This document shows positions 1 through 64,000 of a stretch of DNA of 64,000 bases, one piece after another. The notes under the pieces were generated by a model. It saw only the letters and a list, made by a program, of their open reading frames with translations. It did not search any database and was not told the DNA's origin. The DNA lies in contig NW_005434668.1 in NCBI RefSeq assembly GCF_000315625.1, positions 66,852 to 130,851 of the forward strand. Direction: 5' to 3'. The translations under genes and the position numbers were made by a program. Numbering within the stretch: the first letter of the stretch is position 1; every line of letters starts with the position of its first letter. The DNA comes from Guillardia theta CCMP2712 (lineage: Eukaryota > Protista > Cryptophyta).

Positions 1-1752
1 ACGTCCCGAAAGAATTGTTTGTTCATGATTAGCTCAGGCTTCTTGCGGATGGCGCTGAGGACCATGCTGGTTGCACACAAGGAGCCAGGGACGCAAAAGT
101 TCTTGTCAAAGTTTGCCAGCCATTCCTTGAGATCTCCTTCCTCCCTCATCTCCTCCTCCTCTCCCCTCGCTCTGCTGTACACCGAGTTCCAGTCCACAGG
201 TCGAGCACTGGCGGCGCGTTGGAATACTTTTCGAAGCCGGTTGATGTCGGAATCACTGACTTCCTTCTCCTCCTTGTGCACGGATTTGCCTTGGGCAGGT
301 TGCTCGATGAAGTTCATCGACTTGGCGCGATCTGTCAGAGCAGGAGCCGACTTCCCTTGCGAGTAGCGCAATGCCTTGGGAGGTGAAAGGTGGGACATGG
401 AGCTAGGGCGAGGACCAGGTTGAATCCAGGGCCTCCTGAGAACAACAAGCTTAACATCCATTCCCGGTTTCACCCACGACCTGATCGAGGTTATGGGTAC
501 CGTCAAACTTTGTTCAGAGGCTCCCTGTCAGACTTGTCAACGCATCTTGACCCACCACACATCACACGCGCATCACCTTCTTCAAGAACGCCAGCACAAC
601 TTTCGTGCCAGGAGTGCCAATGATGTAATCTTCCATGTCTTTGATAGTTTTCCCCTTGCTCAGAACCCCGTCAACGCTGTGCAAGATGTCGCCCGTCCGG
701 ATCTTTCCTGACACCAGCGAGGGACTGCCAGGCTCGAGGAAGCGAACTTTGATCAGACCGTCGTCATCCTGCTCGAGCTGCAAACCAACACCGATAGTAG
801 GGTACAAGGAGTCAAAATCCGGCAATTGTGCGATCCTCTTTCGATCCTGTACGCTGCTCCAACGCATCCACAGCAGCAGGGCAAAGCCGAGGGTCATCCA
901 TACAGCGAGCATCGCCACAGCTACTTCAGGGTCTGGGCCGTCTGATTGATTGTGTATGGAACGACCTTGCAAGATCTTTTGACGGAGCTCTGCCTTCCTG
1001 CGTTGAACTGCACGATAAAGTTGAGAGATTTTCTCAGCTGCTGAAAAGTTCTGTATCTCAATACGCGCTGTCTGCAAGAGAGAAGACGCGATGTTTGCCA
1101 TCGGCTCGAGTCTGTATTTCTGAATTTTGGAGAAGTCGTTTGTGACAACCGTGTAAATGAGGTCATGAGAACATTTCAACCCGATCTTGACGAAAAACCG
1201 TGCGGTCCGGTACGACTCAATATCTTCAAGGAGTTCAAGGAGTTGTTTGAAAGCTAGTTCAATCGCCTGAGTGTACAGCAGACTCTGCCCACCATTGAAT
1301 GAGGATTGACTAGCAGAAGCGTTCGTTGAAGCGTTGGATTCCTTCTTGGGGAATTCTACCACTCGTACCTCTGGGAATTGAGAGCCGACCGAGGCTGACT
1401 TGCTGACTTTGACCTTCTTACCAGCAACCCCGACGTTTGTTCCTGATCCGTGACGTGTTGCGGAAGGTTTCTCGTGCAGAGTTCGAATTTCCTGTTCCCT
1501 CGCCGATGACCCTGGGCTAGGTGTATACCCTCCAGTGGGAATATCACCATGGTACTCATTCTGGATTTCATTCTCCTGGATCAGCAGGCTCTGAAGCTCT
1601 CTTTCAAGATCTCTCAGCTTGCTGTCGTCTAAGGAGTCCAAGTCGAGAAACTGGTCCTCCTCGACCTTGTCCTTGCCGTATGCCACAATGCACGGAGTAA
1701 TTATCACACAGAAGATACACAAAGAGATCAGCGCTGCTTGTGGCGCTCTCAT
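1..1752 (-). CDS. Signal peptide + single TM + PDZ-domain protein (3' end beyond window)
   Basis: ORF 562-1752 has an N-terminal hydrophobic signal, a TM segment (VAVAMLAVWMTLGFALLLW) and PDZ signatures (GVGLQL...LEPGSPS...IRTGDILHSVDG...IIGTPGTKVVLAF). A GT-AG intron at 525-576 joins an open exon (GASEQSLTVP...) that runs to base 1. Confidence 0.75.
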
Positions 1753-2447
1753 GTTAAGAAGGAGCAGAAGATCAGAAGCTTTCTCTTGTCAACAACCAGT
1801 CGAGGTAGCAAGCCAGGTAGGTTTGAATCTAGCTACCATTCTAACTCCAGCATGAGGCTCCACATGGTAGTCTTACAGTCTCCTTCCCTTCCACTCCCCT
1901 CCCTTCCGGGACATTCTCCTCCAGATACTGCTCGTGTTCTTCCTCATTTCCCCCTTCCTTCACCAATCCTCTTCATCCTCCATACCTCCATCCTCCTTCT
2001 AGTTTTCTTGTCCCACAACTTGAGAAGCTCGCCCAAAAGATGTCGCTTTCTTGTGAGCTGTCAAATTTGACTTTTTTTTATCACGGAACGTACTCCGTCC
2101 ACCCCTCCTTTGCTAATGTTGTGCTATTGATATTCGAGGGGTGGGTATTCAGGCAGACACTCAAAGGAGAGTCATAGGCAGGGGAACAAAAAATGTACAA
2201 GGATGGGCGAGAATCGATGGGGAGGACAGAGCGTTGAAGGGACCGAGATTGGAGCTATTGACGAGATGGAAAGAGAGAAGAGACAGTGAAGGTGGTCGAG
2301 GCAGGAGGAAGTGAGTGGGGAGCATAGAGGGTATGAAAACGAGGAATCAAATTCTGAACAGATTTTACAAATCTCGATTCTTTTAGTAGAAAGATGCTGA
2401 TAGATTACTCCTACAGGAGGCGGGACTCTTGTTTGCTAGGAGAAGCC

Positions 2448-3461
2448 ATGGACAGGCGACGTCTGTTGGCTCTTGATCTTCCGCTTGTTTTCTTGTTCTT
2501 GCTTCTGCTCGTTCCTGCATCTCACGCGAAGGATCCAATCAAGAGAAATCCACATCGAAGATGTAACTTTGTTCCCCCTCCCTCTCCTCCTCCTCCTCCT
2601 CCTCCACCACCACCACCACCACCACCACCTCCTCCTCCTCCTCCTCCTNNNNNNNNNNNNNNNNNNNNNNNNNNNNNNNNNNNNNNNNNNNNNNNNNNNN
2701 NNNNNNNNNNNNNNNNNNNNNNNNNNNNNNNNNNNNNNNNNNNNNNNNCAACAACACCTCCTTCCCCTCCCCCTCCATCAAATTCAGTACCACCCCCTCC
2801 ATCAAATTCAGCACCACCCCCTCCATCAAATTCAGCATCCCCACCTTCTCCATCTGCGCAAGTGCCCTCTTCCACCACAAACCCTGTAACCCCAAAAACC
2901 TGCGATCCTGGTTGGATGTTGACTCAGGGTACGTGCACACCATGTTCGTACCAACCCAAAGACTCCGTCTGGCTCAGCGTGGGAGTCTGCAACTGGGTGT
3001 GCAAGGAAGGCTTCAAGGAAGATGGACAGTTCTGCGTGCAGGGTAGCCAGGCAGAGAAGGGGGTCGTCTTGCTGACTCTCGGGCTGAACACCACGAGAGC
3101 TTCTTTCGAGGTTCAGAAAGATCGCTACGTGAATGCTCTGGCTCTTCTTCTTCGAGTGTCGCCAACGCTGGTCCAAGTTACAAGTGGAAGGCGGCAAGAA
3201 CAGGCCTTGACTGTTTCGTTTCGTGTGGAAACATTCCAAGACCTGACGAAAGGCCTGCAGCTGGACTTGATCAAGGTCAACGAAGCCTTCATCCAACATG
3301 GAGTCCCAACAGCTGTCCAGCTGCAGTTCGAGTATCAGAAACAAGCTCGTCAAGCGGGGTCTCAGGTGACTAGCAGTCCAGCAGCTGCTATTGAATCCAA
3401 TGCTGTGTTTCTGTGTGCTACGGTTGCAGCAGCGGTGGCGACGTTGTGTGCGGTCTACTAG
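2448..3461 (+). CDS. Secreted/GPI-like proline-rich (extensin-like) surface protein with Cys-rich module
   Basis: Signal peptide (LVFLFLLLLVPASHA), poly-Pro/SPPP tract interrupted by an N gap, Cys-rich segment (CDPGW..CTPC..CNWVCKEGF..C), hydrophobic C-terminal tail. Confidence 0.7.
   Translation: MDRRRLLALDLPLVFLFLLLLVPASHAKDPIKRNPHRRCNFVPPPSPPPPPPPPPPPPPPPPPPPPPXXXXXXXXXXXXXXXXXXXXXXXXXXXXXXXXXXTTPPSPPPPSNSVPPPPSNSAPPPPSNSASPPSPSAQVPSSTTNPVTPKTCDPGWMLTQGTCTPCSYQPKDSVWLSVGVCNWVCKEGFKEDGQFCVQGSQAEKGVVLLTLGLNTTRASFEVQKDRYVNALALLLRVSPTLVQVTSGRRQEQALTVSFRVETFQDLTKGLQLDLIKVNEAFIQHGVPTAVQLQFEYQKQARQAGSQVTSSPAAAIESNAVFLCATVAAAVATLCAVY
2649..2748. other. Assembly gap (100 N) inside poly-Pro coding repeat
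   Basis: Run of n characters. Confidence 0.99.
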
Positions 3462-3529
3462 CTTTAACACAGATGTTCTGTGCTGTCTACTAGCTTTAAC
3501 ACAGATGTTCTGTGCTGTCTACTAGCTTT
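3453..3529 (+). repeat. 32-bp tandem repeat x~2.4 spanning the stop codon
   Basis: Unit gtctactagctttaacacagatgttctgtgct, with an internal inverted repeat cacaga-tgt-tctgtg. Confidence 0.85.
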
Positions 3530-4091
3530 CAAGCCCTAGACCATGATTGCCGTTATTAAAGTGTTGTTTGTGAAGGAGTAACACGAGGGGCAGGGGCAGG
3601 TTTCTCTTCGTCTGAATATCGAGGGGAGGAGTCAAGGCGGGCTCACCTCAGAACCGTTTGTGCCAGACTCAGTTTGATCAAGTCTGCCTCAGTTTAGATT
3701 GATCTCACCAGGCCCGCACGGGACCTGTCCCTACAGTTTCAAGTCGAGATTCTTCCATGCTCATTGCTCCATGCTCCGTCTCCTCTCCTCTCCTCTCCTC
3801 TCCTTTCTTCTCCTCTCCTCTCCTCTCGAGTCCTCCCGCCGGGCTTGCCCTCTCCTACCCTCTCCTCCTCTTTCCTGACGGAGGCTCCTTTCCCCTCCCT
3901 ACCCTTCCCCTCTCTAGCCCTCCTCCCTCCCCTTTTCTTCTCTCCCATCCCACTGCTGCTCTCGCCTACCATTTTCTACTTCCCTGCCTCCCTCGCAGTC
4001 GCTCACTCTCCCTCCCCCTCACATGCTGGCATGCTTCTACACCATATTCTTCCTCGCTGCCCATGACCTGACCATGTCCGTTGCAGTCCAC

Positions 4092-4405
4092 ATGTCACAC
4101 CCGAACTTCGTCAAGTTGGTGAAGCTCCTCCTCCTCCTCCTCCTCGGCATCTTCCTGCTGTGCTCGAGGCAAGTAGCAGGACAAGAGTCAACCATCCAAG
4201 TCAAGGAAGTTCAACCACCTGCGGAGCCAGCGGTCCGACGTCTCTTCCTCTGCGCTAGAGCTGACCTGATTGGGTCCAGGGATGCAGCCCTGAAGATTGG
4301 GAGGATCAGCTCAAGATTATGATGCTGAGCGATCGAGCCCGTCGGGGTTGGACGGTTGAGGAGGAGGAGGAGGAGAAGACTGAGGTACTCGAAGTCGCGC
4401 AGTGA
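4092..4405 (+). CDS. Small putative secreted protein (~88 aa, 2 exons)
   Basis: MSHPNFVKLVKLLLLLLLGIFLLCSRQVAG signal. A 47-nt GT-AG intron (4233-4279) gives the in-frame acidic tail GCSPEDWEDQLK...EVAQ*. Confidence 0.5.
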
Positions 4406-4610
4406 GATGAGAGGTATATTGTGGTACATGGATCAGAGTTAGCTGTTCCGATGATGATGATGACGATGACGATGACGAGGATTAATGTTGATGATGTTGA
4501 TAAAGATGATGATAATGTTTACGATAATGAAATCAAAGCAATGTGAAATTGACACAACACAAGCGAGTAGAGCGGTGGCGACGAGCAGCGAGATGAATTC
4601 TATACAAGCT

Positions 4611-7193
4611 TTATCTTTTTACAAGTGTAGCCATCTTAGCAACAAGTCGCAGTTCAAACTCATTTACAGCTGTTGTCCTAACTTTCAAAACCTGCAACAA
4701 CGTCAAAACCTTGCAAAGAAATCAACAAGAGGCCAAACCTCCAGCTCCTGGAACCCACCGCTCTTCTCGCACTCACTGAAGTTCTGCGAGCAGAGCAATC
4801 AAAGATCTCGAATATCACGAATGATGTCGGACCGCTTGCAGAGCCAGACGAGAAGCTTCAGAGCAGTCTTGCTGTGACGTACTTACTTGCGCAGCTACAC
4901 ACACAGTCAGTGAAAGCTGCTTGCTGTACATGAGGAAGTGATGAAAAGAGATATTGATGCCACTGTGATAATCATGTTATGTTTTCTTGCCTGTATGCGA
5001 CACGTCGATGATGGAGATGCGACGGCAAAGTTTCCCGACTGAAGGCAGAGTCTCATCCCAGCTCTGCTCCTCTCCTCGCTGTCTCACCGCAGATAAGAAG
5101 GCCCAGCTTGTTGAACATGGCTGATTTCGCGTGGTGAAGGTGAAGCTCTCGCAAGCCAGGAGACTGACGAGGCGTGACAAGCAGAGACCCATGAGAGGAA
5201 AACTTACAAGGAGGAGCATATCTCGCAACGCTTCCCATGAAAGGTCCTCACAGAAGGGGAGAACGATCTTCTTCACCTGACCACCATCGTGAATTCCTTC
5301 GAACCGCACGTTTCGGTGAGGGCCAAGGGCTTCGCCTCCTCACCAGCGACAGACGGTCCGGTCGCTGCATGGCATCCCTGAAGGAGGAGTGCAAACCCGT
5401 CGCTCCTCCCAGATCCAAACATCTCAACCCGGTGCAAGCGTCGAAGATCAGCGCCAAGTCCTTCCCGCTGTCAGTGCCAAGATAGGAGGAGGAGCAGGAG
5501 GGAGAAGCGGAGGCGGAGGCGGAGGCGGAGAAGGGGGAACAGGGGCAGGGGCAGGGGCAGGGGCAGGGGCAGGGGCAGGGGCAGGGGCAGGAGCAGGGGC
5601 AGGGGTAGGAGCAGGGGCAGGGGCAGGAGAAGGGGCAGGGGCAGGAGGCTCACCGAGCTTGTCCAGTCCACAGAGCGCATGACAAGCGTGTGCAAGGAAG
5701 AAGCAGATGTATCTATGACGTCGAGCCTGCGCGGGCCATCCCAGTCGAAGAGAACCTCAAGGCTCCTTCCTCCAGGCCGGTTCAACGCCTTGGTTCCTTG
5801 CAGGATCCCGTACGCTGACCGAGCTCGGCCGGTGACGATCTGAGCATGCTGTCAAGAAGAGGACGAACGAGGGGAAGAATCACCTCTTCCAGCTGGAACT
5901 GCGAGAGTTCGTAGAAGCTATCATGTGTGATGAGGCAGTGCGCGAGCCGCAGGGTTTTGATCTTCTTGCAGTGAGTTGCTATCGCCATGACGACTGCGAT
6001 CGAGTCACTAGCCGTTGACTCGATCCCTCCTCTCACCTCTGTCTGTCAGTGCAGCACATCCGCAGACGTCGAAAGAGACGAGCGAGGGGCAGGAAGCAAC
6101 AAGTCCACAGATGGCCTCGTCGCTCGTGTAAGTCTCGCTGATCTCCAGGTGCTCCAGCAGCGGCAGGCTGCTCCTGACGTCTACGACAGCTACATGGTCA
6201 CAACCTGAGATCTTCAACTCTGAGAGGGGGCAGGAGCGCAGCATGATCGAGATTCCCGCCTCAGTGACCTTGGACGCCTTGGTCAGCACGAAGTGCTCCA
6301 GCAAGGCACAGTGAGAGGCGATGAGCCCCAGCCCCGCGTTGGTGATGCTTCCTCCGCACAGAAAGTCGGACCCAGTGAACCTCAGCGTCCGAATGTTGGG
6401 CATCAGGTGCATGTATCCGCAGGTGCTGTTGGAAGGGCTGCCCGTATCTGAGAGGTTGATAGAGAGGAGAGAAGGAAACAGCAGGCAAAGTTTGACAACC
6501 ATGTTGTCAACAGACCGAAAGCTCGAAGACCTTCTTTCTTCACTTGAGCTGCACTTGACCAGCTCCAACACCTCCAAGTTCCTTGCGATCTCCCCAGAAA
6601 CCTCGCAAAGAGCCCAGTCATCGAAGTCGTTGTCCTTAGCGCCTGCAACTCTGTTGCACAGATAGTCAGAGAGCCGAGGACGGAGACTGAGAAGCAGAAG
6701 CTCGAGACCACGGGAGGAACAACTACACCATAGCAATCAACGGATCTTGTTACCTGAGATGCGTGAGATGCTTGCACGTGCAGACAAGGGTGTGCAGACT
6801 TTCTCCCGTCAGGGTGTTGTCATACATGTGCTTGCCCAGCTTCTCAAGATCCAAGGAGACCAAGTTAGGGCAGAGCAAGCACATATTAATGGTTTCGAGA
6901 AACGATATCGAGGAGATTCCCAAGAGCTTCAAGCTTCGAATGTTCCTCATATCAAGTTGTGTCGTGCACTCCACTGAAAAACTCGACCATGGCGGCATGT
7001 TCACATCGCTGCATGGCGTGTACCTAGCAACCAGACACGTCTCTTCCCAGAGTTGCTTTCTATGAGAATTTACAATGTCGTGCCAAGATTTGCAGACTAA
7101 GGGAACACCCTTGGCTGGCGTCAGCCATGGCCAGTGGGGGAGGTGGCGAAATATTTCGACATGGAGGGCAACCTCCAGGGAGCTGAAATCCAT
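4611..7193 (-). CDS. F-box/LRR-repeat protein (multi-exon)
   Basis: N-terminal F-box (MDFSSLEVALHVEIFRHL...VCKSWHDIV) followed by cysteine-containing LRRs (ITNAGLGLIASHCALLEHFVL; TSDEAICGLVASCPSLVSFDVCGC; LIFDACTGLRCLDL). Confidence 0.8.
5541..5646 (+). repeat. (GGGGCA)n microsatellite in F-box gene intron
   Basis: Direct reading; G-quadruplex-capable. Confidence 0.9.
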
Positions 7194-7537
7194 GGCAAAG
7201 GGATATGATGCTTGCGCAGAGGGACGGATGAGGAGATATAAGAGAAGAACAGCGAGAGAGGAGAGGAGAGGGAGAGGAGGAGGGGAGAGGGAGGGGAGAG
7301 GGAGAGGAGAGAAGAGAAGAGAAGAAAAGAGGTAGGAGGAGAGGAGAGGAGAGGAAGAGGGAGCGGAGAGGAAGAGGGAGCGGAGAGGGAGGAGGAGAGG
7401 AGAGGGAGAGGAGAGGAGAGGAGGAAGCGGTGCTTGCAAGAGCTTAGCGATACGGGATCCTTGGGATCCCTTAGAAGGCGGGGGCCATTCAACCGAGGCG
7501 GGCCCACCAGCAAGGCACTCATAAAAGAGGGCTAGGG

Positions 7538-8706
7538 ATGCACAAACAGCGCTCGCCTCTCCTCCTCCTCCTCCTCGCCTGCCCCCTGACGTCTGCGTTT
7601 CTTCTTCCTGGAGGCTTCAGGGCAGCCTTCAGCCATAGTAAGACCGCCTCTGCCTGTCGCAGCTCGGGCATCGCCCTCAGCATGAGCCACCAGCGGGATC
7701 TTCTGGTCGTTGGTGCTGGCACGTTGGGGAGCCTGCTGATACAGCAACACAAGGAGAAGTTTCCAGAGGCCCGTGTGGTCGCAGAGACAAGGTATGCTGA
7801 CTGCTGTTGGTGTGGGGGGGATGGGGAGGAGGAGGAGGAGGAGGAGGAGGAGGAGGAGGAACTCAGACAGCCCGCAGGACTGACGCCAAGCACGAGGCGC
7901 TCAAGAGCTTGGGAGCAGAGGCGAGGACGGTCTCACAAGCCGGAGACGAAAAGTTCGCAAACGTTGTGTTCTGCGCTGCTCCAGGAGGGAATGATAACTA
8001 TGCTGCGGAAGTAGATCGGGCACTGAACATGTGGTCGGGGGCTGGAAAGTTCGTTTTCACATCGTCAGGAGGAGTTTACGCAGAGAGCTCGGGAGGAACG
8101 GTCAACGAGCAGAGCCCTGTGGCGTCAAGTGCCAGAACCCAGAAGCTGATTGACGCAGAGAAGTGCACGACCGAGAGAGGAGGAAGCGTCCTGCGACTTG
8201 CTGGCCTCTACACGCTTGAGCGAGGGGCTCACAACTACTGGCTGAACGCAGGGAAGGTGGACGGACGACCCGACGGGTTGATCGGGTTGGTGTCGTACGA
8301 GGACGCAGCAGCAGCAGCTCTCACGGTTCTCAGCTCTGAAAAATCCGTGAAAGGGGAAGTGTTTGTCATCTGCGACGGCAAGGTGAGCCCGGTGCCACGT
8401 CACCTGCCGAAGGGTGACGGGAAGCAGGAACAAACGCGTCAAGACATATGTGAGTCAGCCTTGAAGACAGCCATGTACAGGTCAGCACTGAGAAGCGAGT
8501 GATGATGTCATGAGTATCTCCATCATAGGGACAAGAAGCTGCCTGTCTTCACCACCACTGAAGGCCCCATCGGCAAGCGCTATGACATCTCCAAAGCGCT
8601 GGAACTGGTGCCGTAGCTCGCGATGTAGCTTCGACTAACTGGACTTGTGCAGGGTTGGAAACCAAGATACCCAAGCTTCGATGAGTTCTGTGACCTTCAC
8701 AAGTAG
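7538..8706 (+). CDS. Plastid-targeted NAD(P)-binding Rossmann / atypical SDR (epimerase-like) protein
   Basis: Bipartite leader (signal ...TSA|FLLP then Ser/Arg-rich transit peptide), LLVVGAGTLG nucleotide-binding motif, FTSSGGVY, VLRLAGLY, C-terminal GWKPRYPSFDEF*. Confidence 0.85.
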
Positions 8707-8840
8707 GCGACAGTCTGAAGCGGAAGATGGGGTAGAAGTGACTTTTACATCTGTTTCGAAACAAAGCTTCTCTATCAGAGATCCTCTTGTGCAAAGAAGA
8801 CCAAGTATTGTACACCGCGCAAGGCATATCACGCAACAGA

Positions 8841-10175
8841 TCATGTATAGTATCCTCCTCCAGGACCATAGTTGATGTTGTCGTAAGATGCAGGCGTTCT
8901 TGTCTCCTGCAGCACAGCCGACCGCGTCAGAAAACTTGAAATTCTCCTGCACAGCAGCACCACGGGAATGTCAGCCACGGCCCCTCCCATCCCCGGGGGA
9001 TATTCATCCGATAGAGCATTCAGTGGCTGAGTCATCAACCATCATCAGTCAGGCCCATACGGTCTTGGGGCTGAGACGAGACCAACCTGACTGAATGTCC
9101 ATGAATCGATGCATGTCCGAGGCAGCAAACATAAGTACCCTCCAGCCAGCAACACTTTAGATGATGTGCTGAATTCATCTGAGCAAGATTAGAAGCTGTA
9201 GATCCTACATGAGACTCTGCATTTTCCTACCTGGTGTGTCTGGAAGGCTGATCAGGTGAGGATTCCAGTGCATGATCTGATTAATGCTCACTCCGAACTG
9301 TCAGAGAAACGTCAAACCATTTTGAATCTTGCTTCCTTCTTCATCGTTGCCTGTAAAGCCAAATCTGTGAGCGAGTCTCCTTCTTGGATCTCGTATATGT
9401 TGCCAAGATGTATCAGCTGAATTAGACGGTCAAGGGTATGCATGTTGCAACCAAGTCCGCTGAAGACTACCTGCCCCTCATGAAGGACGTCCGGGTTCAG
9501 CGCGATTTCAGGGTTCACACTGAACAATTGCGTCCAGTGAGTGCCATGCTTGCTGTTCATGGAGCAAGTCAATGCCTGTATCACACAAGCTCATGCCTAC
9601 CTTGCTAGGGAGGACAGAGTGTCTCCTACCTGGACGCACGTGCTGCAGAGCTGCACACTGAACAAGATGCAGTACGGTTCCGACGACTCCTCGTTATGAT
9701 ACGCCACGAGACATATCTCAATATCATTCTCGGCTCCATTATTCAGCCAAAACCATGACGGAGTGAAGAGAGAAAGATTCGCAGTCGCCGTTCCTGCCTC
9801 TGCATCCTGTTTCACGCTCAATTGCGCGCAGTGGAACACGCTCATAGGGTCATCGTCCGCGCCAGCAGAGAGACATTCTTTGGGTCTATCGTAGTGCGGC
9901 ATCTCACAGCATGACCGGATCTGAGGGGTCAGCCAGACCCCCCTGCGGTACCTGCATGCGCCCGTGTGATCCTTCTCGCACATGTAGACTTGCGGAGCTA
10001 CGAGAGGGTCGCTGGTTGAGAACGTGACATGGACAGAGCGGGAGCAGTGGAGAGCTGTCTCGACGTACTCTGAGTTGTTGAAGGAGGCGTTGGAGTGCAC
10101 GAGGAAGCTCATGGCGCTCCCCTGCATCGCGCTGCTCAGACTCATGAGCGCCAACATCGCGACCTTGGCCGACAT
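8841..10175 (-). CDS. Secreted Cys-rich LysM-domain protein (2 LysM; 3' end uncertain)
   Basis: Signal-like N-terminus. LysM motifs CVQVGDTLSSLAR..HGTHWTQLFSVNP and YEIQEGDSLTDLALQ-FGVSINQIMHWNP (joined across a GC-AG intron, 9298-9350). Confidence 0.75.
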
Positions 10176-10499
10176 CGCATCTACCCGATCATCAAAAAAA
10201 GATAACGGATCCATCAAACGCAAATCAAAACCCTCCGAGTCTGCCTCATTGCGGTCCGCGGAGCCTCCGCTGAGTGCCGGCCTCACCCCCGGGCGCGGTC
10301 TGCTCGCAGTGACGGAGTCCGACTGCTCTAGGCACGTACCGCCATGCCGGTCGGCGACCTGGTAAGGAAGAAGAAGGGGGACTTGAGGGAAAGGAATGAC
10401 CGGGAGGATAGTATGTGACAGCTAGCCTCAGGGAAGGCCGGAGAGATCAAGCTGAAAGTGTACAAATCAGCTGGAGGAGTTTGGAGGCTTCAATCCTGA

Positions 10500-11110
10500 T
10501 GCGCAAGAAGAATCAGAATCTGAGAGCCTTGGCATGGGTTCGACTGATTGGAACCCAAGACAGCTCGGACATTTCCTGATGAATTCAAGATGTGGTTACT
10601 AGGCGAATATGACAGTTTCGAGTACAAGACTTTTATGCATTGCAGGACGTATGAGACGAACCAGAAGGGAGCTGAGCTCCCATTGTCTTGCTATCCTCAA
10701 GAAATTTCTGGACTCTTGGTGTAAAGATACCAACAGAGTTCCGCGACCTCTTCAAGGTGGACATGTGGAAGGACGTGATCGCCAAGGACGCTGCCTGCAT
10801 GTCAATCTGCTTCTTTGAATTGGATCACATCTTTCCAAGTCCCGTTTCTGAGCCCCAAGGAGGAACAAGATCTCCAGACAGGATTGAGTCTGGATCAGTT
10901 CCTCGCACTAACAGTTTGCGTTGAGGAAATTTTTGATCATCGTGACCAAGGGTGCGAGATACTCAAGAAGATGCTTTTAGAGCACTTCAACTGGCCCAAG
11001 AATTTCTGGCGCATGCTCAAGGCACAGGTGACCGGCCGTGACTTGTGGACGTACATATTGCAGCATTTCCAACAATGTGTGCGCGTCGTGCAAGTGAAGC
11101 ATCTGTGACA
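10500..11110 (+). pseudogene. Frameshifted HNH-endonuclease-like remnant
   Basis: Fragments in three frames: RTFPDEFKMW..., DMWKDVIAKDAACMSICFFELDHIFP (HNH-type DHIxP motif), LQTGLSLDQFLAL. Stops and frameshifts without clear splice signals. Confidence 0.45.
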
Positions 11111-12414
11111 AGAGATTTTGGTAGACAGAAAGTGCAACCAGCCTTCTGTCGATGTTTCGCCTCTCGTGCAGCTTTAAGGCCAAGGGCATACAGATTAAGG
11201 GATTCAATATGTTGAGAGTCTAGCGATGAAAGGATATCTCAGAACTACTTTGACAAGCTCATCTTACTAGCCTCAACACGCTTATAATACACGGAGAAAA
11301 GAATGGATCTGTTGGCCGCACCATCGCTACTTCATCTACCCAATAAACCTTCGCCTGGCGTATCTTCCTTGAAGAGACACGACGGGCAAACTTTTGGTGA
11401 CAGTTGTCTTTCTAATGTCACTGCCACCGGACCGTCCAATGTAGTTCCTGTCAAATTGTTCTTTCATCAGCATCGCACCCGAAACTGCATGTAACTGAGG
11501 TCGTACCCATTCTCGTCGAACCATTCAATTTCAGGCCAAACTGCCAACGGAACATACTGCCTCCAGGATGAACCATCCACGTCCCCTCCATTGAAGCTCT
11601 CTTTGTAGTCGTTGCCTAATGGACCTCAGTCAATTGTTTGCGTTGAAGGCTATTCAGAAACGGTACATACCATCGTAGCCGTCAGGGGTGAGGGAAAAGC
11701 TTCCATCATAAGGAAGAGGCGGGTAGTCAATGTCTAGAGACTGCGTGAAGGCCCTCTTCTGATACTCTACTGAAGGTGCAAGCAACTCTTTGGTTGACAA
11801 GACCGAAGCTATGAGAGCGAGGGCTGCCAACATGAGTGAGAAGGTTCACCGAGCATGGCCTGGTAGGCACAACTATGACAACATCATGCCCAGCTTTCCT
11901 CATAGCAACAACCAAATATTCACACGGCTCCTTGCCGTCTTCTCACCTAACAAAGCAGCAGCGGCTGCTATGCCAACCATCGCTCGGTTGGTATGCCGCA
12001 TGCCCGAAGAGCCAGGCTGAAAACCACATCCCCGCGCGTAACCACTATTGAATCGGTCAAAACAGCTGCCGTGTCAAAACCGTTCAGTGAACTCGGAATC
12101 GGTCGGCTCACCGTGCAGGCACTGGTGTCGGCGGTCTCGGGATTCACTGCCGGTCACCATACCGGGCTGCCGGGCCCCTGTGCCCGGCCCGGCCGGGCCG
12201 TGCGGTCTGCCCGCCACTGGCACCGGGTTGGCCTGAGCTCGGATCCCGGCGGTGGGCCCGGCCCGGCCCTCAGACAACTGTGCCAGCCTTTGACGCCGAC
12301 GGTCAACTGAGCACAGCTTATGGGTTCTTTACTGAACCGTAGTAAGTTAACTGGACGAGTCGAAGTGAGCGCGACATCACGAACTTGATCGTACGTGCCG
12401 ATCATGATGCACTA

Positions 12415-14863
12415 TCAGAGGGCTGCGAGCCCGACCACCTTGACCAATCCCTCGACGGATCCTGTCAGAATTGTGACGTTGCCTTGGTCCTAAAGGCGAT
12501 CATAAGTTTCTGTCCCATTGTTATGATGGCAAACGTTCTGCTACCTGACTCCAATCAACGCAAGAGATCGTAGATTGCTGCTCCCCAACCTGCTGAAGCC
12601 TCGAGTCCTGTAGGAGCGTTCAGAGGGATGGGGGAGGAAAGGAGGCGAAGGCAAGGGGGGAGGGAGGGAGGGGGGGAGAGAGGGAGGGAGGGAGAGAGGG
12701 AGGGAGCTACCAGTGGATCGATAAGATGCGCAGCTACATAATTTCCCGAGCATGCAATCACATGTCTTCCAATCGGGCTCAGAGCGACGTCCATAATTGC
12801 TTCTTCATCCCCGCTGATCATCCGTTGAGAGAAGAGCTCCTTGCCAGGAGAGTGTGCGCTCCATTCTTTGACCTGAGAACAAGCATCATGCTCCTCATCC
12901 ACACAGGAGGAGGCTGTTCGGCCCTACGTATCCATCTGCTCCAGCGGAGATGATGGTCGTTTCATCGTACCCAAACTTCACACAAGAAATCGCTGCATCA
13001 TGCGCTTTCCACTCCATGATGGTACTGAATTCAGATCAGGTTCAGACGTGCTCGCTGCGATTCAGCCAGTACCTAGCGGACCTCAGATCCTTGAGCTGGA
13101 TGAGATTGTTCGCAGAGACTGCAAGGAGTGATCCGTTGTGGTTGTGGTCGATGCCGCGGTAGTTGAACCCTTCCTTGGCATCGAGCACCTTTCATCCAAG
13201 AATCAGATGATACAAGTGAGGTCAAGGGAGCAGAGAACCTGGGTCTTCTTGCCGCCTCTCAGAGAAAAGACTTGTAGTTGAGACCACGTGCTCTGGCCAT
13301 GACTTCACAAGAACATCCAAATGTAGACCATCAGTGTAGAACCTGCTTGTTGGAGCAAACTGCAACTACGGAAGAACCGTCTGGATTTGGGCTGAGGTTG
13401 ATCATCTGATGATTCCATCTCTGTCTTTAGACAAAGACACAGCTGTGGCACACACGAATCTACCTGCGCATTCTGTTTGTCTGCTGAGGTCTCAAAAGCC
13501 ATGTTCTTGGTGTCAGCATCCCATGCTTTCAGTTCACCTGGACATCTCTGGTCAAACCTCATGACCAGTCAGTGCATGTCCGAAAACCTTTCGCTGTGCC
13601 CATAAGGAGCAGCCTGTCGTAACGTTTTTCCCAAGATAAGGTCAGCGCCGGGGAGCTCAGGAAAATGGTTGCTGATCGCTCCATCTGCGCTGGTTCAGGC
13701 AACTTTTCATGGGCACATACGAAACCTGTGCTGCTCTTGCATTTGGAAGGACCTGAGGAATATGAGAGGAGATTTCATATCATCTCCGACTGTGATACCT
13801 GTATCCTGACAGACAGGTCTTGCGAAGACGATGCAAAGTTCCCACCGTCTCCAGAGAATCTACAACAAAGGACGCTGCTGCTGTGTCCCGGGAACACTCT
13901 GTAGACAGATTGTCACATACCACACCTTAGCTTTGCTTCTCACCTCTCATTTACAACATCGTACAGCGATCGCATACTGTCACCGGCACCTCGATCAGAA
14001 CCTTGAGCATCGGGGTCGTTTGACGCTAGCGTCTTATAGTCCTGCTCGTCCGGACGACCCTGTGACTCCATACTCTCTTTCAGGCTCGAGGCAAAGGCCG
14101 TAGACAGGTCCAACAAGTCAAGCTTCTCCTGCTCCTCCAGACGCGCTGCAGTTGGGAGAGGAGTTTGTTCGACGCTATCCGAGGGGTTCAGAGTCGAAGA
14201 AGGGTTCGAACGGCTGCTGACCAGCTCGTCCTTAAGCGCCTGGTTCTGTCTGGTCAGATCTTTTACTTGCTTCTCGAGTTTGTCTATCTTGGTCAAGTTC
14301 AAGTAGCATTGAAGGATTGCTGGGACTGCCACCTCATGGAAAACAGTCGCCAACAAGTTATGCACACTGACAACTAACTGAGATGCCCATTCCTTGGTGA
14401 AATAGACCTGGAAGGCAGCATCCGAAGCCGGATCCTTCACGTAAGGGAGTTGAAACCATATCTCCCAATCCTTGACCGAACGAAAACTTTCGGCTTCAGT
14501 CTCGAGCACCTCTTTGACTTTATCCATCCGATCCGACTGGCAGGCGTTGACTAGGTAGAAACGTTGCAGCGAGCACTCGAGGTGTTTCATAACAGCCCAG
14601 AACTTGCTGCTCATGCGAGTGAAGAATCGTTCTTGAAGGAAGAACCACAGATCCATCATCGCCTGGTACTGGAACGACGTCAAGAGGCGGAGAAGCTCCT
14701 CGACTATCTTCTCAACTTGGAATTCGTGCAGTCTGTCGTTCTTTGTTTCTTGCAGGAACGACCTATGAGCTTGTATGAAGCCTCTGAACAAGAGATACTC
14801 TTCCACCACTCGGTCCGCCCATGACAGCAATGTCTGCATCCTCAAGCTTGCGTCTTGAGACAT
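12415..14863 (-). CDS. WDR91: WD repeat-containing protein 91 homolog
   Basis: N-terminus ADRVVEEYLLFRGF...FQVEKIVEEL...SLQRFYLV...WFQLPYVKDP..F..YFTKEW...SVHNLL matches the WDR91 N-domain. Downstream exons carry WD40 repeats ending ISCVDWSQ-...ILTGSVEGLVKVV. Confidence 0.85.
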
Positions 14864-16378
14864 CGCCAGGATGATTGAGGAAAGAGAGTTTTCTTTGCAA
14901 AGGATACTTTGCTGTCGTGACTTACGACTGAAGCTCTGAATGCAATCTCATGAATCTGATCTTGTCCGAGATGTCTTCGTGTCACCTGCTGTTCGTTTCT
15001 TTCTCTTGCTCCTCACTGACTGCACGATACTGTTCCTTCCCTCTCGTTCAAGCTTCGCACCGCAGCATGTTCCGATTCTTGTCGTGGGATTCGAACTCAC
15101 GGTGTTCGCATTCTTCACTAGTTGACAGAACTCTTACATCGTCCGATCCTTTCCTCTACCAAACGGCGGGACATCTGGTTCCCCTTCCCAGGTAACTTCG
15201 AAGAATGTGCAAGGATACCCAAAGTTTACTATTATCTCAATTATAGAATTGGTCTTCTATACCCCATATCCTTCCGGCTTCCTTGTAGGACTCCTTAGGG
15301 TCTGCCGCGTCGCGCCTGAAGGAGAACGAATTACCTGAACCCCACCCCATGAGGGGGACTCTCTTTCTTACTACCCTTCTCGGACGGTTTCACCCCCCCT
15401 CTTGTAGTTCAAAACAGGGGGTAATGGGTTATTTGGATACCCTACCCCCTGGGACTATACGCTTGAATTGGACCCTCTACCCCTGTTCTTCCAAGTTTGA
15501 ACCCACCCCTTCCACATCCCTTCCTCCCCCCGCCGCCTTCCCGCCCCCTCTCATATGTTGCTTCCAGCTCCAGATATCTGATCGCGCATATCCTCCTCCT
15601 CTCTCGCTCCCTAGGATTCTTCTGCTCCATCTCCATCTCCTCCTCCTCCTCCTCCTCCTCTTGCTATGCAGTCTCATGTGCTTCCGCGGCTATGGGCCAT
15701 GCTCCTCTATTTTAGTTTTTATGCCCTTGCTGACTTCGCCTACTCCTTCTCTTGCTTCCCATCCTCGTTTGTCTCCTCCTTTTGCTGCGTGTATGATATA
15801 TTTGACCTCACTCGTTCTTTCATGCTCTATCCTTTACGGCTAAACGCGCAAGTGGATTTCTTCAAACTCCCTGTGTGCACTTGCTTCGCGTGTAACTGCC
15901 CTTCCCATCAGCGTTGCGAACCACTGTGCCTTTGACTGCAGTTTACACCTTGTTTGTAATGCTGCAGAATGATTGCCTGAATTCTTGAGGACAAAGATTC
16001 GTTTCCTGATTATTGGCTGTTTTTAATATCAGAATTGCCGATGCATGGGATATGTAGGAACAGCAACGACGTGAACGTGCATTAGAATCGGTGCCGTTTC
16101 CCCCGAATTGCACGTTCATATTTGCATATCACGATTGAATCTCACGCTTAGGTACTGACATGATCTGATTGTTTTTCGCCTTACTTGTGGCCAGTCCATT
16201 CAATTCGTCAACATGTCGAGAAATCGTCCAATGCAAAATTTTGTCCAAGCAGGTAGACTTTGGCGTGATTGCGAAAAGGCTTCCCTCTCTTTTGTCTTCA
16301 GTCCTAGTGTTCTGGGCCGTGATCAAAAACCATCCTGATCAAGTTGTCGCAGTCAACCAGCCTAAGGACTTCTCGGAT

Positions 16379-19300
16379 ATGATTCGACAACAGCTGGAGT
16401 CTGCTAGAATAGCGATTCCAGCAGGAAGGGAAATTTTGAACAGCAAGCTAGGGTAATGATCAATTTGTCTGAAACTTGGAATCGTTCTCAACTTATCCTC
16501 CTGTTCCAGGTATCCGGACTTTGAAATAGCAACCGGAAATTCAGAAGAAGATCAGCTTACGGATAAACGTCTGCGAGAAGGATACTGCGATCCAGCTGCA
16601 GGACTCTATGCTGTTGGGACCTCCACTACTCCTTTGTCCGAAAGAAACGACGAACATGGCAGTATGGAAGAGAAGTTTGGAAGACACGACTTTGAAACAT
16701 TGCGTGAGTTTTCATCCACAGCATGCCTTGAGTTCTTCTCGCTGTCAATCATCTAAAGAAGTACTCAGCGAATTCTGACATCTACTAATAACAGGTGAAA
16801 AGCTGAAGCTTCCAAAGCGAGAGTCCAACAAAAGACCTCGCCGTGTGCGGCATAAATGTTCCTTGTTTCCGGAGCCGGAACACTTGGGAGAAAACACACT
16901 GATGAATTGGTTGAAAAGCCTTGCAGCCTGTGAAGAACCTCTCAAAGACTTAGCTAAACAGGTGAATTTGAATCACCGTGGTCATATTTTCCTTGGTATT
17001 GATACTTTGACAGGTACCGTACGTGAGCGGAAACAGCAGTTACAACCCTCGTGCGAAGGAGCTTTTGAATCGAATGACAGAGCTTCAAGTTCCTCTCCTG
17101 CGAGCAGTCTGGTTTGTGAAAGTGACGCTCCTGAAGCAATACATGGACGCCACTTCGCAAGTGCCAACCGAACAAGTAGACAGAAATATGGAGAGAAAAT
17201 TGACTGATGCGTGGACTGAAACTATGACCTCATACATGCATGATCACTTCTTAAAGTTTGCAAAGAGTCGCGGTGAATGCGAAACTGGGATCCAGGTACG
17301 ACATCAGACACCAAAAGAGTGGGCGTTAATCTGTCCTCTCAGGTTGAGAGCTTGGTTAAGAAGTGGGCATATGTTGTTCGTTTTGCTGACTGGTAAGGAT
17401 CACAAGACTTGTATCGCCGATGAATTGTGAATTTACATTACGTGCAGGTGCTACCATGAAGGCATACTCAACCGAATCATTTACATGAAATGGGTTATTG
17501 ATGAGTTTCAAAAGTCTGTGAAAGATCCTTTGACTGAAACTTCATGGAGCGCTGAATTGATGCTACCTCTCATTGTAAATATTTTCCCCGAATTGTGCCG
17601 CCTAAGGACAGAAATACCAGAGTTGATCCGGGTCTGCGTGAATCGTTACATGCGGGAGTGTGTATTCCTTCCAGGAACTCCAGGATTTGCTGTGGCATAC
17701 CAGCAGGCTCAACAGGCTCAGCAACAGCAGCCAACACCTCAGGGGTCGCAAAATCAGCAGCCTCAGACTACTCCGCAAACGGCCCAGCAGCTTCCACCAT
17801 CACAGCCCCCGCAGCAGATGTATGGTGCTCCCATGCAAACTGGTTTGCCAGGACCAAGAGGTCAGAATTTGCAGCAGCTGCCTCAGCAATCGATGAATCA
17901 GCCTCAAAATCTCAACCCCTCTCTCTTGCCTGGAGCTGCTGCGGCTGCGGCTGCTGCTGCTAATGCGGCCTCCACCTATGGCATTCTGATGGGGGGGAAT
18001 CCAAGCAACCTATTATCTGCAACAGAGTCGACTGCAAAGCTTTTGCTCAACTTGAAAAAGCTGGTGAAATCGCTACTTCTGATGAGCCCGGAAGCATTCA
18101 TATCCTTGCATCCTGAAATTCAGACCGCGTGGAGGTTGATAGAATCAGATGCTATCAAGTTCCCCAGATCTGATGGCAACCTGTTCGATTTCAATGGATT
18201 AAAGTTGGCCTTGAGAAAGGATCCCTTCACATCAGTAAGCTTTGTTTTCTTTGCAAGAAAGATTTCTAATGTTTTTTCAACTAGACCCCAACCTCATGGT
18301 TAAGTGTTGCGATGCCTTGGGTCGAGCATGAAAGAAAGATGAAGAGCCTGTGGGATGACTTGGGTCCTGGGAAGGTCCTTGGAGATCTCATCGATTCTCT
18401 CGACAAATGCTGTGCCGGGCGATCAGCTTGTGACATGACGAGACTGCGCGAAACATGGATTAAACCAGCAATGAACAGTACGTGGCAAGTTGTCTTTGAA
18501 GAGCACCGGAAAGCTAGAACGTTTGTCAAAATTGTTTGCGGATGGGCTGTCTCAAGGTATCGAGAGCATGTTCCTGAGGCTGTATATGTTGCAGCAAGCT
18601 TTCTGAAAGGCCTAGACCAAAACTTGTCAGAATTTTTCAAAATCGACATCAAGGATAATGATTCTCAGAGTGGTACTCAAAGCAACAGTCCAGATGGTCA
18701 GAACGAGTCAGCATCATCACCGATGCAGATGGATACAACAGATGAGAACGAATATTCCTTGCATGCCTACATTGAGGAATTCCTGGAAAGCTTCGAGCCT
18801 GAATCTGGGTATGAAGAGCCGGAAATGGATACTCTGGAGCGTTTGATTGGAGAGTTGATTCGAAACCGAGTATTTGATCACAACATGTGGATTTTCGGGT
18901 TGATTGCAAGAGGGGCTTTCCAGAAAAACAACTCTAGTAGTCCTGAGAACAAGTTTCGAAAGCATCACAGATTGCTTGCGAACATTCCCTCATATCCCGA
19001 AGCAAGGCATGATTCATGTCAACGACGGATCTTGTTGAGAAGCATCGGTGTGATGGACATGGGTCCATGCTCTTTGTTCTACGCCCTGAAGATTGTCAGG
19101 TATCGCGACGACGCGATAGTATGTATTACGTCGTGCGATGACTTTCTTGTGTACAGGTTCTTATCATGGTCAGCTTCTGACCTAGACCAGAAGAGATTGA
19201 AAACAACGCCGGGAACGGAGATCCTGGAATCATTCACGAACGCTGCAGCTGAGTTGAAAGCGGTATTCGCAAATGGGTTTTGCAATATCATCTGTTTTGA

Positions 19301-22300
19301 CAGCTCTTGCAGATCGGTCGTTTTGACCCTTCAAGGATCAACGCAATCGAATGGGAAGAGTCAGTGAATTTTGTCTGGCTGCAGCACGAACGACATCATG
19401 ATTACTCTGACGCATTTACTGATGGGGTACAAAAGAACTCGTTTTTACGTTGCATTTCCTTACATCTGATTAACAGATATTGTCATCCCGTGGTCTTTCC
19501 ATACTGTTTTCATCTCTCTACAAGATCATGCTGGAAGTTCCTCTCTATGTCAGAGTTCAATTGTGCAGGCACATCGCGTCTGTCATTCAGTACATCGCCG
19601 ACAGGACACGAAGTGTGGAGTTTGAGCTCATCGAGCCCAGCGACATTCCAGAGGATCTCAAGTTGACAGATGAAGTACTTTATCGAGCGATCACCTTGTT
19701 GGAGTGTGCGGGAGATCTGAAATGCCTGATTGCTCTCCTCGAATGGCTGATTGAAAACTTCCCTTCAGCCCTTGCAGCGATGACAATGTTCAGTCACCTC
19801 CGGACGATCAGAGCACTGGACATCGCCTCTAGAGTCTTTGATCTGTCGTTGACTGCCTTGCTGAAGACCGAGGCCTCAAATAAACAGAATGCTGCGATGG
19901 GCATCTCTGAACTGCTTTCTGCAATGATCCGACATGGCAGTGAGTCAGACCTCAAGAGCTTCGAAGAGAAGATGACTGCTAAAACGACCGGCTTAAAATC
20001 GCCTCTGGGACCGAAGGCAAGTGCTGTCAGCCAGCTACTGCAAGACGCACTAGAAAACAAACCAACCAAACGTCCTGACGTACACGCAAACGTCGATGAT
20101 GTTGAACTCAAAGTGAGGAAATCTTGGTTTCGAATTATTTTGTTTGACCTGCTTCTCTCTAGGAGTCTATCAAGGCCGCAGAACAGCGACCGGAACTTTC
20201 TGACCTTGTTGGCAGAATATTTTCTGGAGGGCATACGATTCAGGAGGTCGCGGAGCAGATCAAAAAGCATGTTGCAGAAGCGAACATCAGTCACAGTGTT
20301 CTCGTAGCAGCTATCCTAAGGTGTGCTGTGAACGGCACTTTGAAAGAGATTCGGAGCAACTACAGGTGGGTTTTCTCGACGCTCTGAGATTGTGAGACAC
20401 TGACATCATAGCCAAAAGATTCGGTTGCACCGGGTTTGCTCTTTCTTCCATGCTAAGCCTTCTCGCTGCACTGGAACATCACTATGGGAAAATGCACTTG
20501 GCGCGTATTGCGTTGAACATCGTGATGGACCGGATGTATGAGACTGCGGTTGTCCCAGCAGCTTCAGAGGATACTTCTCCGTCCACTGTTGACACTCCAC
20601 AACCGCAGACGCCTCTAACTCCTGCCACTCCTGACAGTCTACCAAACCCTAAATCTAGGGTAGGAGATGACGCCGATCTGACACTGAGACAAGATGCTAC
20701 CTTGGCATTTGTAGGAGGCCTACTCGCCAAAGGTCTTCTGATATGGGAGGATATTGAGAAGCAGGTCAAAGCCAAGCTTGAAGATGTTGTCAATGGCAAA
20801 CACCCTCACTTAGCCAGACTACTCCTCAACTTCGTGGAGATGTTACTTACTGACAAACGGAAAGGGGCAGCGGCTATGATGATCCGGATAGACTGGCAGA
20901 AATTGCGAGTTTTGAGGCAGACGCAGCCGACTTTATCGGACGTATACATCATGTTAAAGTATCTTGTACAAATTATAGATCAAAGAGACTGGAAGCAACC
21001 TGCTCTCACCTGCATGCAGCAGGTAATTCGTGGAGGTTGTTTGAACTCGCTGATACTTGACAGGTCGTTCATGACCCTGGCTTCTGTCGGATCATCTTAT
21101 GTGATGATCCGCGCTCTTTCCTCAAGGACTGCTGCAAAGCTTGTATGTTAACACTCAGGACAGCACCAGACGTCATCTCTCCATTCCGCTACTTCACTTT
21201 CCTTCCGGGCAACGGAAGCAGAGATGGACCTCTTGCTGCTGTTCAAGATGTCATTGCGCGTGTTGGCCGTTGGTCGCTCCATTACGATTGCATAGAGTTG
21301 AGGATCTTGGTCGACGCATGGAAAGGAGGACTTGCCGACCTCACCGAGAACATGCCTGAGCCGAACGGATGGAAAGCTATGGCGTCTCATCCTGCAGTGG
21401 ACCAGGATAAGGTGAACAACTTCCAGTCACAGCTGTCTGACGACAAGTTGAACGAGCTGAACGAGGCGTTCTTGCGGAATCAAGATCAGATCATCGAGCA
21501 TCATGTGGTTGAAATGCTGCTGGCTCAGCTCTGGAGGTCTCCTCGGAATGTATCTCGTGTCCTGGACTTTGCCAAGGCTATGGGACAGTCTTTCCAGGAC
21601 CGAGAGCTCATGGGAAGCGGGGGCTGGTTCGAGGAGAAGATGGTGAGTATCGTACTCGCCGTCATGTCGTGCGAACCGATCGCCAAGGCGAACATGGGTA
21701 TCGATAGCTTCTTCAGGGACTTCATCCACCCGAGCTCCTTGAACGCTGACAGAGGGAGTAAGATTGTGGATGACAACGAGCATACTGCCTCGTTCGAGCT
21801 GGCGCTGGTTCACGTCATCGAGAGGTACGGCATCCTGCTGCCCAACATCCAGCAAGATCGGGACGGAGCTTCGGTGCAGCTGTTGAGCCTGAGGAAAGAT
21901 TGTATCTCCAAACTGATCTCCTTGATAAACACTCTGGTGGACCAGGCGAACTCTGGTGAATTCCGCAACGATTATCCACTGGAGGCTCAGGGTGCTGAAA
22001 GTGCCTCGTCATCCCAGCCCAACGTGGGGTCTTTGCAGCGAGCGTTGATTTTGAGGCTTCAGATGTTGAGTGCCAGCCTGGTGTACCTTCCAGACGAGGA
22101 CCCGCAGAACAAGTCGCGAGAGACTCTCAAGTCCGTTATCGACTGCATCAAGTTCGTCTTCTCCTGCAAGACTCTCCTCGGATATGAGCTGGGCGATGGC
22201 GTCTATCGCACTGCCATGCTCATCCTCGACAGGGCGGGCTCAGGCAGGGACTCGCTTCTCACTCAGCGCGACAGCCGCGGCGTCGTCAAGACCATGGGCC

Positions 22301-22960
22301 AGTGGTTCCGCAGCGAGGCGCAGAAGGAGCTCTTGAGGATGAAGTTCCCCCGGCTCGTTGCTTCCAATCTCAGCCTGGAGCTGCCGGTAGGAGGCGTCAG
22401 CCTGACCAACGGAGGGTTCGTCAGGCAGGCTCCTCACGATTGGAACTACGCGGAAGAGACGGGAGTCTTTGGCACGGGCCTCTGCTCCTTCGACCAACTC
22501 TTCGAGCTGGACCCCTGGCTCCTCCTGGAAGACTTCCCTCAGGGGGTCCTTTCCCGCCACCTCCAGCAAGTCAAGCGCCGGCCCCGCAAGAGGCTAAGGT
22601 TCGAGTTCGCCAGCCCCGAGCAGATCGCAGCCGAGAAGGCGCTGGCAGAGAAGGCGGCGCAAGGTGAACCCCCCCCCCCCCCCCCCCCACCCCCCCCCCT
22701 CCTCTTCTTGTTCGTTTCTCCTCAGCCCCCCCCTTCTTCGTTGCTTGTATCTCCTCACTTTTATCTCCTCACTTCCTCTCGCAGAGAAAGAAATGGCGGC
22801 GGCGGCAGCTGAAGAAGTTGTCGAAGAAGTTGGTTTTGACGTCGGTTTCGTCGAGCCGGGGACGAGCATGTTGAGCGGGCCGAGCAACGACTGGCCGGGA
22901 GGATGGGGAGGAGGAGGGGCGGTGACAGACAGCATCTTTACAGACTTGGATCTTGTCTAG
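16379..22960 (+). CDS. MED12: Mediator subunit 12 (kinase module)
   Basis: YPDF...EEDQLTDKRLREGY, WLKSLA..EPLKDLAKQV, ELLNRMTELQVPLLRAVWFVK (Med12 domain), LIGELIRNRVFDH, Gln-rich tract, C-terminal ELDPWLLLED. Confidence 0.82.
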
Positions 22961-23017
22961 AGGAAGGAGGGCCCAACGATTGTTTGTATTTGATTCTAAT
23001 TCAATGAAGACAGCCTG

Positions 23018-26000
23018 TCAAACTCTCACTCCCCTCCTACTCGCCCCCCACCTCCTTGCCCGCTTCTTCCTCAGCCGATGCAGCAGCCCCCGAGCGTCCT
23101 GCAGCTCCTGCCTGTACTTCTCCGACGTCGCCATGCTCACCCCGCAAGCCTCGCAGGCCTCGAGCGCTGCCGTCACAGCGGCTTCTGCCCTCGTGACTGT
23201 CGCCTCTGCCTCCTCCATCATCATCTTCTTGACCCTGGCAGGCTGCCTGGCAGCTCTCTCGGCCTCCAGCTCGGCAGAGAGAGCTGCTGAGACAGCCTGC
23301 TGGAGGAGGAGGAGGTTCGCGTGGTACAGAGCCTCCCTCTCCTCCATCCTGATGCTCCTCACCCTTGTGTTGTGGTTCCACCCGTCGGACTTCACCAGCT
23401 GCGTCGTCACTGTCCTCGTGCTCCATCCCACCTTGTTCCTGCAGCGCATCGAGAGCTCCAGCAGCTGATCGTCGCGCCTGCAGGGCAGCCGGTGGGAGCA
23501 AGTCACCTCGCAAGGCAGCACGATCTTGAGATCCCTTCCGGAGGCGAAGACGCCGGAGACTTCCCAGAGCTCGATCTCGCTCCCCCCGTCGTGGTCCGGG
23601 TAGCTCCACTTGAACTGAGCTGTGTTGTCGTCGAGCCTCTCCACAGTGAAAGAGGAGGGAGGGGACGGGAGGGACGGGAGGGTCCTTGCTGAGCACGCAG
23701 GGGAGTAAGGTCCCGCACCGACCTCACTGACGCATCGAATCTTGATCTCTCCCACGAGCTGCGCGGGCTGCAGGTTGCCGATCATGTACCCCTCCCTGTA
23801 TGCCTCTACCCTGACCCCCACTTCCTCCTCCTCTATCCGGTACGAGAGCTCGTAGTGCAAGACCTCAGCTGCTCCCTTCCTCCACTCCACCAGCACGGCA
23901 GAGCACAACACGCCCTGGGCGGTGACGTCAGCGGGAGGAGGAGGAACAAGCGCGTCCGTGTGCAGGAGCAGCTCGGGGGTCGGGGAGCCGAGGGAGCTGC
24001 TGGAGTTGTACTCGTCTCCTGCTCCGTTCTTAGCGTAGAGGGTGAGGCGGATGGAGGAGCCTGGGGCAAGGCCCTGGACCTTGTGGACGAGAGGAACGTC
24101 ATGGGGAACGAGGTCGGAGACAGCCGTGTGCATCTTGCAGGGCCTCGCGGACTTGAGCCTTGACTTGTCGTTGTCCGTCTTAGGGGAGGAGGAGGTGGCC
24201 CAGCCTGCCTCGTCGACGAGGAGCCCGAAGATGTAAGCGAGGCTCAAGCACATCCTGAAGCGAAACTGGCGGACGAAGGAGAAGAGGAGGAAGCCCTCGA
24301 CGTCCGCGTACACGACCCACCGCTCGTCCTTCTCCGCTGGCACCAAATCCTGCAGTGCTCGCTCTGTCCTCTGCGCGAGCTGAGAAGGCTGACAGTAGAA
24401 GGGAGGGATGAAGATGCTTCGCTCCCACGACCAGACCTGCCCGACCTTCTCCTGCACGAGGATGACGTTGTTGTCGCTCCTGATCACCGGATACTGCATC
24501 GACGCTCGTTGCTGCACGAGCCTCGGGACTTGAGCATAGAACCAGCTCGCCTCGCTGAACCCTTCCCTCCCCCACCAGTCCTTCCGATCCTCCTCGCTGC
24601 TTGCTGCCGCATCCTCCTCAGACGCGCTTGAAATCTGCTCCTCCTCCTTCCTCCCTGGTCTTCGTGCTGAGGAGGAGGGGCGACGCGTGTAGCCCATGGT
24701 CTGCATCTCACGGAGGAGATCTTGAGTGGACACGTCTTCCGTCCGCGTCTCCTCGCGCTCCCCTCGCCTGATTCTCATCTCGATCCGGTATCCGATCACC
24801 CCGAACGGACTGTTGGACGTCACCGGCGGCATCCACGCGAGGATCGCAAAGTCTTTCCCGGCAGAGACGCACTCGAGGAGGAGGGGGGGGGTGGAAGGGA
24901 AGGCCTTGGTTCGCACTGACATGGGCTTGCTCCACACGCTCCACCCGGCCTCGTTCCTCCCGCGGATGCGCGCGTTCAGCTGCATGGAGGGGAGGAGGAT
25001 GTCGGGGATGGACATGAGGCTCGTCGCGTCTGCCACCTGCTTCCCGCGCGTCGCCGTGAGCACCAGGCGGCTGGTGCAGAAGAAGCTCTCCTTCCACGTC
25101 ACCTTCCCTCGGAAGAGGCGGCCGAACCGAAGGTCCTTGTACTCGAGCTCGTAGGCGCTCACCGTCGACCCCAGGTCCCTCGAGGGAGTCCAGCTGAAGG
25201 TCACGAAGAAACTCTCCACGTCGAGCGTGTGGAGGTCTTGAGGGGCGAGAGGAGGAGCAGCGGCGGTTGAGAACTTGACGGGGAGGCTGAGAGGGCTGGC
25301 GATCCCATGCTCGCTCATGGACTGCATGCAGAACTGATAGTGGGTCAGAGGCGTGAGATGCTCCAGGAAGAGGCTTCCTCCTGCCTGCGTCGCTCCCAGG
25401 GAGGAGTCAGCGCCATGCTCGTCCGAGACGTCGATGGTGATGGTGCGTCTTTCCCCTGGGGTGGAGCCGGTGCGGGAGGAGTCAACGGGCTGGAGGAGGG
25501 AGGTCTCGAGGAAGAGGATGAACGACTGAAGCCTCTCCTCCCTCGCATGCGGCTGCTTCCATCCTATCACGCAGCTCGTTGTGCTGATCGTCGACGGCTT
25601 CACGTGCAGGTCGGTGGGAGCCTTGGGGACGAGCTTGAGGGGCTTCTGCGGAGAGGCAAGTCGCTGCTTGACGCTCTCATGCGCCTCGTGGTGGAAGGAG
25701 ACGACGTTCATGAGGCAGAGGAGCCAGTCGACCTGAACCTCCTCCAGCCGCTGGTAGTCGCCCGGATACTTCAGGTGGTGATCGTTCTCTGCCGCTGCTC
25801 GAATTTTGTCGCGCATGGAGGAGAAATCCATGGGCCACACGACGAGCTTGGAGAAGGAGTCGACAGTGGAGCTGGAGGAGAGGTCTCCCCCGTGAAGATG
25901 CACGTCAGATCGCGGGTCCTCCATCGGGTGCTGCATGTGGCACTCGATGTCCTTGGAGGCCAGGAAGTGAAGCATCTCCTGGATCTTCTCGTGCGAGCGA

Positions 26001-28162
26001 CGCGTCGCCTCGTCGCGCTCCCACGCGTATCGTCCCAGCTCGAACATGGACTTGATCGGCAGGTTCCTGACCTCATCGTCATCACCTCCTCCTCTCCCCT
26101 CCTCCTCCCTCGCAGCTCACCAGTGCCTCTGCGCCTCCTCCACGTCTTGGAAGCGCTTTACGTAGAGCTGCAGGAAGTTTTCGTCTCCCCTCTCCTCCGC
26201 ATCGGCCACCAGCCCCTTGAACTGATCAGGAAGCAAGCCTCTCAGTCGCTTCGCTTGCGTCCATCGCAGCCAGAAGGGCAGGTGCTCGAGTCGCTCCCTG
26301 AGCCTCTCCTCCTCCTTCTTGTCCTGCAGCTTCGTCAAGGTTGTGCGATGCTTGCGGAAGACGCGGATGCCTCTGAAGACCTCAGTCAGTCCCTCTCCTT
26401 TCCTCCGCATGTCAAACCTTGACCCGAGGTGAACGGCATGGCGGTAGAAGCGATTCGTATCGCCTGAGACAGCGCGGCAGTAGCTCCAGGTGTTGCAGAT
26501 CATGATGAGGAAGTCGAGAAAGAGCATCTGCCATGTCTGATAGTGACCCGACCAGATCTGCTGTCTCATCTTTGAGAAGTCTAAGAAAGGAACTCCCTCA
26601 TAGCCGGTGTCTACTATGCCCGCAACGAAGGGAATGGCGAACGGCTGTTGAGGTGACGTCAAGTTGGAACATTCAAGTCAAGATAGAAACATCTCACGTT
26701 TTCATCTCGATCCTCGATCGCGACATGATCACTCGATGATGAACCTGGTCGATGAATGATGTTGATGACTTCAAACAAGTTCTCCTTGTCAGTCTTGCTG
26801 ATCTCATCTATCACTGACAGCAGGCCCTGCATGAAGTTGCGCTCCTCGTCTAGAACAGGCCTGTCGATTCACTCAGTCGTGATCGTTGCAATGGCATCAT
26901 ACCGGACATATTCGCTCTCATCGAACAAGAGCTCTTCCTTACTCGACTCTATCGGTTTCTCGTCCATGGCTTTTTTCTTCTTCGCCGCCACAGCAAAGGG
27001 ATTCACCTTAGCGTGTCCCGAGCGCATCTGACGACTGTTCTCACGACGATCAAGAGCGCTGTAAGACTCACTTGAACGCATTCGAGGAAGAAGAGATAGT
27101 CCCTGGCAGCCATGGCCTCATACGCATACTTGACGTTTGCATTCAGAGCTTTCAGAGAGATGGGAAGGCAGGTCTCGAACAGACGGTGGTATGTGTATCT
27201 GTTGAGCGTTCAGACATCAAGTCAGAGCATGTCACATGTATCACTCACCCTGCTTTCACAAACAAGTGCAGTTGTTCTTTCATCCCGCACCAGTCAAGAA
27301 ACGCCTCGAGCTCTATCCTATCATGCTGGCGCCGGACTGACAGCAACTGAGGAGAAGGCGAACGAAACAAGATGAATCACTTGAGTTGGCGGCGCCCAGC
27401 CACTGCTCTATGATCTCTTGAACATACCTGAGAGACGTTCAGCTGCTATGGCTCTGACATGTGACCTGGTCACCTGTAGATGGGAACAGACGCTGCTTCG
27501 ATCGGCTTCCAGTTGCGATGGTTCACAACGTTGAGATCGCCTCCCATCTCCACCAGGTATTCACACACCGCGCTCTTCCCCCTCCTGCCATGCGCTCTCA
27601 GAGCTTGTTCGCCGCACTCGCACATGACCTTGCAGCCAAGTGCAGCGGAGAGTTTCCCTTGCAGTCTTGTGCGTTGATGTCTTGTCCTGCAGCGATGAGG
27701 TGCATGATACACTCCTTGTGACCTGAATCTGCAGCCCTGAAGGAGGATCAGCAGCAGGCGCCACAGGCAGCAACACGCTCGTCTGCTCTACCAGTGGATG
27801 GGCAACCTTCCGTCCTGGTCTCGCAGCCTTATGTTGGCTCTCTTCATGATCAAGTAGGAGAGACACTCGGTGCTTCCCGACAGAGCAGCCACATGCAAGG
27901 GGGTGAGTCCTGCCAGCTGACAGTGATCATGACATCCAGTCTCTCCTCCTCCTCCTACCTGATTCTGATGGAACATCGACGTGTCGCCTTGCAAGTGCAG
28001 CTGTTCCCTCTATCGACGCTTCCCTGCCGCCACATCAGACCCTCGGCTTCAGCAGACGAGCACGCGAGCAAGCAGCAGACCCACAGGAGCTCCAAGTCGT
28101 CCTCCTTGGCGGCGTCGTGCGCCACACACCACCCTGCTTCCTCCAGGGCCGCCATGCCCATC
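23018..28162 (-). CDS. Large ankyrin-repeat + bromodomain-like + fibronectin type III repeat protein
   Basis: Ankyrin exons (GLTPLHVAALSGSTECL, GRLPIHW), bromodomain-like exon (LLSVIDEISKTDKENLF...FLDFSKMRQQIWSGHYQTWQMLFLDFLIMICNTWSYC), spliced in frame (RHW-NLPIKSMFEL) to a 1009-aa exon with several FN3 repeats (PKAPTDLHV..WKQP; PLAPQDL..SWTP; RNEAGWSVWS; SEVGAGPYS). Confidence 0.7.
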
Positions 28163-28533
28163 AACGGCCGGCCGACAAAGAGGCCTGGCGCTGCCTCCCC
28201 AACACTTGGCTGCGGGCACGTTCAATCAGGCTTGCCAGCGGCGGGGCCCTGGCCCGGGGGGGACCGGGCCGCGGCTTGAGAGCCAGTGAGACTGAGGGTT
28301 GTGAGACGCTGACCGGGCTGGGGCTGGTGACTGCAAGGGCGGAGAAGAATCAGAAGACTCAAAGACTCTGACAAGACTCGATGACCGTATGAAGCTACCG
28401 TGATGATGTGAGCTTTATCATTCAGATTTATTTCACAATTCAAAGATTCAAAATGACAACATCTGATCGAACATATCGACATCACATTGCGGGCATTTAC
28501 ACTGATGATAAACAAGAATATCCAACTAATGTA

Positions 28534-29722
28534 TCATGATTCATGCACCCACTGCATATCCATCAATTCCTGCTCCATCCTTATTTCCCTCCTTTTCTCC
28601 TTAAGTTGTATACAGCCGTCCACGTATTCACCCATCTTTCCATCAAAAAAGCAGCGAAGTTCGAAGAGGTCAAAGCTTGTTGGATTTTTTGGCACATGCC
28701 CTCCCAACAGTAACTGTATCAGGATTAGTGGAAAACAAATCAACTCAATCATGGTGTGATTACGTGATGGACATCCAGGAAGAGATTGAAGAAAATCTTC
28801 ATGAAGGGAGGGTGTTCCGTATGACACCTAAAACAGTCATCACGGCTTGTTCAAAGGAGTATTAGGTTCAAGAAATCTTACAGCGTGAAGAAGTCTTCGA
28901 ACGAAAGCAAGCCATCCAAATCTAGTGTGCTGTGTGCTCGGATGTTTTTCAGGACCTTGATGTAAATCTTCGAGGGGGCAGGCCTCGTTATGAACTGAGA
29001 ATATTCGATTGCTCCGCGTATGTGCATTCCATGGCAGCTACTCAGCACATCTCGAATAAGCCTTGCAACTGTTCTCACTGGAACTTGGACGTTGTCAATT
29101 CCAGATCGAGTATCAGATTGATCACAAGCAATCATTGCAAAATCTTTCTCAACAAATTTCGCTGACTTGTCGCTCAACAAAATTTCTCATCCGTGAATAG
29201 AGCCAACCACCACCAGTACCTCATCACATCAACTGGGCTTACGCTTTCACAGTGCATCTTGTAAAATATCATGAACTCTCGCAGGTCTAAGTTGCCGTCC
29301 TTGTCATTGTCAAAGCAACTGATAACACGATTTAGCACCAAGTTCCTTTCCGAAGGCCAACCCAACATCCGCGCAAACTTTGCAGGCATCAAGTGCCCTT
29401 TTTTGTTGGAGCATTGCTTGAACGTGTTCAGCGCTCGATAGCAGTCATGCGGTTGCAATCTGAGCCTTGTTGAAAACTCTCTCAAGCCCATGGAATGGAA
29501 CCGCATATTTACATTTTCAACTCCTACTTTAACCTAAAAGAAATGGTTAGCTCAGCTTGGGTCCCTCGTTCATAAATGGCAAATCACCTTCCACAAACTG
29601 TCCATGACCTGAGTCTCAAGTAGGTCACCAGGTACTTCTTGCGACACTTCACTCTCGTAGCTTGTTTGTCTGCTCCTCAATGGAGGAGGAGCTTCCTTCT
29701 TTCTGCTGAGAATCACACCCAT
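28534..29722 (-). CDS. N-myristoylated EF-hand (calcineurin B/recoverin-like) protein
   Basis: MGVILS myristoylation consensus. EF-hands FDNDKDGNLDLREF and DLDGLLSFEDF. Multi-exon; 3' end approximate. Confidence 0.7.
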
Positions 29723-31303
29723 TCTGGTCGGTATTCCTTCAAGATTCTGATCCTTAAAGTTTTCCTCTCGATGCGTCCATACAGAAAACTTCAACCCTGG
29801 GCAACTCACAATCACAAAGAAGTCTCTGACTTCACGTGCTCCACTAGTCGTGCATGGAGGGTCTGATCTTCCCTTCCTGTTCCTCCTCCTGCTTCGCGTC
29901 TGCGTTCTCCTGGTACGATACTCTTCTCCTCGCTCCTCCTTTTGTTCCTACAGCACCTGCCAACCTCCCAGTCCCGCTCCGCAACTGGCAACCCCCGGGG
30001 TACCCTACCCCTGCCCGTAGCCTTTTTCTTCTACCCTCCCCTTCCCCCTCTGTTTACGTACCACCCCCTCAAGTCAAAGTCAAGTAAAGCTTTGAAGTAC
30101 CCCTCCCCTCAGCCCCCGGGACAGCTATCAAACATTTTTAAATCCTACCGCTTCATTCCGGGCCCCCCGGCCTCTTCGCCTCAGCAAGTGTCGCGGTCAC
30201 GTGTCCTCCTGTACCGGCAGCCGCTCCGGCCCGGGCCCCGGGGGCCCACAGTGGGCCACCGTGACTGCCGCACCGTTCAGTCACTGAGAGGCCGCGGCAC
30301 TCAGGCGCCTATAAACTTTCAAAACTGTACGTCGGTCACTAGCACGGTGCGGCCCTGAGTGTACTCACGGTAACCACCGGCCAGGGCGACCCCCGCGGCC
30401 GGTCTGTCGGAGTACCGGGCCGAGGGGGGGTACCCGGCGGCCCCGGCCCTACTCACTACGGTAGGCGCTGAGCCGGGGGGGCGGGGCCGCTGGTGGCCGG
30501 GCCGGTAACTCAGTATCGGACTCCGGGAACAGACTGAGAGCCTGACGGTGACAGTGAGGCTGACTCGCCCGTGACTCGGACTCCCGGGTCACGCGGCGCA
30601 GGCTTTGTTAGCCTGCACTGTGCCAAAAGTAACTAGAACGCCAAGACCGAGTTTAATGCACACGAAGACTGTATGCTAGGATCGGGTGTGAAACCGGCGA
30701 AGCGGCATCCAGACATGCGAGGACCTTGCGGCAAGACAGTTAGCCTCGGAAAGCCCCCTCTCCCGGCCGGCTGCCGCGGGCGGCAAGAGAAATCCGCCCC
30801 AGAGAAAGACATACTGACATGAGCAGAGGCAGCGAACCATCGGAGTCAATAGAACTGAAATAGATAGAGATGTCCTCGGACTACCCTACCCCTCTTTCCA
30901 TACGGTCCCCCACAAGAGTGGGGAGACTACCGGTCCTTCGGGTCATTACAAGTCAACGGACAATGCAGCTAGCTAGCTAGGGCTGAACTTGACGAGATTA
31001 CTGTGACGGGATCGCAGCGGGTTGACATGAGCAGACCGTAGCCGAGTATTGTGAACATGAGATGGAGGAGGACAGTAAGAGGTGATGTCACACGTGGAGT
31101 TTGAAGTTGACGAGATGTTGCGACAGTTTTCAACTGAAGTCACTCGTGAGGGGGAAGGTTCAGTTAGATCTGACATGTTCTATGCAGGTTCAACGTTGGG
31201 ATGGTCTTGATGGGATGAGGTGGCTGATATAACCATCACTGATATCAAGGGAACTTACGGAACATGCCGCTGAGAGGTCGTCGTGAAGTCTAGCTGACAG
31301 CTG

Positions 31304-32690
31304 ATGGGGGTGGCAGCTTCATTGAGGGGCCCGGGCGAGGACTCGATCCCCCCTCCCCAACCAGATGAAGCTCCAGCAATCAACAATCAGAAATGCTCCG
31401 CAAAAGTCAAGATGTTATCCAGCCTTCTCAACGAAGAGTCTCGTTCAAACCAGGTATACTTGACATTGTTATTCAATATTTCCCTTCAAGCCCTTAGAGA
31501 CAAACTTACTCAGTCCTCCTTTCAGAATGATGAGATATTGGCCGTGACATCTGACGATTCCTTGGATGCAACAAGCTCTACAAGTGACCAAGATGAGCCG
31601 CAGAGCCGCCCACAAACACGAACTTCTCGAGCATCATCAAATTTGGTACAGCTCACTGACTTAAAGGCTTCACGCACCAACGCAAGAAGGATGGATGTGA
31701 GTGTAACAAGGATGGAAGAGGGCCCTAGTGGAAGGCAAGGAGCATGGCAAGACAGCGTCTTTCAGATGGAGCTTGAAGCCAACGAGGAGCTGGTGCAATC
31801 TTTCCGACAACGGATGGAGGAGGTAATGAGCGCCATCATCCCTCCCCGCACTCTTATGCTTCATACAATGCAGGCTGAGAAGTCCAAGGCCGAGCTGGAG
31901 GCCGAGCTGGAGAAGGCCAAGCGTGAGAGTGAAGAGACGTTTCAGTCCATGCAGAATCGGTTAGATCAGCAAGAGCATGAAAACTTTGTGCTCCGAGAGA
32001 ACGCGGTACATGTTCTATGCGCGATTCGATCTCATGCCTGATCTTTTGTGATCCACGTAAAGCTGAGGCTGCACAGAGAGCTTGACGCCATCCGGTCGAC
32101 TTTCATGGAGAAGCAGAAGGAGGGGGATGACGAGGTAAATCGAGGTAGACTCTGCCAGCACTGAAGGAACGGAAGGTGAATAGACTTCGAAATGAGCTGC
32201 GATTAGCCAGGAGGTAAGGGAGGATTGTTCTCTTTAGCTTCATTGCGGTGGTTGTAACATCAACACGTCACAACATCAGGCACGAAGAGTATCTTTCTAA
32301 GGAGCTCGAGAGACAGGTAGCACCCTCGAAACTATTTCTTGAACCTGATCCAACACGAATACAGAAGCGAAATGCTGAATCCACCCAAGAAGAAATGACC
32401 AAGTATTATCAGGTGCAAGGAAGTTACTTGTTCCGCTGCTCTTTGATCCCCAATGCTTGCAGGATCAAATCGAGAAGTTGAAATTAGAGAACATTATGAT
32501 GAGCGAGAGCATCGACACGATGGTGACTGGTATGTTGTAGATGTGTTGAATCCATCGGATGCGTTGATGACTGAGATCAGGACGATCCATCAAATCGATC
32601 TTTCAAGAGAAGTTGAACGAACCAGGTTCGGATTGACAAGGTCAAAGTAGATCGTTCAGGGCTCGACGGAGGAAAGCTTGCGCTTAACAT
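31304..32690 (+). CDS. Hypothetical coiled-coil protein (multi-exon, ends uncertain)
   Basis: 245-aa ORF plus short downstream exons rich in E/K/Q heptads (KAELEAELEKAKRESEETFQSMQNRL). Confidence 0.5.
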
Positions 32691-32738
32691 GTAGGTTAGA
32701 GTACGAATGTTTATGATAGAAAGATGCGGAAAAGTTTT

Positions 32739-32882
32739 CCCCCCCCCCCCCCCCCCCCCCCGCTCTCTTCTTCTTCTTCTCCTCCTCCCTCTCCTCCTCC
32801 TCCTCCTCCCTCTCCTCCTGCTCCTCCTGCTCCTCCTGCTCCTCCTGCTCCTCCTGCTCCTCCTGCTCCTCCTGCTCCTGCT
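32739..32882 (+). repeat. poly-C run followed by (CTCCTGCTC)n microsatellite
   Basis: Direct reading. Confidence 0.85.
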
Positions 32883-33318
32883 CTAATCGCTCCCTCCTCA
32901 TTTACGTAGGTAGTTTCGAATGTCAGCATTCGAGCCACAAACCCAGACTGACCTGGGGTGGGTGGTCTTCTCCCACCTTGGTACCCACCAGGATGGTACT
33001 ACGGTATGAAAAAAAGGGGTACCTATAAAGGTTGGAGGGATCCCCGTGGGTGGGGGGTGAAGGTTGAGGAAAGGGATATGGCGGGGAATAGGAGGAGTTT
33101 GCGGCGAGGGGAAACATGCGAGGAGGAGAGGAGAGGAGAGGAGGAGAGAAGTTAGGAAGAGGGGGAGAGGGAGCGCAGTCAAGCAAAGCCAGGAGGGAGG
33201 AGGGAGACGAGATACAAGGCAGGAAGAAAGACAGACGTTGATGCGCCCTTGAGATCTCCACGACGATTTCTTCCCTGCGACTACACAGAGTCTGGTCGAC
33301 CTTGACGTGAGAGGCAAG

Positions 33319-35433
33319 ATGGGGAGACGAGGAGAAGCAAACAAGGAGCAACAACAGGTGTGATGCAGCTCTTGTTCCCCTCATGTGCTGTCGAATGATT
33401 CAAGTCCGCAGCATCAGCGGCTTCGATGTCGAACGAATGTGGTTGATTACAGCATAATGAACGGAACTTGGGGGCCAATCATCTCCGACTTCAATGCAGT
33501 AGGTGAGAAACATGATTAACAAGTTGTCAAAACATGAAAACGAACCTGAACAGATCGAAATCTTCACAACAACTCATCGCCTGTACGTGAGAGGCAAGTG
33601 CCTGAAAGGCGAAGCGACGGGAAGGGGAAGAAACCTGTATCCAATGCTGCAAACAAAGATGTCAAGCCAGCAGCAGGGAAGGCAAGACACACCAAGACTT
33701 TTACAAAGCCTGAGAAGAAGCAATTGACGGGAAATCGGCTCCTGGCAAAGAAGCGCCTCAAAGAGGCACCAGACCACTCCAACGGCGACCCCACGTTAGA
33801 GAATAGTGGACATCGTGCTCTCCGCATACGGAACCGCATCAAGACGAGACTAACGAATGCAAGGTCTGCTCTTGGATGTGAACGAGCTTCTAGTTTCCTT
33901 GTGATATCTCAACAGGTACTTTCAAACGATGTTGGACGCGTATGAGCAAGACGGCTGGGGCCCATCATCGCATCGCAAACTGAAGCCAACGGAGGAGCTC
34001 AAGAAGAGCTCTGAGAGTCTCATTCATGCTAAGAAGGAGATCAAAGAATTGCTGAAGCAGATGGATCCTGCTAGCAACGAGCTCGCGCAGAAAGAGGTAA
34101 AACCTCGCTTGCACTGCTGCAACTGGGAAATTTGTTTGAAAGGCGCTGCAGACCAGGATAGACGAGCGTGAGTATGAGGCAGAAGGTCTTGCCTTCGAGA
34201 AGGTCTGTGTGGAGATGTATCCGAAGACGTCCATGATGTCCTTCTGCATTTTTACAGATCGTTTGCTCCATTTGTGGTACAGGCGACGCTCGTCGTGGAA
34301 ACGATATTCTTTTGTGCGATTACTCGGAGTGCAATCGGGCATTCCATCAGAAGTGTCACCACCCTCAAGTGACGGAGCTTCCACATGATGGTTCCTCTGC
34401 CACGCAAGTTTGTTCAAGGTTGTTCTTATGCTCTTGGCAGATGAAGACTGGTTCTGCACGCACTGTCTCTGCTACACAGACTGCATTGAAGCAGTGAATG
34501 AGCTCTTCGGTACACATTACACGACGTGGGAGAAAATGTTCCCTGAGTTGGAAGAAAATGCATCGAATGAGTTGTCATCGGAGGAATACAACTCTCAAGA
34601 GGTGAATCGGCAAAACCTTGTTTGTTTCCATCTAACACTGCTTATTCAGGACGATGATTACGATCCTGACATGGACGAAATTTTGTCTGACGACAACAAA
34701 TCTGTTCACTCTGAGAGTGTTTCTGAAGAGCATTCGGACGACGAAGACTCCGATAAATCTACCGACGAGCCAGAATCGACCACAAAGAGTGAGAACTGAT
34801 GAAATTCTTTCAGGATAGTCCGTGACAGACGCCATTTGTGCATTTGCAGGAAAGAATCAATCTGTCTTGGCGAAATTGCTCGCAGCAGCAAGCCCCCCAG
34901 TGAGCCCGAGGGGTAGGAAATCGAAGACGTTGAAGAGGAAGAAGTCAAAGAAAGAAAGTGAGGGAAAAGCGTCGAAGGTCAAAGTGAAGAAGCCACGAGG
35001 GGAGGAGGGGCAATCGGCTCGAAACTCGTCGAGTCTCGTCGAATGGTATCAGAACTGGACTGTTCAAGGAGCAGCGGTGGAAGAGTCAGACGACGATAAT
35101 TACGGTGAGACACGGGCGAAAGATCAAGATGTCAGATGTTGATGAAAGGGATCGTATGGTAGAGGTGAAAGATCAAATGTCAGATGTTGCTGACAGAGAT
35201 CGTGGTAGAGATGAAAGATCAAGTGTCAGATGTTGCTAGTAGAAATTGCCCTGACAAAGATGGTCTGATAGATATGTTGCTGAAGTTGTTTTGCAGACCC
35301 GGACTTATCCAGTGACTGTGGGGAAGGGGATGACGATGCTCGACCTCAGAGCAGCAAGAAGTCGAAGAAGACAAGAGCGAGACGAGCGTCGGCTGCTAAA
35401 GCCATGAGCTATTTCGCGACCCTTCCCGACTAG
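33319..35433 (+). CDS. PHD-finger protein of plant PRH/HAT3.1 type, no homeodomain seen
   Basis: YFQTMLDAYEQDGWGPSSHRKLKPTEELKK...KKEIKELLKQMD, then PHD CSICGTGD..NDILLCDYSECNRAFHQKC...DEDWFCTHCLC and ..VNELFGT...WEKMFPE. Acidic/basic tail. Confidence 0.8.
35118..35285 (+). repeat. Degenerate ~47-bp tandem repeat x3 in last PHD-gene intron
   Basis: Recurrent gaaagatcaa(g)atgtcagatgttg...gatcgt..ggtagag unit. Confidence 0.7.
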
Positions 35434-35485
35434 CAGCGATTCGATCGTTTGTTTCTTATTCGCCTCTCTTGTTGTTGAGATATTT

Positions 35486-38912
<3,427 letters not shown>

Positions 38913-39949
38913 GTTCGCCCTCCTTTCTGTCTCGCGCGCGCGTTTCGCCTGTCCCGCGTCAGACCTGAAGGAGCAAGTCACCAAGGAGACATGGCGAAAA
39001 CAAGTCTTACGTGTCGTTTGTTCGCTTGCTCATGGTAGAAGCCTCTCCTCTGACTCCAGCAAGCTGCAAAGAAGAAAATCAGCAACTGCATGGTCATATG
39101 TGTTGTCAAACATTATCTCATCATGTCCTTTCCTCTCCGTCATCATCCTCTCTTCATCTGTACCATCTACCTCCCCTTCTTCCTGCCCCTTCTCTTCCTG
39201 ACCTCTTCATCGAATCCTCCCTATCTTTTCACGCATCAAACACCCTACATTCCATACCCTCCTCTCCATCTGTCATTCTATCCTCATCAAACTTCCTCCT
39301 CTTCCTCGTCCTCCTCTTCCTTTCTCCCACCATCGTCGCCCCTCCCTCCTCCCCTCCCCTCTCCGCCGTTCCCGCCATTGAAGGGCACGTGTGGCCTCAT
39401 CTCCTCCAACCATCAAATCGGGCCCGCCTCAACATAAGATGGGAGACTTTTGTAAGACAGCAACCCCCTCCGTTCATCTGCCGCACTGCCCGGACGGGGG
39501 CCGGACCCCTCAAGGCCCGGCCGCACTTCTGGCGGCCCGCGGGCCCGCCGCGCCGGTCCGACAAGTCACTGACTGTGACTCGGATTACCGTACTAACGGC
39601 GTGCGGCTAGACTTGGTGCTAGACGGTACGGCCCGGCCTAAGCCCGGCCCGCCGGACTACTTGTCACGTTGACAGTCTAGTATACGGTACGGTCAAGGTG
39701 CCTGAGTGGTACAGAGGCATCGAACTTGTACCCACTGTCAAGTGCAAGGTTAAAGATACTACCGATCGGCACGGTGATCCTTGTTTCGCAATGAATTCCC
39801 CAAAGAAGCATCTGAGTGAATTTCGAGGCTCCACGTTACAAAAAATTCATTGCTGGTGCATTTGCGTCATTGTTTGAGTCGGAGCGTCGTGGCCCTCCTG
39901 TCCTTGTGCGCTGATGAGAAAATCAGCCGTCTCACTGAAAGTGGAGTGA

Positions 39950-41410
39950 CTAGCAATTCTTTCGATGAAGTCAGAACGTCAAACCGAAAGTTGTAGATCT
40001 GAGCTTCTTGCAGAGGATCCAAACCATCGTTACTCTTGACGGTCAGTGAAGCACCTAGGTTGAGCAGGCTGAAGACCTAACATCAGTGCTACCACAGCAG
40101 TCCAGGACGTCTCACCATGCGCATGCCTCTGTTCTCCCTTCCATGGCCGCATAATGCAATGGAGTTCGACCAACGCTGTTGACGCAGTTGATCTCTGCTC
40201 CCAGATTGATCAACAGCTTCACGGCTTCAACCTTTGAGGTTAAGATTCAAACTTCAGCTCATATCAGAAAGAGAGAGGAAATGTCATACTCGTCCTTCTA
40301 ATGCAGCAAAGTGCAAAGGCGTGTCTCCAAACCATGCAGAGTCTCGAGTACTGATGTCCGCACCCTCATGAGCCAGGGTCTCGATCCGAGAGCAATCGCC
40401 CTCTATGGCCGGTCAGACGAGCTATGGGCTCTTTAAGACGCATCAACCTGCTGCTGCTGCCAGCAGCTGGAAGGACAGCATGTCAAGAGGTTTATGACAT
40501 GATTCTGAGATATTCTTGGAAGCCTAATGAAAATGCAGATCGCTCAGAACGCGGCCACTTAAGCATATCACTCACCCAGTCGTGGAGGGAAACTGGCAAG
40601 GAGTGGTCATGGTGCTTTTTGACAGTTCCGGGGAGCTTTGGAGGGCATGAATCAGACTTTTGTACAAGCCAATGAGAATTGTAATGTACGGCTTCTCTCA
40701 ACAATGTCACCCGCAAAGTTGCAATCCCCGTTGGGTCACTCTCATCTAATACAAGCATGAAACAAGTCAGCAAGACTTCTCATTAATGTTATGTCTGTTT
40801 GTCACTTGTATGTTTTGCCTCACTAGAGCGTTTAATCTCCAATTCTACCGGGGATCCAACATCACCCGTTATTCGCTGTCACCAACGTCAGTCGTACCAA
40901 CAAGATTTTAAGCTCCTGCGAGCTGGGGCACGTTTGCAATATTCTGCAGATACTCATCCTTGTTTGGAAGGTCTCTGCAGGAAGGTAATCTCCACCCATC
41001 AACGGCTAGCAACACATCCCCCTCCTACAGGTCAAGTTGCCGATCAGTTCCAAGGCGACACTTTACGTAGGCTTCACCATGATTTGCCCGCTCCTTTGGG
41101 CAGCGCATCCCTCCACCAAATGACTGAAGATCACCTGCGCTGCATTTTGAGTTCTCATAACATATGCTAGAATTCTTCCTACCTCATTGGCAGACGAGAT
41201 TGAAAGGCTAGCGCCAATACCAGCCTTTGTCCTTTCTGCAACCGTGTTGTTGGCTTCATGTACACTGGCGGAGCCTCCCCGCAATCGAAGGTGATTGTGG
41301 CACTCAAGGAGAGAGATTGAGATGTATGTAGTTGGTGCTAACAATACAGCTTCGAGCCCTGAGAACAAGAGGAATGAAGCTGCGAGCTTGAACCCAAGTA
41401 GTCGACCCAT
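39950..41410 (-). CDS. Ankyrin-repeat protein with signal peptide and LRLRGG-ended leader
   Basis: MGRLLGFKLAASFLLFSGLEAVLL...NHLRLRGG. C-terminal exons give GADISTRDSAWFGDTPLHFAALEGR-VEAVKLLINLGAEINCVNSVGRTPLHYAAMEG. Middle exons and 3' end uncertain. Confidence 0.6.
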
Positions 41411-41765
41411 CCAGCTCACCTCCAAGTACCCACAGAGATGAGATGAAGCTGACTGATCTCACACAGAGGGACAATTTCTGTTGACATGACGGCTATATGC
41501 TATCAGCAGGGAGGAGCGTAGGCGCATGGAGCCACGGGCGCATGCCGTTCCTCTCCTTCATCGCACCACCCTACTGAGCCCGAGCATGGCTGATGGCAGA
41601 GACGCATCTTACTAGTGCTGTATGAGGGATATCATCTTACTGGGGTGCGAGCACGATGCTTTGTTTTGCTGTCTTCTTTGATTTTCTATATGCCTACCTG
41701 AGGCAGACTTGATGGAAATATATTGACAAATAAACTCCCGTACCGCACGTGAAAAAGCAGCGAAA

Positions 41766-42939
41766 TGTCAGGTGAGTGGAGACTGTCTTGAGGTTTCTGA
41801 CAGCAACTTAATCCTGCATCTTCTTAATGTCGTACAATGTATATATTTTATTCAATGATTGTGATATCTTGCCGAACCAAGAATGAAATGTGTGAGAACT
41901 GTGATTTTTATGGGTGAAATTCCAACAAAATCTCACGAGCTTTTCTTATGCCAGATTCCGAAAGCACTGGAGATGAAGGAGAAGAAGAACTTGAATTCGA
42001 TGAAGTCGAAATGGACCTCGAGCAAGAGCGAGCATTGATAGATCCTGAGGTAAGGCTAGAGTCATTCTTACGGATTTAACTTCAAATTCTTTACCTTACA
42101 AGGCTCCATCCAGATCTTGGAGCTACACGATGCGATAGAGAACGGCAATGTTGAGTTAGCGAAGGAAAAGTGAGCTTACCTTTACTGGGTCTGTCGCAGA
42201 ATCTGAAATTCTTCCCATCTCTTCTCCTTTTGATTCTTGCAGACTTGACAAGGTGCCCCTGAATGCAACAGGAGTCGATGGAGACACGGTATGACACATT
42301 GAACACTTCCTGACCTACATAATCCAATGGGCCATACAAAGGTTGAATTTGACAATGCTGGGCTTGCCAGGCTTTACACCTTGCTTGCTTGTACGGAATG
42401 AAGGAGATTGTCGGTAAGTGACAAGGTGACTCAGTTTCTGTGCATTGAAACACACGTTCTTCCATTTCCAAGATCTCCTGATTCAGAGGGGTGAAGATGT
42501 GAATGCGACAGATCAAGAGGGTTCCACTCCCCTCCATGACGCGTGTGCAGGCGGTGAAGTTGTGTCGAATGATTATTTGTGCATTTTCAACTCGGGTGAT
42601 TGTTTGTGCAGGTTATTTCGAGATTGTTTCTGCGCTTCTTGAAGCAAAGGCAGCCGTGAATGTAACTCCATTGATCTCCTGTACGGATTTTCATTCACAT
42701 TGCTCCGTTCAGGTCGCAGATTCGGACAATGATACCCCTCTACACAATGCTACCAACGGCGATCATATCAAGGTCGATTCATTCTCAAGGATAACGTGTT
42801 CCTGGAAGGTGTTTGATACAAAAACAGGTAGTGCAGCTGTTATTGTCGGCAGGGGCAGATAAGAAAGCTGAAAATGATGCCGGGGAGACGCCAGAAATGT
42901 TAGCACACGATGACAGCGTGAAAGCATGCTTCGTATGAG
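41766..42939 (+). CDS. Small acidic ankyrin-repeat protein
   Basis: Spliced MS-DSESTGDEGEEELEF...GDT-ALHLACLYG...EGSTPLHDACAGG-YFEIVSALL...DNDTPLHNA...AGETPEMLA...CFV*. Confidence 0.8.
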
Positions 42940-43015
42940 TGAATGCACGATTCTTTACTATCTACTGTGAGTTGTACGAAGGTTTCATCCCATTCTGGAT
43001 CTTGCACTTTGCTCT

Positions 43016-43402
43016 TCAACCCTTATATGCCCGCAAACTCGAAATCAAGCCAGCGTCATTATATTCGATCACCTATCGAATGATCATCAGAGAAAGAAAG
43101 GGAAAGCTTCACAATCGTACATCAACGACTTTCAAAACAGTCTTATCGGCATCGTTGACATGAACAAGGATCTCAGCCGATGCCGTTGAAGTGGCAGCTG
43201 AGTAGTGAATCTTGAGAACTTCGATCTGAATGCCAGGAGCACTCTGGAAGATCTTTCCGTTCGCATCAGCAACATTCTGGGCTCCCTTGACCTCAACCTC
43301 CCAGTCTCGGAGAGATCCATCATCAGCAAACATCTTGCCAACTCCTTCCTTGTCGTGCTTGTTCCATACCTCGAAGTACTTCTTCACGCGGTCCTCGGCC
43401 AT
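43016..43402 (-). CDS. SnoaL-like / NTF2-fold small protein
   Basis: MAEDRVKKYFEVWNKHDKEGVGKMFADDGSLRDWE...LKVVD, one intron, then VIEYNDAGLISSLRAYKG*. Confidence 0.8.
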
Positions 43403-45445
43403 AGCTGTTTCCCCTATCACGATAATTTGAACCAAAATTTGAAATTTTGACATAGATCTAGACATTTTTTGAAATGTGACATCGGCCGGCTTGAGCTGGG
43501 CCCAGAATCTTTCCGCCGCAAGACCGCCGGCCCGGCACTGTATGCAACTCGGCGGAAGCAGCCCGACACTGGCCCGGCCCGTTACTAGTGGCTCAGAGAT
43601 CCTTGAGAACCACCCGGGATTTTTACCATCCTGGTAGGGGTCTTCAGGGCTCATGTCCCTTGCTCTGCCATAAACGGCACAGCTGTAAGTTGGGGGTAGG
43701 GGTACAATTTTTCCCTGCGTAGGGGTTGCAACTGTGGTGGAACAATGCTGCGAAATGTTAAAGAGGGAGAAGGTACGGCGATCCAACTTAGGGTCTCAAT
43801 TATATGTATTTGGAGATTGGAGACTCAGATTTGCGGATAGCTGTTAGCGATTCGGTTCAATGATTAGGGGGGTAGGGGGTAGGGGTGTAAACACCCCCAA
43901 TAGCCGCTACTCTGAGACAAATGTAGCAATGCCAGGGTGGGTTCACGACTTTGCATAGGAGGGGTGGTATCAATTTATTCTTGTTTCATCAATTGACTAC
44001 TCAAAAATGTGTGGTGGGTAGGGGATCGCAAGGTTTTCATGGAAGGGTAGGGTGATTGTTGGGGGGCAGTGTTTTTAACCTCTGCAAATTCTTCCAAAGT
44101 TTTCAGTGCCCTAACTAAAAGTGTTTTTAAACGGCCTCCCCATCACTCGAGATCTTTATTTAAGACTACCCCTATTATTAAAACTATTCACCCATACCTT
44201 GTAGGGTTCTCTCAACAGATATGATGGGGTAGGTGTGACGCTCATGCACTGATGAGCGGGGTCATCCGGCACCTGCTCTTCATTTTAAGCTCTCCATCCC
44301 TCCCCTTCAAGGGCCGGATGAATACCCCCCACCCCCTTCCTATTCATCTACCCCAAATACAAGACCAAAGAAGCCCCACCCCCTTTACTTCCATCGAACA
44401 CCATCCGTTGACCCTCTATTTATGCCATCCACCCCCACCCCCACCCCCACCTACTTCACTCTACAGCCTTCGCTGATCAGACCCTACTTACACCTACCCC
44501 CCTTCGACCAGCCGGATCCCTTGACCCCACGGTACCTCCATCTCAAGATCCCTGTTGACTACCCCTTGTTTGATCATGAGTTGAGGTGGTGATTGGATCG
44601 GGGACTCTAAGCTATGTTGGTCCCCTAGGGGTGGGTAAGTGGGGGAGCTCGAGATGGAGGGGGAGGGACCGGAGGTGAGCGGGTAGGGTCGCCTGCACGA
44701 AGGGGTGGGGTGTGAGACTTTGATTATTTCTGTGGAGGTCAGCGAATCGTGTGGGAGGGGTAGAGGCAGGGTTATTGAAGGGTACCAAGGGGTCTTAGCC
44801 CCCCTGGGGGTGGGTAGAGATGGTTTTTAGCAGGGTAGGGATTTGGTGTACTGCAAAGGTGGCTGATGGGATGCATGGCGAACGAGTAGAGGCCGTGAGG
44901 GGCAATGGGGAGGAGAAGCAGCAGGTGGAAGGAAAGAGAAAGGAGAAGATTTTTCAGATAGTGAGAAAGAAGGCACGAAGAGAAGGAAGGAGGGAGGGGA
45001 GTGAAGCGAAGATGGCTGTATGACCGGGGTCGCAAGCGTTCAAACGGAAAGTTTGCTGACATCGCAGCCTTACAATGCCAGACAAAACCATGGTTTTCTT
45101 GTATATTCTTGAGTGATTTAGATAATGTCAAAGAATTGGTCCTGTTAATGATTGTCCGACTGCAAATGAGGCTTCAGATGTCATCAGTTCAGTTTCTGCA
45201 CGAGAAAGCTAGCAAACCTGTTCTTTACGTTTCTGTTGCCATTGTAAGCGCAATATCTGTGGCTGGCTGGGCATAGGTGTATACGATCACAATTTTGGAA
45301 TGTTGCTCGTTTGTAATCTTTAGATGAACACCCAAAGATTGATTGCCAATAGGCCAGTACTTCCGTTTCTTTCTTCGCTGATGTTGATTTGCAACAGGTT
45401 CACTCAGCTGCACATAATTCAAGAACATAAAGTGAACATCAAGTG

Positions 45446-46530
45446 ATGTTCTCTAGAAAATTAGTTCTTTTGTCGTGGTCATCCTTTTTGGTCTCAGCTG
45501 GTGCTTTTGTGCCTCCAGTGCACCATAACGGCCATGCATCTATTACACCTTCCGTCGACTCGATCTCTTGCGCCAGGACGAGATCGTTTGCCCTCGCAAC
45601 AAAGCCGTATGAGGCCAATAGATTAACACCTGCCAAGTTATCCTCCAATCCCTCAGAGAAGGCAGAAAAGCCAATAAGGATCGACACGAAGGACGAGTGG
45701 GACCGAGCTGTTGCTACTGCTGTACATGAAGACAAACTTATCGTTGCAGAGTTTCGTCACGAATTCTGCAGAAAATGTATGGCTCTTGCCGGAAAGTACA
45801 GCAAAATGCCGTCCTTGTATGCTGGCAAGAACATCATGTTTCTGGAGATCGATGCACAGCGAATCGGAAAGGAACTGAGGACCCATTTAGGTGTTAACGT
45901 CGTTCCAACGGTCCAGCTTTGGAAGAATCTCAGGAAGCTGGAAGTTTATGTATGCCCTGATCTACTGTGTATTCTGTTTAACTTACCTGGCGCGTCTCGC
46001 AGGAAGCTGAAAAGGACTTGAGCAAGTTTATTCCAACGATCTCCGAGATGATATCCAGACATGAACCTGATTGCGAACGAAAGATCAATGTGCAGCCAGA
46101 AACTGTGGCATCAACACCGAAGCAAAATGCAGAATCCAAACAAGAGGTGGAAGAGCCCCAATTCACCAAGATTGATCAAGATGCATTCTCGGCATGGAAG
46201 ATGCGACAATCAAGCACTGTCGTAGTTCGTGCAACTGGGGTAAGCCTAACAGATATCTTTTGATGATTTTATTCTCTTGTCTTTGTCTCCTTGTATTTTC
46301 CTCTTCTTTATGCTTGAAAAGATTCTCATTGGTTTGATCATAAGCAGATTTCTGAAGCGAAGGGCACCTCAACGCTTCTCCGTTCTTGGGAGCCATCAGA
46401 GCATTCCAGCAATGATCCAGATCATGAGAATCACACGCCCGCTAGCAATGCAGTCAGAATGAACCCCAACAAAGGTGGGATGTCAGCTGCTGAGCTTAGG
46501 GCACAACTTGAAAAGCTGGAGAAGAGATAA
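45446..46530 (+). CDS. Plastid-targeted thioredoxin-like protein (CRKC active site)
   Basis: Signal ...SAGA|FVPP then transit peptide. LIVAEFRHEFCRKC, LGVNVVPTVQLWK. C-terminal extension exons. Confidence 0.8.
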
Positions 46531-46844
46531 CAGGGCGGACCCCTTGGTTGCTTGATTGGAGGAGTCTGTTCCTGCTCATTCAATCCTTGAGCGGAAGAAC
46601 CATCTGGACTTCCGAATATTTTTTTAACTCTAGATTTTCATGTCGCGAATAAATTTGTCTATGAGAAACCTAACGGTTCATCAGGCTGGGCCGTGCCGTG
46701 ATTGAATCACGCCAGTCCGCTGGTCTTGACTCATAAGGTTGTGCACATGATGTGCCGCTCAGGCTGCCCCTGTAGTAGGCCGACCTCAGAACATCTCACC
46801 GGACCCGCCTCGGTCACTTTCCTCTGATTCTCATCGGAAGATTT

Positions 46845-46856
46845 TTTGGCGCGAAA
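46845..46856. promoter_or_regulatory. Overlapping double E2F site TTTGGCGCGAAA
   Basis: Matches TTTSSCGC on both strands, ~140 bp upstream of the RAD51B ATG. Confidence 0.65.
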
Positions 46857-46995
46857 AAATGCAGAATGAGGGAAAGAGCGCAACGCGGAGAGGGAATGAC
46901 AGAATATGTTGATCATCAATTCGGATTATCATTGACCTATCAGTTTATAAACTGAGAGATCCCCTGCACTTGCTGTTCAAAACTTTGTATCGAAA

Positions 46996-48293
46996 ATGGC
47001 GAATAGAAGCTTAAAGAGGATTAGGCTTCCACCAGATTGTTTGTCTGCCTTGGAAGCCAAAAAGATGAAAGTTGCCCGAGACATCCTCGAGAAGAATCAG
47101 ATTGAGCTCACAGAAGTTTTAAATATCAATGGTGTAATGGTGGATGAAATGATTGGCTTGGTTTCCGAGACGATTTGTCCTTCATTCAAGACAGCACTCG
47201 ACATCTTGAATTCGGGACATGCAAGGTCGTGCCTCTCGACAGGAATCTCGCCCTTGGATGCATGTTTACAAGGAGGACTTACGTGCGGGACTGTCACAGA
47301 GATTGTTGGACCCGCAGGCGTTGGGAAGACTCAGGTCACTGCTTGTTGAAATCAACATTGACCTGATGCATTCGTTTGATCAGTTTTGTATGCAATCTTG
47401 CGTAAGAGCGATAGGGGAGTGGGAGGGACATTCGGCCATATACATCGATACGGTACCCAGCACTACCAAGCAGAAAGCTTATTCTAACTTTTTGGAAATG
47501 TTGCAGGAATCAAGATTTAGCGCTGCACGACTCTGCGAAATTGCACAGAGCACCTTGTGCCAATCAGAAGAAAAATTGAGATCAATTGCTGAGCGCTGCA
47601 TAGTCGTCAAGTGATACCTTGAATATTGTCTCTTGGTTTCTAACACTCTCTTAGCGTTGCTAGCACAGCAAGCCTAATGACTGTTCTGTCTGAGCTGGAG
47701 GAAGTGATCATTGAAAAAAACGTGAAATTGATAGTCGTAGATTCTGTTGCATCTTTGATCCGCCGTGAATACGGAAGTCAGTCTATAGCAGCAAGACAGC
47801 TGCAATTAGGAAGGGAAGCATACCTTCTCAAAAAGCTTGCGGAAGACTTCAAGTTGCCGGTCGTTGTGACGAATCAAGTGACAATGAAGTTCAACTCAGG
47901 ACCACGGAAGCAAGAAGAAACATCTGAAATCTCGTCAAGACAGGAGCAAGATTCTTACCTGACAGCTGCCTTAGGAACTTCTTGGTCTCATTGCGTGAAC
48001 ACAAGGCTTGTTCTGGAGCAAGGCTCGAGCGCCCGCGTTCTAACGGTTGCAAAGTCTCCACTATCTCCTGTTGTGAGGATGGAATACCAGATCATGGTGA
48101 GTTCAAGTTCGATCCATTCCTTCCACAACTCACCCACCTTTGTTTTCAGGAGGGAGGAATCGCCGTGACCTCCGATGTCACAGCTGCGGAGGAGAACTTT
48201 TGGGAGATGAAAATCAATCCTTACTCTACGTCCGAGCTTCCTCAAGCTGAAGGAGACCCTTGTAACCAATCCTCTGCCTTCTATGATGCGTAG
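46996..48293 (+). CDS. RAD51B: RAD51 paralog B
   Basis: MANRSL N-terminus like plant RAD51B, LSTGISPLDACLQGGL..GTVTEIVGPAGVGKTQ, YIDT-ESRFS, LIVVDSVASL, VVVTNQV, AALGTSWSHCVNTRL, VAKSP. Confidence 0.88.
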
Positions 48294-49064
48294 GAATGGC
48301 CTGTCTGTCAACGTTGCCGCGTGTCGGATCATCTTCGAGAAGTCAAGTAGTTTGAACACGCCGTCACTGCGAGGCGTTGTGTTACAATAAATCAATCCCG
48401 TGACCATGCACCGTTGTGACTGAACCACACCAGTGGCTGAGTCGATTCGAGTCAAATAACAGCAACAGAATCTAGAGTCGAGCACTGACTGTCGGATGCA
48501 AATACGATCCGATGTGAGGGGAGACCACTTGCACAGTCTGTGTCGGACCTGCTCTGTGACTCGCCTTGGAGTCCGGGCCGGGCGGCGGCACCGTGTGGCC
48601 GGTGTGAGCCTCCGGGGCCCGCCCGGCAAACTTTCAAGTTACTATTTGATCTCAAGGGATCGCAAGCGGACGTTCAAGTGACACGGTGCGGGGGAAGAGG
48701 GGGGCATACAGTACTGTAGTAAATGCTCGATCAAGAGCACAAAGGCGACTGAGGTACGAGAGACTGTACCGCTATTACCGATGGTAGAGATCGGATTGTA
48801 TCGCTCAGACTTTTGGTTTGTACTCGATATGCACAAACTGGATCTCGTGGTACAAACATGGGAGTTGAATTCTTGTACCTATGCATACAACTCTCCAGTA
48901 CCTTTCCCTCGTACATAGATTTTAATTTGAACTTATATTATTGTACATTTTCTTTTCGTACACCTTGATAATTATTTTTATTTAAATTATTTTAGTTGGT
49001 AGTATTTTGTCCTACTACGTATCTAACTATCTTTCCATTCAATAAGTATTTTTGCTAGCCCCGC

Positions 49065-49282
49065 TTTCCCGCCTACAAAGCGGCAATTTTCCCCAAAGGG
49101 TGTCTCCAGATATTTATATTCAAATATTCAATATTTGACTTCAAATAGGTATTCAAAAGTTCAAAATTTAGAGATAGTTTATTAAATTATGGATATATTT
49201 CGATTGACCTCAAAATTCTCCACCCACCGCCGACAAGAAAGGCAAACTTCGGAAAGGTTTCGCGCGCTCTTAACCTTCCCGC
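49065..49282 (+). promoter_or_regulatory. E2F-like sites upstream of RNR (TTTCCCGC 49065, TTTCGCGC 49258, CTTCCCGC 49275)
   Basis: Consensus matches within ~700 bp of the RNR ATG, next to an AT-rich tract. Confidence 0.55.
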
Positions 49283-49749
49283 CCCCTTGCCCCTCCCATT
49301 CTGCTCCTCCCCCCTCCTGCTGTCCACGCACCATCCTCTTTCCTCCTTCCCTCTGGTCCTTCCCTCTCCTCCTCCTCCTCCCTCATCCCTGCTCTTGCTC
49401 TTCTGCTGCTTTCCTGATCTCCCTCTCTCTCGCTTGCAAGCATTGCTTGCACTTTCCCATTTCCTTGCAGTCTTGGCTTCTTCCGAATCCAGATGCCATC
49501 GTATTGCTTCTCCCCGAACCTTGATTCACAGTCCTTTCTTTGCACCTTGCTGTCGCATCTGTTCTCACCCTTCGATCGCATAATTGTTATGTTGCTGTGT
49601 TGCATATGCATCTTCATCAAAAAGTTGTTCACACGCCTCGTACACATTTCTCTCCTTCAAGATCTCTGCGCTTTCCAATCCTATGGCAGTTCTGTGCTTG
49701 AATTGCTCTCTGACACTCTTCCTTCAGGTTCTCCACAGCCGTATCAAAC

Positions 49750-52359
49750 ATGTATGTCGTCAAGCGCAATGGCAAGATGGAGCGAGTTCAGTTCGACAAG
49801 ATCACCTCAAGAATCTCGAAGCTCTCCTACGGCCTCAATCTCAACTTCGTAGAGCCCCTTGTAATAGCACAGAAATGCGTCAATGGTCTCTACTCTGGTG
49901 TCAAGACTTCCCAGCTGGATACCTTGGCTGCTGAAACTGCGGTATGTTGTTGTTGCGCGCACTCTCGATCTCATTTGGTTGGGACAGGCCTATCTCACGA
50001 CAGAACATCCTGATTACTCCATTCTTGCTGCACGTATTGCGGTCTCGAATCTCCACAAGCAGACCAAGAAGGTAAATGTCGTCGCTTGTCGATGCTCTCC
50101 TGACACATTGCTCAAGGTTTTCTCGGAAGTCATGACCGACTGCTACACTTACGTCGACCCCTCCTCGGGAAGGAAGTCACAGTTGATTGCTGATGACGTG
50201 TACGAGATCATCATGGCAAACAAGGATCAACTTGACTCTGCTATCATCTACGACCGTGACTATAACTATGACTACTTTGGATTCAAGGTGCTTTCATCAC
50301 TTTTCATCTATTTCATTTTCGTTGATCCTGCCTATGCAGACTCTTGAACGATCATACTTGCTCAAACTCAACGGCCAAGTTGCTGAACGTCCACAGCACA
50401 TGCTCATGAGGGTTGCGATTGGAATCCACAAGCAAGACATTGCTGGCGCAATCGAGACCTACGAGTACATGTCACAGAAGTATTTCACACATGCTAGGTA
50501 GACGTGATGGTGCTGTGATGTGGGTATTCTAACGTTCCTGCAGCCCGACTCTCTTCAACAGTGGAACCCCGCATCCTCAGATGTCTTCGTGCTTCCTGCT
50601 TCACATGAAGGATGACTCGATCGAAGGCATCTACGACACCCTTAAGGTCTGTGCCCAGATCTCCAAGTCGGCCGGAGGGATTGGTCTTAGCGTGCACAAC
50701 ATCCGATCGCGAAACAGCTACATTCGAGGAACCAACGGAACGTCAAACGGCCTTGTCCCCATGTTGCGAGTCTTCAACTCCACTGCTAGGTATGTCGACC
50801 AAGGCGGAGGGAAGCGCCCTGGGGCCTTTGCGATCTACCTCGAGCCATGGCACCCCGATGTGTTCGAGTTCTTGGACCTGCGCAAGAACACTGGAACGGA
50901 GGAGAATCGCTGCCGCGACCTCTTCCTCGCCCTCTGGATCCCCGACCTCTTCATGGAGCGTGTGGAGAAGAACGAGGACTGGTGCCTCTTCTGCCCTTGC
51001 GAGTGCCCGGGGCTGAGCGACACTTGGGGCGAGGAGTTTGAGTCCCTCTATTTGAAGTACGAGAAGGAGAACAAGGCCCGCAAGACCGTTAGGGCTCAGG
51101 AGCTCTGGTTTGCCATCCTGGAGGCTCAGACTGAGACCGGAACCCCTTACATCCTCTTCAAGGACCACTGCAACCGCAAGAGCAACCAGCAGAACCTTGG
51201 CACGATCAAGTGCTCGAACCTCTGCACTGAGATCGTGGAGTACACATCCCCTGACGAGGTGGCCGTCTGCAACCTGGCCTCCATCGGACTGCCGATGTTC
51301 ATCCAGGACGGTCAGTTCAACCACCAGAAGCTCATGGAAGTCACCCAGGTGATCACCCGCAACTTGAACAAGATCATAGACGTCAACTACTACCCCGTCG
51401 AGGAGGCTCGCCTCAGCAACATGAGGCACCGACCCATCGGCATCGGCGTGCAAGGCCTGGCCGACGTCTTCCAGAAGCTCCGCATGCCCTTCGACTCCGA
51501 GAGCGCCAAGGCCCTGAACCGCGACATCATGGAGACGATCTACTACGGTGCCGTGACTGCCTCCATCGAGCTCGCCGAGAAGTTCGGGCCCTACGAGACC
51601 TACCAGGGCTCTCCTGCCAGCAAGGGTATTCTTCAGTACGACATGTGGGGAGTCGAGCCTTCCTCGAGGTGGAACTGGGCTGAGGTGAAGGAGAACCTTG
51701 CCAAGCACGGAATGCGCAACTCCCTCCTGCTTGCTCCCATGCCGACCGCCTCCACCTCTCAGATCCTCGGTAACAACGAGTGCTTCGAGCCCTACACCTC
51801 CAACATCTACACCCGCCGCGTCATGTCTGGCGAGTTTGCCGTCGTCAACCCTCACCTGCTCAAGGAGCTGACCGAGCTCGGCCTGTGGAACAAGGATATG
51901 AAGAACCGCATCCTCGCCGCCCAGGGCTCCGTGCAGGGCATCTCCGAGATCCCCGAGGATGTGCGGGAGATCTACAAGACCGTGTGGGAGCTCAAGATGC
52001 GATCGCTCATCGACATGGCGGCTGACCGCGGCGCCTTCATCGATCAGAGTCAGTCGCTCAACCTCTTCATCGCGGCCCCCAACCCATCCAAGCTTACCTC
52101 CATGCACTTTTACTCGTGGAAGAAGGGACTCAAGACCGGTTGCTACTACCTCCGCACCAGGCCTGCCGCCGACGCCATCCAGTTCACTGTGGACAAGTCA
52201 GCCCTGCAGACCTCGAACAAGGAGAACGTGATGCCCTCCAACACCATGGGGCAGCTCATGAAGAATGTCGACGACGACATCCGTCAGACTCAGTTGGCCG
52301 CCGCCAAGCTCGCCTGCTCCCTCAAGAACAAGGACGAGTGCCTGATGTGCTCCAGCTAA
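49750..52359 (+). CDS. RRM1: Ribonucleoside-diphosphate reductase large subunit (class Ia)
   Basis: ATP cone [72 protein letters not shown]-terminal ECLMCSS. Confidence 0.98.
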
Positions 52360-52442
52360 ACCCTCGTGCTGGCTCAGTGAGCTGGTGTTGTAATTTTCTC
52401 CCTGATTAAATTTATTAACAACGTGACTAAGTAGCTCCTCCG

Positions 52443-60838
<8,396 letters not shown>

Positions 60839-61269
60839 ACTTTTACAAACCCCATCAACCTTTTTTAGCTCTTTTTTTCTTTTACAGATCGGCGAGGCGG
60901 GTTGGGATGACCGTTCGGTGAACCGGAAGCAACACCCCTACCCCGAATATTCCATCTCAAACTATTTCAAACTACCCGGTCCTGGAAGATCCACTCCCGT
61001 ACCCACCCCTCCAATTAACCAAGAACCACCCTACCCCCAATTGGATCCCCATAGGTGCAATGCTACGAGGATTGGTGATGCTGAACGGCGGCTTCTTGTC
61101 GGGCCCGCACGAGTCGATCATGGGAGGAGGAACACCGCTCTGCCCCTACGACAGCAATGGCGTCTGCTACTCTGATGGCACGGTAAGGTGCATGCAGCAG
61201 TTTCGCAGAGTAGTTTCCTTTCAACACGGCAAGGGTCGCGATGAGAGCTGTAGTCGTGCTGCTGTGCTC

Positions 61270-62230
61270 AGCATTGCTTGCATGCCTTTGTGTCTGCTGC
61301 GCTCTGCACTGTCGGTGAAGTGATAAAACGCGCTATCAAGAGCTTTGTAAGACTTTGAACATGATCTTTTGTTGGAAATGCTGTGCTGAATCGAGAACAA
61401 TTGATGTGCACTCGTCCACTTGTGCGAACAGCTTTCAACATTTTCCTTGTTTCTGTTGCTGTTTTTGATATTTGGGCAGTTGCCTTACTGTGAATGCAAC
61501 ACTGGAAAGATTCCAGCAACCAGGGACACTGGCAACGGTCAAGTTTTGTGGGCGATTATCGCCTAGGTCATGTCTTTTATGTATGTTTGCAGAGCTAGAG
61601 AAGGTCGAGCCTGAAGATCTTCTGATGGAATAAAAGGGCGCTGTAAGATGAGCTGTTTAGCATCACGGTGGCTGAATGTTGCAGTGACGATCGAGTCGTT
61701 AGTGACAAGGTCTTGCAAACTTGATCTGGGCCATAGAGGGAGGAGAATGAGTGCAGCACATAGAAACACTCACAAGGGAAAATGTATGCTGAGCTGAATA
61801 GTGGTGTCCATTCTTACAGCCTGTGGTGATGACCACAGCAAGAATTTTGATGACGAGGAGGAGATCACGACATCGTTCTTTGAGATCGTGAAAGTGAGGA
61901 GAAGGAAGTGAAAGTTTTGCTGCGTTGCGAACTGAGGAAATGAGCAAGAGAGGCAAGGCATAAGATACTGTTACTCCTGATATCTATCGGCAGACAAAGA
62001 TAATTTGATGCCCCTCGTGTTGCCATTGTTTGAAACATCGAGTTGGGACCAGCGCTCAGTCCGCAGGAGAGAGTAGCCACAGCATGCACCACCGGCGAAG
62101 AAACTAACAGACACGGGACAAGAGGTTATGAACTTTAGATGTTAGAAGAGTGACAAACAATGTTGTAGCGACGAAAAATACCGGTGAGGTTGGATACGAT
62201 ATCGTAACCTCAGGAAACGAACTGGACATC
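61270..62230 (-). CDS. Possible multi-exon hypothetical protein
   Basis: Short exon-like pieces (MSSSFPEVTISYP..., FFAGGACCGYSLLRTERW..., FATQQNFHFLLLTF...) separated by ~50-nt GT-AG-like gaps. No recognisable domain. Confidence 0.25.
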
Positions 62231-62763
62231 TTCAAACGACTTCCTTAGTCCGCGCGTGAAGTTTGAACGATGATATCTCTTGTCGGCATTCATTCATGTG
62301 AGATTGAGATGTGATTATTTCAGAAGATTGGTTGGTACATCTTCACTCAAAATGTCTTTTACCCATCTCGCGAAATGTCTTTTACTACAGTTCAACAACA
62401 TTCGATCTCCGAGGTTCAAAATCCAATATGCTCTGACGTCTGACAACATTTGTTCCATCTTCAGGATCTATCCTCGTTCATCATTCATCATTCCTCTCTT
62501 CCCCTCCCCTCCTCTCCCCTCCTCTCGTCCCGCTTCTCATGGGGGGATAGCTTTGACCAGTTTACAAATACAGTTTTAATTTCCATTGTACAATACTTAT
62601 TCAAAGGCGAAGGCTTAAAGGGAGAGCGAGTGAGGGAGAGCGAGTGAGGGAGGAAGCAAGTGAGGGAGGATGCAATATGCGTCAGAAGATTGTTCTCAGA
62701 CTCCTCGCACCCTTCCTGCTCCTGCGGCATGATAAAGAGTGATTGAGTATCCCATCTGCCGCC

Positions 62764-64000
62764 ATGCCCGCAACGAAACTTGCTCGCAAGTCACTCTCGA
62801 AAGCATCGAGCTCGTTTGAGAGCGAAGAAGAGACAAGCTGCGAGGACGAGGATAGCTCCTGTGACTCTGACTTGCTCCAGTACGAGCAAGACGATAGCAG
62901 GCAGGTTGATGACACATCACTAGAAGCTGCTGAGCAGGACGATCTCTACAATGGCAAGCACGTGTGGGAGGTAGATGTGGGTGAAACTTACAACAAGCTC
63001 AAGGAGGAGGTGGAGGACACGTTCGTACGCGGGAGCTCAGGCAGACTACCTCGTCCTCATCAGGCAGACTGTGTGACGAGGCTGATCATGGAGCTGCGGA
63101 TTGATCAGAGGAGGAGCAGGGGGCGACCAGTGAACTATCTCATCCAGCACGCTACAGGAACAGGAAAGAGTCTCACCATCTCCTCCCTCTGCCTCGCGCT
63201 GCTGCGGCTCCCTGACCAGGACTCTCCCTCCTCCTCCATCGTTGGATGGCTGCGAGCTGCGAGCTCCTCCCCCTCCCTCCCCTCCTCCACCTTCCACTAT
63301 ACGTTCGTCATCATCCTTACCGACAGACTTCAGCTGGACCGTCAGCTCGGGGATACGATCGAGCTCTTCCTCCAGAGCAACGGACATGGGCTGATCCGGT
63401 GCCGGACGACGGGAGAGCTGGCAGAAGCGATCCGGGACCCTTGGCACGGGGGGCCAAGAGCGATTCTGAGCACTATGCAGAAGTTTTCAGGGCTAGCAAA
63501 GACGCAGAGCAGGACGGTGGGGGAGGGGGAGGGGGAGGGAGGAGGGGAGGACATACTGCAGGTGCTGGTGAAACGGCACAGGGTAGCGATCATAGCAGAC
63601 GAGGCACATCGCTCTCACGGGCAGAGGACGAGCCTCGCCATGCACGAGATGTTGGGGGGCCGTCGGGCTCAGAGTCCGAGCATCAACTACTTCGGTTTCT
63701 CTGCTACCCCCTCGAGGACAGCACTCAAACTGTTTGGGAGGAGACGAGCTGGAGGAGGAGGAGGAGGTGGTGGTGGTGGTGGTGGTGGTGGTGGAGGAGG
63801 AGGAGGTGGTGGTGGAGGAGGAGGTGGAGGAGGGCTGGAGTACGCACCAGCTCACTGCTACAGCATGCAGGAGGCGATAGCCGATGGGCATGTGATGAAC
63901 CCGCTTGCAGACTACATGTGCGTGAAAATCAGCTCAGGGGCTGCGGAGAGGGAGAAGAGGCAGAAGGGCGGGAGAGCGGAGGAGAGGAGAAGTTCCAAGG
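62764..64000 (+). CDS. Type I restriction enzyme R subunit (HsdR)-like SF2 ATPase/translocase, partial (open to window end)
   Basis: Frame-1 ORF with no stop from 62764 to 64000: LPRPHQ, NYLIQHATGTGKS (Walker A, 63145-63171), IILTDRLQLDRQL, ILSTMQKF, IIADEAHRSHG (63598-63609), YFGFSATP..ALKLFG, HCYSMQEAIADG. Confidence 0.85.
   Translation, partial: MPATKLARKSLSKASSSFESEEETSCEDEDSSCDSDLLQYEQDDSRQVDDTSLEAAEQDDLYNGKHVWEVDVGETYNKLKEEVEDTFVRGSSGRLPRPHQADCVTRLIMELRIDQRRSRGRPVNYLIQHATGTGKSLTISSLCLALLRLPDQDSPSSSIVGWLRAASSSPSLPSSTFHYTFVIILTDRLQLDRQLGDTIELFLQSNGHGLIRCRTTGELAEAIRDPWHGGPRAILSTMQKFSGLAKTQSRTVGEGEGEGGGEDILQVLVKRHRVAIIADEAHRSHGQRTSLAMHEMLGGRRAQSPSINYFGFSATPSRTALKLFGRRRAGGGGGGGGGGGGGGGGGGGGGGGGGGGGLEYAPAHCYSMQEAIADGHVMNPLADYMCVKISSGAAEREKRQKGGRAEERRSSK

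What the first reader, a model, noticed from the sequence alone, without database searches (positions are those of the whole stretch)
62764..64000. Eukaryotic, nuclease-less type I restriction HsdR-like motor gene (absent from the ORF track)
Seen: an intronless ORF in an intron-rich eukaryotic locus carrying, in order, PRxHQ, YLIQHxTGxGKS, TDRxxLDxQL, STxQKF, DEAHRS, FSATPxxxALxLFG and HxYSMxEAIxDG. Established: this motif series is characteristic of bacterial HsdR subunits (SWI2_SNF2/ResIII-type domain) rather than eukaryotic DEAH RNA helicases. Seen: only ~95 low-complexity, mostly acidic residues precede the motor, so the HSDR_N PD-(D/E)xK nuclease is missing, and no hsdM/hsdS lies upstream in the window. 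Host-style microsatellite insertions are tolerated in frame (28-Gly run at 63751-63834; GEGEGEG), suggesting a long-resident, selected gene rather than contamination. Inference: a domesticated restriction translocase repurposed in an alga, e.g. for antiviral/foreign-DNA defence or chromatin/organelle DNA transactions.
Basis: partly seen in the sequence, partly recalled or inferred. Interest (0 to 1): 0.9.

Follow-up and report, generated by a model that had tools for sequence, protein, structure and literature searches.

The report
Restriction-enzyme motor fused to TFIIS
This expressed, intron-containing algal nuclear gene joins the DNA-pumping motor of a bacterial type I restriction enzyme (nuclease lost) to a complete but catalytically disarmed copy of the RNA polymerase II factor TFIIS, and it belongs to an undescribed protist family that probably acts on transcribing polymerase rather than in defence.

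Summary
Window 62764-64000 is the first 412 codons of a real HsdR-type SF2 motor, with every quoted motif and the in-frame 28-Gly run present and no nuclease.

The window cuts the gene. In the genome it has 11 exons and encodes 1,125 aa. Spliced transcript contigs confirm introns 1 and 2 and use of the third donor.

Downstream of the motor lies a whole TFIIS: the N-terminal domain, the central domain, and a four-Cys zinc ribbon that lacks the acidic RSADE hairpin. The same genome has a canonical TFIIS ribbon elsewhere, and no HsdM, HsdS or HSDR_N.

The same collinear fusion occurs in chlorophytes and in environmental eukaryotes. Relatives in Amoebozoa and other eukaryotes carry Surp or WW domains instead.

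All nuclease-less forms make one clade, sister to bacterial HsdRs that sit in hsdM-hsdS-hsdR operons.

Best reading: an anciently domesticated restriction translocase whose TFIIS module replaces the methyltransferase as anchor, tethering a dsDNA pump to RNA polymerase II. The architecture is well supported; the mechanism is inferred.

Eight full-text searches found no description of this fusion.

The parts
62634..62763 (+). 5' UTR (approximate). It contains short upstream ATGs, e.g. ATGATAAAGAGTGATTGA at 62729-62746.
   Evidence: Transcript contigs of X1 and X2 begin at L009:871-873, which is window 62634-62636. The contig ends lie in a short repeat, so the true TSS may be further upstream.
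62764..64000 (+). First 412 codons of exon 1. Exon 1 runs on to G000:C6:131363 (L009:2749). The whole CDS is 11 exons, C6:129615-134859, 1,125 aa.
   Evidence: Exons in L009 coordinates: 1001-2749, 2959-3088, 3296-3881, 4078-4237, 4409-4484, 4612-4787, 5015-5307, 5600-5668, 5826-5867, 5916-5955, 6189-6245. Introns 1 and 2 and the donor at 3881/3882 are seen in transcript contigs. Exons 4-7 are supported by word shares. Exons 8-11 rest on frame, splice sites and homologues.
62764..63048 (+). Acidic, Ser-rich N-terminal tail (aa 1-95) that stands where HsdR has its PD-(D/E)xK nuclease.
   Evidence: 26 D/E and 14 S in 95 aa. No Pfam hit at E<=10. The Hanusia phi protein aligns from residue 1, so it has the same start and no upstream nuclease exon.
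63049..63063 (+). PRPHQ, the start of HsdR-type motor domain 1.
   Evidence: The ResIII match starts at aa 96.
63136..63171 (+). Motif I / Walker A (YLIQHATGTGKS).
   Evidence: The segment is conserved in the family consensus.
63520..63540 (+). GEGEGEG in-frame low-complexity insertion.
   Evidence: Hanusia has a different, shorter segment here.
63598..63615 (+). Motif II (DEAHRS).
   Evidence: DEAH is invariant in all 34 top family representatives.
63697..63738 (+). Motif III region (FSATPSRTALKLFG).
   Evidence: F, T and P are invariant in the family.
63751..63834 (+). 28-Gly run from a GGN microsatellite, tolerated in frame in a motor loop.
   Evidence: The same GGA/GGT repeat has 57 further matches across the genome. 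Hanusia has only 7 residues here.
63853..63888 (+). HCYSMQEAIADG, a conserved HsdR-type segment after motif III.
   Evidence: It is conserved in the family consensus (PFHxYS...A..G).

Best explanation
This is a single-copy cryptophyte nuclear gene; the genome is probably Guillardia theta (from memory; the tools did not name it). The 1,125-aa product has these parts in order: an acidic tail (aa 1-95); an HsdR-type two-lobe SF2 dsDNA translocase with all ATPase motifs intact and no nuclease (aa about 96-640); a helical region (about 640-820); and a complete TFIIS paralogue. The TFIIS part comprises the N-terminal TND (about 860-922), central domain II (about 960-1057) and a four-Cys zinc ribbon (about 1082-1121) in which the acidic RSADE hairpin that stimulates RNA cleavage is replaced.

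Shown here: the gene structure, splicing and expression, the domain order, the losses (nuclease, HsdM, HsdS, hairpin), family membership, and descent from genuine type I R-M HsdR.

Inferred: in a type I enzyme the motor stays bound to the DNA-bound methyltransferase and reels DNA in. Here the TFIIS module would replace the methyltransferase as anchor. Domains II-III would dock on the Pol II jaw, funnel and secondary channel without triggering cleavage. The TND would bind elongation-factor motifs. The motor would pump nearby duplex DNA to help an arrested or obstructed Pol II move forward, or to dislodge it. That would make it a eukaryotic counterpart of polymerase-tethered ATPases such as Mfd, RapA, HelD and CSB/Rad26.

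My confidence in the architecture is about 0.9, and in the Pol II-tethered translocase mechanism about 0.5.
For: Motor: PF18766 E 1e-17, ResIII, T1R_D3-like PF22679 E 5e-8. The family profile hits EcoR124I HsdR residues 230-730 at E 3e-27. DEAH and the motif VI Q and R residues are invariant in 34 representatives.

One gene: contigs of two transcriptome-like runs join 2748/9 to 2958/9 and 3086 to 3294. They stop matching at 3882 with 754 and 917 further letters. All 10 introns have GT-AG or GC-AG ends and give one open frame. Seven RNA-like runs from 5 studies hold 0.46-0.49 of the words of L009:4078-5307, against 0.49 predicted for exons only and 0.96 in a DNA run.

TFIIS: PF07500 E 3e-16. 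Med26/TND hits fall on consecutive exons (E 0.0015 and 0.073), and a family HMM scores 8e-13. The profile hits human TCEA1 residues 21-299 of 301 at E 9e-18, and also Bye1 and PHF3. The ribbon alignment shows four Cys and no RSADE in all 9 fusion proteins. A canonical QTRSADEPMTTF ribbon exists elsewhere in the genome.

Same fusion elsewhere: one collinear HSP to P0007, model 83-1117 against 52-954, E 3e-66. Fusions occur in Chlamydomonas incerta, Pleodorina and Edaphochlamys, and an Atlas cluster holds 53 eukaryotic members.

Domain association: accessory domains in the nuclease-less clade are TFIIS, Surp and WW.

Origin: the nuclease-less forms make one clade (support 99 and 97), sister to HsdRs that sit in hsdM-hsdS-hsdR operons.
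Against: No experiment or interaction test bears on Pol II binding or on translocation; these are inferences from homology. The exon 3 to exon 4 junction was not read directly, because the (CTG)n repeat in intron 3 blocked read laying. Exons 8-11 have no RNA support of their own. Expression is low: a raw RNA-seq run gave about zero depth over the motor with 6% of the run read. The ribbon is too divergent to reach Pfam's Zn_ribbon_TFIIS model in the homologues, so insertion into the Pol II pore is uncertain. The trees are quick-search or FastTree, with long branches and compositional heterogeneity.
Confidence: 0.6

Rival explanations
1. One reading: a domesticated restriction translocase that works in antiviral or foreign-DNA defence, or on organelle or nucleomorph DNA.
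For: It descends from a type I R-M subunit. Relatives of about 30% identity sit on phage or prophage contigs. Cryptophytes do have extra genomes to service.
Against: It has no nuclease and no M or S partners. It is single-copy. It is fused to a complete TFIIS, and relatives carry Surp or WW domains. The N-terminus is acidic and hydrophilic with no signal peptide. No member with a TFIIS part was found on viral contigs. Motifs are conserved across distant eukaryotes, unlike typical fast-evolving defence genes.
Confidence: 0.1
2. Tethered to Pol II as above, but the motor acts on RNA-containing substrates such as R-loops or nascent RNA, or remodels the splicing or processing machinery, rather than pumping duplex DNA.
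For: Surp and WW fusions in sister sub-clades are RNA-processing or CTD-linked modules. The DEAD-box Pfam model also matches weakly, at 27.7 bits.
Against: The best matches are to HsdR-type dsDNA translocase domains (PF18766, PF22679, EcoR124I). No HA2, OB or other RNA-helicase accessory domains were found.
Confidence: 0.12
3. Two neighbouring genes (a motor-only gene ending at the TGA at L009:3883-3885, and a separate TFIIS paralogue) that I have wrongly joined.
For: The exon 3 to exon 4 junction was not read directly. Motor-only family members exist, such as Entamoeba and Pelomyxa. A search for junction-spanning predicted proteins found nothing.
Against: Two independent transcript contigs leave the genome exactly at the GT donor, which overlaps the TGA, and continue for 754 and 917 letters. 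The 917 figure equals the modelled remaining CDS plus 5 nt. The junction is in frame. The spliced product aligns end to end with fusion proteins of other species, and the fusion recurs in named genomes.
Confidence: 0.05
4. Bacterial contamination, misassembly or a decaying pseudogene.
For: The motor is of bacterial type. The ORF reads into low-complexity sequence after exon 1.
Against: It lies on a 1.22 Mb contig and has ten spliceosomal introns that are removed in transcripts. There is a 64%-identical orthologue in the Hanusia phi transcriptome. ATPase motifs are intact. Host-type microsatellites sit in frame.
Confidence: 0.02

Closest known systems
HsdR, the restriction/translocase subunit of type I R-M enzymes (e.g. 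EcoR124I, PDB 2w00)
   Same: Both RecA-like motor lobes match (PF18766 and PF22679; profile match to EcoR124I residues 230-730, E 3e-27). The VVDFxN..I..AF segment that opens the C-terminal region is conserved. The family is sister to HsdRs encoded in hsdM-hsdS-hsdR operons.
   Different: No PD-(D/E)xK nuclease, and no HsdM or HsdS in the genome. The TIGR00348 score is 41.6 against a cut-off of 284.55. It is a spliced eukaryotic gene, and a TFIIS module is fused at the C-terminus.
TFIIS / TCEA1, the Pol II transcript-cleavage factor
   Same: All three domains are present in the canonical order. The family profile covers human TCEA1 residues 21-299 of 301 (E 9e-18). PF07500 and PF08711 are detected on this gene's own exons.
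   Different: The acidic RSADE hairpin is absent in every fusion protein examined, and the ribbon falls below Pfam's model. The module is the C-terminal quarter of a 1,125-aa ATPase. A canonical TFIIS ribbon is encoded elsewhere in the genome.
Hairpin-less TFIIS-like Pol II binders: Bye1 (PDB 4bxx) and PHF3
   Same: These carry a TFIIS domain II-like module that occupies the TFIIS site on Pol II without stimulating cleavage (established knowledge, recalled). Both are hit by the family profile at E about 4e-4.
   Different: They carry PHD and SPOC reader domains, not an ATPase, and they lack the TND plus ribbon combination seen here.
Polymerase-tethered ATPases: bacterial Mfd, RapA and HelD; eukaryotic CSB/Rad26
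   Same: Functional analogy only, from recalled knowledge: an NTP-driven motor held on RNA polymerase to push, recycle or evict it. HelD combines a helicase-like ATPase with an arm in the secondary channel, the channel that TFIIS enters in Pol II.
   Different: No detectable homology. CSB, Rad26 and RapA are true SNF2-family proteins (PF00176), Mfd is RecG-like and HelD is SF1. None derives from HsdR or uses a TFIIS module.
Unnamed eukaryotic cluster of motor-TFIIS fusions (e.g. Chlamydomonas incerta HXX76_015515, Pleodorina starrii PLESTB_001101100, Edaphochlamys debaryana HYH03_001241)
   Same: Same domain order, collinear alignment and same clade.
   Different: The chlorophycean proteins are 1,750-1,930 aa with long insertions. 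The present protein has its own microsatellite insertions. None has been characterised, and the databases call them hypothetical or 'TFIIS N-terminal domain-containing'.

Membership tests
Type I R-M HsdR (TIGR00348 / classical R subunit) | N-terminal PD-(D/E)xK nuclease domain (HSDR_N, PF04313) | tested here: not met
   Only 95 acidic residues precede the motor, with no Pfam hit at E<=10. PF04313 is absent from the whole genome. The profile match to EcoR124I starts at residue 230. The bacterial sister P0108 does have the domain.
Type I R-M HsdR (TIGR00348 / classical R subunit) | Two-lobe SF2 motor (PF18766 plus PF22679) with motifs I, II, III and VI | tested here: met
   PF18766 E 1e-17 and PF22679 E 5e-8. 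GTGKS, DEAH, SAT and QILSRINR are present and invariant in the family.
Type I R-M HsdR (TIGR00348 / classical R subunit) | C-terminal helical domain that contacts the methyltransferase | tested here: inconclusive
   The opening segment VVDFVN..I..SF is conserved with bacterial HsdRs. The 194-aa region folds as all-alpha (pLDDT 74). Foldseek finds nothing. VIA-align gives EcoR124I 731-858 at Z 6.0 and 3evy at Z 6.1, tied with unrelated helical bundles. No PF11867.
Type I R-M HsdR (TIGR00348 / classical R subunit) | Partner genes hsdM and hsdS | tested here: not met
   PF02384 and PF01420 give no match in the 87 Mb genome, while controls ring. Caveat: the search is exon by exon.
Type I R-M HsdR (TIGR00348 / classical R subunit) | Score above NCBIfam's curated cut-off | tested here: not met
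   41.6 bits against a cut-off of 284.55, for the in-window part.
TFIIS (TCEA) family | Domain I (TND, PF08711) and domain II (PF07500) in order | tested here: met
   PF07500 E 3.3e-16 on exon 7. PF08711 positions 11-32 on exon 5 and 36-51 on exon 6. A family HMM scores 8e-13 at aa 860-922.
TFIIS (TCEA) family | Domain III four-Cys zinc ribbon | tested here: inconclusive
   CxxC...CxxC is present and aligns with the other fusions and with the genome's canonical ribbon. The profile alignment to TCEA1 runs to residue 299 of 301. However, no fusion protein reaches PF01096.
TFIIS (TCEA) family | Acidic hairpin (RSADE) needed to stimulate transcript cleavage | tested here: not met
   It is replaced by IGIKGGWISSEKE here and by unrelated residues in the 8 other fusion proteins. 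The canonical QTRSADEP is present at C9:192171-192257.
Eukaryotic nuclease-less HsdR-like clade (unnamed) | Falls within the clade and is collinear with fusion members | tested here: met
   Clade support 99 (51 rows) and 97 (97 rows), with Hanusia as nearest. One HSP of 1,035 residues to P0007.
True SWI2/SNF2 remodellers (PF00176) or eukaryotic DEAH RNA helicases | SNF2-related N domain, or HA2/OB accessory domains | tested here: not met
   No PF00176, HA2 or OB hit on this gene. Only a marginal DEAD hit at 27.7 bits against a cut-off of 26.

The most novel reading that the evidence does not exclude
The motor-TFIIS fusion may be a previously unrecognised class of Pol II elongation or rescue factor. 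A restriction-enzyme DNA pump would plug into the polymerase through a cleavage-dead TFIIS and use ATP to drive arrested or blocked Pol II forward, or strip it off. This would be the eukaryotic analogue of bacterial Mfd or HelD. Sister forms would reach the same target through WW (CTD) or Surp adaptors.
Probability: 0.4. Interest if true: 0.85.

Novelty: new variant of a known kind. Interest (0 to 1): 0.7.

Why it matters
Type I restriction motors are among the fastest and most processive dsDNA pumps known, and they have been regarded as prokaryotic defence parts. This finding shows one that was captured once by eukaryotes, stripped of its nuclease and partners, and repeatedly wired to modules that recognise transcribing Pol II: TFIIS, WW and Surp.

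If the inferred mechanism holds, it adds a new kind of ATP-driven factor at the Pol II secondary channel. It would also be a clear example of a defence enzyme recycled into the core transcription machinery.

The idea is directly testable, because genetically tractable organisms carry family members. These include relatives of Chlamydomonas for the TFIIS form and dictyostelids for the Surp and motor-only forms. It also corrects the annotation of a gene that automated pipelines call 'hypothetical', 'helicase' or 'type I restriction endonuclease subunit R'.

Tried and rejected
The exon 3 to exon 4 joint is therefore inferred, not read.
2. The only raw RNA-seq run (X15) gave about zero depth over the gene with 6% of the run read. 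This shows low expression at most, not absence.
3. A search for predicted proteins spanning the junction found nothing.
4. phmmer of exon 1 against the PDB was swamped by Gly-linker artefacts. The family profile worked instead.
5. Foldseek on the exon 3 region gave no match. The VIA-align match to HsdR helical domains is not above background.
6. Eight full-text literature searches and one paper read found no description of an HsdR-TFIIS fusion or of eukaryotic HsdR homologues. One earlier query failed on syntax. Subscription journals are not covered.
7. Giant-virus origin: viral contigs hold only motor-only relatives at about 30% identity, with no TFIIS part.
8. The first large tree timed out in MAFFT. 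It was redone on motor-trimmed rows.
9. Two rows I had pre-labelled bacterial by rank (P0241, P0304) fell inside the nuclease-less clade. The gene contexts of P0241 and its clade-mate P0231 show eukaryotic WW-domain forms, and P0304 was not looked up. The mislabel was mine.
10. Complex prediction was not used, because Pol II subunits exceed its size limit.

Full report
**Observation**

Window 62764-64000 (+) starts at an ATG and stays open for 412 codons to the window edge. Pfam gives SWI2_SNF2 PF18766 (the HsdR-type motor model) at E 1.1e-17 and ResIII at 8.9e-13. NCBIfam's hsdR model matches only the motor core, at 41.6 bits against a cut-off of 284.55. The 95 residues before PRPHQ are acidic and Ser-rich (26 D/E, 14 S) and match nothing in Pfam even at E<=10.

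**The gene is longer than the window, and it is not intronless**

The window is G000:C6:66852-130851 on a 1.22 Mb contig. I fetched C6:128615-138614 as L009, so window 62764 equals L009:1001. The open frame runs on to a GTG|gtaaga donor at L009:2749. The next HsdR segments, VCNKLETGFDDPHL...QILSRINR (motif VI; T1R_D3-like PF22679, E 5e-8) and TRVVDFVN..., lie in further exons.

Logan contigs of two transcriptome-like runs join 2748/9 to 2958/9, which is intron 1 (209 nt, GT-AG). They also join 3086 to 3294 with a 3-base ambiguity, which resolves as a GC-AG intron at 3089-3295. Two further contigs match up to exactly 3882 and then carry 754 and 917 letters that do not match the following genomic sequence. 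Position 3882 is the G of a CTTGAG|gtgaat donor that overlaps the in-frame TGA. The message therefore splices on instead of terminating.

Using splice-site logic and tblastn with homologues, I assembled 11 exons. There are 9 GT-AG introns and 1 GC-AG intron of 48-292 nt, giving a single open frame of 1,125 aa that ends at L009:6245. The 917 extra letters equal the modelled remaining CDS (912 nt) plus 5 nt.

I could not lay reads across intron 3, because its (CTG)n repeat makes the tool refuse the stretch. As a quantitative check, exons 4-7 should contribute 0.49 of the 31-mers of L009:4078-5307. Seven RNA-like runs from five studies hold 0.46-0.49, while a DNA run holds 0.96. Exons 8-11 rest on frame, splice sites and homology only. 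Expression looks low: a raw RNA-seq run showed about zero depth with 6% of the run read.

**What the downstream exons encode**

Exon 7 is a TFIIS central domain (PF07500, E 3.3e-16). Exons 4-6 carry a split TFIIS N-terminal domain. Exon 5 alone hits Pfam Med26/TFIIS-N positions 11-32 (E 0.0015) and exon 6 hits positions 36-51 (E 0.073). These are consecutive parts of one domain on consecutive exons. An HMM built from the homologues' TNDs scores the spliced product at 8e-13, at aa 860-922.

Exons 9-11 give a CxxC...CxxC ribbon that aligns with those of the other fusion proteins. In all nine, the QTRSADEP hairpin is replaced by unrelated, unconserved residues. The genome encodes a canonical ribbon...CTYYQMQTRSADEPMTTF..., on contig C9, along with other TFIIS_M loci. 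The fused module is therefore an extra, cleavage-dead paralogue.

A profile of the family hits two things in the PDB: EcoR124I HsdR residues 230-730 (E 3e-27), which is the two motor lobes but essentially not the nuclease, and human TFIIS residues 21-299 of 301 (E 9e-18). It also hits Bye1 and PHF3 more weakly.

The 194-aa region between the motor and TFIIS opens with a segment conserved in bacterial HsdRs and folds as an all-alpha domain. Its resemblance to HsdR helical domains (Z 6.0-6.1) does not rise above background.

**Genome context**

PF18766 is single-copy. HSDR_N, Methylase_S and N6_Mtase give no match in the 87 Mb assembly, while the control genomes ring. The N-terminus has no hydrophobic leader.

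**Relatives**

The nearest protein is from the cryptophyte Hanusia phi, at 64% identity and aligned from residue 1. That fixes the start codon and rules out a hidden nuclease exon. Together with the assembly size, this suggests Guillardia theta, but that name comes from memory and was not tested.

Several eukaryotic proteins show the same architecture. My spliced model aligns with one of them (P0007) in a single HSP, 83-1117 against 52-954, E 3e-66. Named carriers of the fusion are Chlamydomonas incerta, Pleodorina starrii and Edaphochlamys debaryana; a Cymbomonas protein belongs to the same sub-clade. The ESM Atlas has a 53-member, all-eukaryote cluster with these domains.

Motor relatives without TFIIS occur in Entamoeba, Pelomyxa, Balamuthia, Thecamoeba, Tieghemostelium, Cavenderia and Polysphondylium, some with Surp or Arm domains. 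WW-fused forms sit on eukaryotic chromosomes with introns and eukaryotic neighbours.

An exhaustive profile search of 1.84 billion representatives found about 30 such proteins scoring above a plateau of bacterial HsdRs. Of the top 34, only 3 have HSDR_N. The accessory domains are TFIIS_M (6), TFIIS-N (5), Surp (4) and WW (2).

**Origin**

In a 51-row IQ-TREE (quick, LG+C20) the eukaryotic rows form one clade (SH-aLRT 99). It is sister to a distinct bacterial HsdR subgroup, with ordinary HsdRs as outgroup. All TFIIS fusions fall in one sub-clade (98).

A 97-row FastTree on motor-trimmed rows again gives one nuclease-less clade (97) against the bacterial group (96). Two rows that I had pre-labelled bacterial by rank fell inside the nuclease-less clade; the gene contexts of one of them (P0241) and of its clade-mate P0231 are eukaryotic.

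Two members of the bacterial sister group sit in hsdM-hsdS-hsdR operons. Viral contigs hold only motor-only relatives at about 30% identity. The simplest reading is one old capture of a genuine HsdR, followed by loss of the nuclease and then lineage-specific fusions. The trees are not 'careful' searches and carry long branches, so this is supported, not proven.

**Mechanism (inferred)**

From established knowledge of type I enzymes, HsdR is loaded by, and stays bound to, the DNA-bound M2S complex while it pumps duplex DNA. TFIIS domains II-III bind the Pol II jaw and funnel and enter the secondary channel, and the acidic hairpin is what triggers transcript cleavage. TNDs bind short motifs in elongation factors. 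Bye1 and PHF3 show that hairpin-less TFIIS-like modules can occupy Pol II without causing cleavage.

Putting these together, I propose that the TFIIS module has replaced the methyltransferase as the motor's anchor, giving a dsDNA pump tethered to Pol II. It could help an arrested or obstructed polymerase forward, or remove it, in the way that Mfd, RapA and HelD do in bacteria and CSB/Rad26 does in eukaryotes. Independent fusions of the same motor to WW and Surp modules fit a transcription-coupled role.

Nothing here tests binding or translocation. I put the architecture at about 0.9 and the mechanism at about 0.5.

**Rivals**

I considered four: a defence or organelle role, action on RNA or R-loops, two separate genes, and contamination or pseudogene. 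They are weighed in the Rival explanations section. The spliced transcripts, the in-frame junction and the recurrent fusion argue strongly against the last two.

**Novelty**

The proteins are in public databases under generic names ('hypothetical', 'helicase domain-containing', 'TFIIS N-terminal domain-containing', 'Type I restriction endonuclease subunit R'). Eight full-text searches and a check of the Aravind 2012 review (PMC3417536) found no description of a eukaryotic HsdR lineage or of its fusion with TFIIS. That review derives eukaryotic SWI2/SNF2 from R-M-associated helicases but mentions neither TFIIS nor HsdR. The library lacks most subscription journals, so prior mention elsewhere cannot be excluded. 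I class this as a new variant of a known kind.

Read laying stayed under 6,000 letters. 

Noticed in passing
L009:3089-3295 (C6:131703-131909), just beyond the window: Intron 2 uses a GC-AG splice pair (AGAAAG|gcaaac ... tatcag|GG), confirmed by two transcript contigs once the 3-base alignment ambiguity is resolved.
   Followed up: partly
L009:3115-3232, 3927-4050, 4830-4985, 5430-5560, 5990-6140: Nearly every intron carries a long microsatellite: (GTCCTC)n, about 40 x CTG, (CTCCTG)n, (CAGT)n/(CAGG)n and (GGA)n. The (GTCCTC)n bin shows summed contig depths of up to about 120,000, which is a repeat artefact and not expression.
   Followed up: no
L009:5868-5915: The modelled intron 9 is only 48 nt and its length is a multiple of 3, so retaining it would stay in frame. 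Homologue spacing favours removal, but there is no RNA evidence.
   Followed up: no
window 62367-62517 (L009:604-754): A transcribed stretch upstream of the gene shows higher depth than the gene itself: X1 contig depth about 20-26, and X15 reads with the first mate on the minus strand. It may be the 3' end of the upstream gene or a separate RNA.
   Followed up: no
window 62729-62746: A five-codon upstream ORF (ATG ATA AAG AGT GAT TGA) lies 18 nt before the start codon, with further upstream ATGs near 62670-62680. These lie within the probable 5' UTR.
   Followed up: no
G000:C9:192171-192257 (-), C1:849070-849342 (+), C2:1004170-1004448 (-): Other TFIIS-related loci exist in the same genome: a canonical ribbon with QTRSADEPMTTF on C9, and two further TFIIS_M loci, one of which (C2) lies in a 1,027-aa open frame. 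Which of them is the housekeeping TFIIS was not worked out.
   Followed up: partly
window 63737-63834 and 57 other genomic places: The GGA/GGT repeat that encodes the poly-Gly run recurs across many contigs at 73-98% identity. It is a genome-wide microsatellite class that is apparently tolerated in coding sequence.
   Followed up: no
L061 (GCA_026184515.1 CM047581.1) and L062 (GCA_005966545.1 SPLM01000044.1): A eukaryotic sub-clade of the same nuclease-less motor carries an N-terminal WW domain instead of TFIIS. Its neighbours are typical eukaryotic genes (RRM, RMI2, Ulp1-type peptidase, DENN, anoctamin). The organisms were not identified.
   Followed up: partly
P0103 and P0008 (Surp); P0101 (Arm): Amoebozoan and related environmental members of the family (e.g. 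Tieghemostelium) carry Surp modules after the motor, or Arm repeats in Balamuthia, rather than TFIIS. This suggests alternative adaptors for the same motor.
   Followed up: partly
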